Source: Abditibacterium sp.
GTDB taxonomy: Bacteria > Armatimonadota > Abditibacteriia > Abditibacteriales > Abditibacteriaceae
Length of the DNA: 64,000 nucleotides
NCBI GenBank assembly: GCA_965246885.1
Contig: OZ251992.1
Coordinates: forward strand, 3,104,001-3,168,000
Direction of reading: 5' to 3'
The first letter of the stretch is position 1. Every line of letters begins with the position of its first letter. Shown here piece after piece: positions 1-64,000 of this stretch. The translations under genes were made by a program, and so were the position numbers. The notes under the pieces were generated by a model. The model was not told where the DNA came from and searched no databases. It saw nothing but the letters and a program-made list of their open reading frames with translations.

Positions 1-819
1 CCCATTAACCTCGACACCATCAACATTCTCTACGGCCTGAACTTGAACTCCATGCAAGTGGACGAATTCTTTCAATCCCAAGCGGAAAAGGTGGAGCAAA
101 TTAAGACCTCAGAAGACGTCGTTGTTTCCAAGGTCGGGCGTGAGCTTTACCAGAAATTCTTCCAAGGTTACACGCGCAAACAGTGGGGCCTCGATCCATC
201 GGAGTTGGATGCGTCCGTCACCTCGCGCGTTCCCACGCGCACCAACCGCGACCCGCGCTACTTCACCGATACGTATCAGGCCATGCCCGCACACGGCTTC
301 ACGCGCTTGTTCGAGAAGATGCTTGACCACCCCAACATTAGTATCATGCTCAATACTGACTACCGCGACGTATTGGAATATATCCCCTACAAAAGCATCG
401 TTTATACCGGCCCCATTGACGAGTTCTTCGGCTTCAAATACGGCAAGCTCCCCTACCGCTCCATCAATTTCAAGCACGAGACGCACCAGACGGAGAAGTA
501 TCAGGACGCGCCCGTCGTCAATTACCCGAACGACTACGCTTATACCCGTATTACCGAGTTCAAGTATCTGACGGGCCAAGAACACGCGAAGACGTCCATT
601 GTCTATGAGTTCCCAACCGGCGAAGGCGACCCGTATTATCCCATTCCACGCCCCGAAAACGCTGAACTTTACAAGCAATACCAAGCCTTGGCGGAAGAGC
701 AAAAGAACGTTTGGTTCGCCGGACGCCTCGCCACTTATAAATACTACAACATGGATCAGTGCGTCGCCCAAGCTCTCACGGTCTACAAGAAAATTGTCGC
801 CGCCGAGTTGGAAAGTTAA
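1..819 (+). CDS. glf: UDP-galactopyranose mutase (5' end outside window)
   Basis: Open frame from base 1 (PINLDTIN..LYG); GYTRKQWG, RYFTDTYQAMP, LPYRS, EPYYP-like DPYYPIP and GRLATYKYYNMDQ motifs. Confidence 0.95.
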   Translation, partial: PINLDTINILYGLNLNSMQVDEFFQSQAEKVEQIKTSEDVVVSKVGRELYQKFFQGYTRKQWGLDPSELDASVTSRVPTRTNRDPRYFTDTYQAMPAHGFTRLFEKMLDHPNISIMLNTDYRDVLEYIPYKSIVYTGPIDEFFGFKYGKLPYRSINFKHETHQTEKYQDAPVVNYPNDYAYTRITEFKYLTGQEHAKTSIVYEFPTGEGDPYYPIPRPENAELYKQYQALAEEQKNVWFAGRLATYKYYNMDQCVAQALTVYKKIVAAELES

Positions 820-823
820 ACGA

Positions 824-852
824 ACGCCCCGCAAGTTCTGCTTGCGGGGCGT
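824..852. terminator. Hairpin between convergent genes, probable bidirectional terminator
   Basis: ACGCCCCGCAAG-ttctg-CTTGCGGGGCGT perfect 12-bp stem. Confidence 0.6.
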
Positions 853-861
853 CGCTCTGTC

Positions 862-2007
862 TCAATACACGTCGCGGTGGTAGCGGTGCTCCTTTTTCAT
901 GGCCTCGACGTAGGCCGCCGCCTCGTCACCCGATTTGCCGCCGAAGCGCTCGATGACTTGATGGAGTGCGGCGTCCACGTCTGCAGCCATGCGGGTTTTG
1001 TCGCCGCAGACGTAAAAAACGCCGCCTTCGTCGAGCCACTGCCAGAACTGCGCGCCCTCTTCCATGATGCGGTGCTGAACGTAGATTTTGTGCGCTTGGT
1101 CGCGCGAGAACGCCGTCGAAAGTTTGGACAAAGAGCCGTCTTGGAGCGCGGCGTGCCATTCCTCTTCGTAGAAGAACTCGCTCGCTTGGTGTTGCTCGCC
1201 GAAAAAGAGCCACGCTTTTCCTTTGGCGCCGGTCATGCGGCGCTCCTCGACGAACGCGCGAAAGGGCGCGACGCCGGTGCCGGGGCCACAGAAGATGACC
1301 GGCACGTCGGCGTCGGGCGCGGGCAAGCGGAAGCGCTTGTTGGGCTGGATGTAGACGGGGATACGGGTGTGGTCTTCCAAGCGGTGCGCCAGCCATGTCG
1401 AAGCGACGCCGCCACGCTCGCGCCCGTGCGAGTTGTATTTGACAGTCGCAACGGTTAAGTGGACTTGTTCGGGGTGCGCTCGCAGGCTGGAGGAGATGGA
1501 GTACAAGCGCACTTGAAGCGGCTTGAGTAGCGGCAGTAGCGTTTCGGCGGAAAAGGAAATCTCCGGGTGTTCCGACAAAATGTCCAGCACGTCGCGGCCA
1601 TACAGATACTCGGCTTTGCGGACGGGGTCATTCATCGCGGCCTCGAAGGAGGATCCGGGCGCTTCGCGTTTGATGGCGTCGAGCAGTTTGGGGCCGGGTT
1701 CGGTGATGGTGAGGTCGTTGCTGAGGGCGTCGAAGAGCGTCTTGTCGCCAAGGGCGCCGTCGTCGGAACGCGCGCCCAAAAAGCCGATGAGCGAAGCGAC
1801 GAGTTCCGGGTCGTTTTGCGGTTGCAACGCGAGCGAGTCGCCGGGTTCGTATTCGATGCCGGAGCCAGAAAGGTCTATCTCGAAGTGGCGCGTGTCTTTG
1901 CCCGATCCGGGCTTGGTGAGCAGTTCCATACGCGCCAAGCGGGCCATGAACGGGTTCTTGCGGTTGGGTTGCGCGGCGGCAGGGGCGACGGGTGAAGCGG
2001 AGTTCAT
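862..2007 (-). CDS. Sulfite reductase flavoprotein (CysJ)-like FAD/NADPH oxidoreductase without the N-terminal flavodoxin domain
   Basis: RLYSISSS, GVASTWL, GPGTGVAPFRAF, LFFG, AFSRDQ..KIYVQHR, YVCGD and C-terminal RYHRDVY; start could also be 2016. Confidence 0.88.
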   Translation of the reverse strand: MNSASPVAPAAAQPNRKNPFMARLARMELLTKPGSGKDTRHFEIDLSGSGIEYEPGDSLALQPQNDPELVASLIGFLGARSDDGALGDKTLFDALSNDLTITEPGPKLLDAIKREAPGSSFEAAMNDPVRKAEYLYGRDVLDILSEHPEISFSAETLLPLLKPLQVRLYSISSSLRAHPEQVHLTVATVKYNSHGRERGGVASTWLAHRLEDHTRIPVYIQPNKRFRLPAPDADVPVIFCGPGTGVAPFRAFVEERRMTGAKGKAWLFFGEQHQASEFFYEEEWHAALQDGSLSKLSTAFSRDQAHKIYVQHRIMEEGAQFWQWLDEGGVFYVCGDKTRMAADVDAALHQVIERFGGKSGDEAAAYVEAMKKEHRYHRDVY

Positions 2008-2163
2008 GCTACTCAATTTAACGAAGCAGGGGGAGTTAAATCAAAGACGAATTGGGAAACACTCCCCGCAGACGCGCCGAGGGGGCAAAGGAAGATGAGG
2101 AAGTTCTTGCCATTCCTTCAACAGACGTTAAAGCGCCGTGCTTATATTGGAACTCTTGTCGTT

Positions 2164-2592
2164 ATGAAGTCAGTCTCCAAACGTAAAGTGCTGTTTGTTT
2201 GCACCCACAATTCGGGCCGTTCGCTGATGGCCAAAGAGATTCTCAATCACCTCTACGGCGACCGTTTTGAAGCGCAAAGCGCCGACTTGCGGCCCGGCCC
2301 TATCAGCCCGATGGTGCATCAAGTTCTCGCAGAGCACTGCATTGACGCCCAGACCGACGAAGCGCCCGCGCTTTTCGATGTCATCCGCACCGACCAAATC
2401 TTCGCCAACGTCGTCACCATTTGCGACGAGAACCTCGCCCGCCCTCCTATCTTCCCCGGCGTGACCGAGCGGCTGGAATGGAAGCTCCCCGACCCCACGA
2501 CCGCCGTCGGCACACCGCAACAAAAGCGCGCCCTCGCTCGGACGGTGCGCGACCGCATCAAGGCCAAAATCGAGAACGAGTTCGGCAACTAA
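2164..2592 (+). CDS. arsC: LMW-PTP-fold arsenate reductase ArsC-like protein
   Basis: VLFVCTHNSGRS (CX5R P-loop), VTICD, W.LPDP, RDRIK; start placed at MKSVSK. Confidence 0.8.
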   Translation: MKSVSKRKVLFVCTHNSGRSLMAKEILNHLYGDRFEAQSADLRPGPISPMVHQVLAEHCIDAQTDEAPALFDVIRTDQIFANVVTICDENLARPPIFPGVTERLEWKLPDPTTAVGTPQQKRALARTVRDRIKAKIENEFGN

Positions 2593-2596
2593 GCGG

Positions 2597-2631
2597 CACA
2601 AAAGCCCGGCTCAGAGAGCTGGGCTTTTGTG
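2597..2631. terminator. Bidirectional intrinsic terminator
   Basis: CACAAAAGCCCGGCTC-aga-GAGCTGGGCTTTTGTG between convergent arsC and trxB. Confidence 0.7.
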
Positions 2632-2643
2632 GTGGTAGCCGGT

Positions 2644-3894
2644 TCAAACCGTCGCGGCTTCTTTGACGCGGTCAATGATGGGTTCGTCGGCGGTGGCTTG
2701 GCTCGTCCAGTGAGAGATGCCGATGTTTTGGAGCGACAGGTCAACGGCGTCGCCGTCGAGTCCCTCTTTTTCGGCGAGTTTCTCGGCGAGGTATCGCTCG
2801 GCTTCGATGGCGGCCATGCAACCCATCCCGGCGGCGGTGATGGCTTGGCGATAGTAATGGTCGGACACATCGCCCGCGACGAAAACGCCGGGAACGTAGT
2901 CCATGCCGCTCATCTTGTGGTTGCAAGCGTTCATCGAAGGCAGGGCGCGCATGTGCTTGTCGCGCTCCAAATAGCCCGCCTCGTCCGTCTTCAGTTGGTT
3001 GTGAAACAACTGGGTGTTGGGCGTGTGACCGATGGCGACGAACACACCGTCTACTGCGAGTTCTTCGCGCGCCCCGTCGCGCGGGTCTTCGAGAACGGCT
3101 TTGGCAAGCACTTCCTTGTCGGCGAAGAACTTGGAAGTTTGGGCGAGCGGGTGGGGCTTGCCGACTAAGTCCACAATGGCGCGGAAGGGGTGAATGTGAA
3201 TGTTGGGGTTCCGTTTGCCGCGCTCGATCATTACTTTGGACGCGCGGAACTCGTCGCGGCGGTGGATGAGATGGACGGTGATGCCCAGATTCGCCAAGTA
3301 AGACGCTTCCTCGAACGCCGAATCGCCGCCGCCCACAACCGCGACCGTCTTGCCCTTGTAGGAGTGCCCGTCGCACGTCGCGCACGTCGAAACGCCGCCG
3401 CCCTGCCCGAAGAACTTATCCTCAGCAGGGATGTTGAGCAGCTTCGCGGCGGCCCCGGTCGCAATGATAAGCGCGCGGGTTTGGAATTCTTTGCCCGACT
3501 CGGTGCGCACCGTATACAATTCGCCGGGGCGCGAGCAGATGTCTATCTCGGTGACGAACTCCTCTAACATCTCCGCCCCGAAGTGCCGCGCTTGCAACTC
3601 CATCTTCGCCATGAGGTGCGGGCCGGACAAGCCCTTCACGTCTTGGATGGCAGCGTCGCGCGCGTCGCCTTCGAGGTAAGCGAGCGTGTCGAGGTCAACC
3701 AAAGTTTCGATGGCGCCGGGGAAGTTCTCGATGTCGGAAGTGGCCATGAGTTGCCCGCCCTTGACGCGCGAGGTCTTCTTGTCGGCGCTTCCGGCGATGA
3801 GAAGCGGGTGCAAGTTGGCGCGCGCCGTATACAGCGCGGCGGTGTAACCGGACGGGCCGGAGCCGATAATAATGACGTTGCGGATGTCGCTCAT
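2644..3894 (-). CDS. trxB: Thioredoxin-disulfide reductase
   Basis: GSGPSGYTAALY, GGQL, IATGA, CATCDG redox motif, VGGGDSA, HRRDEFRASK, GDV...YRQAITAAG. Confidence 0.95.
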   Translation of the reverse strand: MSDIRNVIIIGSGPSGYTAALYTARANLHPLLIAGSADKKTSRVKGGQLMATSDIENFPGAIETLVDLDTLAYLEGDARDAAIQDVKGLSGPHLMAKMELQARHFGAEMLEEFVTEIDICSRPGELYTVRTESGKEFQTRALIIATGAAAKLLNIPAEDKFFGQGGGVSTCATCDGHSYKGKTVAVVGGGDSAFEEASYLANLGITVHLIHRRDEFRASKVMIERGKRNPNIHIHPFRAIVDLVGKPHPLAQTSKFFADKEVLAKAVLEDPRDGAREELAVDGVFVAIGHTPNTQLFHNQLKTDEAGYLERDKHMRALPSMNACNHKMSGMDYVPGVFVAGDVSDHYYRQAITAAGMGCMAAIEAERYLAEKLAEKEGLDGDAVDLSLQNIGISHWTSQATADEPIIDRVKEAATV

Positions 3895-3948
3895 GGTTGT
3901 TAAGTCTACGGACTATGCGCCGTTGTTCGAGTTCCATCGAACAATGGA

Positions 3949-4254
3949 CTAAAGAGAGTTGGGATGCACAACGTGAAAGCCGCGCCACTCATGCGGCTCT
4001 TGGTCGTCCACGATGAAGTGTGGCTTGGGTACAAACGCCTCGAAGCACTCTTCGACGCCGAACTCGCGGGCGCTTTCTCTGGCGTATTCGCCGCCCCCAG
4101 TACTCCAGCAATACAGAGCCGCGCCTCCCTCTTTCAGTTTGTGGATGTGCGCGATGACATTTGGCATTGGGATACGTTTGGTACCGATGCTGCGGACGAA
4201 GGTGTCGTCTACGTCAATGTAAATAATGGATGTTCGCACGGGTAGGAGGCTCAC
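3949..4254 (-). CDS. Small HAD-like protein (DUF705-like)
   Basis: IYIDVDDT (DxDxT), WSTGG, KP..IVDD; GTG start overlaps the ndh stop (GTGA). Confidence 0.65.
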   Translation of the reverse strand: MSLLPVRTSIIYIDVDDTFVRSIGTKRIPMPNVIAHIHKLKEGGAALYCWSTGGGEYARESAREFGVEECFEAFVPKPHFIVDDQEPHEWRGFHVVHPNSL

Positions 4255-5555
4255 GTCGTGGGCGTTTCGTTCACGGTATGCGTAATCAGGCGGGCGGAGC
4301 GGTTGTAGCTTAGATACGAATACATCCATGTCAGGATGACGATGAGGCGGTTCTCGAAGCCAATCAGAAAGTAAATGTGGATGAGGAGCCACATCAGCCA
4401 CGCGATGAAGCCCTTAACGTGGACGCCTTTGGCGACGCCGACGGCGGAGTTGCGGCCGATGGTGGCGAGCATGCCCCGGTCGTCGAAGCCAAACGGGGTG
4501 GGCGCGGCGTGCGGGTCTTCGAGCAGTTGCTTGATGCGCTTGCCCATGTAAACGCCTTGCTGAATGGCGACGGTGGCGATGCCGGGAAGCGCGGGGCCGC
4601 CATGTTCGTAGTGGGCGAGGTCGCCGATGACGAAGGCTTCGGGGTGGCCGGGCAAGGAGCAGTCGGCGTTCACGACGACGCGCCCACCTTTATCGGTGTC
4701 GCCGCCCAGTTTTTTGCCCAAGGGCGAGGCTTGCACGCCCGCGCCCCATATGACGGTCTTGGCGGGGATGAAGTCGTCCCCGACGAAAACGCCGTCTGCG
4801 GTGATGTTCGTCACGCGCTTGCCCAAGCGGATTTCGACGTTCATCCGCTTGAGTTGGTCGTAAGCCGAGTCGGATAGGTCGCGGGGGTAGTCGGGCAGGA
4901 TGCGGTCGCCGGACTGGACGAGGATGACTTTGGCGTGCGTCGGGTCAATGGAGCGAAAATCGCCTTTGAGGGTTTGGCTGGCGATTTCGCGGATGGCGCC
5001 CGCCATCTCGACGCCGGTCGGCCCTCCGCCGATGCACACGAAAGTCAGATAGGCGTCGCGCGCGGCGGAGCCTTCGGCCATCCTTTCGGCAGTTTCGTAG
5101 GCGCACAGAATACGGCGGCGGATGTCGAGGGCGTCCTCGACGGATTTTAGCCCCGGCGCGTGCTGCGCCCACTCGTCGTGGCCGAAGTAAGTTCCCGTCG
5201 CGCCCGCCGCGACGATGAGATAATCGTATTGGTAGTCGCCGTCTCGGAGCATGACGCGCTTGCCGTTTTGGTCTATATCGCTGACTTCGCCCAACACGAC
5301 GCGCACGTTTTTAAAGCGGCGCAGGATGGAGCGGATGGGCGAGGCGATGTCGCCTTCGGACAGCGCCGCCGACGCGACCTGATACAGCAAGGGCTGGAAC
5401 AGGTGGTAGTTCTCGCGGTCAATGACGGTGATGTCAACGGGCAACTTGGCGAGGTGGCGCGCGGCGTAGATGCCGCCAAAACCGCCGCCAATAATGACGA
5501 TGTGCGGGCGCGGGCCGGAAGTTTTAGGGGTGGTAGACGAAAGCGGTTCGGGCAT
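4251..5555 (-). CDS. ndh: Type II NADH dehydrogenase
   Basis: GGGFGG, HLFQPLLYQVA, GGGPTGVEMAG, WGAGV, IGD, AIQQG, ATIGR and a C-terminal amphipathic WLLIHIYFL segment. Confidence 0.92.
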   Translation of the reverse strand: MPEPLSSTTPKTSGPRPHIVIIGGGFGGIYAARHLAKLPVDITVIDRENYHLFQPLLYQVASAALSEGDIASPIRSILRRFKNVRVVLGEVSDIDQNGKRVMLRDGDYQYDYLIVAAGATGTYFGHDEWAQHAPGLKSVEDALDIRRRILCAYETAERMAEGSAARDAYLTFVCIGGGPTGVEMAGAIREIASQTLKGDFRSIDPTHAKVILVQSGDRILPDYPRDLSDSAYDQLKRMNVEIRLGKRVTNITADGVFVGDDFIPAKTVIWGAGVQASPLGKKLGGDTDKGGRVVVNADCSLPGHPEAFVIGDLAHYEHGGPALPGIATVAIQQGVYMGKRIKQLLEDPHAAPTPFGFDDRGMLATIGRNSAVGVAKGVHVKGFIAWLMWLLIHIYFLIGFENRLIVILTWMYSYLSYNRSARLITHTVNETPTT

Positions 5556-5603
5556 GATGGCGCCGCGCGGAGCCGCAACTTGCGTTCCATCCTACTACAA
5601 GCG

Positions 5604-6491
5604 TTAGCGGCAAGCTCCCGGCGTGGCGGTTTGCCCGTCGAACTCGACGGCGCGGCAGGCGGTGGCGGTGGCGGCGTGCTTGTCGGTCGCGGTTAGACGC
5701 CACTCGTTGTGTCCCGTTTGAAGCGGGACGCGGCGCACGAAAGCGCCGTTGCTAAGCACGCGCACGCACTCGTTGCCCAAACAAAGCGCGTCGCCCGCTT
5801 CGGTTTGGCCGGAAAGGATGGCGCTCTTTTGGACGGTGCGCACGTCCACATCGAGCGTGGGGCGCAGTAGGTCGGGGTTGGCCGCGAACGCGGCGGCGTT
5901 ATGGGCGCTTTCGAGCGCGACGCTTCCCCCGTTGCCCGTGACGGCTTCTTTGCCGGGGCGCACGGTCTGGGCGCCCCCGGCGCCGCTCACTTCGACGAAG
6001 CCCTTGTAAACCCCGACGCGGGTTTGACCGCCATTAACTTCGATGCTCCAAACGGTGCCGCGCACGGCGGCGACGGCGCTGGGCGTTTCGATTTGAAAAC
6101 TGGAGCCGGGCGCGAGCGTCTTGACGACGCGCACGAAGACCTTGCCCGCGTCGAGCTTGAACTGGGTCTGCTCGGTTTTGCGCCACGAGTTCGAGGCGGC
6201 GCGGGTGATGGACAGGTGGGTGCTTGGCTCCAACTTCCAGCGCGTGCCGTCGGCCCACGCGAACTCGGCGCGGCCATCGCTCCCGGTTTGGAGTTCGTCG
6301 CCGGTCTTGACGGTTTCGCCGAGGGTGACGGGACTAAACGCGCCTTGGCCACCGCGCCGCAGTTCGACGCGGCCCGACACCGCCTTGGCCGAGGCCAAGC
6401 GCGACACGATGAAAAGCGACTGCGCCATCAAGCAAAACAGCACGATGAGGATCGAAGCGTTGGCGAAAATAATTAGGGCAGGTTTTCTCAT
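5604..6491 (-). CDS. FecR-domain protein with C-terminal Ig-like segment
   Basis: N-terminal TM segment; GDELQTG..GRAE...ADGT, LDAGKV, ETPSAVAAVRGT. Confidence 0.8.
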   Translation of the reverse strand: MRKPALIIFANASILIVLFCLMAQSLFIVSRLASAKAVSGRVELRRGGQGAFSPVTLGETVKTGDELQTGSDGRAEFAWADGTRWKLEPSTHLSITRAASNSWRKTEQTQFKLDAGKVFVRVVKTLAPGSSFQIETPSAVAAVRGTVWSIEVNGGQTRVGVYKGFVEVSGAGGAQTVRPGKEAVTGNGGSVALESAHNAAAFAANPDLLRPTLDVDVRTVQKSAILSGQTEAGDALCLGNECVRVLSNGAFVRRVPLQTGHNEWRLTATDKHAATATACRAVEFDGQTATPGACR

Positions 6492-6637
6492 CGGGCGACC
6501 TCAAGCGCGGCGCGGCACATTCCCGCTAACTATACCCCGATGACCACTTTCTTAAACCGATTTGCGGGTTAAATTTCCCTTTATTTATACGGCGGGCGAA
6601 AAGCGGCAAACTGCGGCACGTTTACTGTGCCCATTCC

Positions 6638-8626
6638 ATGAAGAACTCCTTCGCGCGCGTGGCGACTGCGCTCCTGCTGCTGTTGGCGTTGCAACTGGTC
6701 GCGGTCGCGGCGCGCTTCCATCTGGGCGCCCTGAGCGGAGCGTTTGAGGGCCTCGAACTGCGCTTGCTGGACGCCCGCTTTGGCATACGCGGCGCTAAAT
6801 CCCCGGCGGAGATGGCGCGCATCTCCCAATCGGTCGTCGTCGTGGCGATGGACGACGCGACCGACGGGCGCTTTGGCCACCCCCTGCCGCGCGATGTTCA
6901 CGCCCGCATGGTGCGCCGCCTGCAAAGCGCCGGGGCGCGCGCGGTTTTGTTCGACGTGCTGTTTCTCGACCCCTCGCGCCGCGACGCGAGCGGGGACGCC
7001 GACTTCGCGCGCGCCGTGCGGGAGTCCGGCCACGTCTTCTTGCCCTTCGATACCGCCTCGACCGACCCCGCCGACGCCGCAACTCTGCGCGCCCTGCAAG
7101 CGCGCGCCGCCGTTGGCACCCCGTCCGCCGCGCGCATGGAGCCGTTCCGCCCACCTTTTCCCGCGCTCTTTGACGCGGCGCGCGGTTTGGGGCACGTGGA
7201 CACACAGTCGGATTTGGACGGCAAGTTCCGCCGCTCCGTGCTGCTTCTGGAAAAGGATGGCGTGGCCTATCCCCACCTCGCGCTCGCGGCTCTGGCCGAT
7301 GAGTGGGGCGTGCCACGCGCGCAAATTGCCCTGCGCGGCGACGTGTTGCACGTCGGAACGCATGTCTTCGGGCCGCTTCCGCATCTCGACTCGCGCGGCG
7401 ACGGGCACACAACGCGCAAGTGGCTCTTGCCCCTCGACTTCGCCGGAGGGCGCACGGTCATGGACACGCTCACCCTTTCCTACGGCGAGGTTTTGGACGG
7501 CAAGCATGACGACCACCTCAAAGGGCGCATCGTCCTTATCGGCGAAACCGCGACCGGCACGCCCGACCTGCGCCCCGCGCCTTTCGATGAGCGCGCGAAC
7601 TTTGTGGGCATTCACACCAACGCCACGCTCCTCGCCAACCTGCTCCAAGACGACTATTTGCGCCCCGCGCCGCCCCTGTTAAACGCGGCGCTGGCCGTCT
7701 TGTGCGGGGTGTGCGGCGGGCTAATGGCACTCGCGCTACGGCCCGTGTGGTCACTGGCGGGCGTCTTGTTGCTGGCACTCCTCGCATTTGTGTTCTCGTG
7801 CCTCGCGTTCATATCCGGCGGTTTAGTAGTCGAAACGACGGCGCCGCTTCTGTGCTTGGGCACCTCGGCCATCGGCATGGCCGCGTTTCGCTCGGCCACC
7901 TTCGAGCGCGCGTCCAAGGAAAGCGCCCGCGCGCTCTTGGAAACGCAAACCCTGCTGGGCCACATCGTCAACCCCCGCTTGGCGCGCGAGTTAGCCGCCG
8001 ACCCGCAAAAGCGGTTGGAACTGCAAATCGGCGCGCGCCGCGAGGTGTCCGTCTTGTTTTGCGACATCCGCAACTTCACGCCTTGGTGCGAAACGCAAAC
8101 GCCCGAAGGCGTCAAAAGCCGACTGGACGACTACTTCCCGCTCCTGTGCGAGATTTGCGAGGACGACTACGATGGCTTCATAGACAAGTTCATCGGCGAC
8201 GCGGTCATGGTCGTTTGGAACGCGCACCGCGACCACCCCGACCACGCCGCCCGCGCTTGTGCGGCGGCACTGGCCATGCGGCGCGGCCTCGTCTCGCTCA
8301 ACGACGGCTGGAAAAAGCAGGGGCTGGCGCCCTTTGACATCGGCATCGGCATCGCGTCGGGCGAAGCTATCTGGGGCACTTTCGGCGCCCCCAACCGCAA
8401 AGTCGCGCCTACCGTCTTGGGCGACACGGTCAACGTCGCCGCCCGCTTGGAAGGGTTGTCCAAGCAGTTCGGCCCCATCGTCGTTTCCGCCGCCACCAAA
8501 GACGCGCTGGGCGAAAACTTCCGCGTCCGGCTGGCGGGCGAAGTCGAGATCAAAGGAAAAAGCGAGCGGCAAGCGGTGTATGTGGTGGAAGCGGGCGACG
8601 CTTCGCCCGCGCCGTTCGGTCATTGA
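6638..8626 (+). CDS. CHASE2-domain adenylate/guanylate cyclase
   Basis: CHASE2 motifs (PLPR..HA, FDVLF, DLDGKFR, KGRIVLIG), three TM helices, class III cyclase motifs LFCDIRNFT, DKFIGDAVM, GIGIASG, GDTVNVAARLE, IKGK. Confidence 0.92.
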   Translation: MKNSFARVATALLLLLALQLVAVAARFHLGALSGAFEGLELRLLDARFGIRGAKSPAEMARISQSVVVVAMDDATDGRFGHPLPRDVHARMVRRLQSAGARAVLFDVLFLDPSRRDASGDADFARAVRESGHVFLPFDTASTDPADAATLRALQARAAVGTPSAARMEPFRPPFPALFDAARGLGHVDTQSDLDGKFRRSVLLLEKDGVAYPHLALAALADEWGVPRAQIALRGDVLHVGTHVFGPLPHLDSRGDGHTTRKWLLPLDFAGGRTVMDTLTLSYGEVLDGKHDDHLKGRIVLIGETATGTPDLRPAPFDERANFVGIHTNATLLANLLQDDYLRPAPPLLNAALAVLCGVCGGLMALALRPVWSLAGVLLLALLAFVFSCLAFISGGLVVETTAPLLCLGTSAIGMAAFRSATFERASKESARALLETQTLLGHIVNPRLARELAADPQKRLELQIGARREVSVLFCDIRNFTPWCETQTPEGVKSRLDDYFPLLCEICEDDYDGFIDKFIGDAVMVVWNAHRDHPDHAARACAAALAMRRGLVSLNDGWKKQGLAPFDIGIGIASGEAIWGTFGAPNRKVAPTVLGDTVNVAARLEGLSKQFGPIVVSAATKDALGENFRVRLAGEVEIKGKSERQAVYVVEAGDASPAPFGH

Positions 8627-8777
8627 GCGGCTTCGTTCGGCCATTGAACAAGTTCGTTCAGTCGTTGAACAAGTTCGTTCAGTCGTTGAACGAGTTCGTT
8701 CAGTCGTTGAACGAGTTCGTTCAGTCGTCGAAGGAAGCCGTTCGGTCGTCGAAGGAAGCCGTCTAACGACCGAACGG
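8613..8777. repeat. 21-bp tandem repeat array, about 7-8 units
   Basis: Unit GAACRAGTTCGTTCAGTCGTT, homogeneous in the centre and degenerate at both ends; begins across the cyclase stop codon. Confidence 0.9.
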
Positions 8778-8866
8778 CACGGGGCGGCTCTTGTCGGAAG
8801 AGCCAAGACCCCCCAACTTCGCTGTTAAACTGCGCGGGCTTTTCTCCGCAGGACTTCTTAATTTTC

Positions 8867-9604
8867 ATGGCCGGACATTCCAAATGGAAAAACATACGCC
8901 TTCACAAAGGCAAGGCCGACGCGCAACGCGGCGCGCTGTTTGGCAAGCTGTCGCGCGAACTCACCGTCGCCGCCAAGTCGGGCGGCGGCTCGGCTGACTC
9001 CAACCCGCGCCTGCGCCTCGCCGTCGAAAAAGCGCGCGAAGCGTCCATGCCCGCCGACAACATCAAGCGCGCCATCCAAAAAGGCACCGGCGAACTGGCG
9101 AGCGAAGCCGTCGCGGAGATTACCTACGAAGGCTACGGGCCGGGCGGCGTCGCCGTGCTCGTCGAAACCGAAACCGACAACCGCAACCGCACCGTCGAAA
9201 AAGTGCGCACAGCGTTTTCCAAAAACGGCGGCTCGCTCGGCGAATCGGGCAGCGTCGCGTGGCAGTTCGCGCGCAAAGGCATCTTGAGCGTGGCCCTTGA
9301 GGGAACCGACGAAGACGCCCTCTTCGAGGCGGCCTTGGAATCCGGGGCCGATGAAGTCGAGCGCGAGGATGAGGAGTTCTCGGTTCAAACGGCGCCCGAC
9401 TCCGTGTCGAGCGTCCAAAACGCCCTTGAAGCGGCGGGCTTCAAAGTAACCAACATCGAAGTCGGCTTTATCCCGGCCAATACCATCGAGCTATCGGGCG
9501 AAAACGCCGCCAAGATGCTACGCTTGCTCGATGTGCTCGAAGAGTTAGACGACGTCTCGAACGTGTCGGCCAACTTTGAACTGGCCGGAGGCGAGGAAAA
9601 CTAA
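8867..9604 (+). CDS. yebC: YebC/PmpR family protein
   Basis: MAGHSKWKNI, NPRLRLA, YEGYGPGG, TDNRNRT, LEELDDV. Confidence 0.96.
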   Translation: MAGHSKWKNIRLHKGKADAQRGALFGKLSRELTVAAKSGGGSADSNPRLRLAVEKAREASMPADNIKRAIQKGTGELASEAVAEITYEGYGPGGVAVLVETETDNRNRTVEKVRTAFSKNGGSLGESGSVAWQFARKGILSVALEGTDEDALFEAALESGADEVEREDEEFSVQTAPDSVSSVQNALEAAGFKVTNIEVGFIPANTIELSGENAAKMLRLLDVLEELDDVSNVSANFELAGGEEN

Positions 9605-9640
9605 ACACCTACAACAGGCCCCGGCCTGTTCTTCACTCTC

Positions 9641-10906
9641 ATGAACTTCAAACCACTTGGCGCCACTTTGGGCGCCCTTCTTTTGGCGACGGCTTTGGCC
9701 GGATGCGGCGGCCCCGGCGGAAACGGCGGCGCCACGACTGGCGGCGCGACGGGCGCCACATCTGCGGGCGGGAGCGACACCATTGCCACCGTCGGAAGCG
9801 GCGCCGTCACGCGCGGGCAACTGTCGCAAACCCTCGAAGGCATCTACGGCGAGCAGGTTTTGCCCCAACTCATTGACACCCAACTCCTCGATGAGGCGCT
9901 CAAAGCCAAAAACGGGAGTGTTTCCGATGCCGAAGTGACCACCGAACTCGCGCGCATCGAAGACCAGAACCCTAACGTCAAGACTCTCGTAGATGGCGGC
10001 GGCGCGCGCGTCGAGGTCATCAAGAACCAATTGCGCCGCAATCTCGTCGTGCAAAAGCTGCTGACCGATGGCATCGCCGCCGACCCGACCAAAGAAAAGG
10101 CGTTCTACACTCAGTTCGCGTCCTACTACAATACCCCTGCGCAGAACAAGCTCGGTCTCCTCGTCGCTTCGACCAAAACCCGCGCCGACCAGTTGGCCCG
10201 CGCGCTTGCAGGCAAGCCCGACTCTTTCGCCGCTCTTGCCGCCGAACAAAAGGGTAAATCCAGCACCGACCCCTTCGCGGGGCAAAGCACCCCCGACACA
10301 GGCCGCTTTGAAGCCCCCGAAGAGTTCGGGACGGCGCGCGGCATCCCCACCCAGTTCGTCGCGCCCGTCGTCAAAGCCCTGGTCACCGCCAAAAAGGGAC
10401 AAATCTTGCCCGTCCAAGCCTTGCGGCCCACCGGCCCGTTCCTCATCGTCAAGGTCGTGGACAGAAAAGAAGCCACTAAACCAGACTTCGCCAAAAATCA
10501 GCCGCAAGTCGAGACCGACTACAAGATGGGACAAGCCGCCCTCGCTGAAATCAAGAAGAACCCGAAAAACCCCGGCACTCTCGAACAAAACGTCAAGCAA
10601 GTCGTGGATTATCTGTCGGCCCCCGACCCGCAGACCGGCCAACCCCGGCCCAAACCATCCCTGCGCGACGCCCTCACTTTCATCCTGCGCCCCGCCAGCG
10701 AAACCCTGCTCGAAAAGCTGCGCACGGGTGGCACCGTCCAAATCGCCGACGCGACTTATAAGACGGTCGCCAAAGCGTATCAGCCCCTTCCCGGCGCCCC
10801 AAGCGCCGTCGGTGGCTCCCCTACGGGCAACGCGGCCACCGGTAACTCCGCCGCGCCCGCTTCTAACTCGGCGGCCACCAACTCCGCCGCGCCTGCCAAG
10901 CCGTAA
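9641..10906 (+). CDS. PrsA/SurA-like foldase lipoprotein
   Basis: Lipobox LAGC, IATV...VT, LIDTQLL..A, VSDAEV, FAALAAE and parvulin-like elements with degenerate catalytic motifs. Confidence 0.65.
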   Translation: MNFKPLGATLGALLLATALAGCGGPGGNGGATTGGATGATSAGGSDTIATVGSGAVTRGQLSQTLEGIYGEQVLPQLIDTQLLDEALKAKNGSVSDAEVTTELARIEDQNPNVKTLVDGGGARVEVIKNQLRRNLVVQKLLTDGIAADPTKEKAFYTQFASYYNTPAQNKLGLLVASTKTRADQLARALAGKPDSFAALAAEQKGKSSTDPFAGQSTPDTGRFEAPEEFGTARGIPTQFVAPVVKALVTAKKGQILPVQALRPTGPFLIVKVVDRKEATKPDFAKNQPQVETDYKMGQAALAEIKKNPKNPGTLEQNVKQVVDYLSAPDPQTGQPRPKPSLRDALTFILRPASETLLEKLRTGGTVQIADATYKTVAKAYQPLPGAPSAVGGSPTGNAATGNSAAPASNSAATNSAAPAKP

Positions 10907-10921
10907 GGCGGGGTTTGTCTC

Positions 10922-11701
10922 ATGGAATCCTTTGACCGCCTCGCGCAACTGATGGCCCGCTTGCGCGCGCCCGATGGCTGCCCTTGGGACAAAGAACAAA
11001 CGCACGAGTCGTTGCGCCCGTATCTGATCGAGGAGAGCGCCGAAGTGCTGGACGCCATCAGCGAGGGCAACCCGCGCGAGTTGTGCGAGGAGTTGGGCGA
11101 CTTGCTGCTCCAAGTCGTCTTCCACGCACAACTCGCGGCGGAAGTGGGCGGGTTCACGCTCGACGACGTCTGCCAAGGCATCGGCGACAAGCTCGTGCGG
11201 CGCCACCCGCACGTCTTTGGCGACGCCGCCGCGCCAAGCGCCGATGATGTCAAGCCCTTGTGGGAAGCCATCAAGCGCGAAGAAAAAGCCGCGCGGGGCG
11301 AGAAAACTGCCTCCGCGCTCGACGGCGTTGCCACCGCCCTGCCCGCCTTGTCCGCCGCTCTGCACATCTCCAAGAAAGCCGCCCGCGTCGGCTTCGAGTG
11401 GCAAGGTGAGGACGGCGTGTGGGCCAAAGTGCGCGAGGAGTTGGACGAACTGCAAGAAGCGCGCGACGGCGGCGAATCGAAAGCGCGCCAAGCCGAAGAA
11501 CTCGGCGACCTCTTGTTCTCGGTCGTCAACATCGCGCGTTGGCGGCGCGTTGACCCGGAATTGGCGCTACGCGACGTGAACGCCAAGTTTCGCCGCCGCT
11601 TCGAGGCGATGGAGCGCGCCGCCCGCGCTGGAGGCCGCGAGCTTGATTCCCTTTCGCCAGAGGAATGGGAAACTCTTTGGCAAGCCGCCAAACGGGAGTA
11701 A
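10922..11701 (+). CDS. mazG: Nucleoside triphosphate pyrophosphohydrolase MazG
   Basis: LRAPDGCPWDKEQTHESL, EELGDLLLQVVFH, RRHPHVFG, second EELGDLLF, KFRRRF. Confidence 0.95.
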   Translation: MESFDRLAQLMARLRAPDGCPWDKEQTHESLRPYLIEESAEVLDAISEGNPRELCEELGDLLLQVVFHAQLAAEVGGFTLDDVCQGIGDKLVRRHPHVFGDAAAPSADDVKPLWEAIKREEKAARGEKTASALDGVATALPALSAALHISKKAARVGFEWQGEDGVWAKVREELDELQEARDGGESKARQAEELGDLLFSVVNIARWRRVDPELALRDVNAKFRRRFEAMERAARAGGRELDSLSPEEWETLWQAAKRE

Positions 11702-11710
11702 CCCGCCGCC

Positions 11711-12820
11711 ATGCCCACCCTCGCCGATCTTCTCGTTGCCCTTGACGCCCGTTTCCCCTTCGCGCGCGCCGAATCGTGGGACAAGACGGGCTTGCTCGTG
11801 GGCGAGCGGAGCGCGGAAGTTCGGCGCGTGCTGGTGTGCTACGAGGTGACAAACGCCGCGCTCGACTTGGCGCAAGAGAGCGGCTGCGAGGCGGTCGTGG
11901 CGTATCATCCCCTGATATTTAAGGCGCTGGAAAAGCTCGACTTCGCAGACCGGACGGCTCATTTATGCGCCCGACTGATTCGTCAAAATCAGGGGTTGAT
12001 TTGCACCCATACCGCCCTTGATGGCGCCGCGCCGCCGGGGGCATTGGGCGATGCGCTCGCGGCGCAACTGGGTCTTGTTGGCGCTCGTGTCCATCACCCA
12101 TCGGGCGCGCAAAAGTTAGTGGGCATCACCTACTTCATTCCGCCCGAACAGTTAGAAAGCACCCGCAACGCGGCGTGGGAAGCGGGCGCCGGAAAGGTAG
12201 GAAACTACGACGAGTGCAGCGCGTTGAGCAATAACCTCGGCACATTCCGGCCCTTACCGGGTGCGCGGCCCAGTGTGGGAGCCATTGGCACGCGCGAGGA
12301 AGCGCAGGAAGTGCGCGTCGAATTAATCGCGCCCGAAGACCGCTTTCCCGCCGTCATCGCGGCCATTCAAGGCGCCAGCAAATCGGCGGGGGGATACGAA
12401 GAAGTCGCGTATTTCGTGACTCCACTCCTCAACCGCGACGTCAACCAAGGCTACGGGCCGCTTCGCATCGCGTCTGTTCCAAGCGCATCGGTGGACGAGT
12501 GGAGCGCGCGAGCGCGCTCCAGTTTACATGCCCCTTCCCTGCGCATCGCCCGACCGGATGCGCCCACCCGCTTCGATCATGTCGCGTGCAGCCCCGGATC
12601 GGGCGCGGGTTTCATCGCGTCCCTGCCGCGCGGCACCATCTTCATATCCGGCGATTTCAAGCATCACGACGCCCTGCTCGCCCTCCATCGCGGCGTCGCC
12701 TTGATAGACGTGACGCACGCCGCGACCGAAACCGCTTCCATAGCATTCATGGCGAGCGCGCTCGCACCTTTAGCAGGTCTCGAAGTGGTCAAGGAGGCGC
12801 CGCGCAACCCGTTTGAATAA
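11711..12820 (+). CDS. Nif3-like dinuclear metal centre protein
   Basis: AESWDKTGLLVG, YHPLIF, HTALD, GAG..GNYDEC, YEEVAY, GDFKHH, HAATE. Confidence 0.9.
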   Translation: MPTLADLLVALDARFPFARAESWDKTGLLVGERSAEVRRVLVCYEVTNAALDLAQESGCEAVVAYHPLIFKALEKLDFADRTAHLCARLIRQNQGLICTHTALDGAAPPGALGDALAAQLGLVGARVHHPSGAQKLVGITYFIPPEQLESTRNAAWEAGAGKVGNYDECSALSNNLGTFRPLPGARPSVGAIGTREEAQEVRVELIAPEDRFPAVIAAIQGASKSAGGYEEVAYFVTPLLNRDVNQGYGPLRIASVPSASVDEWSARARSSLHAPSLRIARPDAPTRFDHVACSPGSGAGFIASLPRGTIFISGDFKHHDALLALHRGVALIDVTHAATETASIAFMASALAPLAGLEVVKEAPRNPFE

Positions 12821-12859
12821 GGCGCACGCGCCCCCTGCCTTGCCCTCAAACTTTCTCCC

Positions 12860-13549
12860 ATGAACCCCGCCCTTCTCAATTTGCAACACCTTGACTCCTC
12901 CATTTTGGCTTTATCGCGCGCCAAGAAAGCCTTGGACGATGGCACCGCCGCCCGCGCGCGGCGCGACGAAATGGCGCAACTCCTCGCCGCCGCACGCGCC
13001 GAAGCGACGGGCGTCGCGGCCACACGACGCGCGCGAGAAACGGAGCAGGAAGGCATCGAAACCAAAATCACCCGCCAAAAGGCGCGCTTGGCCGGAAGTT
13101 CCAGCGCGGGCGATGTCGCCGCGTTGGAGCGCGATTTGGTCGGGCTGTCCCACGCGCGCGGCGCGCTCGATGAGACCATCCTCGCACTCATGGACGAGGG
13201 CGAAGCGCTGCAAGGGCGCGTCACCCAACTCGAAGCCGAAGCCAAAGTTGCCGAAGCTGAAGCCGCGCGCGTCGAAGCGGAGTTCGCCGCGAAGAGTATC
13301 GAGTTGGACGCGCAGTTGGCGACGCAGCGCGCCAAACGGCCCGCGCTCGCCGCGAAGTTATCGGCCCTCGAAACCGAGAAATACGTCGCCTCCTTCAAAA
13401 AGCACGGCGGACTTGGCGTGAGCGAAGCCGTCAAGGGCGCGTGCAACGCGTGCGGAACGACGATGTCACACGACTTCCTGAAAGTGGCGCCGCGCGAGCC
13501 GTTCCCACAGTGCGAGTCGTGCGCGCGACTAATCTACGTGTCCCCCTGA
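12860..13549 (+). CDS. Coiled-coil protein with C4 zinc ribbon (DUF164-like)
   Basis: LQHLD start, long coiled coil, CNAC...CESCARLIY; typically adjacent to nif3. Confidence 0.85.
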   Translation: MNPALLNLQHLDSSILALSRAKKALDDGTAARARRDEMAQLLAAARAEATGVAATRRARETEQEGIETKITRQKARLAGSSSAGDVAALERDLVGLSHARGALDETILALMDEGEALQGRVTQLEAEAKVAEAEAARVEAEFAAKSIELDAQLATQRAKRPALAAKLSALETEKYVASFKKHGGLGVSEAVKGACNACGTTMSHDFLKVAPREPFPQCESCARLIYVSP

Positions 13550-13580
13550 GCGACACACGTCCGCCACCCGCCGACAGAGG

Positions 13581-13631
13581 CGCGGGACTCATCGGCGCGT
13601 ACGCGGACTCATCGGCGCGTGCGCGGGAACC
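13581..13631. repeat. 20-21-bp tandem repeat, about 2.4 units
   Basis: CGCGGGACTCATCGGCGCGTA / CGCGGACTCATCGGCGCGTG / CGCGGGAACC between convergent stop codons. Confidence 0.7.
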
Positions 13632-13662
13632 AGTGCCAGACGTCTGCCGACGGAAGAACGAC

Positions 13663-14223
13663 CTACGCCAACGGCCCACAGACGCGCGCTTCCGAGAAAA
13701 CGAAGTTCATGCGCCGGTCATGGGCTTCGGTGGGGACGTGGGGGACGATTTGGACGTCGAAACAAACGCCGATGGCGGTCATCGCGGGGGAAAGCGCCCG
13801 GTCATACCAACCGCCGCCGCTTCCCAATCGGCGGCCCTGCGGGTCAAAGGCCAAGCCGGGAACAAGCACGACGGAGGGCACGAGCGGCTCGCCATCGGTC
13901 GGCTCGCGCACACCCCACAAGCCGGGGCGAACAGCATTGAGCGAGGGGAGACGAAAAAACGACATGACGCGCGCGGCCACATCCACGCGCGGAGCGCACA
14001 GGGTGAAGTTGGCAGCGAGGAGGGTCTCAATGAGCGGGTCGAGCGAGAGTTCAACCGGGCGCGCGAGGTAGACGCCGATGACCTCGCTCCCTCGCGCACG
14101 GAGCAAGGGCCACAGGGCATCGGCGAGGGCACGCGCGGCGGCGGTGCGCGTGGTTTCATCGAGTCCTTCGCGGGCGATGCGGGCGGCGCCGCGCAGTCGC
14201 GCTTTGCGTTGAGCGGGGGTCAT
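13663..14223 (-). CDS. ygfA: 5-formyltetrahydrofolate cyclo-ligase
   Basis: KARLR, PRV, GVREP, LVPGLAFD..GRRLGSGGGWYDR, VPTEAHD. Confidence 0.92.
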   Translation of the reverse strand: MTPAQRKARLRGAARIAREGLDETTRTAAARALADALWPLLRARGSEVIGVYLARPVELSLDPLIETLLAANFTLCAPRVDVAARVMSFFRLPSLNAVRPGLWGVREPTDGEPLVPSVVLVPGLAFDPQGRRLGSGGGWYDRALSPAMTAIGVCFDVQIVPHVPTEAHDRRMNFVFSEARVCGPLA

Positions 14224-14373
14224 AACGGAAAGGGAGAGCCTTGTGTGTTATCCTTGAAGGGACGCGCACGCGCGCCACAGGGGAGAAGCCGAGACGCCGG
14301 GGGCGTCGTCGGCTTTTCTTTTGCCTTGTGGCGCATCGGAGCGGGCGCCCAATTTGGAGAACACACCTTTATT

Positions 14374-15510
14374 ATGGCACGAGGAGAAAACGCACTAATC
14401 GCTGTCGCGGGCGCACCCACCGCCGTGACGAACAACGCCATCGCTGGCATTTTGGACGAACTGGGGCAAAGCGACCATATCACCGAAATTTATGGCGCCA
14501 TCACCGGCTTGGCGGGTGCCTTGGACGGGCGCGTGGTTGATTTGGGCGCGCAAAAGCGCAAGACCATCGAAGGGCTACGCCGCACGCCCGGCTCAGTTTT
14601 GGGCGGGCGCGTGCGCTATTTGGGCGACGACGACGCGGCGCCCTTTGTCGCCGCCCTGAAGGGGCGCGGCATCGGCACGCTGTTCCTCATCGGCGGTTTG
14701 CCTGCCGTCGAACTTGGCAAGTTCGCCCTTGCCGCCGCCAAATCGGGAGGCTATGAACTGAGCGTGCTGGTTGTGCCCGCTTCGCCGGAAAACGAAGTGA
14801 CGGCGGGCGATCATTGCATCGGCTACGGATCGGCGGCGCGCGCCGCTTCGGTGGCCGCGCGCGATGGGGCACGCGGCGCACAGGGCGGCGAAGAGCCAAT
14901 CGTGGTGCTTGAAATCGGCGGCGCGGGCGCGGGTTGGCTCGCGGCCTCGACCGCTTTGGCGCGCGACGAATTCAACGCCGCGCCGCACTCCATCTTGTTA
15001 CCTGAACGCCCTGTAGACGTGGACGAACTGGTCGAAGAGACCCGCCGCGCCACCCAGAAGTACGGCTTCGCGCTACTGGTTACGACCGACGGCGCCAGTT
15101 CAACGGCGGGAGATTCGCTGGGTGGCGCCGCGCTCGCGGACATCTTGGCCGACCGCCTCAATTTGCCTTCGCGCTGGGATAAAATCGGGCTAATCACGAG
15201 CGTTTCGGGCGCCAACATCGCCCGCGCCGACGCCGACGAAGCCTACAACTTGGGCGCGCTCGTTGCTAAACTCAGCGTCGAAGACGCTTCTGGCTACGCC
15301 GTCGCGCTCAACAGGGCCGATGAAGGGCGCGGCGAGCGCGGCTACAAAGTCGTCGAAGCCAGCCTGCGCTTGGAGCAGGTCGAAGAGTTTCCCCGCACCT
15401 TACCCGACCATTATATTTCGGCCAGTGGCACCGGCGTGACCGAAGAGTTCTTGGAGTGGGCGCGTCCCCTGCTCGGCGGCGCGTTGCCTGAGTATGCGAC
15501 GTTGGGGTAA
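14374..15510 (+). CDS. 6-phosphofructokinase-family protein with degenerate active site
   Basis: PFK scaffold (GAPTAVTN, YGA..GLAG, RRTPGSVLG, DHCIGYGSAA, AGWLAA, ILLPE, VTEEFLEWARPL); catalytic motifs are altered. Confidence 0.8.
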   Translation: MARGENALIAVAGAPTAVTNNAIAGILDELGQSDHITEIYGAITGLAGALDGRVVDLGAQKRKTIEGLRRTPGSVLGGRVRYLGDDDAAPFVAALKGRGIGTLFLIGGLPAVELGKFALAAAKSGGYELSVLVVPASPENEVTAGDHCIGYGSAARAASVAARDGARGAQGGEEPIVVLEIGGAGAGWLAASTALARDEFNAAPHSILLPERPVDVDELVEETRRATQKYGFALLVTTDGASSTAGDSLGGAALADILADRLNLPSRWDKIGLITSVSGANIARADADEAYNLGALVAKLSVEDASGYAVALNRADEGRGERGYKVVEASLRLEQVEEFPRTLPDHYISASGTGVTEEFLEWARPLLGGALPEYATLG

Positions 15511-15511
15511 C

Positions 15512-16162
15512 TCAGTCCATTGTGAACCTTACGCGGTTGTTGAGGCACGCGGGGCAAGCGATGACGGTGCGGCCTTGTTCGTCGCGGCCCTCGAAGCGGT
15601 CGCGCGGGCCGAGATACCCGCACGCTTCGCAGCGCGGCCATTTGTTGAAGTTCGAGGCGGGCGGCTCGACTTCGGGCGGCACGGGCGCGGGCGAAACTTT
15701 CACGGTGGACGCCGAACGTGACGCGCTGGGCGGCACGCTGTAGCGAAAAGCGCGGCGCAGTTGCGCTTGGCACTTGGCCAGCAGAAGCGGTGGAAGGATG
15801 GGACGCACCATCACATCGTCCGCGCCCGCTTCGAGACAGTTAGTCAAGTAGCCAACGGAATCCGTCGCGGTCATCAGCATGATGGGCGCGTTGGTTTTAG
15901 AGCGCAGTTGCCCGACGAGTTCCAGGCCGAGGCAGTCGGGGAAGTCGTCGCCCACAAGGTAGAACTGCGGGCGCCACTCGGCCATCTGCTCCCACGCGGC
16001 GGCAGTAGTGGTGACGAGGCGCACTTGCAAGCGCTCGTGCTGTAGCGCACGCCCGCAGATGTTGCCCACCGCCTCGTTGGGTTCAACGATCAAAACGCGC
16101 GCGCCCCGGCGTTGTTCGCTGAGGCTATCGGGCGAGGGCGAAGAAGGTTGATTGGGCAACAT
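15512..16162 (-). CDS. Atypical response-regulator receiver domain + C-terminal C4 zinc ribbon
   Basis: RVLIVE, GLEL...LR, PIMLMTA, LEAGADDVM.RP; CEAC...CPAC; start placed at MLPNQ. Confidence 0.75.
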   Translation of the reverse strand: MLPNQPSSPSPDSLSEQRRGARVLIVEPNEAVGNICGRALQHERLQVRLVTTTAAAWEQMAEWRPQFYLVGDDFPDCLGLELVGQLRSKTNAPIMLMTATDSVGYLTNCLEAGADDVMVRPILPPLLLAKCQAQLRRAFRYSVPPSASRSASTVKVSPAPVPPEVEPPASNFNKWPRCEACGYLGPRDRFEGRDEQGRTVIACPACLNNRVRFTMD

Positions 16163-16411
16163 AGGGTTCAAGTGGACGCGAAGCGAGTGCTCCGTGTCCG
16201 CACGAATACGGTTTAACGCACCGCGCGGGGGCGAGCGCAAGGGGGAAAAGGCTACACTTTAGCCAAACGTCGCCACGCCCCAGAAATATCGGGCAGTGGA
16301 AGGCGGCTCCAGTGAACGCGCGCCCGTCCGGTCAGACCTTTAAAAGCCGGACGTTTCCCCTCGCAAGAGCGCGCACTCCTCCGGAGCCATCCCTTTCCAC
16401 GCCGGGCGCCG

Positions 16412-18286
16412 TTGCAAACACGAGGCGACACAGCCTCATACGGAGACAATTTGGAACCAAACAACGGATGGAGCGGGGCAAAAATCGCCCTGCTGGTTGA
16501 TTTCGACAACGTCGTGCTTGGCTTGGAAGACCCCGGCTTTGACATCGAACTTGTCGTGAACGCGCTCCGCGAGCGCGGCACCATCGTTCTGGGGCGCGTC
16601 TACGGCGACTGGTATCGCCATAACCGCCACCGCCGCAAGCTGATGGAGCAGGGACTCGAACTGGTCGAGACCCCCGCTTTTGGCCCGGTCATTAAAAACA
16701 GCGCCGACATTCGCATCGCCCTCGATGGCTTTGAGATCGGCCTCACGCAGCCGCACATAGACACCTTTGCCATCGTGTCGGGCGACTCGGACTTCCTGCC
16801 GCTCATCAAAAAGCTGCAATCTTTGGGGCGGCGCGTGCTCGTCATCTGCGGCAACCGCTTCACGAGCGACATGTTGCGCCGCAACTGCAACGAGTTCATC
16901 TCCTACGAGAACCTGCTCGCGCAAAGCATGGGCGCTTCCGAAGACGCGACGACCCTCGACGGCGCGTTCTCCTTATTACACCGCGCGATGGCGGCGCTGC
17001 GCGAACGCGGCACCGAAATACGCGGGTCGGGCGTGAAGCAGATGATGATTCAGTTGAATCCCGTCTTTTCCGAGAGGACATTTGGCTGCACGCAGTTCCG
17101 CCAGTTCCTCCAAAAGGCGGTCAACGCCGGGGTCGTCAAGCTCGGCCCGCGCGACAAAACATCGGGCGAGTTCCACGTCTTGCTCCCGGATGAGGACGAG
17201 GCGCCCATCCAACAGCGCGTCGAGCGCCGCGAAGAAAACCGCGCCCGCCGCGACGACAAATTCGCGCAAATCGCCGCCCGGATTAGTGCCGTTCCCGTTC
17301 CGGCCCGCCCATCGGTTGTAACCGAAGCCGACATGGACGACGAACCGGAACTCAGCGCTCTACCCGTCGGCGAAAGCGATTATGACGTGGACACCAACGG
17401 CGACTACGAAGGCGGCGCCGTCTTCGCGGACGACGCTTTCGGCTACGATCCCGAACCGATGTCGGTCGCCATGACCGAATCGCCGTCGGAAATCGCGCAA
17501 AACACCATCGCGCGCTCAGAATTGCTCTCGCGCGGATTGCGTTCCTCGAAGCGCCGTTTTTCCGGGCGCGGCGGACGCGCTCCGTTGGATATTGGAGACG
17601 TAGATTCGGTCGCCTTCGACATGGAAGCGGACGGCGACGAGGACGATGCTCCCGTTCTCGAAGTCGTGCCCGAAGCGCCCGCCGAAGAAGCGCCCGCGCC
17701 CGAAGCCGCCGCGCCGCCCACCGGCGAAAGCCGCCGCTTGCGCTCGCGCCGCCGCCGCCGCAGCGCGTCGGGCCAAATCACCGTCGTCGCCGAAGAACCG
17801 GCACCCGTTGACTTTGATTCAAGCGCTGCCGCAGATGGCAACGTGACGCTCGAATTCTCCAACGCCGTGCCGTCCGACAGCGACGACGAAGCGCCCGTCG
17901 AGGCTGCCCAAGGCGTCGAAGCGCCCGACGAAGAGATGGCGGAAATCCAAACCGCTCTCGATGAAATCAAGGGTGCGGGCGCCGCGCCGCTCGGCATTTC
18001 CGAAGGCGTCACCGTCGAAGTCAGCGCCCCCGCTTTGCCAGAGGGCACGCCCGAAGTCGAAGCCGCCGATCCCGCCGGAATTCCCGCAGAAGCGGCCAAG
18101 CCCAAGCGCCGCCGCCCCGCGCGCGCCAGAAAAGCTGCCCCCGAAGCGGAGGCCGCACCTGCCGAGGCCCCTGCCCCGGTTGAATCGCCCGCCGAGGTAG
18201 TGTCAGAGCCGCCCGTCGAAGCCGAAGCGCCCGCCAAGCCGCGCCGCCGCCGTCCCAGCCGCGCAAAGAAAGCGGAGGGAGAATAG
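16412..18286 (+). CDS. NYN-domain ribonuclease (LabA/DUF88) with OST-HTH/LOTUS domain and long disordered tail
   Basis: LLVDFDN, YGDW, KNSADI, IVSGDSDFLPL, CNEFI; F.ERTFGCTQFRQFL (LOTUS-like); start uncertain. Confidence 0.85.
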   Translation: MQTRGDTASYGDNLEPNNGWSGAKIALLVDFDNVVLGLEDPGFDIELVVNALRERGTIVLGRVYGDWYRHNRHRRKLMEQGLELVETPAFGPVIKNSADIRIALDGFEIGLTQPHIDTFAIVSGDSDFLPLIKKLQSLGRRVLVICGNRFTSDMLRRNCNEFISYENLLAQSMGASEDATTLDGAFSLLHRAMAALRERGTEIRGSGVKQMMIQLNPVFSERTFGCTQFRQFLQKAVNAGVVKLGPRDKTSGEFHVLLPDEDEAPIQQRVERREENRARRDDKFAQIAARISAVPVPARPSVVTEADMDDEPELSALPVGESDYDVDTNGDYEGGAVFADDAFGYDPEPMSVAMTESPSEIAQNTIARSELLSRGLRSSKRRFSGRGGRAPLDIGDVDSVAFDMEADGDEDDAPVLEVVPEAPAEEAPAPEAAAPPTGESRRLRSRRRRRSASGQITVVAEEPAPVDFDSSAAADGNVTLEFSNAVPSDSDDEAPVEAAQGVEAPDEEMAEIQTALDEIKGAGAAPLGISEGVTVEVSAPALPEGTPEVEAADPAGIPAEAAKPKRRRPARARKAAPEAEAAPAEAPAPVESPAEVVSEPPVEAEAPAKPRRRRPSRAKKAEGE

Positions 18287-18294
18287 GTTGTGTC

Positions 18295-18350
18295 GGGGCG
18301 CAGGCATCCCGCCTGCTTTAGCTTAAAAGCAGGCGGGACGTCTACGCGCC
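18295..18350. repeat. REP-like inverted doublet / terminator hairpin
   Basis: GGGGCGCAGGCATCCCGCCTGC ... GCAGGCGGGACGTCTACGCGCC; arms are themselves imperfect palindromes; lies between convergent genes. Confidence 0.65.
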
Positions 18351-18354
18351 GACC

Positions 18355-18624
18355 TTACGCCCAAGGGTCGGCGAGAGGCGGAGGCCCACCGGCGGGGCCG
18401 CCGGTTTTGGGCGCGTTGTCTTGGTAGCGGGTTTTACACTGCGGGCATTGCACCAAGGCGGTGATGCCCGACACGGGAATGGTCGGGATAATCCAGTAAA
18501 GGGTGATGAAGCGCATGCCCTTTTTCTCGATGAACTGCCCTTCAAAGCCACACTTGGAGCACTTCCAGATGCGTTGCGTGAGGGCGTTGCCCCACGCCCA
18601 GAATTTGACGCCGAAAACAATCAT
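18355..18624 (-). CDS. Small zinc-ribbon protein (zinc_ribbon_15-like)
   Basis: MIVFG, CSKC, FITLYWIIPTIP, CPQC. Confidence 0.75.
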   Translation of the reverse strand: MIVFGVKFWAWGNALTQRIWKCSKCGFEGQFIEKKGMRFITLYWIIPTIPVSGITALVQCPQCKTRYQDNAPKTGGPAGGPPPLADPWA

Positions 18625-18696
18625 AATGGTGAATTGACCCTTTTATTTTGCCATGTTGCCGCGTCGAGGGAAACATCCGCCCGCCGCGTCGTCTGT

Positions 18697-19665
18697 GTGA
18701 GCGTGTCCGCCGCCCTCAAAACCGAATTAAAAGCCCACGCCCACGCGTTGGGTTTTGTGGCGTGCGGGGTGGCAAGCGCCGGGCCAGCGCATACCACCTC
18801 GCGGTTAGAAGCATGGTTGGACAACCATTTTGAAGCGAGTATGGTGTGGATGCGGCGCCCCGACGCGGTTTCCAAGCGTGCCGACATTGAGCAACTGTTC
18901 CCCGGCGTCCGCTCGGTCGTGTCGCTGGCGTTTCCCTACGCGACCGACGAACCTTTCGACACCGCCAAGATGGGCGGCATCGCCCGTTACGCGCGCGGCG
19001 TCGACTACCACGACTTCTTGCCCACCCGCATCGGCGAACTGCTCGCGTGGCTCCAAGCGCGCGCACCATGTGAGGGCAAAGTCTGCGTGGACACTGCGCC
19101 CGTTCTGGAGCGTGAGTGGGCGACCCACGCGGGGCTGGGTTGGATCGGCAAGAACACCCTGCTCATGGGCCGCGCTTTCGGCTCGTATGTTTTGCTCGGC
19201 GAACTGCTCCTCGACATCGAACTGCCGCCCGACGCGCCGCACATCGAAGAGTTTTGCGGCACCTGCACGCGCTGCATGGATGCCTGCCCGACCGACGCCC
19301 TCGTCGCGCCGCGCACCCTCGACGCGAATAAGTGCATCGCCTTTCATACCATCGAGAATCGGAGCATGGCACCCAAGAACCTGCGCGAGCGGTTCGGGGA
19401 TTGGGTGTTCGGCTGCGACATCTGCCAGCAGGTGTGCCCTTGGAACGAAAAAGCCGCCCGCGACGGGAAGGTCAGCGCCGAGCCAGAGTTGTGGACGCGC
19501 CCCGACCTGCCCGCCCTAACAGAGTGGGTGGCCATCCCGCAAGCGGAGTTCTCGCGCCGACTCAAGGGCAGCCCCCTTAAGCGCGCCAAGCGACGCGGCA
19601 TGAAGCGCAACGCCGCCCGCGCCCTCAAGAATCGCCGCCCCGCACCGCCCGCGCCGACGGAGTGA
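18697..19665 (+). CDS. queG: tRNA epoxyqueuosine(34) reductase
   Basis: IARYARGVDYH, VDTAPVLER, GLGWIGKN, CGTCTRCMDACPT, FGCDICQQVCPWN; GTG start inferred. Confidence 0.94.
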   Translation: MSVSAALKTELKAHAHALGFVACGVASAGPAHTTSRLEAWLDNHFEASMVWMRRPDAVSKRADIEQLFPGVRSVVSLAFPYATDEPFDTAKMGGIARYARGVDYHDFLPTRIGELLAWLQARAPCEGKVCVDTAPVLEREWATHAGLGWIGKNTLLMGRAFGSYVLLGELLLDIELPPDAPHIEEFCGTCTRCMDACPTDALVAPRTLDANKCIAFHTIENRSMAPKNLRERFGDWVFGCDICQQVCPWNEKAARDGKVSAEPELWTRPDLPALTEWVAIPQAEFSRRLKGSPLKRAKRRGMKRNAARALKNRRPAPPAPTE

Positions 19666-19666
19666 C

Positions 19667-19695
19667 TTGCGCACAGACGCGTGGGGCGGTAAAAT
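19667..19695 (+). promoter_or_regulatory. Sigma70-type promoter of tRNA-Leu
   Basis: TTGCGC-17 nt-TAAAAT, 23 nt upstream of the tRNA. Confidence 0.7.
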
Positions 19696-19718
19696 TCTCT
19701 TGCGCACTTCGCCCCCAT

Positions 19719-19800
19719 GCCTCTGTGGCGGAATTGGCAGACGCGCTGGACTCAAAATCCAGTTTCTTCGGAAGTGTCGGTTCGACCCCGACCGGAGGTA
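19719..19800 (+). tRNA. tRNA-Leu(CAA)
   Basis: Acceptor GCCTCTG/CGGAGGT+A, D-loop GGAATTGGCAGAC, anticodon arm CTGGA-CTCAAAA-TCCAG, long variable arm, GGTTCGACCCC; CCA not encoded. Confidence 0.96.
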
Positions 19801-19807
19801 TCGAAAC

Positions 19808-19840
19808 AGCCCGCTTTCTTCCGAAAGCGGGCTTTTCTGT
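19808..19840 (+). terminator. Intrinsic terminator after the tRNA
   Basis: AGCCCGCTTTC-ttcc-GAAAGCGGGCT followed by TTTCTGT. Confidence 0.8.
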
Positions 19841-19960
19841 TGGCAAAGTGACGACGGCCTTATCAGCGCCGGTGGTGCACTTCCCGTGCGAGCATCTCCA
19901 CTCTCGCTCCTTGCTCCGCCGCCTTGAGCTTGACGGCCACGCCCTCGACCACGCGGCCTA

Positions 19961-20239
19961 CACGATTAAAACTCGCATACATCGTGCGGCCATCGCCCAG
20001 TTCAATCACGGGTTCCAATAAGTTGAGGGAATAGCAAGTCGTTTCCATTGTTCCATCATCGCCCAGTTCAATCACGGGTTCCAATCCCTCAAAGCACGAT
20101 TAAAACGCGCGCCCACGACAGCATCCAACTGATGTTTTGCTGGTTCCAATCCCTCAAAGCACGATTAAAACGCCCGTCACCGTTTCCACCGTCGTGGGCG
20201 ACCCAGCATCCAACTATATCCTCAAAGCACGATTAAAAC
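19961..20239 (-). CRISPR. Short, rearranged CRISPR array with 29-bp repeat GTTTTAATCGTGCTTTGAGGGATTGGAAC
   Basis: Intact repeats at 20078-20106 and 20143-20171; partial repeats at 20220-20239, 20012-20019 and 19961-19972; spacers 36-39 nt; adjacent to cas2; 3' end ATTGGAAC resembles the I-B ATTGAAAC handle. Confidence 0.92.
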
Positions 20240-20367
20240 CACATTCAAGCCGCCGATTCTGCGTAATCATAAAACTTAAAGTCACTCAAAATCTCAAGGC
20301 GTGACATTCGTCGGGTTTGGATGGAGTGAAAACTTCGGGGAGTCGACGACCTCGGGAATTACTTTAC
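20240..20367 (-). promoter_or_regulatory. CRISPR leader
   Basis: AT-rich non-coding stretch between cas2 and the first repeat; GTCGTCGAC...CCGACGA motif pair as seen in I-B leaders. Confidence 0.7.
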
Positions 20368-20631
20368 CTAAATGATGTTACTGGTGCCAAGTTTTTCGAT
20401 ACCGATGACTTCGCGGCTCAGTTTGATACCGGTGGGAATGATGTAGAACAGGATGCTGTCGTGGTCTTCGTCCACGATTTGGCGGAGGTCGGCTTTGATT
20501 TGACGGAGTTTGGCGGCGGTGATTTCGCCTTCAAAGACGGAGTTTTGCACCCAGTTCAGCCATTGGCGCAGATATTTACAGACTTTGGCGACCCTCTTTT
20601 GCTCGATGTCGTAGACGATGATGACATACAT
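20368..20631 (-). CDS. cas2: CRISPR-associated Cas2
   Basis: MYVIIVYDI, RVAKVCKYLR, WVQNSVFEG, DSILFY. Confidence 0.96.
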   Translation of the reverse strand: MYVIIVYDIEQKRVAKVCKYLRQWLNWVQNSVFEGEITAAKLRQIKADLRQIVDEDHDSILFYIIPTGIKLSREVIGIEKLGTSNII

Positions 20632-20637
20632 AGGGGA

Positions 20638-21777
20638 TTACCACCAGCACCGGAACGGTTCGTAGAGCGCCATGCCGATCATGTGTTTTTGGAGTTTGTA
20701 GCACTCCAAGCGTACCAAATGACGGTAGGAGACACGGCGCCCCAGCGTGCGATGCTCGAAAGTATCGCGCAGACGCTCTTCCCACGCTTTGATGACCACT
20801 TCTCTGCCCGCCTTATTGAGGTGGCAGAAATTAAGCGCGTGGTCGAAGTGTTTGGGCGCGATTTCGCCGTTGTTGATGAGGCGAAAAATCAACCTGTCCA
20901 CGATGGCCGGTTTGAAGATTTCGGAGACGTCGAGCGCGAGCGAGAAGCGGCGGTGGCCCGGTTGATGCAAGACGGAAATCGTCGGATTGAGCGCGGTGCG
21001 GTAAATCTCGCTCAAGCAGAGCGTATAACACAGGCTGTTAACGAACGAAATTAGGGCGTTGACGGGGTTATCGGGTGGGCGTTTGACGCGCTTTTGGAAC
21101 TCGGCCCACGACTGGTTGAAGATGGCGGGCCACGCTTCGTAGTAGGTGGCGCGGAGGGTGCCCTCGATACCCATCACGCTGGGCACGTCGGGAGCGGCGG
21201 CGAGCAGGGCGCGATGCGACTCGATGGCTTTTATCCAATGGCTGAGGTCGCGGCCCCGGCTGGCGGCGTTATAGTAGCGCAGCGTTTTGAGGATGTTGAA
21301 GCTCGCCCCCTCGACCAATTGGCGGGCCAAGTCAACGCGCTTCTTTTCGTTGGCATACAGCAGCACTTGTTTGACTGTCGTGAAGCCCGACACGACTTCC
21401 TGACGCGGCCAGAAGCTGCCGGTATAAAAGCCGTAGTAGTTAAAGAAGTGGAGCGGGACGCGGTGTTTGCCCAAAAAGTTGAAAAAGCGCGAGTTGAAAT
21501 CGCACTCGCCGAAGAGGTAGATCGCCTCGACATCGTTGATGGCGATGGGCCGTTTGGCGAGCGTGGGGCGCGGAGTGTAAGGGCCATCGTCGAAGTCCAG
21601 CATGATTTGCGCGTCCTCGTCTTCCAAGTCTTCGAGCGGGCAACCACTTTCGGCGGCGGCATCTTCGAGGTCGGCGCCCGCCAGTTCTTCGCTGTCGTCG
21701 GCGAAGGGGCGTAGATACAGCGTGTTTTGATGGCGCTGCATCCGGCCCGCCGAAAAGATGTAGTAAGGGCGTTTCAT
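20638..21777 (-). CDS. cas1: CRISPR-associated Cas1 (type I-B)
   Basis: HFFNYYGFYTGSF, MGIEG, RPPDNPVNALISF, LHQP..RRFSLALDVSEIFKP, YKLQKH; ATG overlaps the cas4 stop. Confidence 0.96.
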   Translation of the reverse strand: MKRPYYIFSAGRMQRHQNTLYLRPFADDSEELAGADLEDAAAESGCPLEDLEDEDAQIMLDFDDGPYTPRPTLAKRPIAINDVEAIYLFGECDFNSRFFNFLGKHRVPLHFFNYYGFYTGSFWPRQEVVSGFTTVKQVLLYANEKKRVDLARQLVEGASFNILKTLRYYNAASRGRDLSHWIKAIESHRALLAAAPDVPSVMGIEGTLRATYYEAWPAIFNQSWAEFQKRVKRPPDNPVNALISFVNSLCYTLCLSEIYRTALNPTISVLHQPGHRRFSLALDVSEIFKPAIVDRLIFRLINNGEIAPKHFDHALNFCHLNKAGREVVIKAWEERLRDTFEHRTLGRRVSYRHLVRLECYKLQKHMIGMALYEPFRCWW

Positions 21778-22334
21778 GATTTGGGGTCGGCTTGGAGTTC
21801 GTCGCAGTAGCAAAAATCGCAATAGGCGCACTTCAGGCAAAACGCGACTTTTTTCGGGCTGATGGCATCGAGACGCGGCGGCACGTTGTCCGCCGCGACG
21901 ATGCGCGTGACATCAAGCCGCGCCTGAACAAGCAGCGCCTCGCCCGCCGCATCGAGTTCGACGCTTTCGCGTGCTTTGATTTCGGGATAGTCAATGAGAC
22001 CGCGCGCCACGACGCCCTTCGAGCGCAGGAAGTCGAGATAGAACAGCATTTGCAAGCGGTGCGCTTCGCTCATGGCCTTGGATTTTTTGATTTCGTGAAC
22101 CGTGACGACGCCATCAGCGCCGCTCTGGTGTTCGACCCAGTCCAATACGGCGGTGTCTTCGAGGTTGATCTCCTTCTCGTGCCGTCCATAAGCCTGCGCC
22201 CCAATCTGCTTGCCAATCTGCACATCCTCATTCTCGCGCTCCATCTGGATGCCATGCGAAAACAACCACAGCTTGCGGTGGCAAACCAGCAAGTAGTTCA
22301 ACTGAGTCCCGGTTAAACGAGGAGTTTCGAGCAT
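21774..22334 (-). CDS. cas4: CRISPR-associated Cas4
   Basis: CHRKLWLF, D..., EIKKS, HRLQMLFYL, CLKCAYCDFC Fe-S cluster cysteines. Confidence 0.95.
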   Translation of the reverse strand: MLETPRLTGTQLNYLLVCHRKLWLFSHGIQMERENEDVQIGKQIGAQAYGRHEKEINLEDTAVLDWVEHQSGADGVVTVHEIKKSKAMSEAHRLQMLFYLDFLRSKGVVARGLIDYPEIKARESVELDAAGEALLVQARLDVTRIVAADNVPPRLDAISPKKVAFCLKCAYCDFCYCDELQADPKS

Positions 22335-22367
22335 GGTGTTTTTTCCTCCGTAGAAGCTCCAGTTTCA

Positions 22368-24719
22368 TCAGAATCCGATGTTGCTGTCGTCGTGGATGTT
22401 GTGTGCTTCTTCGGGCAAGCTCCAAAAATCGAACCCACCGCCTCGCGCGTCATAAGGAACAACATGGCGGATCACAATGATTGGAAAGTCCACTTCTTTT
22501 TCTTCGCGCGCACTGACTTTGATTTTTACCGGAATTGTAGTTTGAAATTTGGCTTCTTTGGGAATGCGGTGGAAACGCGAGGCGCGCACCGCGACTTGCA
22601 ACTGCGACAGCGCCGCGCGAGTGTCAGGCAAATTAGTATCGTAGTAGCATTGCGGAACGACCAACACGACATTTGAATCAATGTCCCGAATAACCACTCC
22701 ATCGGGATTGTCCTCGCCGTTGAAGTTCTCTTGCGGGCGCCGCCCGAAAACAGTGTCGTTGAAGTGGGCGTTCTCAACGGTGCCACCTTGAATAGGCACT
22801 TCGTCTGTCAAAGCATCCTCGCACCACTTCAAGCCGTTCTTAAAACCCAAGTCGGTTGTCCAAGGAGCGAATGTCCAAGTGCGATTGAGAAGCGCGACGT
22901 TCTCGTAAGGTAACGCGCCGGGGATCAGTTCTGGCTTCTTCGGATGAGGATCCAAATCGAGCGGCGCGATTTGAAGTCGGAATTTGAACCCTGCGGGCAA
23001 ACGCTTTGTTCCCTCAATTTGAGTAGATGTCTCGCCGCGTCGGTGCAAGCGCCCGGCGCGCTGCACGAGCGTATCGGCGGGCGCGAGTTCGGTAATCATA
23101 CGCTCTGCGGAAATGTTGAGAGACAGTTCGGCGGCTTGCGTGGCTACTAAAACCATTGGCTCATCACGTTTGAACGCCGCCAAAAGTTCGTCCTCCAATT
23201 GGCGTCGGTCGCGCGGCGCAAGTTCGGAGTGATAGCACCAAACGGGCATATTCGGAAGCTCCTCGCTCGCTGCGCGGGCAAGGGCTTTAGCACGTTCGAT
23301 TTGGTTAACGTAAATAGCCAGTTTCAAACCTTCGGCATCACGCAAAGCCTCGCGCGCGCAAAGCGTCGAGTTGAGTCGGAAACCTCTACCTTCAGTAAGC
23401 GGCGCATCCAAGGCTTCGGCTTGAAATGGATAAAAAGGATTGTCGGCTTCGATAACGGTTTGCGGCGCGTCGAAGCCAAAAAAAACGCGTCGCGTCGAAG
23501 GTAAAGTAGCCGACATGAAGAGCGTTGGAATCGCGTAGCGATTCAAAACTTTCTGGCCCTCTCGAATGGCGTTTAAAGTCGTAGTGTCGTAGGCGTGAAC
23601 TTCATCGAAAACAACGAGCGAGGAAAGCAGATTCCCAAAGGCGCGGTCGGAAAACTTGTAGCCGTGATACAGGCTCATCAAGAGATGATCTACGGTGGAG
23701 ATGGTGATAGCGTGTTCGTAGCGCACGCTTTTCCCGGCCCGTTCTTCGGGAGATTCCGGAAAAGACGATTCGTCGTCGCTGTCTACTGCTTCGCGCAAAA
23801 CCATTAACGCTTCCGAGTGAACGAGGCCAACATCGCCTTGAGCGTAAGCGTATAAATCGGGATTGACCATATCGCGCAATAGCGAGTTCGAGGTGAAGCG
23901 CGTAGGTAGACACAACACGATACGATCTACCTGATTCTCGTTCGCTAAACGCGCGGCCCGTTCCAATGCCATCGCGGTTTTGCCTGCGCCGCACCCAGCG
24001 AGGGCGCACAAACTCTGCTCTAAATTGTTTCGGCTCTCGATTTGAAACGAAGTAAGGGAGCCGGGAACATGAGGAGGCGCCACAAGCGGCGGTTCGGGCG
24101 CATGAGCGCCCGACGCAAGATGATCGGACTCGACCAACAACGACAATAGCAGACAGTAAAGCCCACGAAACTTGGAGCCACGCGCCAGTTGCGGCGCGCG
24201 GCGCACTGACTCCTCTACAAAAGTGCAAATTTTCAAGGCTTGCATCGTTTGAGGTAGCTTCCCTAAATATGGGAACGGCAAAGGAATCTCGTTGGATAAT
24301 TCGCGCCAGCAATCGCCGACTGGAGAAACCACTTCGCGTGCATAGCGATTTGGCCCAAAAGACCCGGCGTGCAATTGACCGTGATGCGCCAAAACTGCAA
24401 GCGACGACGCCAGCAGGTGAGGTGATAAAGTCTCTGGGCCTTGTCCCCACACCCAACGACAGGCGAGAAAAGAACTCAGCGCGTGCTGCGGCAATTTCTG
24501 CGGCGAAAATAAACGAGCCTGCCACTCCGTTGTGGCTTTTCCGAAGTCATGCAACCACGCCGTTGATGCCATCAAATCGCGTGCCTCGCCTTCGCCCACT
24601 CCCAAACGAGTAAAAGCACTGAGGCGGGCGGGCGTTAAAAGTTGGTGTGCGGCGTTTCGCACATCGCTTAGATGGCCATGCAGAGATTGAGGCGGTTTGG
24701 ATTTGGCGTAGATGGTCAT
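22368..24719 (-). CDS. cas3: Cas3 HD nuclease-helicase
   Basis: H..., LHDFGKA, HHG, SDHLAS (HD domain); GCGAGKT, DEVH, SATLP, YHS, ATQ..E.SLNI, QRAGRLHR (SF2 helicase). Confidence 0.94.
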   Translation of the reverse strand: MTIYAKSKPPQSLHGHLSDVRNAAHQLLTPARLSAFTRLGVGEGEARDLMASTAWLHDFGKATTEWQARLFSPQKLPQHALSSFLACRWVWGQGPETLSPHLLASSLAVLAHHGQLHAGSFGPNRYAREVVSPVGDCWRELSNEIPLPFPYLGKLPQTMQALKICTFVEESVRRAPQLARGSKFRGLYCLLLSLLVESDHLASGAHAPEPPLVAPPHVPGSLTSFQIESRNNLEQSLCALAGCGAGKTAMALERAARLANENQVDRIVLCLPTRFTSNSLLRDMVNPDLYAYAQGDVGLVHSEALMVLREAVDSDDESSFPESPEERAGKSVRYEHAITISTVDHLLMSLYHGYKFSDRAFGNLLSSLVVFDEVHAYDTTTLNAIREGQKVLNRYAIPTLFMSATLPSTRRVFFGFDAPQTVIEADNPFYPFQAEALDAPLTEGRGFRLNSTLCAREALRDAEGLKLAIYVNQIERAKALARAASEELPNMPVWCYHSELAPRDRRQLEDELLAAFKRDEPMVLVATQAAELSLNISAERMITELAPADTLVQRAGRLHRRGETSTQIEGTKRLPAGFKFRLQIAPLDLDPHPKKPELIPGALPYENVALLNRTWTFAPWTTDLGFKNGLKWCEDALTDEVPIQGGTVENAHFNDTVFGRRPQENFNGEDNPDGVVIRDIDSNVVLVVPQCYYDTNLPDTRAALSQLQVAVRASRFHRIPKEAKFQTTIPVKIKVSAREEKEVDFPIIVIRHVVPYDARGGGFDFWSLPEEAHNIHDDSNIGF

Positions 24720-24772
24720 GAAATCAAATGGCGCGGGGGTTCAATTGAGTACACGCGCCACAAAATCGGATG

Positions 24773-25621
24773 TTAAAAGAGCGTGCCCTGCTCTCCATCG
24801 AAAGCGAGAGTTCCATCTTCGCTTGGCGAGGGGCGTCCTCGTCGAGTTGGAAATGGAACCGAAGGCGGCGCAACGCGCGGAAACTCCGGCTCGAAGCTCC
24901 AAACTTGGCCGAAGCACTTCCACAGTTCGCAGTTCGCTTGAATGGGATTGTCAACGCGCGGAACGGTGACGAGCCAGCGTTCTAACTCCCATTTTTTATT
25001 TTGGATCGAGAACTGGCGCGGCAAGCTCGCCAGAATGCCGCCACCCTGCACACCCGAAACGGCTCCACTGGCGAGTTCTTGCGTGGATTGCGGTGTTTCC
25101 TCGCCCAACACCTCCATGTCAATGCCGTCATCGCTTTCTCCTAAATAGAGCGGCCAAGCCGGAGTCTTGAAAGCGGCTTGCAAATCGCGCGAGACTTCGG
25201 GCGAACAAAGGACGCCGACGGTGTAAATAGGCTGGATTAACTTCTGCCGGATGATAGGTGTAGAAGTCCACAATGCGTCATCTGGCGGCAGTTCTCCACG
25301 CGCTCTAATCCTATCCAGAGCCGCGACCTTTTCCGCTTTTTTACTGGCAGGTGTTTTGGACAGCGTATCCTCCGATGCTTTTTTCCACGTCGAATAAGTT
25401 TCGACCAGTTCACCCGCACGCGTTACAGCGATGGCGAAGCGCACTTGAGCGCGCCGCGAAACATCGTCTTGCGCCATTCCAAGCGCCGCCGCGCACAAAC
25501 CGTAAAGAGTAGTCGGCGGCGGTAAAGGAAAAGTGCGGTGAACGTTCGAGGTGAGAGGGTCGCGGAACGAACACCAGAACGGCACATGGATTCGGAGTCC
25601 CAAGCAAACATCGTGTTCCAT
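24773..25621 (-). CDS. cas5: Cas5
   Basis: FWCSFRDP, TFPLPPPTTLYGLCAAALG, P.WPLYLGESDD. Confidence 0.92.
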   Translation of the reverse strand: MEHDVCLGLRIHVPFWCSFRDPLTSNVHRTFPLPPPTTLYGLCAAALGMAQDDVSRRAQVRFAIAVTRAGELVETYSTWKKASEDTLSKTPASKKAEKVAALDRIRARGELPPDDALWTSTPIIRQKLIQPIYTVGVLCSPEVSRDLQAAFKTPAWPLYLGESDDGIDMEVLGEETPQSTQELASGAVSGVQGGGILASLPRQFSIQNKKWELERWLVTVPRVDNPIQANCELWKCFGQVWSFEPEFPRVAPPSVPFPTRRGRPSPSEDGTLAFDGEQGTLF

Positions 25622-25633
25622 GAAAGGTTTGGG

Positions 25634-26554
25634 TTAAACAACCGCGTCGGCGACTTTTTGCAACGTAGCGACGGGGAAGCCGGTCACAATGCCCAACGTT
25701 TTGCACAAGTCGAGCAAAGCGGCATCGTTGGTGACGACATTTGGCGTGTGGCCCAGAAAAAGTTGCGCGCCGCTCAATTGTTTTAGGTCGTCCGCAACAG
25801 CTTCAAGAGTTCCCAAATCGGCGGCTCCGTTTTCATCGAGTTCGAGAACGCGCAAGCCGCGCTGGGTGTATTCGGGCAATACGGCGGCAAAAAACACGTC
25901 TGGCGAGAAAGACGTGGCATTGCGCGCTTGTTTGGCAAAATCGCCCATGCGGGGTAACGCCATTAAGATGGCTTTGATGCGTTTGAGGCGCTCAGCCTCG
26001 TCTATCTCATCCTTCCACTCGCGCTTGGTAATAGTCTTGGTCGCAGCGTTGCCTTCAATAACCAGCTTGCGTCCTACAGCATGGACGTCAATCGTCATCC
26101 CCGTGCGAAATACGTTTTCGGCGAGTTGAACGTAGGCCAAACGCTGGTCTTTGGTGGATTTCTCGTCACTCTTTTCCAAGTCACTCATGCGAAGCAGCAA
26201 GTCAGTGACGATCTCGCCGTCCAGCTGCGCGAGCGCGGGCGTGCATTTGATCGGCGACCAACGACGGTCGCTTCCCTCGCCTTTGCGCGGCGACAAGTAA
26301 CCGAAAAGGTCGCACAACCAATCCTCCTTGATGTCTCCGGTTGGCGCTTCAGGCGTGGATTTAAAGCAACTGGGGTTGCCACGTTCGATGGCTTCGCGTA
26401 AAGCGTGACGCACTGATTGCCCCGAAGCGTAGGGGCGCTTGCCGGAGCGATACATTTTTAGCTCCACGACGTTGCCACCACCGCCCTCGCCGGAGTTGAG
26501 GTTTGATAAATCGACTTTGGAAAGCCATGTGACTGTGACGCATTTGGTATTCAT
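25634..26554 (-). CDS. cas7: Cas7 (Cst2/DevR family)
   Basis: NLNSGEG, ASGQSVRHALRE, DLFGYL, RWSPIK. Confidence 0.9.
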   Translation of the reverse strand: MNTKCVTVTWLSKVDLSNLNSGEGGGGNVVELKMYRSGKRPYASGQSVRHALREAIERGNPSCFKSTPEAPTGDIKEDWLCDLFGYLSPRKGEGSDRRWSPIKCTPALAQLDGEIVTDLLLRMSDLEKSDEKSTKDQRLAYVQLAENVFRTGMTIDVHAVGRKLVIEGNAATKTITKREWKDEIDEAERLKRIKAILMALPRMGDFAKQARNATSFSPDVFFAAVLPEYTQRGLRVLELDENGAADLGTLEAVADDLKQLSGAQLFLGHTPNVVTNDAALLDLCKTLGIVTGFPVATLQKVADAVV

Positions 26555-26560
26555 GGGAAT

Positions 26561-28165
26561 TTAGGATTTGGCGGCGGCTTGGCCGAGGTTTTTGTTGAAA
26601 GCGGCGAGAGAGGCGAATAGCGAGATGGTTTGCGAGGCTGCGGCCCAGTTTGGGGTATGCGTTAATTCCAGAACAGCGCGGAATTGCTCTGGCGAGATGT
26701 GCCACAAGTCGCTGCGTTCGTCGCCATTGGAAGCCTTCATCAGGCGAAAGGCGAATAGTTCGAGGTTTTCACGCAGATCGGATGGTTTGGCGCTGTTGTG
26801 CAAGCGCGAGAGCAAGGTGACATCGCGGCAAAAAGCGTTGCCAGCGAGTTCGCCGATCTTTCGGCAGGCGGTGAGTTGTTCATCGGTCATGATTTGGAGT
26901 TGTTTCGCAAAATGGGCGAAAAAGTGAGGTAGCAAACCTGTAGCACGACGATTCGATTTCGTCGCGTCTCCAGTTTGTTTATAAAGCAGGAAAGCGCACC
27001 GTTCGAGGTCGTGCCAAAACGACAGAGGTTGTTTGTGGAATAGAGCGGCAGAAATGTGGCTTTGAATTGGCGTATTCTCCAATCTGACGCCGCTTAAACA
27101 ATCGCGCACGAAGGCGACTTTTGATTGGTTAGTCCATTTGGCGGGCGGATCAATCGGATCGAGTAGCGGAAAAACCGTCTTTGGAACTTCGATGTGATGG
27201 ATAACGCCAACGTTGACGTTAGTGCTACTCGAATAATTGATAGCGAGCCAATCGTTGAGATCGCGCACATCATCTTCGCCCAAATCTTCGGATGAACGTG
27301 TCGGCGCCAAGCGACTTTGGAGCGCGTCGAGCAACGTTAAAAGCTGCGCTTCTTCGCCATCACCGCGCAACGGCAAGTTGCGGTACATTTCGCCACTGGG
27401 CGTGTCGGGATGCACCAGAGCACGGTATTTAAGGTGTTTCCACAACCGGATAGCACGCTCAAACGGCACATTTTCAGGCAAATACAACGTGCAATCGCCT
27501 GTTGGGTCTTTAACAAAAGGCTTACTCGCACTCACGGAGGCCAAAAAGCAGGGCAAAAGAAACTGCGCGCTTTCAGTGCGTGCGGAGTTGCCCGATGAAG
27601 GGCCGCGCAACTTGCCATTAGAATGGTGTTTAGCTGCCAAAGGGTTGGCGCCTTGGGAAACGTCGCCAGTCTCGCCTGAAGTAACGGCCAACGTCCCAAT
27701 TTCTTCAAACGAGTCTTTGCCACCGCCGACCGAAAGCAAGGCCGCCAGTGCATTCGGAGTTAGTGGAATGTTGGAAATACGCTGCGCTTTGTTGCGTGCA
27801 TTTGCTGGCAGGTTTCCGGTGCAACTGTTGACTTCCCATTCCTCCTTGGAAACCTTCGGGTCGCACTTTTCACCAGCGACGCGCCGCCCGTTTTGAACGG
27901 AGGGAGCGCAACGCGCGATTTTCTTCCCTTCTTGGAAACGCGGGTGCAAGTCGTTCCATCGGTCGAACGCTGCCATCTGCTTTTGAATGGCCTCTCCAAA
28001 TTGTTGGGGAGAAATATTCGCTTCAAAATCGAAACCCGCCGCGTCTGGTTGCCCTAAATTAATAACCTTGCCCTGCGGCCATTCGCACGCTTGGAGCAAG
28101 TCGTAAAGTTCGCACAGCCCCCAATCGTGCCAAGGGTCGCCAGTCTGTCGCCATTGCATTCTCAT
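26561..28165 (-). CDS. cas8: Divergent Cascade large subunit (Cas8-like) with helical Cas11-like C-terminus
   Basis: Position between cas6 and cas7; N-terminal TGDPWHDWGL resembles Cas8a1/b N-termini; ATGA overlap with the cas6 stop; otherwise not recognisable. Confidence 0.7.
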   Translation of the reverse strand: MRMQWRQTGDPWHDWGLCELYDLLQACEWPQGKVINLGQPDAAGFDFEANISPQQFGEAIQKQMAAFDRWNDLHPRFQEGKKIARCAPSVQNGRRVAGEKCDPKVSKEEWEVNSCTGNLPANARNKAQRISNIPLTPNALAALLSVGGGKDSFEEIGTLAVTSGETGDVSQGANPLAAKHHSNGKLRGPSSGNSARTESAQFLLPCFLASVSASKPFVKDPTGDCTLYLPENVPFERAIRLWKHLKYRALVHPDTPSGEMYRNLPLRGDGEEAQLLTLLDALQSRLAPTRSSEDLGEDDVRDLNDWLAINYSSSTNVNVGVIHHIEVPKTVFPLLDPIDPPAKWTNQSKVAFVRDCLSGVRLENTPIQSHISAALFHKQPLSFWHDLERCAFLLYKQTGDATKSNRRATGLLPHFFAHFAKQLQIMTDEQLTACRKIGELAGNAFCRDVTLLSRLHNSAKPSDLRENLELFAFRLMKASNGDERSDLWHISPEQFRAVLELTHTPNWAAASQTISLFASLAAFNKNLGQAAAKS

Positions 28166-28842
28166 ACCAAACTCCCAAACCCGCTCCCCGTCAGATGTCC
28201 GGCGCCTACGCACCAGGCGAATTGGACGGCTTCGGGAGGGCCTTCGACGAGGATGGGGCAGACGCTGGCGCGTTTGTAGAAGTCGTCTTTGATGTGGATA
28301 AGGCGGGTTTTGGGCGACTTATAGCTCAGGTCGAAGCCGACGCGGGCGCCTTCGGCGAGGTGGGGCAGGCCAGCTTTGTCGAGTTTGTGGTGGAGGGTTT
28401 TGGTGAGGTAATCGGCGGCGCGGGGGTCGTCGAAGAGGATGTGCGGGTCGTTGTCGCCGTCTTTGTCGCCCCGGATGAAAACCGGGCTGTCGGCGCGAAA
28501 GACGCGGCGCGGGCCAAACTGAGGCGTGCTCTGACTCGAAACTTCCACCACTTCCATGCCACAGCACACGCTCGACGCTTGCAGGGCGGCGGCGGCGATG
28601 TGGCGGAGCAACTTTCCGCCGTCGGGCGTGTCGGGCGCCGAGATGTGCCACGTCGCGCCGCGTGGGAACGCGAGGGCGCCCTCGCGCGCGCCGCCGCCTT
28701 GCAACGAGCCAACACTGTACAAACTAAGCCCGTCGTGCAAGGTGTTCGGGCCAAGCCATCGGTGCAACACGCCGGTCAGCAGGTGATTGTAATTAAAACT
28801 CACCGGCTGACGATTGGGACTCAAGGAAAAATGAAGCCTCAT
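28162..28842 (-). CDS. cas6: Cas6 endoribonuclease
   Basis: LHDGLSLYS, SPVFIR, C-terminal G-rich loop GAGHLTGSGFG. Confidence 0.93.
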   Translation of the reverse strand: MRLHFSLSPNRQPVSFNYNHLLTGVLHRWLGPNTLHDGLSLYSVGSLQGGGAREGALAFPRGATWHISAPDTPDGGKLLRHIAAAALQASSVCCGMEVVEVSSQSTPQFGPRRVFRADSPVFIRGDKDGDNDPHILFDDPRAADYLTKTLHHKLDKAGLPHLAEGARVGFDLSYKSPKTRLIHIKDDFYKRASVCPILVEGPPEAVQFAWCVGAGHLTGSGFGSLV

Positions 28843-29012
28843 GGGGGTTGTCGCGGGGTTAAAAAAGCTGATTGTCGTGGGCAACGAAAACCGCCGTGCA
28901 ATTTACCCGGAATGGGGGCGGCACGCAACCCTTTTTTTGGCGTTTGGCAAGTCTTTTTTGTTACCGCGTTCTGCCCTTTCGTTGGCTCCTCAAATGTTTG
29001 AGACAGAGCAGT

Positions 29013-29179
29013 CTGTCAGCGAATGGCGCGGGCCTGTCAGCGAGTGGCGCGGGCCTGTTAGCGAACGGCGCGGGCCTGCCAGCGAACGGCGCGGGCCTGC
29101 CAGCGAACGGCGCGGGCCTGCCAGCGAATGGCGCGCCTCTGTCATTCGTCGGCGTATGCGCGCCAGCGAGTGGCGCGGG
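29013..29179. repeat. 21-bp tandem repeat array, about 8 units
   Basis: Unit CAGCGAAYGGCGCGGGCCTGY, between divergent cas6 and helicase genes. Confidence 0.9.
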
Positions 29180-29353
29180 TAACGGGCGGGAGGAGACCTC
29201 TTACTTCGGAACAATTTCGTTTGTGTTTTAACGATGCCCCTCCCGCCGCGAAAGCGGGAAGGAAGGGACCGACGAAACGCCCTCCGTCTCGTCCAAACTA
29301 ACGCTTCCGACGGACGGAGCGGTTTCTCTTTTCCTGTTCCGGGGTCTTCCGTG

Positions 29354-32300
29354 ATGCAACTCGAACTCTTGCGCCAAGGCGCCCAACTGGCCGGACTGCT
29401 CCCCGGCGCCCCAGTAACAGTAACGGGCGTGCAATGGCGCGGCGCCGATGCGCTCGAACTGTTTTTCAAAGACGCGGCGGGCCGCACCGACTCGCAGATG
29501 CTACTCCGTGAGGACGAGGAGCGGCTGGACATCGTGGGCGAGGCCGGGCGCGCGTGGGCCTACGATGGCGACGGCGCGAGGTTTCGCTTGGTCTGCGAAG
29601 CGCAGCGTATCCGCTTGGCCCATCTGTTCGACCCGCACCTCGCGGTGCACGCTTCGCAGGTGGACGCGCTTCCGCACCAAATCGCGGCGGTTTATGGAGA
29701 CCTATTGCCACGCCAACCGCTCCGCTTTTTGCTCGCCGACGACCCCGGCGCGGGCAAGACGATTATGACGGGCCTCTACCTGAAAGAGTTGGCGATGCGC
29801 GGCGACCTGCGGCGCGCCCTCGTGGTGTGCCCCGGCTCGCTCGCCGAACAGTGGCAGGATGAATTGGCGGCGCGCTTTGGGTTGGAGTTCGAGATTTTGA
29901 CGCGCGACGCGGTGCAACTGGCGCGGTCGGGCAACCCGCTCGCCGAGCGCGATTTGTGGATCGCCCGGCTCGACCAACTGGCGCGCGGCGAAGAGTGGCA
30001 CGCCCTTTTGCGCGACTGCGAGTTCGATGTCGTCGTGGTGGATGAGGCCCACAAAATGTCGGCGTCCTTTTTCGGCGGCGAAATGAAGGCGACCAAGCGC
30101 TACCGCTTGGGCCAACTGCTGGGCGGTGTTTGCCGCCATTTCCTGCTTCTGACCGCAACACCGCACAATGGCAAAGAGGAGGATTTTCAGTTTTTCATGG
30201 CGTTGCTTGACCCCGACCGCTTCGAGGGCCGCTTCCGGTCGGGCGTTCATGCGAGTGATGTGTCCGACCTGATGCGCCGCCGCATCAAGGAGGAATTAGT
30301 CAAGTTCGACGGCACGCCGCTTTTCCCGGCGCGGCGGGCTTACACCGTCCATTACGCGCTCTCCGCCGCGGAAGCGCAACTCTACGAGGCAGTGACCGAT
30401 TACGTGCGGCAAGAGATGAACCGCGCCGACAAATTGGACGGCAAAAGCGGCGCGACGGTCGGCTTTGCGCTCACGGTTTTGCAGCGCCGCTTGGCCTCGT
30501 CGCCTGCCGCCATCCACGAGTCCATCGCGCGCCGCCGCAAACGCTTGGAAACGCGCCTCGCCGAAGCCAAAGCCGGGAGCGGCGCCCTCCCATTCGAGGC
30601 CGCCCTGCCGGACGACGCCGACGACTTCTACGACGAGTCCGTCCCCAGCGAAATCGAGGACGCCGAAGAACAAATCGCCTTGCAAGCGTCGGCGGCGCGC
30701 ACACGGAGCGAATTGGCGGCAGAAATTCGCGCTTTGGAGCGGCTCGAATCGCTCGCGCTCGAAGTGAAACAAGCGGGCACAGACCGCAAATGGGACGAGC
30801 TTTCGGGATTATTAAGCGGCACCGGCGACGCGGCAAGCGAACTCTTCGACGCGCAGGGCGGGCGGCGCAAACTGATCGTCTTCACCGAACACCGCGACAC
30901 GCTCAGCTATCTAACGAACCGGATTCGCACCCTATTGGGCCGCGAGGAAGCCGTCGTCGCCATTCACGGCGGCATCCCGCGCGACGAGCGCCGCCGCGTG
31001 CAGGACGCTTTCACCCACGACAAGGAAGTGCTGGTGCTATTGGCAACGGACGCGGCGGGCGAGGGCATCAATTTGCAGCGCGCGCACTTGCTCGTCAACT
31101 ACGATTTGCCTTGGAATCCCAACCGCATTGAGCAGCGTTTCGGGCGCATCCATCGCATCGGGCAAACCGAGGTCTGCCACGTCTGGAACCTCGTCGCCGC
31201 CCAAACCCGCGAGGGCGACGTGTGGAAAACGCTCCTCGAAAAGTTGGAAAACCAGCGCCAATCCTTGGGCAACGCCGTCTTCGACGTATTAGGCCAGTGC
31301 TTCGCCGACACGCCGCTCCGCCAACTGCTCATCGAAGCCGTGCGTTACGGCGACCAGCCGGAAGTGCGCGCCGCCTTGCTCGAAAAGCTGGAAGGCGCGC
31401 TCGACACCGACCACTTGCGCGCCTTGCTCGACGAGCGCGCGCTCGCCACACAGTCGCTTTCTCTGGAACAAGTCGGGCTAATTCGGGAAGACATGGAGCG
31501 CGCCCAAGCCCGCAAGTTGCAGCCGCACTACATTTCCCAGTGGTTTCAGGAAGCCTTCGCGTCCTTGGGCGGCGACCTGCGCCAGCGCGAGGCCGACCGC
31601 TTCGAGATCGCGCGCACCCCGCTCGCCGTGCGGGAGCGGGGACGAGCGCGGCGCGCTTCGGTTCCCGCGCGCTACGAACGCCTGACCTTCAAGCGCGAAG
31701 CCGTTCACCTTCCCGGCAAAGCGGTCGCCGCGCTTGTGTGCCCCGGTCATCCCCTGCTTGATTGCACCTTGGACTTGCTGTTGGAGCGCGACGGCGATGT
31801 TCTGCGGCGCGGCGCGATTTTGGTGGATGACGAGAACAGTTGCCCCGACGTGCGCGCGCTGTGGATGCTGGAACACGCCGTTCAAGACGCGGGCGTGGAC
31901 AGTGGCGGCGCGCGCGGGGTGGCATCCAAGCGGTTGCAATGGGTCGAAATCGGCGCCGACGACACGCCGCGCGACGGCGGCCCCGCGCCCTACCTCGATT
32001 GCCGCGCCGCCACCGACGCCGAAAAAGCGGCGCTCACGCAGCATCTGGGCGCCGACTGGCTCCCGACCGACGGCGAAAGTCGTGCCCTCGATTATGCCGC
32101 GTCCGTGTTGGTGCCGCGCCATTTGGCCGACGTGCGACAGGAACGCTGGGCGCGCATAGACAAAACGCGCGCCGCCGTGACGGAGCGTTTGACCAAGGAA
32201 ATCGCTTACTGGGACGGGCGCGCCCTCGAACTGCGCGCCGGAGAAGAAGCAGGGAAAAGCAACGCCAAGCTCAACTCCGCCCAAGCCCGCGCCCGCGCCG

Positions 32301-32932
32301 ACGACCTCGAAGCCCGGTTAAAGCACCGTTTGGAATCGCTCGAACGCGAGCGCCACCTGTCGGCGCGGCCCCCCATCGTAGTGGGCGGCGCCGTCGTCGT
32401 GCCACTTTCACTCGTCCAAGCCGCCACGCGCGCCCCTGCCCAATCGAGTAGCCCCAACGACGAGCCGTCCGCGTCCAAGCCCGCGCCGCCCAAAGAAGAA
32501 CCGCCGCTCGATCCCGAACTGCGCCACAAACTCGACCAACTCGCCATCGCAACCGCCCTCGCAACCGAGCGCGCCTTTGGCCACGCGCCGACCGAAATGG
32601 ATCACAACCACCCCGGCTACGACATCGAATCGCGCGACGGCGAAACCGGACGGCTGCGCTTTTTGGAAGTCAAGGGCAAACTCGCCGAATACGGCACAGT
32701 TACCGTTTCGCGCACCCAAATCCTCACCGCCCTCAACAGCCCCGACGACTGGTTTTTGGTCGTCGTGCCCATCGAACGGGCGGGCGAAGGCGACGCAGAA
32801 ACGCTCACCCCCGGCGAGCCGTTCTACCTGCAACGCCCCTTCTCCAAGGAACCCGACTTCGCCGCCACGAGCGTGAATTTTGACCTGCACGCCCTGCTCG
32901 GCGGCAACAGCGAGGGAAGCAACATTTTGTGA
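29354..32932 (+). CDS. SNF2-family helicase with C-terminal DUF3883 PD-(D/E)xK nuclease
   Basis: LPHQ, LLADDPGAGKT, DEAHK, LTATPH.G, ATDAAGEGINLQ, DLPWNPNRIEQRFGRIHRIGQ; GYDIES...LEVKG. Confidence 0.92.
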   Translation: MQLELLRQGAQLAGLLPGAPVTVTGVQWRGADALELFFKDAAGRTDSQMLLREDEERLDIVGEAGRAWAYDGDGARFRLVCEAQRIRLAHLFDPHLAVHASQVDALPHQIAAVYGDLLPRQPLRFLLADDPGAGKTIMTGLYLKELAMRGDLRRALVVCPGSLAEQWQDELAARFGLEFEILTRDAVQLARSGNPLAERDLWIARLDQLARGEEWHALLRDCEFDVVVVDEAHKMSASFFGGEMKATKRYRLGQLLGGVCRHFLLLTATPHNGKEEDFQFFMALLDPDRFEGRFRSGVHASDVSDLMRRRIKEELVKFDGTPLFPARRAYTVHYALSAAEAQLYEAVTDYVRQEMNRADKLDGKSGATVGFALTVLQRRLASSPAAIHESIARRRKRLETRLAEAKAGSGALPFEAALPDDADDFYDESVPSEIEDAEEQIALQASAARTRSELAAEIRALERLESLALEVKQAGTDRKWDELSGLLSGTGDAASELFDAQGGRRKLIVFTEHRDTLSYLTNRIRTLLGREEAVVAIHGGIPRDERRRVQDAFTHDKEVLVLLATDAAGEGINLQRAHLLVNYDLPWNPNRIEQRFGRIHRIGQTEVCHVWNLVAAQTREGDVWKTLLEKLENQRQSLGNAVFDVLGQCFADTPLRQLLIEAVRYGDQPEVRAALLEKLEGALDTDHLRALLDERALATQSLSLEQVGLIREDMERAQARKLQPHYISQWFQEAFASLGGDLRQREADRFEIARTPLAVRERGRARRASVPARYERLTFKREAVHLPGKAVAALVCPGHPLLDCTLDLLLERDGDVLRRGAILVDDENSCPDVRALWMLEHAVQDAGVDSGGARGVASKRLQWVEIGADDTPRDGGPAPYLDCRAATDAEKAALTQHLGADWLPTDGESRALDYAASVLVPRHLADVRQERWARIDKTRAAVTERLTKEIAYWDGRALELRAGEEAGKSNAKLNSAQARARADDLEARLKHRLESLERERHLSARPPIVVGGAVVVPLSLVQAATRAPAQSSSPNDEPSASKPAPPKEEPPLDPELRHKLDQLAIATALATERAFGHAPTEMDHNHPGYDIESRDGETGRLRFLEVKGKLAEYGTVTVSRTQILTALNSPDDWFLVVVPIERAGEGDAETLTPGEPFYLQRPFSKEPDFAATSVNFDLHALLGGNSEGSNIL

Positions 32933-32960
32933 AGGGGTAAAAAGGCTACTCAAGCTATCT

Positions 32961-33734
32961 CTAAGCGGGCACGACATCCTTTTTCGTGCGCGCCAGATAC
33001 ACGACGAGGGCGAGGATGGCGGCGAGGAAAAGGAAACTCGTGCCGACGGTGCCCAAACCCATGCCGCCGTCGGCGTGGGACTGGGAAAGCAGATCGCCGA
33101 TGGACGCGCCAAGCGGTCGGGTGAGGATGTAGGCCGCCCAAAACGCGAAAATGGCGTTGAGTTTCAGGCCGCGCCCCAATGCAACGAAACCAATCAGCGC
33201 AGCGAAGAGGACGACGGAGCGCGGATAGCCCAAGTGGAAATGCTCGCCGACCAAATCGCCCGCCGCCGTGCCGAGCGCGAACGTCCACAAGATGGCGCTC
33301 CAATAAAACGCCTCGCGGCGCGTCGTGGTGATGGAGTGAACGGACAAGGTGCCTTCAACGCGGCCCCACACGGCGAAGGTGAGCGCCAGCAGAACGCTGA
33401 ACGCGATAGTCGAAGTGACGAGCGAGACGTGGAAATTGTCGCTCAGGTTGTCGGTAATGAGCGTGCCGACGACGCTTAGGAGGACGACGGCCATCCAATA
33501 CAGCCCGACGACATAGCGCCGCGCGCGGAACTGGAACGCGAGCGCGACGACGAGGAGCGCGCCCATGATAAGCGTGGTGCCCGTCAGCCCGACGTGCAAG
33601 TTCATGTTGAGGAAGTCGGCGAAAGTCTCGCCGACTGTCGTGCAAAGAATCTTAATCACCCAAAAAGTGAGCGTAACTTCCGGCACTTTGTTGAGCATCG
33701 CCCGCGCGGTCGCGGGGGTTGGAAGCGAGTTCAT
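32961..33734 (-). CDS. COG4705/DUF347 repeat membrane protein
   Basis: NKVPEVTL.FWVIKIL.TTVGET.AD, GTLSVHSI..RREAFYW..IL.TFALGTA.GD, AYILTRPLGAS.GD. Confidence 0.9.
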   Translation of the reverse strand: MNSLPTPATARAMLNKVPEVTLTFWVIKILCTTVGETFADFLNMNLHVGLTGTTLIMGALLVVALAFQFRARRYVVGLYWMAVVLLSVVGTLITDNLSDNFHVSLVTSTIAFSVLLALTFAVWGRVEGTLSVHSITTTRREAFYWSAILWTFALGTAAGDLVGEHFHLGYPRSVVLFAALIGFVALGRGLKLNAIFAFWAAYILTRPLGASIGDLLSQSHADGGMGLGTVGTSFLFLAAILALVVYLARTKKDVVPA

Positions 33735-33847
33735 GGAGGGGGCAGACGGCGGGCGGGCGGCGCCGGGTTCACTCAACCGAGCGAACATAGGAACTATCCC
33801 AAGGAAGCAAGTCGGGGACGGCGCTCAAAAGTGCAAACTGTGCGCGT

Positions 33848-33856
33848 CCCCCCCCC
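33848..33856 (+). repeat. C9 homopolymer upstream of the methyltransferase start
   Basis: Nine consecutive C, ending 20 nt before ATG 33876. Confidence 0.85.
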
Positions 33857-33875
33857 AGCAGGGCGGCCATTTTCC

Positions 33876-36681
33876 ATGCCCACGAAAAAGCTCATCGAAG
33901 TCGCTTTGCCGCTTGAAAAGATCAACGAGGCGGCGGCGAAGGAGAAATCCATCCGGCATGGGCATCCTTCGACGCTGCATTTGTGGTGGGCGCGGCGACC
34001 TTTGGCGGCGTGTCGGGCGGTGCTGTTCGCTTCGATTGTGGACGACCCGTCGTCGCACCCCGACCGCTTTCCGACCGAGGAACTCCAAGAAGCGGAGCGG
34101 CGACGCTTGTTCGACATCATCGAACGAATGGTGCCTTGGGAGAACTCGAACGACCCGCACGTCCTGAAAGAAGTGCGCGACGAGATAATGAAGGCGACGG
34201 GTGGGCACCCGCCCGCCGTGCTTGACCCGTTCTGCGGCGGCGGTTCGATACCCCTCGAAGCGCAGCGATTGGGGTTGGAAGCGCACGGCTCGGATTTGAA
34301 TCCGGTCGCGGTGCTGATTACCAAGGCGCTCATCGAAATCCCGCCGCGCTTTGCGAATCGGCGCCCCGTCAACCCCGACGAGCAGACCGCCGCCAAAACG
34401 CACGACTGGACGGGCGCCAAAGGGTTGGCGGCGGACGTGCGCTACTACGGGAACTGGATGCGCGAGGAAGCCCAGAAACGAATCGGCCACTTGTATCCCA
34501 AAGCGACGTTGCCAAGCGGCGAAGAAGCGACGGTCATCGCGTGGTTGTGGGCGCGCACCGTCCCGTGTTCCAACCCGGCGTGTGGCGCGCGGATGCCGCT
34601 CGTCCGTTCCTTCGCGCTTTCGACCAAACCGGGCAAAGCGGCGTGGGTCGAAACGAGCGTCCTCCGCCCCGACGGGGCGCGGCCCCAAGTCACCTTCGCG
34701 GTGGCGACGGGAGCCAGCGTGCCCGCCGACAAACTGGAGGGCACCGTCAACCGCCAAGGCGCGACGTGCTTGTGTTGCGGCACGCACACCGGCTTCCCGC
34801 ACGTGCGCGCCCAAGGCAAAGCCGGACACATGGACGCGCAACTCATGGCCATCGTCGCCGAAGGCACCCGCACCCGCATTTATCTGGCGCCCACCCCCGA
34901 ACACGAAGCAACTGCGCGCGCGGCAGTGCCGGGGTGGAAACCGGAGGTCGCATTGCCCAATAACCCGCGCAACTTCAACACGCCAATTTACGGGTTGGAT
35001 ACGTTCGATAAGCTCTTCACTGCCCGCCAACTCATCGCGCTGACGACATTCTCGGATTTAGTGGGCGAAGCGAAAAGGAAAGTCGAAGCGGATATAATGG
35101 CCAATAACGTGCCCCCCCCCCCCCTACATTTTTCCCCATTCAGACGCGGCGTTATCTGAAGGCGGCGATGGCCCTGCGGCTTACGCCGAAGCGGTGTCAT
35201 TGTATCTGGCTTTCGCCGTAGATAAATGCAGCGACTACTGGTCGTCTCTCTGCTCATGGCATCAGAGCGGAGAGAAAATGAGAAACACCTTTTCACGCCA
35301 AGCCCTTGCTATGGTTTGGGACTACGCGGAAAATAATTCCTTTTGTGATTCATCAGGCAATTGGATGGCTATGGTAGATTGGTGTTGGAAGTGTGTGGAG
35401 CGCCTCCCATCAGAGAAAATGGGGATGGTTAACCAGCAAGATGCTACCCAGTTCACCGCCAACGCGCCGCTCATCTCCACTGACCCGCCTTACTACGACA
35501 ACATCGGCTACGCCGAACTGAGCGACTTCTTCTATGTGTGGCTGCGCCGCTCGCTCGGCGACGTATTTCCCGACTTGTGCGGCACGCTTCAAACGCCCAA
35601 GACGCCGGAGCTTGTGGCTACTCCTTACCGTTTCGGCGGCTCGCGCGCTAAGGCAGAAGCGTTCTTCGAGGAGGGGCTGGGCAAGGCGTTTGTGCAGATG
35701 CGCGCGAACGTCCATCCCGATTATCCGCTCACGGTCTATTACGCCTTCAAGCAAGCGGAGACGGTAGACGAGCAAGGCACGGCTTCGACCGGATGGGAAA
35801 CGATGCTGGCCGGTCTGATTCGTGCGGGGTTCCAAATCACCGGGACTTGGCCGATGCGCTCGGAAATGGCGAACCGGATGATTGCCTCAGATGCCAACGC
35901 TCTTGCGTCGTCCATTGTGCTGGTTTGTCGCCCGCGCGCGGACGATGCGGCGAGCATTACGCGGACGCAGTTTTTGCGCGAATTGCGGCGCGAGTTGCCC
36001 GAAGCGTTGCGGACGATGCAGCATGGCAACATCGCCCCGGTGGATTTTGCGCAAAGCGCCATCGGGCCGGGGATGGGCGTGTTTTCGCGCTATAAAGCCG
36101 TGCGCGAACTCGACGGCAAGCCGCTTTCCATCCGCGCCGCGCTGTCCATCATCAACCAAACGCTCGATGAAGTGCTGAGCGAACAAGAGGGCGACAGCGA
36201 CCCCGAAACGCGCTGGGCCATCGCGTGGTTCTCGCAAAACGGCTGGAACGAGGGCGCTTATGGTCTCGCGGAAATACTCTCGACCGCCAAAGGCACGGCT
36301 GTCGTCGGGTTGGTCGAAGCGGGCGTGGCGCTGTCGCGCGGCGGCAAAGTGCGCCTCGTGCCGCGCGACGAACTGCCCGCCGACTGGAACCCCGCGCAGG
36401 ACAAACGCTTGACCGTGTGGGAAACCGCGCAGCACCTCATCCGCGCCCTCGACCAAACCGGCGAAAGCGGCGCCGCCCGGTTACTCGCGCGCTTGTGCGA
36501 GGGCAACGCCGAAACCGCCGACCTCGCCCGCGACCTCGCTTACCGCCTCTATTCGCTGTGCGAACGCAAAAAGTGGGCGAGCGAGGCGCTCGCGCTCAAC
36601 TCCCTCGTCATCGCGTGGCCCCAAATCCAAGCGCTCTCGAAGGCAGCGCCGACGCCGATGCAGGGGGAGTTGGAGTTATGA
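33876..36681 (+). pseudogene. DUF1156 amino-methyltransferase frameshifted at a C13 tract (candidate phase-variable gene)
   Basis: 5' ORF has KKLIEVALPL, HLWWARRPLA and motif I DPFCGGGSIP; 3' ORF (+1 frame) has motif IV TDPPYYD; removing one C at 35112-35124 fuses them into one ORF. Confidence 0.9.
35112..35124 (+). repeat. C13 homopolymer tract
   Basis: GTG-C13-TACATT at the frameshift point. Confidence 0.92.
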
Positions 36682-36682
36682 G

Positions 36683-36787
36683 AGCGAATGAATTCGCAGC
36701 CAGCAAAGTCGTCGGCCTTCGCCGACGTAGAACTTGCCACCCCGTCGGCGAAGGCCGACGACTTTGCTGGCTGCGAATTCATTCGCT
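36683..36787. repeat. Perfect 45-bp inverted repeat with 15-nt loop (REPIN/MITE-like)
   Basis: 36683-36727 is the exact reverse complement of 36743-36787. Confidence 0.92.
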
Positions 36788-36825
36788 GAAACATCTTCCA
36801 ATCAACACCCGACCCATCCATTCTC

Positions 36826-40158
<3,333 letters not shown>

Positions 40159-40178
40159 AAACTCGCGGCAGGAGGCCG

Positions 40179-42389
40179 CTACTTTTGCGGCTCTACGACC
40201 AGTAAGGTCACGGCGCGCGGGCGCAGGCTCACGTTCATCTGGCCGTTCACAACGGGCGGCGCGGGGACGGTTTCCAATTCGGCATGCGCCACGCCTGCAT
40301 CGCGCGCGTTGGAGTGCGCATCATCCACGAGATACTGCGTCACTTTAAACCGCTTGTTGCCCATCGCGGGGAGTTTGACCGTCACAACGGGCGAGGAATC
40401 CTTACGATAGCTCCAATGCGACAGCAAAATGGTGAGGCGCCCCGTCTTGTCGCGCGAAGCGATTTGCCAAACGCCCGGCACGCCGTCATACGTCGTTGCC
40501 ACCACTTGCGGCGCCATGCGGTTCCACATCCGAAAGACGTTCATGTTCGCCCAAGGGTAGGTGGGCGCGACCAAACCGGACGAGTCCCAGCCCGTCGCTT
40601 CGACGGGCGCGACTGGATTGGTGAAGATGGACAGCTTCACGCCCGCTTGCTGCATCTCAATCAGGCTGGCGCCCACAAACGCGGCATGGAAGTCGTTGGT
40701 ATGGTAGTGCTGCTGGCTAAACGGCGCGTAGCCGGTGCCATCCAAGTTGTTGCCCTGCCACGTCCACTCGCCGTTGATGAGCGCAGGCACTTTGGGCAAG
40801 CCATACTGCTTCGCCCAGACCGCGTTCTGGGTGTTGGCATGCGAGAACTCGGTCAACTCGCCCAGATAGTAGTGCCACGAGATGAAGTCAAGGGGCAGCT
40901 TGTTCGCGGCGCAGTACTTGATGAGACCCTCGTTCCAGTCGGCTTTATACTCCCCCGTCTCCGGCCCGCCCACTTGTAAAGAGGCGTCCACCCCCTTGAC
41001 GGCGCGGGCGCACGCATCGTAGACCTTGAGGTAGTCCTCCAACTTGGCCGAAAAGAAACCGGGGCCGTCCGGCTCATTCCAGACCCCCCAATACGGCACG
41101 CGGTCGCCGCGCTCCTTGACAACATGGTGCACCAAGTCCCCCACGAGGGCGCCAAAGGCCGCCATGTCGTTGGGCACTTCCGGCGTGAAGCCCGACCAGC
41201 CCGACCGGGCTTCGGGGTTTTTCAGATAGTCCGCGTTAAAAGGCGGCGTTTTGCCGCCCAAGATTTCCGGCGTCGAGTCAATCGAGATATACGGCATGAC
41301 GCCCAGCTTCTTGTAGTAGTCGAACGTCCGGTCTACCACCGTCCAATCGTATGCGTATTTGCCCGACGCGCCCGCCGCCGGATGCGCGGCATCGGGGGCG
41401 CCCGCTTTGATGGGCGTGGCGGTGAGCATCTTATCGGTTCGCATGACGCGCAGGATACCTTGGCCCATCTTCGCCGTTTTGTCGTCGGTGTAGTAGTGCA
41501 ACCCGCCGAGCAGATGCTGCTCGATGGCGACCCCCGTCTCCTGCCCCGAAACCGTCAGGGTATTTGGCGTGGCAATGTTGGCCGCCCGTTCGCCGAGAAC
41601 GCGCGCGCGGCGCGAAATGCGCAGGTCGGACACCGTCAACCCGTTACTTCCCCGTCCGATTGCCCCGCCGATGCACAGCCCGTCTCCCCTTCCTGCATCC
41701 GACCAAATGCGCGGCGCGGGAATCCCTTTCGCTTCGTCCGACAACGCGCCGTCCACATAAAAGCGCAGCGTCCCGTTCTTGAAGGTCGTGGCGATGTTGT
41801 GCCACTCGTTCGCCGCCCAAGGGTGCGCTTGCAGACTGTATTCCAAGCGCTGACTCACGGGCGTGGGGGCTTGGTTGTGGCGAAAATCCATCGTCAGCTT
41901 GTGGTAGGCGAACTCGTATTGCAACCACACAGCGCTATGCTCGTTGAGAATGGCGAGCGGCATTTTGCCGTTGAGGGTGTCCGCAGGGACATCGCTTTTC
42001 ACCCAGTATTCGACTGTCCACTCGTCGGGGGAAATGAGGCCTGTTGCGGGCGTCCAAGCGTAGCCGTAGTCGCCCGTGATGGACTTATAGCCGCGCCGGA
42101 ACTTGCCGTCCACAACCGCGACTTTGTCGCTCAGCTTAAAGCCCGCGTTGACGTTGCCCGCCATCAGGCCACCTTCACCCGGTTTCCACTTCGCTTCCTC
42201 GTCGGCGTCGAGCAAAAACAGCGTGTCCGCCTCGCGCTCCTGCTTTTCGAGCGGGTTCCAAGGCGCGCTTTGGGCCGTTGCGGTGGAAGCGGTCTGCGGC
42301 ATGCCAAAGGGCTTGGGTGCCGCGCTTCCACAACCGGCGGTGAGACACAAAACGCCCATCGAGAGGGCCAGAAAGGAGGAGTTTTTCAT
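40179..42389 (-). CDS. Lipoprotein with LamG-like domain + GH39-like glycoside hydrolase
   Basis: Lipobox LTAGC; WTVEYW, WHNIA, FYVDG (LamG); WNEPD acid/base, VGGP, DFISWHYY, NGEW nucleophile. Confidence 0.8.
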   Translation of the reverse strand: MKNSSFLALSMGVLCLTAGCGSAAPKPFGMPQTASTATAQSAPWNPLEKQEREADTLFLLDADEEAKWKPGEGGLMAGNVNAGFKLSDKVAVVDGKFRRGYKSITGDYGYAWTPATGLISPDEWTVEYWVKSDVPADTLNGKMPLAILNEHSAVWLQYEFAYHKLTMDFRHNQAPTPVSQRLEYSLQAHPWAANEWHNIATTFKNGTLRFYVDGALSDEAKGIPAPRIWSDAGRGDGLCIGGAIGRGSNGLTVSDLRISRRARVLGERAANIATPNTLTVSGQETGVAIEQHLLGGLHYYTDDKTAKMGQGILRVMRTDKMLTATPIKAGAPDAAHPAAGASGKYAYDWTVVDRTFDYYKKLGVMPYISIDSTPEILGGKTPPFNADYLKNPEARSGWSGFTPEVPNDMAAFGALVGDLVHHVVKERGDRVPYWGVWNEPDGPGFFSAKLEDYLKVYDACARAVKGVDASLQVGGPETGEYKADWNEGLIKYCAANKLPLDFISWHYYLGELTEFSHANTQNAVWAKQYGLPKVPALINGEWTWQGNNLDGTGYAPFSQQHYHTNDFHAAFVGASLIEMQQAGVKLSIFTNPVAPVEATGWDSSGLVAPTYPWANMNVFRMWNRMAPQVVATTYDGVPGVWQIASRDKTGRLTILLSHWSYRKDSSPVVTVKLPAMGNKRFKVTQYLVDDAHSNARDAGVAHAELETVPAPPVVNGQMNVSLRPRAVTLLVVEPQK

Positions 42390-42475
42390 AGTTCAGAGGT
42401 AAGCCAGAGAAAGTAAGACCGCATCCTGTCGCGGAGGTGGCGCAGCTTTCTTCCCGCCGTAGTCTCGAACTGTTC

Positions 42476-42517
42476 CGCCGCCCTCTGGGAATCAGTCGCC
42501 GCCCTCTGGGAATCAGT
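42476..42517. repeat. 21-bp tandem repeat, two perfect units
   Basis: CGCCGCCCTCTGGGAATCAGT x2, overlapping the glycosyltransferase stop codon. Confidence 0.8.
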
Positions 42518-43754
42518 CACCGATGGCGGGGAAGCGGGGAGAGACGACGCTTTCCAACCGCGCGACGACGCGGGCGCAGTTGCGGCGGGCATCGCACAGG
42601 TCGAGGGCGCGCGCATGCAAGCCGCGCCCCAATTGCGCGCGAAAATCGGCGTCGCGGCCCCACGACGCGAGGGTGCGGCCCATCGCGGCAGTGTCGCCCC
42701 ACCCGACAACGGCGCCGCCGGTTTGTCCGACGAGTTCTTCGGCGCCACCCGCTCCGCCAAAGCACGCGACCGGCACGCCCTGCGCGCCCGCTTCGACGGC
42801 CACAAGGGGAAAGGGGTCTTCGCGCGAGGATAAACAGAAGGCGTCCAACCCCGCGAAGAACCGCTTTGGCTCGGCGGACGCGGGCAAAAAGTGCACGCGC
42901 CCGTCCAAGCCATAGCCTTCGACGTCGCGCTTCAAGGCGCGCGCCCAAGCGTCCTCGCCGCCGCCGAGCCAAACGAAGTGCATTGGTGCAGGCGATTTGC
43001 GCGCGTTGGGCGCGACGCCAAGGGCGTAAAAGGCGCTTTGCACCCACCAATCGGCGCCCTTACGATGCTCGACAGTGCCGCATCCGCCCACTAAAACGGC
43101 GTCATCGGGCGCCCCGATGCGCGCCCTTAACTGGCGCCGCGCTTCGTCTTTATCGGTTTCAAGCGCCGCAAAGTCGAGCCACTCATAAACCACTTCTATC
43201 CGCTCCGGCGCGACGCCCCCCCCGACTAACTCGCGCCGCACCGCGTCGGAGGCCGCGAAGAAAAAGTCGCCGCGCGCCCGCAAAAAATCCCATCCGGGTT
43301 GGTTTTGACTCAAGGCGAAGGCTAACTCGTGAACGTGAACCACCAACTTCGCGCCGCGCCGCAGGAGCGGTTCCAAACCGCGCACCGCCGCGCCCGACGC
43401 GGCGGAGTTGGCATACACGATGTCGAAGCGCCCCAACCCGCGCGCAATGGCGTGGGCGCGGCGCGCGTTGACGCGAACGGCTCCGCTCAACAGCCGCTCC
43501 ACAAGGGCGCGGCGCGGGAAATCAACCTCGCCCAACCGCCGCGACGCGCCCGCCAACTGGGTGGCGCGACGCAACGGTGTGGCGTGTGCAAAGGGCGCGG
43601 CGAAGCGGGCGAACTCGTCGTCCAACGGCCCGCGCCGGGCGGTTAAGATGGTGCTTTGATGCGGCGTTTCCGTCTGGATGAAGCGCAGCAATTGGAGCAA
43701 TACCCCCGCCGCCCCACCGCGACTGGCGGCGTGACTCACGAACAAAATGTTCAT
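42513..43754 (-). CDS. Glycosyltransferase family 4
   Basis: MNILFVSH...GGA, HVHE, RKG.D, SREDPFPLVAVEA...GVPV. Confidence 0.9.
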   Translation of the reverse strand: MNILFVSHAASRGGAAGVLLQLLRFIQTETPHQSTILTARRGPLDDEFARFAAPFAHATPLRRATQLAGASRRLGEVDFPRRALVERLLSGAVRVNARRAHAIARGLGRFDIVYANSAASGAAVRGLEPLLRRGAKLVVHVHELAFALSQNQPGWDFLRARGDFFFAASDAVRRELVGGGVAPERIEVVYEWLDFAALETDKDEARRQLRARIGAPDDAVLVGGCGTVEHRKGADWWVQSAFYALGVAPNARKSPAPMHFVWLGGGEDAWARALKRDVEGYGLDGRVHFLPASAEPKRFFAGLDAFCLSSREDPFPLVAVEAGAQGVPVACFGGAGGAEELVGQTGGAVVGWGDTAAMGRTLASWGRDADFRAQLGRGLHARALDLCDARRNCARVVARLESVVSPRFPAIGD

Positions 43755-43830
43755 GCTCCCAGTTTCAACAGAAGCGGCGCGGCAGCGCACTTGGGAATGC
43801 CCCGCGCCGCCTTGGTATCCTTATTCGCTC

Positions 43831-44559
43831 ATGGTTTTACCGAACGGTGCGTTCGATGCGCTGATGTGGGGGCTGCTGTTTGGCGCGGCCCTGTTGGACG
43901 GCGCGGCTCCGGTTACGCAGGGGTTCGTGTCGCTGCTTTTAGTTGTCGGCGCGACGTATTGGGCGGCGCAGGAGTTGGCGGAGTTCTTGACGCGGCGCTT
44001 GGGCTGGTCACAGGAATCGCTCGCTACGTCGCTTTCGACGTGTGCCGCCATTTTTCTGTATTTCGTGGCGCGCAACTCGTCGGATTTTTCGTTGCTGGTG
44101 CTGTCCATCGCGCTGATGATGGGGTCGCTGATGGTGACCATCTCCTTTTTGTCCGCCGTCGGGCTGCTGGTGCGCGAAGGGCGCGGCGCGGCGTTGGTGG
44201 GCTGGGTGGTGACGGCGGTGCTCAGCATCGTTTTAGGGGGCGCGGCGGGCGTTGCAGCGATTTTGCTGGGGCAGTCGAGCACGCCGCTTCCGCAGAAGAT
44301 GGGCGTTCTGGTGGGGGCCTTGGTGCTGTGGAAAGTGCGTGAATATCTCGCGCCGCCCCCCGCCAACCCCAACGCGACGACGCCCGCGCGTCCGGCGCTC
44401 TTCCCACAGCGCGGCACGTTGCTGGATAGGCTCATTCCGGTCGCCATTTTGGGTGCGCTGCTCGCGTTGGGCGTGCGTGGAACTTTGTCGCTCAACTCCC
44501 TCAACCAGCCCGCCGTCGCGTCGCAAAGCCAGACGGCGGCACCGGGAAGCGCCCGGTGA
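43831..44559 (+). CDS. Hypothetical multi-pass membrane protein
   Basis: About 7-8 hydrophobic segments; stop overlaps the dxr start (GTGA). Confidence 0.7.
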   Translation: MVLPNGAFDALMWGLLFGAALLDGAAPVTQGFVSLLLVVGATYWAAQELAEFLTRRLGWSQESLATSLSTCAAIFLYFVARNSSDFSLLVLSIALMMGSLMVTISFLSAVGLLVREGRGAALVGWVVTAVLSIVLGGAAGVAAILLGQSSTPLPQKMGVLVGALVLWKVREYLAPPPANPNATTPARPALFPQRGTLLDRLIPVAILGALLALGVRGTLSLNSLNQPAVASQSQTAAPGSAR

Positions 44560-45731
44560 CGCGGGTTTCCCTGCTTGGCTCGACCGGCTCGATTGGCACG
44601 CAGGCCCTTGAGGTGGCCCGCGCGTGTCCGGGCGAGTTCGAGATAGTCGCGCTCGCGGCGGGGTCGAATGTCGAGTTACTGGCGCGGCAAGTCATGGAGT
44701 GGAAGCCGCGCATGGCCGTCCTGTTCGACGCGACCAAGTGGCCGGTTTTTCAGGATTTGGTCGGCTCGACGCAAACGCAGTTAGTCGTGGGGATGGACGG
44801 CCTGCTCGAAGCGGCGGCGCTCCCCGAAGCCGACTTGGTGCTGGGCGCGATGTTAGGAGCGGCGGGGTTACGCCCGACGCTGGCCGCCATTGAAGCGGGG
44901 AAAGACGTAGCCATTGCCAATAAAGAGACGCTGGTTGCGGGAGGGCAGGTCGTGATGAGCGCGGCCAGACGGCACGGCGTGCGCTTGTGGCCGGTCGATT
45001 CCGAACACTGTGCCCTCGCCCAGTGTTTGCTCGGCGAAGACCCGGCGACGGTGCGGACGCTTTCCATCACCGCGTCGGGCGGCCCATTTTGGAACAGGAC
45101 GCGCGAAGAGATAGGGGCCGCCCGTCCGGAAGAAGCGCTCCGACATCCGACGTGGACTATGGGCCGCAAGATAACCATTGACTCGGCGACACTGGTGAAC
45201 AAGGGCTTGGAGATGATCGAGGCGCACCATCTGTTCGGCATCCCGATGGAGCAAATCGAGGTGGTGGTGCACCGGCAAAGCATCGTCCATTCGTTCGTGA
45301 CGTTCTCGGACGGGAGCGTGAAAGCGCAACTGGGCCAACCGGACATGAAGCTGCCCATCCAGTGGGGCATGGCGCGCGGACGGCGCGGGGCGCGGGTGGC
45401 GCCGGAGCTTCCGCTCGCAAAGCTGGGCACGCTAACATTTGAGGCGCCCGACGATGCGCGCTTTCCTTCGATTCCGCTCGCGCGCGCGGCAATGCGACTG
45501 GGTGGCCTCGCGCCGTGCGTGTTCAACGCGGCCAACGAAGTGGCGGTCGAAGCGTATTTGGCGAATTCGACGCATTTCTACGGAATTACCGACTGCATCG
45601 CGGCGACTTTGGAACGGTTGCCATCAGCCGCGCGTCCGGGCGAAGTCCTTCGCCTCGACGAGGTGTTAGAAGCCGACGCATGGGCACGCCAAACGGCGCT
45701 TTCCTTGCTTTCAAGTCATCCCGTCTCATGA
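44556..45731 (+). CDS. dxr: 1-deoxy-D-xylulose 5-phosphate reductoisomerase
   Basis: LGSTGSIG, ANKETLV, PVDSEH, TASGGPF, HPTWTMGRKITIDSATLVNKGLE, NAANE. Confidence 0.97.
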   Translation: MTRVSLLGSTGSIGTQALEVARACPGEFEIVALAAGSNVELLARQVMEWKPRMAVLFDATKWPVFQDLVGSTQTQLVVGMDGLLEAAALPEADLVLGAMLGAAGLRPTLAAIEAGKDVAIANKETLVAGGQVVMSAARRHGVRLWPVDSEHCALAQCLLGEDPATVRTLSITASGGPFWNRTREEIGAARPEEALRHPTWTMGRKITIDSATLVNKGLEMIEAHHLFGIPMEQIEVVVHRQSIVHSFVTFSDGSVKAQLGQPDMKLPIQWGMARGRRGARVAPELPLAKLGTLTFEAPDDARFPSIPLARAAMRLGGLAPCVFNAANEVAVEAYLANSTHFYGITDCIAATLERLPSAARPGEVLRLDEVLEADAWARQTALSLLSSHPVS

Positions 45732-46999
45732 CATCCCACAATCTGGCGCCCGCAGACGCGCCGCCCCCCGCCGCACCCCCGCCCGACGAACGCAAAAGCG
45801 GATTACTGGAATTGGGCATCGCGCTCCTGCTTGCCGTCGTGTTCGCCGTTGCGTTTCCGGCCCTTTTCAAGACCGTCGCCATCTTCGTCGTGACTCTGGG
45901 CGTGTTGGTCTTTGTCCACGAGTGGGGCCACTTCCAGTTCGCGCGCTGGGCGGGCCTCAAAGTGAACCGCTTCGCGCTCGGCTTTCCGCCCTTCATTTAT
46001 ACCAAGCCGTACAAGGGCATCAACTATTCTATCGGCGCGCTTCCCATTGGCGGCATGGTGGACATCGCGGGCTTGGGCAGCGAAGAAGAGATGGTGTCCG
46101 AGGCACGTGGGCAAGGCGTCGCGCCCGTTCGCAACACGTCCCGTCCGCGCGGGCAGAAGCAGTTCCAAGACGTGAATCTCGGCTGGCGCTTTCTGACGCT
46201 GTTCGCGGGGCCACTGATGAACTTCATCCTTGCCATCGCGCTGTTCGTTGGCGTGTATTCTATCGCTGGACTACCCGACGCCACGCTCCGCGCCAAAGTG
46301 GACGCGCTGTCTCCCGGTCAACCCGCGCTTTTGGCGGGTATTAAAGAAGGCGACGAGATTATCGGCTACGCGGGTAAGAAGACGCCCGACCTCAACGCCG
46401 TCGCCGCCGCAATCAAAAAGAGTAACGCGGCGCCCACCACCATCACCGTCCTGCGCAACGGCAAGACGATTGATCTGCCCATTACCCCCGTCGTGCGCGA
46501 CATTCACGAGGACGGCAAGCCCGTTCCCTCGATTGGCGTCGCGTTTGACATGGAGGCAATCAAGTCGTTTACCTATGAAAAGGTGACTCCCGGCGAAGCC
46601 GTCAAGCTCGGCTTTTTGGAATCGGCGGGTGTGTCCCTCGACATCCTCTATACCATCAAGCGCGCCGTCACGCACAAACTGGCGCCCCAAGAGCAGAAGT
46701 CCATCGGCGGCCCCGTCAAGATAGCGAAAGTGATGAACACCGCCGCTGGTTTCGGATGGCCCATCCTCTTGCGCGTCGCCGCGATGCTGTCCGTTAACCT
46801 CGGTTTGCTCAACCTCATGCCCTTCCCCGCCCTTGACGGCGGGCGGATTTTGTTCTTGGGATACGAATTGGTGATGCGCCGCCCCGTTGATCCGCGCAAA
46901 GAAAGCCTCGTCCATCTCGCCGGAATGGTGATGCTACTCTCGTTTATGCTATTCATCACCCTGCGCGACGTGAACTTTTTACATTTGTTCGGGAAGTAA
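45728..46999 (+). CDS. rseP: RIP metalloprotease RseP (M50 + PDZ)
   Basis: HEWGH, FALGF, PIGG, AGPLMN, PDZ (PA..AGIKEGD), GPV, NLMPFPALDGG. Confidence 0.93.
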   Translation: MTSHNLAPADAPPPAAPPPDERKSGLLELGIALLLAVVFAVAFPALFKTVAIFVVTLGVLVFVHEWGHFQFARWAGLKVNRFALGFPPFIYTKPYKGINYSIGALPIGGMVDIAGLGSEEEMVSEARGQGVAPVRNTSRPRGQKQFQDVNLGWRFLTLFAGPLMNFILAIALFVGVYSIAGLPDATLRAKVDALSPGQPALLAGIKEGDEIIGYAGKKTPDLNAVAAAIKKSNAAPTTITVLRNGKTIDLPITPVVRDIHEDGKPVPSIGVAFDMEAIKSFTYEKVTPGEAVKLGFLESAGVSLDILYTIKRAVTHKLAPQEQKSIGGPVKIAKVMNTAAGFGWPILLRVAAMLSVNLGLLNLMPFPALDGGRILFLGYELVMRRPVDPRKESLVHLAGMVMLLSFMLFITLRDVNFLHLFGK

Positions 47000-47059
47000 T
47001 CCCGAAAAAAGACAGAGCAAACTCGCACGCCCCGCGTCTTAACCGCGCAACCCACGATT

Positions 47060-48172
47060 ATGCAATTTGAAGACTCTCTCGAAATTAAGCGTCGCCCGAC
47101 GCGCAAAGTCAAAGTCGGCAACCTCTGGATGGGCGGCGATGCGCCGATCTCCGTCCAAACGATGGCCAAGACCAAGACCGACGACGTGCGCGCGACGGTC
47201 GAACAGATACTACAGATACAGCAGGCGGGCGCCGACCTTGTCCGCGTCGCGGTGCCCGACGAAGCGGCAGCGCGCGCGCTCAAAGCGATTCGGCTCAACA
47301 TCCAAATTCCGCTTGTCGCCGACATCCACTTCAACGCCAAGTTTGCGATGATCGCCTTGGAAGGTGGCATTGACAAGCTGCGCCTGAACCCCGGCAACAT
47401 CCGCAACGAAGCGAAAATCCGCGACATCGTGCGCGCCGCCAAGGAGCGCTCCGTTCCCATCCGCATCGGCGTCAACGCGGGTTCTCTCGACCCCGACATC
47501 AAGGAGCGTTACGGCATGACGCCGCGCGCCATTGTCGAATCGGCCAAGCGCGAACTCTCCTACTTCGACAAAGAAGGCTTTGAGGACGTGGTCATCTCGC
47601 TCAAAGCGAGCGACGTGCGCACAACGGTCGCCGCCTATCGCTTGGCGGCGCTCGAATTGGGCGATTATCCGCTCCATTTGGGCGTAACGGAAGCGGGTAT
47701 CACGCGCATTGGAACCGTGAAATCGGCGATGGGCATCGGCGCGCTTCTGATGGAAGGCTTGGGCGCAACGCTGCGCGTGTCGCTGTCGGGCGATTCGGTT
47801 GAGGAAGTGAAGATTGGTTGGGACATGCTGTCGGGCCTCGAACTGCGGCGGCGCGGGCCGAACGTTATCTCTTGTCCCTCTTGCGGGCGCTGCGATATAG
47901 ACGTGGTGCCCCTCGCCATCGCGGTGAACGAGGCCATTGCGGACATCAAAGCCCCAGTTTCCATCGCCGTCATGGGCTGCGAGGTCAACGGCCCCGGCGA
48001 AGCCAAAGCCGCCGACTACGGCGTGGCAGGCGGGGACGGCTTCGCGCTCATCTTCAAGAAGGGCGAGAAAGTCGCCCGCGTTTCGACCGAAAACCAACTC
48101 CAAGCGCTGATGGACGTTATCCACGCCGACTTGGGCGAAGCCGCCACGCGCGAAGTAGCGGAAGTCGAGTAG
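47060..48172 (+). CDS. ispG: 4-hydroxy-3-methylbut-2-en-1-yl diphosphate synthase
   Basis: PLVADIHF, RLNPGNI, RIGVNAGSL, PLHLGVTEAG, CPSCGRC, MGCEVNGPGE. Confidence 0.97.
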   Translation: MQFEDSLEIKRRPTRKVKVGNLWMGGDAPISVQTMAKTKTDDVRATVEQILQIQQAGADLVRVAVPDEAAARALKAIRLNIQIPLVADIHFNAKFAMIALEGGIDKLRLNPGNIRNEAKIRDIVRAAKERSVPIRIGVNAGSLDPDIKERYGMTPRAIVESAKRELSYFDKEGFEDVVISLKASDVRTTVAAYRLAALELGDYPLHLGVTEAGITRIGTVKSAMGIGALLMEGLGATLRVSLSGDSVEEVKIGWDMLSGLELRRRGPNVISCPSCGRCDIDVVPLAIAVNEAIADIKAPVSIAVMGCEVNGPGEAKAADYGVAGGDGFALIFKKGEKVARVSTENQLQALMDVIHADLGEAATREVAEVE

Positions 48173-48249
48173 ACCGGATGAGCCATGACCCTCGCCCGTT
48201 CTCCCCGGATTGCGCTTCTCCGTCGGCGCATTCTTGAACACTATCCGTC

Positions 48250-48876
48250 ATGCACCTTCGCAAAGCCCGCAACTCCGATGTCGGACAGATACGCTCGCTC
48301 ATCAACGAGATGGCGGCGCGCACCGATGAAGACCACAAGCATGGCCACATGTTGCCGCGCTCGCTCGTCGAACTGTACGAGCACATCCGCGACTATACGG
48401 TCTTGGCGGACGACGACAACAACGTCCTCGGTTGCTGCGCCTTGCAATCCTCGTGGGACGGCTTGGCGGAACTCAAAGCCTTAGCGGTGGACGACGCGCT
48501 GCAAGGCCAAGGCTGGGGCCGCCGCTTGGTCGAGACCGCCCTGTCGGAAGCGGGCGACTTGGGCATTGACTGTGTGTTCACGCTCACCAACAAGCACCCG
48601 TTCTTCGAGAAGCTGGGCTTCGAGATAATAGACATGCGCAAGCTCCCGCAACGCGTGTGGAGCGAGTGCACCAGTTGCGCGAAGTTTATGGTTGCGTGCG
48701 ACGAAGTGGCGATGACCTATCTGGGCACGGAGCCGCGCCAAACCTTCATCCCCGCCATTGGAGTCAACGCGAGCGCGGCGGCGCAAGCCGCCCTCGGTTT
48801 GGCCCCCGCCCAACGCGGCCCGATGAACATGAACGGCTTCCGCCCGCCCTTCGCGCCGCATGGCAATGGCGAATAA
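48250..48876 (+). CDS. GNAT N-acetyltransferase (short amino-acid acetyltransferase-like)
   Basis: MLPRS..ELYE.IRD, AELKALAV, QGQGWG, FTLT, FFEKLGF, LPQRVWSEC..C....CDE. Confidence 0.85.
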   Translation: MHLRKARNSDVGQIRSLINEMAARTDEDHKHGHMLPRSLVELYEHIRDYTVLADDDNNVLGCCALQSSWDGLAELKALAVDDALQGQGWGRRLVETALSEAGDLGIDCVFTLTNKHPFFEKLGFEIIDMRKLPQRVWSECTSCAKFMVACDEVAMTYLGTEPRQTFIPAIGVNASAAAQAALGLAPAQRGPMNMNGFRPPFAPHGNGE

Positions 48877-48947
48877 CGCACGCGCGAAGTGGCAGTGTGT
48901 CAAGGCAACAAAGGGGAGGTGGGCGCCCTTGTGTTAAACCTTTCTTC

Positions 48948-49784
48948 ATGTTCGCCCCCGTTTTGTTCGAGTCTCACTGCCACACTCCCCTGTGTGGCCA
49001 TGCTGTTGGGAAGCCAGTTGAATACGCGCGGGTGGCGTTGGAGCGGGGGTTGGCGGGCATCAACTTTACCGATCATGGGCCGAACCCGAACGGCTGGAGT
49101 CATTGCATGGCGCCCGATGAGTGGCCCGCGTATCTGGCGATGATTGAGGAGGCGCGGATGGAATACGAGGGGCGGTTAGAAGTGAAAGTTGGGGTCGAGT
49201 GCGACTTTTTGCCGTCTTTGGTAGAGTACTGGCGCGAGTGGTTGCCGACGCAGCAGCTTTCGCACGTGTTGGGGTCGGTTCACCCGCAGGTTGCCGACTA
49301 TCGCGCGCTGTATTGGACGGGGGACGCGCTCGCTTACCAGAAGACCTACTTCAAGCACCTCGCCGACGCCGCCGAAACGGGGCTGTTTGACACGCTCTCC
49401 CACCCCGATTTAGTGAAGAACACGACCCCGCCGGAATGGGACGTGAAGCGGCTGATGCCCCACATCAACCGCCAGTTAGACCGCATCCAGAAGACGGGCG
49501 TGGCGATGGAACTCAACACGTCGGGCACGCTCAAGCGCATCCCCGAAATGAACCCGGCGCCCGCCATCCTGCGTGAAATCGCCGCGCGCGACATCCCCAT
49601 TGTGCTTGGCGCCGATGCGCACGTGCCCGAACGGGTCGCCGACCGCTTCGAGGAAGCGCTGGGCTTGCTCGCCAGTTGCGGCTTCTCGCATGTCTCGTTT
49701 TTCGTGGACAGGAAGCGCCGTGAAGTCTCCATCGAAACCGCGCGGTGCAGCCTGCAAAAAGCGCAACTGGCGCTTTTCGGGTGA
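48948..49784 (+). CDS. PHP-family histidinol-phosphatase (HisJ-like)
   Basis: HCHTPLCGHA, FTDH, GVECD, LGSVH, SHPDLVK, ELNTSG, GADAH. Confidence 0.88.
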   Translation: MFAPVLFESHCHTPLCGHAVGKPVEYARVALERGLAGINFTDHGPNPNGWSHCMAPDEWPAYLAMIEEARMEYEGRLEVKVGVECDFLPSLVEYWREWLPTQQLSHVLGSVHPQVADYRALYWTGDALAYQKTYFKHLADAAETGLFDTLSHPDLVKNTTPPEWDVKRLMPHINRQLDRIQKTGVAMELNTSGTLKRIPEMNPAPAILREIAARDIPIVLGADAHVPERVADRFEEALGLLASCGFSHVSFFVDRKRREVSIETARCSLQKAQLALFG

Positions 49785-49870
49785 AGGGGCGCAGGTGGCA
49801 ACTGCTCGCCTTTGCCACACGCTTCCGCGCTTTCCATCGGCACAAGTAAATAAACTCTTGACGCGCGTGT

Positions 49871-49954
49871 GCCGACGATTCCCGCGACTGCGCCGACGGT
49901 TCCCGCGACTGCGCCGACGGTTCCCGCGACTGCGCGAATCGTCGGCGCGCGTGC
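49871..49954. repeat. 21-bp tandem repeat, three units plus a degenerate fourth
   Basis: GCCGACGRTTCCCGCGACTGC x3 between convergent genes. Confidence 0.85.
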
Positions 49955-50002
49955 GTCGGTTGTTGCCGCATGCCGTTATTTCGCCGGGCGGGGGCGATGC
50001 GT

Positions 50003-51403
50003 TTACGTCCCCGTCAATTTGCGGATTTCGTCGGGGCTAAGTCCCCCCGTCCCGCCGTCGCCCATCGCGGCGGTGCGCACGGTTTTGGTGCGCACGCCCA
50101 AGGCAACCGTTTTGTTGGTGGCGACGGAAATGGTGCCGGTTTTGTCGAGTTCGTCCAAGGCGCCTTGGAGCATTTGCGTAGCGGCGCCGTTGCCGATGCG
50201 TTGCGTCATACCCGCCGCGATTTGCAATGTTTGGCGCGCTTGGCCGGGGTTGAGCGCGACGGTGCGCATCGCTTCGCCGACCATCTTGCCCACGTTCTTC
50301 TGCTGAACGTAAGAGATGACTTCCGGGTCAACTTGGGCGGTCGCGGCTTCGTCGGGCGTGAAGAGGACGAACAAATCTTGCGGCGGGAACTCCGTCACTT
50401 TGTTCAAACCGGGCGCCGTTGCGACCAAGCCGACTTGCGCGACGCGGGCGCGGGCCGGGGGGCGCTCCAAGCCGGAAATCGTCATCTCGATGATGAACAC
50501 GGTAAAGTCGCCGCGCTCGATGTTGCCGAGCAAGAACGGCTTTTGCGCCGTGTCTACATCGTTCAAACTGGGCGCGACGCGCGAGATGGAGTCAATGGAG
50601 ACGCCCTTGACAGTCGAGATGGTGGCGCGCAGGTTGGTCACGACTTCGCGGGCGGTTTGGGCGACTTCGGCACCGATGAGGGCAGCGAAATCTTGAATGT
50701 CGCGGATGCCGTACGGCTTGCCCAAAGTCGCGTCGGCCAGTTGTTTGAGCAAGTCGTCGTTGTATTCCTCGCCAAAACCCACGCCGATGAAGGGGATGTT
50801 GAGGCGTGCGAATTCGGGCATCGCCGCGATGCACTCTTCCTCGTCAAAAGTGGCGCCGTCGGTGAAGACGATGGCGCGCTTGGCGACTTCCGGCCCCAAT
50901 TTGCCCAGCTCGCCCAAGGCGGTTTGGAGGCCCTTGCCCATGTGCGTGCCGCCCGCATAATCGCGCAAAAGTTCGATGGCCGCGTGGATTCCGGCGCGGT
51001 TGGAAACCGGCGTGAGCGGCAGCAAAACGCGCGCGTCGTCGTCGAAATGCACGAGGGCGATGCGGTCGTTGGGTGCGAAGTGGGGATCGTCCACCATCGC
51101 GTGTGCGGCGGAGATGGCTTGGTCAAGGAGAGTGGGCAGGTTCAGGTCGTAGCCCTTGTAAGTCCCGCCGTCCACGACGTTGCCGATGGGCGCGGCGTTT
51201 TTGGCGAGTTGCCGCGCGGCGTCTTGATCGGCGAAGGCTTGCATCGAGGCGGAGGTATCAATCACAAGCGCAAGCGCAAGCGGCGCGCGGGTGGCGGCAG
51301 CTTCGGCGTCGGGGATGAGCTTGAGCATCGCAAACAGTTTCTGCGCTTCCGTCGAGCCGCTTTTGAGGGCGTTGCGGTGCGGTTTGAGTTGAATGTTGAG
51401 CAT
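50003..51403 (-). CDS. von Willebrand factor A (vWA) domain protein
   Basis: MIDAS motif DTSAS, GGT, FTDG, GVGFGEEYN..LL..LA; helical C-terminus. Confidence 0.88.
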   Translation of the reverse strand: MLNIQLKPHRNALKSGSTEAQKLFAMLKLIPDAEAAATRAPLALALVIDTSASMQAFADQDAARQLAKNAAPIGNVVDGGTYKGYDLNLPTLLDQAISAAHAMVDDPHFAPNDRIALVHFDDDARVLLPLTPVSNRAGIHAAIELLRDYAGGTHMGKGLQTALGELGKLGPEVAKRAIVFTDGATFDEEECIAAMPEFARLNIPFIGVGFGEEYNDDLLKQLADATLGKPYGIRDIQDFAALIGAEVAQTAREVVTNLRATISTVKGVSIDSISRVAPSLNDVDTAQKPFLLGNIERGDFTVFIIEMTISGLERPPARARVAQVGLVATAPGLNKVTEFPPQDLFVLFTPDEAATAQVDPEVISYVQQKNVGKMVGEAMRTVALNPGQARQTLQIAAGMTQRIGNGAATQMLQGALDELDKTGTISVATNKTVALGVRTKTVRTAAMGDGGTGGLSPDEIRKLTGT

Positions 51404-51409
51404 TGGAAT

Positions 51410-53656
51410 TTAAGTCGCAGCCGTGTCGCCCTCACCCGCAACGGCCACCGCGATGGGCGCGGTTTCGCCCAATTGGAAGATGTAGGCGGTCGCGTTGTCC
51501 GGCCCGCGCGCGCGCATCGCGGCGGCGAGCAGTTGGTGAGCGGCTTCTTCGAGCGAGTCGCTGTCGTCTATGATTGTCCGCATCTCGTCTTCCAGCACCG
51601 GCTCCCAAACGCCGTCCGAGAACGCGAGGAGAATATCGCCGGTTTGCAGTTCGAGCGACGCGGTCTTCATCTCGACTTCCAAGCCGTCCACGAAGTAGTC
51701 TGGCATCGGGTGGCGGTCGCCGAGGGAGCGCGTGATTTTGGAGCGGTCGGGATGTTCGCGCATCTCTTCGCGCGTGATTTCGCCCTGCAACACGAGGCTC
51801 ATCACGAACGAGTGGTCGCGGGTGAGGGGCGTTAACTCGTCGCCGCGCAGGAGGTAGGTGCGGCAGTCACCCACGTGCGCAAGCGTCAGGCGGCGGTCAA
51901 TGACCAGCCCGCACACGAGGGTGCACCCGCCGCGCGCGCCGATTGCGTTCATCGCTTCGACGGCGCGGCGGTTCGCTTCGCGCGTCCACGTCTTGGGGAG
52001 CGAGACGTGCTCGGCTTCGGACAATGGCTTGCCATCGAAGGCGGCGCCCCATAAGGCGGCGTCCTTGAGGAGCGAGGCGACGGCGGTTTGCGAGGCGACT
52101 TCGCCCGACGCCATGCCGCCCATGCCGTCCGAAACGACCCATGCCGTCCACGCGACGGCGCCCTCTTCTCCCGCCTTTTGGCCGCGCACTTCGCCCCACG
52201 CGTCTTGGTTGGTGGTGCGTCCCGGCTCCAAACCGATGGTGGTGTCGCCCGCCGATTCGTGGCGCGCGAGGGGCTTGAGGCGCGCGCGAAGTCGCACCAA
52301 GTCGAAGTGAAGCGCCGCCATGTCGGAGTAGCGCGCAGAGGGTGGGCCGAGCGTCTTGGCAAGTATCTGGGGCGCGCCGGGGAGCAGGATGTGCGGCGCA
52401 AAGGTCGCTTCGTCCCAGCCGGTTTCGGGCACGCCCGCGCCCGTCACCACGCGCAGGAGTAAGGCGCCAACAGAGTAAACATCGGCGCGCGCATCGAGCG
52501 GGGCACCCGCCAACAGTTCCGGCGCCCCATAGCCCGCGAAACTCACCGGTGCGGCGGGGGTTTGGCCAAGCGGCGAGAGCGACTCAAAGCCGCCCAGCTT
52601 GACCGGCTTGCCCAAGACAATCGCTTCGGGCCGCAACGCGCCGTGCACAAAACCCGCTTTATGCAAGCCCGCGAGCGCGGCGGCGGCTTGGGTAATGGTG
52701 GAAAGCGCATCCGCGAGGGGCGCGGCGCCCGCCAACTGCGACGCGAAAGTTTGCGCCGCGTCGCCCGCAACGTCGGCAAGGTAAACGCGCTCGGATGCGG
52801 TGCCAAACGCGGCGGGCGGCGGGATTTGCGGCGAGTTGATGGCGCGGCGCGCGGCTTCTTCGCGGGCCAACTGCGCGGAGGAAGTGGAACCCTGTGCCGC
52901 TTCGCGCAGGAGGAGCGCGTTTCCGGCGCCGTCCTGCGCGCGGTAAAAGTTGACTTCGCCGCGCGGCGCGAGAAGTTCCGTGACGGTCAGTTCAGATGTC
53001 TCGCCCGCGCCCAGCGTCACGTGCGCGCCGACTTCCAAGGGCGTGGGCGCAAGGGCGGGAAGCGGCTCGACGTATTCTTCGAGATTGCCTTCGGCATCGA
53101 GCGCGGCGGGCGAGGGCGTGACAGCAACGAGCGGCGATTCGGCGGAGAAGGGCGCGGCTGGTGCGGCTTCATCTGCGCGCGTTTCGCTGGTCTGCGCGTC
53201 GGGCGAGATGGTTTCCAGTTGCGCCGCGAAGGGGTCGAACTCGTCGGGCAACGGCAGGGCGTCGTCGGACAGTGACGCGGGAACGGGAACTGCCGGAGCG
53301 ACGGATTCGGAAGCGGTGGGCGCGGGTGTGAGTTCCATGAGCAAAGCGTCGGGCATCGGCTTATCGGGTGCGCCGTCCGTTTCCGAGCGAGGTACTAAGA
53401 TGTCGCCCACGTCGGGCAGTGCGTTCTTGGGCACGAGCAAGTCGTTGGCTTCGCTGGCCAATTCGCTTGCCGAAAGGTCGTCTTCAACGGACGCCGCCAC
53501 ACCCTCGCCCATCGCGTGGGTGGCGCCACTGAGATTGCGTGTTGCGTCCGCCAAGTTGATATAAGAACTGCGGCGACGGCGCTTTCCCCCACTGCCTTGA
53601 GGCGCTGAGGAGCGGTCTGCGTCGTCCTTGTGGAGGAAGCGGTCGAGTAAACCCAT
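51410..53656 (-). CDS. Degenerate Ser/Thr kinase domain fused to PP2C phosphatase
   Basis: Kinase scaffold HGALRPE, GYGAPE, DVYSVG; PP2C motifs R..NQD, SDGMGG, HVGDCR, TRDHS, SDGVW, GPDNAT. Confidence 0.88.
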   Translation of the reverse strand: MGLLDRFLHKDDADRSSAPQGSGGKRRRRSSYINLADATRNLSGATHAMGEGVAASVEDDLSASELASEANDLLVPKNALPDVGDILVPRSETDGAPDKPMPDALLMELTPAPTASESVAPAVPVPASLSDDALPLPDEFDPFAAQLETISPDAQTSETRADEAAPAAPFSAESPLVAVTPSPAALDAEGNLEEYVEPLPALAPTPLEVGAHVTLGAGETSELTVTELLAPRGEVNFYRAQDGAGNALLLREAAQGSTSSAQLAREEAARRAINSPQIPPPAAFGTASERVYLADVAGDAAQTFASQLAGAAPLADALSTITQAAAALAGLHKAGFVHGALRPEAIVLGKPVKLGGFESLSPLGQTPAAPVSFAGYGAPELLAGAPLDARADVYSVGALLLRVVTGAGVPETGWDEATFAPHILLPGAPQILAKTLGPPSARYSDMAALHFDLVRLRARLKPLARHESAGDTTIGLEPGRTTNQDAWGEVRGQKAGEEGAVAWTAWVVSDGMGGMASGEVASQTAVASLLKDAALWGAAFDGKPLSEAEHVSLPKTWTREANRRAVEAMNAIGARGGCTLVCGLVIDRRLTLAHVGDCRTYLLRGDELTPLTRDHSFVMSLVLQGEITREEMREHPDRSKITRSLGDRHPMPDYFVDGLEVEMKTASLELQTGDILLAFSDGVWEPVLEDEMRTIIDDSDSLEEAAHQLLAAAMRARGPDNATAYIFQLGETAPIAVAVAGEGDTAAT

Positions 53657-53685
53657 GATGGAAAGCAGCTTGCGAGCGCAAACGT

Positions 53686-54465
53686 TTAAACGGTCGAAAA
53701 TTCAAAGCGGGCGTTACCAAAAGCGACTTCATCCCCATTGGACAAGGCGGTTTCGCCCGTGACGCGCGCGAAGCCGCTCGCATTTTTGACGAAAGTGCCG
53801 TTGCGCGACCCCAAGTCCTTGACCATCCACTGCCCATCGCGCAGGTTAATCTCGGCGTGGTGACGGGAAATGTAGACGGCTTCGGGCAGTTGCGCCATGT
53901 CCACATCCACCGGCCCGGATTCCGGGTCGAAGCGGCCAACGGTTGCGCTTGGCCCGATGGAAAACACATCGCCTGTCGGTGCGCCGCCGCGCTTGAGCGT
54001 CAGTTTCGCCGTCCCAATGCCCGTTGGGGCGAGGGGTGCGGCGGGCGCGGGCGCGGCGGGCGAGGGGTCAATGACCGTTGTAGGCGCCGCCGAAGCGGGC
54101 GCGGCTTCGGGCGCGGGCGTTGGAGCAACGGCTTTGTCAAGATCAAAATCCCACTGGCTTCCGGCGAAGGGGTCGTGCGCGACTGCGCTCGCGGCGGAAG
54201 CCGGAGTGGACACTTCTGCCCCGGCTTTGGGCGCGGACTCATCGGCGAAGTCGAAGGCGGAGGGCGACGGGACGGCGGGCGCCCCGATGTCGGTGACGTG
54301 CGTCGGCGCTTCGGTGGCGTGCGTCGGTGACGGCGCGGCGGACGCCCCTACGGGCGTGGCGGGATGCGCTGGAGCGGCGGCGTGCGTGGGCAGTTCCATG
54401 CCGCAGTCGGCGCAAACGGTCGCGCCTTCGGGATTGAGACTTCCACAAGTGGGGCATTGTTGCAT
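53686..54465 (-). CDS. Zinc-ribbon + FHA domain protein
   Basis: CPTC...CADC, Pro/Ala linker, FHA motifs VGR, SRHHA, DLGSRNGT. Confidence 0.9.
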   Translation of the reverse strand: MQQCPTCGSLNPEGATVCADCGMELPTHAAAPAHPATPVGASAAPSPTHATEAPTHVTDIGAPAVPSPSAFDFADESAPKAGAEVSTPASAASAVAHDPFAGSQWDFDLDKAVAPTPAPEAAPASAAPTTVIDPSPAAPAPAAPLAPTGIGTAKLTLKRGGAPTGDVFSIGPSATVGRFDPESGPVDVDMAQLPEAVYISRHHAEINLRDGQWMVKDLGSRNGTFVKNASGFARVTGETALSNGDEVAFGNARFEFSTV

Positions 54466-54504
54466 AATCGAACCTTTATTTTCCCATAATCGCGGGGAAG
54501 TCAA

Positions 54505-55554
54505 TCAGGCGGCGTTTTCGTTGTTGGCGGGCACGGCGCGGTCAGCGATGTGGGCGAAGGGAACCCGCCCCGCGTCGCCGTCCAACTGCGCGCCGGACAG
54601 TGTGGCATCGCCCTCGTCGCCATCTGTTGGCGCGGGCATGAAGCGTGTACCAAAGCCCAGCACGTCGCCCGCCAAGTTGGGGAACAGGCGATAGAGTAGC
54701 GCCGCCCACGCGATGGGCGCGGGAAAGGTGAGCGCGGGGTCGCCGTAACGCATGGCGTCTACGATGAGTTTGGCGGCGACGGGTGCGGGCACGGCGACGG
54801 GCGAAACAGCGCCCAGTTTGAACATCTTGTATTCGGCGCCTTGGCGTCCTTTGAAGGTAGCATGAACGTGCGATCCGGTGCGGATGATGCCGGGGCAAAC
54901 GGTCGTGACGCGCACGCCGTCCTTAGCCACCTCGTGTCGCATGGCGTCAGACAAACCGACCAGCCCAAATTTGGAAGCGGCATAAGGCGCCATGTGCGGT
55001 ACGGCGACCAGCCCGCCGAACGAGGCAATGTTGGCGATGCGTCCGACGCGGCCCTTCTTTAAATAGGGGAGCGCGGCCCGCGACAAGTAAAGCGGCGCCC
55101 AAATGTGCAGGTCAATGGCGGCTTTGAAATCGGCGTCGCTTTGGTGTTCGAGCGGCCCGACTTGAATGACGCCCGCGTTGTTGATGAGGGCATCCAAGGA
55201 GCCGAAGTGCTCGGAAGCGGCTTTAACGGCGCGCTCGCAGTCGGCCTTTTGGGTCACGTCCGCCACAATCGTCAGGACGCGCGCGCCCTGCTCTTCGAGT
55301 TCGGCTTTGGCCCTTGCCAACTCATCGGCTTTGCGGGCGACCAGCACCAAGTTGGCGCCTTGGCTGGCCAACTCGCGGGCGATGCTCAAGCCCAAGCCGC
55401 GCGCGCCGCCAGAGATGAGCACGGTGCGCCCGCGAAAATCAACCGCGTGCCGCGCGCGTAGCAAGCGCAGAAGCGCCAAGGTGCCGCCAATGAGGAGAGC
55501 TAAATGGGCAAAGGAAAACCCCGTCTTGGACGGGGCGGAAGGACGAGCGTTCAT
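54505..55554 (-). CDS. SDR family oxidoreductase
   Basis: SGGARGLG, NNAG, S...YAASK, VCPG. Confidence 0.92.
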   Translation of the reverse strand: MNARPSAPSKTGFSFAHLALLIGGTLALLRLLRARHAVDFRGRTVLISGGARGLGLSIARELASQGANLVLVARKADELARAKAELEEQGARVLTIVADVTQKADCERAVKAASEHFGSLDALINNAGVIQVGPLEHQSDADFKAAIDLHIWAPLYLSRAALPYLKKGRVGRIANIASFGGLVAVPHMAPYAASKFGLVGLSDAMRHEVAKDGVRVTTVCPGIIRTGSHVHATFKGRQGAEYKMFKLGAVSPVAVPAPVAAKLIVDAMRYGDPALTFPAPIAWAALLYRLFPNLAGDVLGFGTRFMPAPTDGDEGDATLSGAQLDGDAGRVPFAHIADRAVPANNENAA

Positions 55555-55593
55555 GGCCCCGAACTGCGGGCGAGTTCGGGGCCAAAGGGCGCC

Positions 55594-56565
55594 CTATTGC
55601 TGCATCGCGTCGGTTTCGTCCGTGCCATCGTTCCAATGGAGGGCGGAGTCGGGCACGGCGAACCACGCGGCGCCGATGGGTTCGAGTTCTTCGGGGCGGG
55701 GCGCTTCGGCGGGCGACACGTGAACGGCGACTTTGATTTCGCTGCGCATCTCGCCAGAGCGCCGGATGTAAACGCCTTTGGTGGGTGGCACGTCGGCGTA
55801 ATCGCGGCCAATAGCGGTGCGGATGTGGCGCTCGCTGCACTCCAAGTCGTTGGTGGGGTCGAAGCCCAGCCAGCCCAAATGCGGGAGCAACACCTCAACC
55901 CACGCATGCGTCGCGTCGGACACGGAGCGGTCTTGCGAACCGGCGCGGTGGAACAAGTAGCCCGAAACGTAGCGCGCCGGAAGGTGGAAGTGGCGCAAGA
56001 CGGCGATCATGATGTGCGAGTAATCTTGGCACACGCCCTGCCGCCCGGCGAGCGCGACGTCGATGGGCGAGTCGGCTTGCGTGGCGCTGGGGACATAGGA
56101 GAACGCCTCGAACATGGCGTGGTTGAGCGTGCGCACCCACGTGAGCGGGTCGCTTTCGCGCTTGAGTCCCAGTTCTTCGACGAACGCGAGCAAAAGCGGG
56201 GTGGTGCGCGAGAACTTGGATTCGAGCAGGAAGTCCCAGTGGTCTTCAAAGCGGTTCAGTTCGTCGAGCGCATCCCAGTCGCGCTCTTCCAAGGCGTTGG
56301 GCAAGGGCGGGAGCGGCGCGACTTCGACGAGCGATTCGGAGATGACGGCGAGGCTCGTGTGTTCGCCGGGAACGTCGAAGTGGTGGACGATGTTATTCAT
56401 CCAATCGCGGCGCATAAACGGGCGGGCGACGGGTTCGATTTCCAAGTCGAACTGGCGCAGGCTCTGGTTGCCTTCGGAGCGCGGCTGTACCATGACTTCC
56501 ATGATGTTTTGCCGCACGGGTTCGGAAAAGCGGAAGCGGGTGGAGTGGCGGATGGAGTAGAACAT
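55594..56565 (-). CDS. Transglutaminase-family protein
   Basis: YSIRHST, GVCQDYSH, ARYVSGY, HAWVE, GFDPTN, GRDYADV.P. Confidence 0.92.
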   Translation of the reverse strand: MFYSIRHSTRFRFSEPVRQNIMEVMVQPRSEGNQSLRQFDLEIEPVARPFMRRDWMNNIVHHFDVPGEHTSLAVISESLVEVAPLPPLPNALEERDWDALDELNRFEDHWDFLLESKFSRTTPLLLAFVEELGLKRESDPLTWVRTLNHAMFEAFSYVPSATQADSPIDVALAGRQGVCQDYSHIMIAVLRHFHLPARYVSGYLFHRAGSQDRSVSDATHAWVEVLLPHLGWLGFDPTNDLECSERHIRTAIGRDYADVPPTKGVYIRRSGEMRSEIKVAVHVSPAEAPRPEELEPIGAAWFAVPDSALHWNDGTDETDAMQQ

Positions 56566-56570
56566 GGCCT

Positions 56571-57536
56571 TTAAACGCTCATCGGGGCGCCGACGTTGTA
56601 GCGGACGTAGGTGGCGAACAGCGCGGAGTGAATCTGCCCGCAACAGGCGCGGATGTCGGACAGGAACTGCGGTAGGTCGTCGTTGAGGATGTCCTCGACG
56701 CTCGCGTAGTCCACTTGCGCGCGCAGTTTGCCCGCCGCGCGCGCCAAAGCGGTGTCGCGCGTGCGCCCCGTCGAACCGGCGAGGGCGTTCAAGTCGCGCT
56801 GGATGTTGTCTATGCAAAAGCGCACCGAGCGCGGCATCTCTTCATCGAACAGCAAAAACTCCACGATGCGCCGCGCGCGAAGGTCTGCCGTGTACTGGCG
56901 GCAATACGCCTCGAAGCACGAGCACGAGCGCAAGAGTCCGACCCACTCCAGATAATTTTCGGCGGTCGCGCCTTCGCTATCATCTGCCGTCGGCACGAGC
57001 GAAGCCGCGTGCGCACGCAGAAGCAGGAGCATCGCCCCGGCGCGCTCCAAGTTCTTGCCGATGCGGATGAACAGGAACTGCTCGCCGTGCGAGAAGGTCT
57101 CGTGCGTCACGCCGGTGAACAGATGCACGCCTTCCTTAACCTGCGCGAAGAGTTCCGCCGGTTGCGCGCGCCATTCGTCCTCGACGCCCGGCGCCCGCAC
57201 GCGCAAATACAAGCGGTTGAGTTGCTCATACATTTCCGTCGAGATTTGCTCGCGGATTTGGCTGGCGTTGTCGCGCGCCGTCGAGATGCTCGACACAATC
57301 GAGCTTTGGTTCTTGAGGTCGAACGTCAAGCGCCGCGCGAGGGCGTAGGAGTCCTCCGCTTCCTCGCCCGGCGGGACACCGAGGCTACGCAACAAATACT
57401 CCTGCTGCGAGACGCCCTCGCGCGGCCCCTGATCGAGCATGGAGTTGAGATAAACCCCCACCAAGCGCGCCGTATGTTCGGCCCGTTCGAGGTGGCGGCT
57501 CATCCAGTAAAGAGAATCGGCGACGCGAGATAGCAT
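56571..57536 (-). CDS. Alpha-E domain protein
   Basis: MLSRVADSLYWMSR.LERAE, ARDNA..IRE, LERA, PRSVRFC. Confidence 0.92.
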   Translation of the reverse strand: MLSRVADSLYWMSRHLERAEHTARLVGVYLNSMLDQGPREGVSQQEYLLRSLGVPPGEEAEDSYALARRLTFDLKNQSSIVSSISTARDNASQIREQISTEMYEQLNRLYLRVRAPGVEDEWRAQPAELFAQVKEGVHLFTGVTHETFSHGEQFLFIRIGKNLERAGAMLLLLRAHAASLVPTADDSEGATAENYLEWVGLLRSCSCFEAYCRQYTADLRARRIVEFLLFDEEMPRSVRFCIDNIQRDLNALAGSTGRTRDTALARAAGKLRAQVDYASVEDILNDDLPQFLSDIRACCGQIHSALFATYVRYNVGAPMSV

Positions 57537-57548
57537 AGTTAGAGTGGG

Positions 57549-57872
57549 TTACTCGAAAAGGTGCGGAAGAACGTTGCGCCTTTGGTGGTAGCAACGCAAC
57601 ATGACGACGAGTTCGATGTTTTCGCCCGTAGTCGCATCCGTTCTTGCGACGATCTCAAACCAAAGGGCGTAAGGAAACTTCGCCAAGTTGACGCGGCGAA
57701 CATTGCCAAAGCGAATGGCGTAAAGTCGCGGGGCGGCGCCAATAACATCGAAGGTCTCGTTGAGAACTTCGATGAACGTTCCCAGTGTCGCTTCCGACTT
57801 GGTTTTGTAGAAGTTAACGGCCTCAGCGATGCCCGCTTCCGCTTCCAGCCGCAAAACGAGTTGGCGCTTCAT
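57549..57872 (-). CDS. RelE/ParE-family toxin
   Basis: EAEAGIAEA..FY, VRR..LAKFPY.LWF, V.LRCYHQRR; ATGA overlap with the antitoxin stop. Confidence 0.8.
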   Translation of the reverse strand: MKRQLVLRLEAEAGIAEAVNFYKTKSEATLGTFIEVLNETFDVIGAAPRLYAIRFGNVRRVNLAKFPYALWFEIVARTDATTGENIELVVMLRCYHQRRNVLPHLFE

Positions 57873-58090
57873 GGTGTGGAAAGCAGCCGCGCCCGCACCG
57901 TAGGCCAATCGCTGCCTTCGCGCGGGTTGGCGTTGGCGGCGCGACTCGACTCTTCGAGTTCAGCGCGTTGTTCCGGCGACAAGTCGTCGTCATCCTCCGC
58001 GCGTTGCTCTAATCCCCGCGCGATCTCCCCAATCAGCGCCAACTGCTGCGTTGGAGTAAGTTGTTGAATTTGTTCTAAAAGTTCGGCCAT
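57869..58090 (-). CDS. Addiction-module antitoxin (TIGR02574-like)
   Basis: L..LTPTQQLALI, LSPEQRAEL, P.EG..W..VRARL; AGGAG ribosome-binding site. Confidence 0.8.
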   Translation of the reverse strand: MAELLEQIQQLTPTQQLALIGEIARGLEQRAEDDDDLSPEQRAELEESSRAANANPREGSDWPTVRARLLSTP

Positions 58091-58099
58091 AGTTTCTCC

Positions 58100-59683
58100 T
58101 TATTCATACAACACCCAAGTGTCCTTGCTCCCACCTCCCTGCGAAGAGTTCACCACTAAGCTCCCCTTGGTAAACGCGACGCGGGTGAGGCCGCCGGGGA
58201 CGATGTTGAAGCGCTCGCCGAACAGGACGAAGGGGCGAAGATCTATACAGCGCGGCTCGACTTCGTTGTCTATAAAGCAGGGGCCGCGCGACAGGGAAAT
58301 CGTGGGTTGGGCGATGTAGTTGCGCGGGTCGGCGCGCAGCTTCTGGGCAAACTCGTCTTGCTGCGACTTCGTGGAGTGCGGGCCAATCAGCATGCCGTAG
58401 CCCCCCGCTTCGCCGACGGCTTTGACGACCAAATTGTCGAGGTTGGCCAAGACATGCTGGAGTTGCGGCGGGTCGGCGCACAAGAAAGTCTCGACGTTGG
58501 GCAGGATGGCATCTTCGCCGAGATAGTAGCGGATAATCTGCGGCACATAGGCATAGACTGCCTTGTCGTCGGCTACGCCCGTGCCAAGCGCATTAGAAAG
58601 GGCGACGTTGCCCGCACGGTAAGCGTTGAGCAATCCCGGCACCCCCAAGCTCGAATCGGGCCGGAAGGAGAGCGGATCAATGAAGTCGTCGTCCACCCTC
58701 CGGTAGATGACATCCACCCGCTCCAAGCCCGCCGTCGTGCGCATGTAGACGACGTTGTCATGCACGAGCAAGTCGCGGCCTTCGACTAACTCCACGCCCA
58801 TCTGCCGTGCCAGAAACGTATGCTCAAAGTAAGCGGAATTGTAAACACCGGGGGTCAGCACCACAATCGTGGGGTCGGGACGGTGCGACGGGGCGAGCGA
58901 GCGCAGCGTCGAAAGCAAGACCTGCGCGTAATGGTCAATGGGCCGGACGGCATAGTCTTGAAACAGCGTCGGCATGACCTGCTTCATCACGCTGCGGCTG
59001 GTCAGCATATAACTCACGCCCGACGGCACGCGCAGATTGTCTTCGAGCACCGTCCACGTGCCATCGGGCGTGCGAATTAAGTCCGTGCCGCACAGCGAAA
59101 CCCACACGTCGCGCGGCGGCTTAAGGCCGCGCAGTTCCCTCCGGTAGTGCTTGCACGTATAAATGAGTTCGCGCGGAATGGCGCGGTCGGAAATGATGCG
59201 CGCTTCGCCGTAGATGTCCTTCAAAAAAGCATTGAGCGCCCGCACGCGTTGTTCCAAGCCCTTGGAAATGGTGGCCCATTCGCCCGAAGTAATGATGCGC
59301 GGCAGCAGATCATACGGGAAAATCCGCTCCGTGCCGCCTTCCTTGCCATAGACGGTAAAGGTGATGCCCTGATTGAGGAACGAGGCGTTGGCGGCGCTTT
59401 GGAAGGAGTTCAACTCGGCGGGCGACAAGCGTTGCAAGCGCTCGAAAAGCGTTTGATAAGCGTCGCGCGGCGCCAGAGCGCGGGCGTCGAGCATCTCATC
59501 GTAAAACGCCGGGTCAAGGTCGTAGCCCGTGAACGGCTCCGGCAGGCTTTGCGTTTGATTCTGCGATTGCGATTGGCTCCCATTGCCGCTTTGCGTTTGC
59601 GATTGGGATTGCCCCACCGTCCCCGCCAAGGGCGGCAGAGGAGAAAGCGGCGGCAACGGTTCGAGCGGGGAAAAGTCGGGCAT
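58100..59683 (-). CDS. Circularly permuted type 2 ATP-grasp protein
   Basis: [62 protein letters not shown]-terminal QS-rich segment. Confidence 0.93.
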
Positions 59684-59918
59684 AAACGAACTGCGCGCCA
59701 GTATAAAAGCGCCCCGTTTCCGGTTTGTTTCGGCTTGGGTCAACGCCATGTTTCCAGTGCCGGGAAGAAGAGCCGCATTTGGGGATTCTCCTAAAATTCC
59801 TGCGCGGTGTGGCGTGAGGCGCCAAAATACTACCTGCTCAATTCCAAAGGGCCTCTCCTGCCCCCGCACGTAAAGAGGGAGCGGCGGGAAAGGAGCGCGC
59901 GTTGGACTTGTCTTCGTT

Positions 59919-60815
59919 ATGACCCAACTGGTTCACCTTTCGTATCTGCAGGCCATCCTACTGGGCCTCTTGCAAGGCCTCACCGAGTTCTTGCCCGTTT
60001 CCAGCACGGCGCACATGGCGGTCGCGCCACAGTTGTTGGGATGGCGCGACCCCGGCGCCGCGTTCTCGGCCATCGCCCAGTTGGGGCCAATCGTCGCCAT
60101 CATCGCCTACTTCCGCGCTGACTTAGCGCGCTACCTAAACGGCGTGCTACGCACCAAAAGCCCCTTCAACTTGCCCGCCAACGACGTGGACGCGCGCTTG
60201 GGCTGGTTCGTCATTTTGGGCACTATCCCCTTGGCGCTCTTTGGTGTCTTGTTAGAAAAAAAGATAGACACCACTTTTCGCAGCCTGAGCGTCATCGGGT
60301 GGAGCTTGATTTTGCTGGCGCTGGTTTTGTGGTGGGCCGAGCGCACCGGCAAGCGCAACCGCAGTTTGGAAAAGCTCTCCTTTCCGCAAAGCCAAGTCAT
60401 CGGCTGGGCGCAGGTGTTGGCCTTGGTGCCGGGTGCCTCGCGTTCGGGCGTGACCATCACCGCCGGTTTGTTTCAGGGTCTCGACCGCGAAAGCGCGGCG
60501 CGATTTAGCTTCTTGCTGTCCATCCCCGCCATCACGCTCGCCGGTCTCTACAAGAGCTTCAAAGTTCTGCGCCAAACGCATTTGGGCGCCGAAGCGGGGC
60601 CGTATTTCCTCGCCGCCATCGTCGCGGGCGTCTTTGCCTACGTCGTGGTGCGCTGGTTCTTGGGGTACATGAAAGAACACAACACGAGCGTCTTCATCGT
60701 TTATCGCATCGCACTCGGTCTGCTCGTGCTTTTCCTCTTGCACACGGGGAGAATCCACACGCCCGTGCGCGCCGAGGCCGGAACTGCGCCCGTTGCGATT
60801 GCGCCCGCTCCGTAA
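59919..60815 (+). CDS. uppP: Undecaprenyl-diphosphatase
   Basis: [38 protein letters not shown]. Confidence 0.95.
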
Positions 60816-60838
60816 AGCAACGTCCACCCCAAAAGCAC

Positions 60839-60871
60839 AAAGCGCGGCCCCATCCCAAAGGCCGCGCTTTT
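60839..60871. terminator. Bidirectional terminator
   Basis: AAAGCGCGGCC...GGCCGCGCTTTT between convergent genes. Confidence 0.7.
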
Positions 60872-60886
60872 CCATGTTCACAACGA

Positions 60887-62878
60887 TTATCGGCTCCGCA
60901 AATACTGTGCCCGCGACGCGTAATACGTGCCTCCGTTGTAGTTCACGCCATCATTGAGGCGCAACCCTAAGCGCGCGTTTTGCGGGATAACGGCTTCGGC
61001 TACGCGCGTCTTGTCGTTCTTCTGGCCATACAGGTAGCCGCCGAGCGCGCCAAGGGCGGCAGGAAGCACGCCGTTCTTGCCCAGCACCCGCCCAATGGCA
61101 AAGCCCGCAACGGCGCCGATGCCAATGACCTTGGCGCGGTTGTTGGACGAAGCGCGCCGCGTGGCGACCAAGCGGCCTCCGCGCGGTTGCACACCCTGAT
61201 CGTCCAAGGAGATTAGTTCTGCGCGAAGCGGCACGCGCTCGCCAGTCGGAAGAAGCGCGGTGCGAAAATCGAAGTCGAGTACGCCCGGTTGGTCGCCTTG
61301 GCGTGGGCGGGCCTCGATGACCTCTCCCAAAATGCGCGTTCCGGCAGGAAACTCGGAGTCGCCCATGCGCTGCGAGTCAATGGAAGCCGTTACCCCGTCG
61401 CCCACGTGCGCTGTCGCGCTGGAGATGCGCTGGTCTATGCGCACCGGAATCACCGCACCAGAGGGAACGGAAATGCGTTGCGCAAAGCCGTCGCGGTTGT
61501 CGTTGCCAAAGTAATCGTTTGTGGTGTCGGGAGTCCCGCCCAACGTGGCGTCGGGGGCATCGTTGGGAAGCGGCGCATTGTCACGGTTCCCGTTGGAAAA
61601 GCCGCCGTTGAAGGTGTCATCCGGCGCGGGCGCCCGATAATCGTCGGCAGAGATCGAGTTATCGTCGGCGGGCGCGGGCAAACGGTCGGCGACGGAGTAA
61701 CCGGGGTATTGGTCGCGCGGGGTCGCGTCTATGCGGGTATCATACCCGTAGTCGCGGGGGTTAAAGCGGGAGTCGTTGTTTCCCAAAAACGCTTGACGAA
61801 CTTGGGCATAGCCATCGGTGTCGCGGAAACGGACGGGATCGAGCAACCTCACGCCCAGCGTGGTGTTGGCCGCGAGGCGGGCGTCCTCGGCGCGGCGGTC
61901 GCGGGCGCGGCCAAACAGGTAGCCGCCTCCAGCACCCAAGATGGTTGAGAACGTCGAGTTGGTGCCGAGCACCTTACCCAGCACAAAGCCCGCGCCTGCG
62001 CCAATGCCGACCACCTTCAGCGTGTCGTTCTTACGTCCACCTCTGGCGACCAAGCGGCCACCGCGCTGCGAGACGCCCTTCTGGTCGAGCGAGGTTAACT
62101 CTCCCCGCAAGGGAACGCGGCTCCCATCCGGCAGGATCGCGGTCTGAAAGCGCAGGTCGAGCACACCCGGTTGGTTGCGCTCGGACGGGCGCGCTTCGAC
62201 GATCATTCCTTCCAACTTCGTTCCCGCTGGAAACTCAGAATCGCCCAACTGGTGCGAAACCACCGTCGCCGTGAAGCGCCCGCCCACCCGCGAACTGCTG
62301 GAGGACAGCGCCCTATCGAGTTGGACGGGCACAACCGAATCGGCGGGAACGGAAATGCGGCGGATGTTGCGGTCGCGCAGTTGGGCGTCCGACTGCGTGG
62401 GAGCGGTGTAGATGGGAGAATCGGCGACCTGCGACTGTGCGGCAAAGGACGCCGACTTCTGGATGGAAACGAGTTGCAGGGGGGCGTTGTAATCCACCGT
62501 CGCGCCCGTCGCTTCGGCCACAAAGCGCAGGGGAACAAAAGCGCGCCCTCCCACCAATCGCGCGGGCTGGTCGAGCCGCACATTGCGCCCGTTAACGAGA
62601 GCGATGCTGTTATCCACGCCCAACGCAATTTGTGTAGTCGCGCTTTGCGCGACGATGGACTGCGCGACCGGGTTCCAGTTCACGCCCAAACCGAGCGACT
62701 CAAACACATCGCGCAGGGGAAGCAACGTGCGCCCGCCCACTTGGAGCGGCGCGGCGGACAAGGCGAGCGGTTGCCCATTGAGACGCACTGCTAAAGCGCC
62801 GCTTTGGGCGAACGAAGGGGCGGCGACGGTGGCGAGGAGCGCCCCGGCCAGCAAGCGAGAGGAAACTTGGGTTTTCAT
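60887..62878 (-). CDS. Secreted protein: copper amine oxidase N-terminal (stalk) domain + two VirB10/TrbI-like glycine-zipper domains
   Basis: Signal peptide; GRTLLPLR, GRAFVPLRFVAE; duplicated ~175-aa domain (GDSEFPAGT, QPGVLD, GIGA.AG..LG). Confidence 0.75.
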   Translation of the reverse strand: MKTQVSSRLLAGALLATVAAPSFAQSGALAVRLNGQPLALSAAPLQVGGRTLLPLRDVFESLGLGVNWNPVAQSIVAQSATTQIALGVDNSIALVNGRNVRLDQPARLVGGRAFVPLRFVAEATGATVDYNAPLQLVSIQKSASFAAQSQVADSPIYTAPTQSDAQLRDRNIRRISVPADSVVPVQLDRALSSSSSRVGGRFTATVVSHQLGDSEFPAGTKLEGMIVEARPSERNQPGVLDLRFQTAILPDGSRVPLRGELTSLDQKGVSQRGGRLVARGGRKNDTLKVVGIGAGAGFVLGKVLGTNSTFSTILGAGGGYLFGRARDRRAEDARLAANTTLGVRLLDPVRFRDTDGYAQVRQAFLGNNDSRFNPRDYGYDTRIDATPRDQYPGYSVADRLPAPADDNSISADDYRAPAPDDTFNGGFSNGNRDNAPLPNDAPDATLGGTPDTTNDYFGNDNRDGFAQRISVPSGAVIPVRIDQRISSATAHVGDGVTASIDSQRMGDSEFPAGTRILGEVIEARPRQGDQPGVLDFDFRTALLPTGERVPLRAELISLDDQGVQPRGGRLVATRRASSNNRAKVIGIGAVAGFAIGRVLGKNGVLPAALGALGGYLYGQKNDKTRVAEAVIPQNARLGLRLNDGVNYNGGTYYASRAQYLRSR

Positions 62879-63016
62879 GGTGTTGGTTCTATCTTGTGCG
62901 CGCTAAAGCGGGCAAGTCGAAGGTAACGCCGCAGACGCCATGCCACCCCCCTCGGTTCAATCGCGCAGGTGTAAAAAAGCGGACGGGGACGTGAAGAACT
63001 CTCACGCTTCCACCCC

Positions 63017-63847
63017 TCATATAATTTCCCCTACCGGGTCGTAGCCCGCGCGCACAAACTCGCGCGTCGTGGTGCGCGAGGGGCGCGTGGCGAAGTCGCG
63101 GTATTCCCGCGCGGCATGGAGGAACAAGCACCCCAACAGCGGGAGCTTGGCTTGCATCGCTTCCACCACTTCGGTTTGCGTGAGCGGTTGCTCCAAAATG
63201 CCCGCCGCGAAGTTGGTTACGATGGAAACCCCGGCATACGAAATCTCCGCTTCGCGCGCGAGGGTCGCTTCCGTCGTGCCCGTCATGCCGACCACGTCGG
63301 CGCCCAAAGTGCGCAGCATCCGTATCTCTGCCGCCGTTTCAAAGCGCGGGCCGTCCATCCCCGCGTACACGCCGCCATCTTCGAGCGCGATGCCCTGCGC
63401 CCGCGCCGCTTCGAGGAGCATGTGCCGCATTTCGGCGCAGTATGGATGGGTCGCGTCTATGTGAACCGCGCGCTCGTCGAAGAAGGTGCGCGGGCGGTTG
63501 GTCGTCAAATCCAGAAAATCGCTCAGACAAACGAGCGTTCCCGGCGCCCACTGCGGACGGACGGAGCCAACGGCGCTGGACGCAAAAATGCCCGTCGCGC
63601 CGAGGGTTTTGAGCGCCGCCATTTGAGCGCGATAATTGATGCGGTGCGGCGGCACGTCGGTTTGCGTCGGGTCGTCGGGGCGCGCGTGACGGTGCAAAAA
63701 GACGATGTCGCGTCCGTCTAAGCGCGCGCGGGTGACATGCGCCTTCCCAAAACGGGTTTCGACTACCTCCTCACGCGCCTGCGAAAACGGCGACCCCGCT
63801 CCGCGCAGGTCAAAGCCCGTCCCACCCACCATTGCCAAAAGTGACAT
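63017..63847 (-). CDS. mtnP: MTAP-family purine nucleoside phosphorylase
   Basis: GGTG, TRFG, RH, PH.INYRA, SAVGS, GPRFETAAE, VVGMT..TE..LARE, VTNFAAG. Confidence 0.9.
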   Translation of the reverse strand: MSLLAMVGGTGFDLRGAGSPFSQAREEVVETRFGKAHVTRARLDGRDIVFLHRHARPDDPTQTDVPPHRINYRAQMAALKTLGATGIFASSAVGSVRPQWAPGTLVCLSDFLDLTTNRPRTFFDERAVHIDATHPYCAEMRHMLLEAARAQGIALEDGGVYAGMDGPRFETAAEIRMLRTLGADVVGMTGTTEATLAREAEISYAGVSIVTNFAAGILEQPLTQTEVVEAMQAKLPLLGCLFLHAAREYRDFATRPSRTTTREFVRAGYDPVGEII

Positions 63848-64000
63848 CCCTCCCAGTTTGGGCGCTCCGCCCCGTCAAGCGCTTCGGGGCGCGCGTACAA
63901 AGGTGCACAAGAACGCGGAAAATTCGCGCGCGTGGGGAACGGCACTTTCGGGTCGTGCGTCGCTTAAGCGGTCAAGAACTGAAAAGGGGTGCTTATCACT

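Follow-up and report, generated by a model that had tools for sequence, protein, structure and literature searches.

We found that the DUF1156 methylase gene (hmaB) of an Hma defence locus in Abditibacterium is thrown out of frame by a run of 13 cytosines (C13), and to judge from its sequence this run is very probably a slipped-strand on/off switch of the gene. Slipped-strand mispairing alters the length of a tract by one base, and one length in three is in frame. A phase-variable methylase had been proposed in the first-pass annotation of this DNA, and the proposal is well supported. Tracts in the same loop occur in both in-frame and out-of-frame alleles of one clade, the gene carries no second lesion, and its 3' half is conserved. 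The chain as a whole, leading from the slippage switch to a methylase-guided restriction that is disarmed without self-attack, is probable. The features are listed below by position in the window, that is, the whole stretch of 64,000 nucleotides analysed.

20638 to 28884, minus strand: type I CRISPR-cas operon (cas1, cas4, cas3, cas5, cas7, a 550-aa gene, cas6), divergent from hmaA, given for context only.
29354 to 32932, plus strand: hmaA, SNF2 helicase with C-terminal NOV_C PD-(D/E)XK nuclease, intact (PADLOC HmaA, E=0, 1508 bits; Pfam SNF2, Helicase_C, NOV_C).
32961 to 33788, minus strand: DUF347 membrane-protein gene between hmaA and hmaB (Pfam PF03988; no PADLOC match).
33848 to 33856, plus strand: C9 run at the edge of the DUF347 insertion, with its end 19 nt upstream of the hmaB ATG.
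33876 to 35159, plus strand: hmaB 5' part as now read, 427 aa, with DUF1156, motif I DPFCGGG at nt 34224, the first part of the target-recognition region, an off-frame tail and TGA.
35112 to 35124, plus strand: C13 tract, candidate slippage switch, in an indel-tolerant loop between motifs I and IV.
35125 to 36681, plus strand: hmaB 3' part, 518 open codons out of frame with the start, with the rest of the recognition region, motif IV DPPY at nt 35482 and the C-terminal domains.
36683 to 36787, no strand assigned: hairpin element of 105 nt with 45-nt perfect arms, between hmaB and hmaC, from a dispersed repeat family.
36826 to 40158, plus strand: hmaC, Swt1-like HEPN fused to a DUF499 AAA+ ATPase, intact (PADLOC HmaC, E=0, 1017 bits; Pfam HEPN_Swt1, DUF499).

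The Hma gene set (SNF2 helicase, methylase, and ATPase) was complete at the locus by PADLOC. The longest open reading frame of hmaA begins at 29234, and its likely start is 29354. The HmaB profile matched hmaB in two halves (501 and 675 bits), and profile positions 478-960 corresponded to the hmaB 3' part. A DUF1156 N6-methylase with motif I before motif IV and the recognition region between them is present in the in-frame state only. By gene content, the locus is assigned to Hma, a system defined in PMC8565338 and classed as Type-1 DUF499-centred and BREX-related in PMC12839542 (both sources consulted in part). The order of helicase-nuclease, DUF1156 methylase and HEPN-DUF499 ATPase, as well as the presence of a gene inserted inside the operon, are shared with known Hma systems. 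A Type-2 BREX-related (MANTIS) identity was rejected, since neither the DUF3780 gene nor the PLD-nuclease helicase was found in the locus and the scores were far below the Type-2 cut-offs (NF042963, 143 against 1000 with the full-length relative P0001; NF042964, 156 against 1100; NF042962, 160 against 1200). Citrobacter and Burkholderia plasmid loci, considered as Type-2 systems, were ruled out by their annotation. The motifs of the partners were intact, as had been claimed for the nuclease motifs: D...EVK in HmaA, and the HEPN motif RNKWAH and Walker A FGGGKT in HmaC. The fourth acidic residue of HmaA (E1121 in Halomonas) is Q, which is also the residue in genomes G003 and G010 and in locus L147. 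In G003 and G010 the DUF347 gene is not at this place (tblastn/blastn layout of L031 and L033). The 105-nt hairpin belongs to a set of at least 25 related copies spread over the genome, and cas6 adjoins, upstream or downstream, every Hma locus of the genus that has enough flank (the window, L031, L033, L034, and L201). A promoter and terminator scan gave nothing above shuffles, and a search by sequence for a relative with a solved structure gave none (best E 0.064).

The frame opened by the ATG at 33876 reads ...NNVPPPPLHFSPFRRGVI and ends at a TGA stop at 35157-35159, giving a product of 427 aa. The stop had been placed correctly, after the poly-Pro stretch, but the translation given with it omitted the 11 residues between tract and stop. 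With 12 cytosines in the tract (also with 6, 9, or 15) the frame reads YIFPHSDAALSEGG... up to 36681. The computed product at C12 is 934 aa and joins motif I (DPFCGGG, residue 117) to motif IV (DPPY, residue 536), as the first-pass annotation had predicted. C13 is the sole run longer than 10 nt, and so the longest homopolymer, in the two-contig genome of 3,555,033 bases, for which a rough extrapolation from G/C runs of 5-9 gives an expectation of about 0.03 G/C runs of 12 or more. As in a contingency locus, the length of an unusually long repeat inside hmaB sets the reading frame. The C9 run at 33848-33856 is one of only nine G/C runs of at least 9 in the genome. A crude genome-wide scan, which covers homopolymer frameshifts only, returned 455 same-strand neighbour pairs with overlapping frames. 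A run of at least 7 lay in the overlap in 7 of the 455, and hmaB was the only overlap junction with a run longer than 8. Among those seven pairs hmaB alone is in the window, in agreement, for homopolymer junctions, with the earlier statement that no other gene of the window is frameshifted.

We then compared the tract among relatives. A close hmaB was present in 3 of the 27 genomes of the family. In the congener G010 the gene is split in the same loop by a coding-strand G16 (14 or 17 would be in frame). This run is the longer of two G/C runs of at least 12 in the 8 Mb of that genome, and its length may itself be a long-read miscall. G003 carries C14 at the same place. This allele was at first taken as a third clean case and was downgraded to weak evidence, because its contig ends 74 nt away and the assembly is full of poly-G/C runs (766 overlapping 12-mer C/G matches). 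Two full-length relatives have poly-Pro in the loop (P0001, 942 aa, PPPP; P0241, 943 aa, PPPPP), and two truncated ones end shortly after PPPPP (P0122, 431 aa) or GGGGG (P0124, 441 aa). These four are known as protein only, so that their homopolymer DNA is deduced from the poly-Pro and poly-Gly. In the clade there are two full-length and four broken alleles, counting the window's own, and four of these six are represented by protein sequence only. The ON and OFF states were found in different species or strains (73-90% identity) and not within a single clone. Locus L115 was not counted as independent, its 3' protein being identical to P0244 (457/457 residues). A tree built on the N-terminal part had 23 rows, 8 of them close and 15 chosen outgroup matches. 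All eight close rows fell in one clade (support 100/100), within which a poly-G pair (100/99) separates from a group that includes the poly-Pro alleles (98/96). The relatives, whose tract lengths the first-pass annotation had named as a check, include in-frame and out-of-frame alleles at this loop.

Compared with other HmaB loops the tract represents an insertion, at a place that tolerates indels, where several homologues are shorter by up to about 17 residues (placed by alignment). The loop was covered in 155 of the 165 locus records examined, some of them near duplicates; in the 154 more distant loops the longest run was 7 or less, against 16 in G010. A phylum search added 18 further loops, with a longest run of 8 within 200 nt. 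Among 118 full-length matches with the anchor motif, the loop contained poly-Pro in one (P0001) and a natural GGG in another. At motif I, no G-run was longer than 6 in 148 matches to the motif. What sets the hmaB described here apart from known Hma systems is the slippage tract, the loop in question being plain in 154 other homologues. A search of a phage collection matched only distant Sulfolobus virus methylases. A comparison of the flanks by eye gave no support to the idea that the tract had been inverted as one piece between G000 and G010. Several further features of the close genes were observed. The hmaB 5' part of G003 (L033 7378-8922) has an inserted stretch of about 100 residues ahead of motif I, absent from the window gene. 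Variable blocks of a few recurring types, common to distant taxa, flank the tract at hmaB residues of about 355-375 and 435-460 (alignment A1); this pattern would be expected of exchangeable recognition segments. G010 also has a second, decayed Hma copy (L201 8348-11763), in which hmaB lacks its 5' part and adjoins a transposase-like gene, and hmaC is partial and in several frames.

In the proposed mechanism, replication slippage would move cells between C12 or C15, encoding an enzyme of 934-935 aa, and C13, C14, or C11, encoding a fragment of 427-448 aa. The OFF fragment would keep motif I and the MANTIS-type specificity segment and would lose motif IV and the C-terminal domains; it is presumably null, because OFF alleles sit beside intact hmaA and hmaC both here and in G010. 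On the pattern of MANTIS and BREX, full-length HmaB would be loaded by the HmaC ATPase, would mark self DNA and would guide the HmaA helicase-nuclease to unmarked sites. Because HmaB would both mark self and guide HmaA, its loss would silence self-methylation and methylase-guided restriction together and disarm this arm without self-attack, while HmaB-independent activity of HmaA, as against T4, would stay on in OFF cells.

The model in which loss of the methylase is harmless and disarms restriction comes from MANTIS. According to the portion of that report consulted (10.64898/2026.09.23.753747), a swap of MtsC 445-527 switches specificity, an mtsC knockout is non-toxic and relieves restriction, an intact but non-methylating MtsC is toxic, and restriction requires every gene; no phase variation was found in the same portion. 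MANTIS (Gao_RL, Type-2) shares with the present locus a homologous DUF499 ATPase and a DUF1156-type methylase with a central recognition domain, and differs in its nuclease, neither DUF3780 (MtsB) nor the PLD nuclease of MANTIS being found here. MtsC 445-527 corresponds approximately to HmaB 322-400, a segment that ends at the tract loop. The correspondence was drawn through a Type-2 stand-in methylase, whose motifs I and IV are both offset by 26 from MtsC and to which HmaB is 29% identical over aligned columns (hhalign probability 99.8). The suggestion that HmaB also supplies target recognition, made in the first-pass annotation, is thus supported by analogy. The same annotation had the whole defence system switched, and this was overstated. 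In the part of PMC11232893 consulted, the HmaA of Halomonas restricts T4 by itself and shows no toxicity when HmaB is absent, and hmaB occurs in 85.3% of hmaA loci, leaving about 15% without it. Since HmaA alone defends against T4, the switch, on analogy, most likely governs the methylase-guided arm and not necessarily all defence.

The Halomonas results would also suit a real switch that alters host methylation only, and possibly gene expression as a phasevarion, with HmaA/HmaC defence independent of it. HmaB overexpression left T4 susceptibility unchanged, T4 grown on HmaB-overexpressing cells was likewise unchanged, and the role of HmaB is treated as an open question in the part of the Hma literature consulted (PMC11232893), in which no demonstration of HmaB methylation was found. 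Against this stand the requirement of MANTIS restriction for every gene, with the methylase setting specificity, and the role of PglX as the BREX specificity factor (PMC11341690, in the part consulted). We consider a switch of methylation alone unlikely and retain the methylase-guided arm as its probable target.

In Type III mod phasevarions a simple repeat in the methylase frame switches methylation, and a regulated gene set is the defining feature. The simple repeat in a methylase frame is shared with hmaB, which belongs to a different system. The methylome-dependent regulon that the first-pass annotation raised as a possibility found no support in these analyses. Likewise, Pgl (type 2 BREX) of Streptomyces coelicolor is turned on and off by a homopolymer in the methylase gene of a multi-gene defence system whose other genes are intact. 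The methylase family of hmaB is different (DUF1156, group alpha order), the system is Hma, and its tract consists of C in one subclade but of G in another. Switching has been measured for Pgl, at 1e-2 to 1e-4 via the pglX G tract (PMC4365076, in the part consulted, citing Sumby and Smith 2003), whereas we infer it for hmaB. No report of phase variation or frameshift was found in the literature on DUF1156, Hma, and BREX-related systems, nor a phase-variation report of this kind in that on Abditibacterium, in a survey that covered subscription journals for the smaller part.

Full-length HmaB might also be made from the C13 allele by programmed recoding, in which a slip of the ribosome (+1 at CCC-C) or of RNA polymerase yields a small fixed amount of the enzyme. 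CCC-C is a known +1 slippery site, and C13 requires just such a one-base skip; moreover, low methylase levels protected MANTIS single mutants (10.64898/2026.09.23.753747, in the part consulted). Recoding needs a fixed direction, which is not common to the alleles: the run is C in some and G in others, the window needs one base fewer while G010 needs one more or two fewer, and two relatives (P0001 and P0241) are simply in frame. Some leak is still possible, but programmed recoding as the function of the tract is very unlikely.

Both halves of hmaB are open, and 230 of the 236 highly conserved columns are kept (6 differences, against 0-18 in homologues), so that the additional inactivating lesions which would have told against a switch were not found. 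Pairwise dN/dS of the 3' half was 0.14-0.19 against G003, G010, and L115, and that of hmaC was 0.16-0.18. The changes private to this genome in the 3' half amounted to 31.5 synonymous and 3.5 non-synonymous ones. By these substitution patterns, the untranslated 3' half of hmaB is under purifying selection. Recent ordinary pseudogenisation at a fragile site, with no selection for switching, would fit the patchy distribution of Hma (the 3 of 27 family genomes) and the decayed second copy in G010, and a very recent death would be invisible to the selection tests. Still, the tract is inserted relative to other HmaB loops, is poly-C and poly-G in two subclades, and persists across alleles with dS near 1, with distant homologues lacking it. 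A purely harmful tract should be lost, so its persistence counts against pseudogenisation, to which we assign little probability.

The C13 length itself was supported by two sequencing runs, in each of which one contig spans the tract with 0 substitutions and 0 gaps (X1, 33920-36712, depth 44; X2, 34918-35754, depth 31; both C13 only). The two runs come from a single study with no platform recorded, and the assembly may derive from one of them. Because contigs lose minority alleles, the result identifies C13 as the majority allele and says nothing on mixtures of lengths; the sampled population is mostly OFF. At contig level, a uniform C12, which in the first-pass annotation would have pointed to an assembly error, was not found. 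G8/C8 runs inside three genes, which we take from their sequences to be rodA-, guaB- and pnp-like, keep frame. Together with the finding that only hmaB has an overlap run longer than 8, this suggests that the assembly is not homopolymer-prone. That the true allele is C12 with an intact gene, and C13 a sequencing or assembly miscall, is highly improbable, for although long homopolymers are prone to sequencing error and the provenance of the two runs leaves room for it, C13 appears without a gap in the contigs of both samples, frames are kept at the G8/C8 runs and no other overlap junction has a run above 8, and even a miscall would change the present state only, the 12-nt run in the loop remaining across the clade.

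A different kind of allele was found in G003, whose second hmaB copy (L034 715-1317) has its central segment, from the R-x-Y-L motif to YDNIGY, inverted between 16-bp inverted repeats with one mismatch. Flipping the segment in silico restores a frame of 648 codons, compared with 393 as assembled. The same junction peptide also terminates P0123, from a second data set, and P0242, the partner of P0123, begins beyond the right junction. The segment equivalent to that of MtsC (HmaB about 322-400) starts at the left end of the inversion. The sequence makes this a candidate intragenic inversion switch in hmaB. No unflipped allele with the G003-type left end was found, both known cases being flipped. 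Inverted repeats as a family-wide feature were ruled out: the longest internal one was 15 or less in 80 of 81 intact genes, and the HxRCY left end occurred in 1 protein only among those collected. A broader reading is possible, though we hold it only tentatively and think it rather doubtful. In it, poly-C, poly-G, and the 16-bp-repeat intragenic inversion would be three separate on/off devices within one small clade of Hma methylases, all placed in the one recognition region, the inversion having its left end where the MANTIS specificity segment starts; turning hmaB OFF would then flip Hma, without silencing it, between methylase-guided sequence-specific restriction and a methylation-independent HmaA/HEPN backup.

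Long runs were also surveyed in other genomes of the genus. The other G/C runs of at least 12 in G004, G009, G010, and G012 (6/6) lay in or at methylase, secreted-protein, or pilus genes. A G18 (L227 4033-4050, G009) and a G15 (L231 4038-4052, G004) are at the extreme 3' end of N6/N4 methylase genes, with TAAATG immediately after the run; in G004 the ATG directly after the G15 run starts a DpnII nuclease gene. Length changes of these two runs would be predicted to alter the methylase tail and the coupling to the next gene, with the core intact. The runs of 12-13 nt (L229 4018-4029 and L230 4030-4042, G004; L226 3974-3985, G012; L228 3991-4003, G010) occur either in the signal region of proteins with fn3 repeats or a beta-helix or ahead of a Tad pilus gene. 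These fn3-repeat, beta-helix, and Tad pilus genes are candidate phase-variable surface genes, and the genus seems, from its genome sequences, to use such runs elsewhere than in hmaB. An apparent plus-strand bias of long C runs in congeners faded after 11-mers were counted.

Together, an Hma methylase with a switch of the pglX style is likely, and its clade contains two types of tract and a candidate inversion. If true, phase variation of the pglX type would also occur in the widespread Hma (Type-1 BREX-related) family and in Abditibacterium. Where a tool judges from one assembly that an Hma system is complete or broken, what it records may be a single phase of a switch. The occurrence of natural OFF alleles beside intact nuclease genes indicates that loss of HmaB is tolerated, as a methylase-guided effector predicts, and these alleles give a ready pair for probing the role of HmaB.
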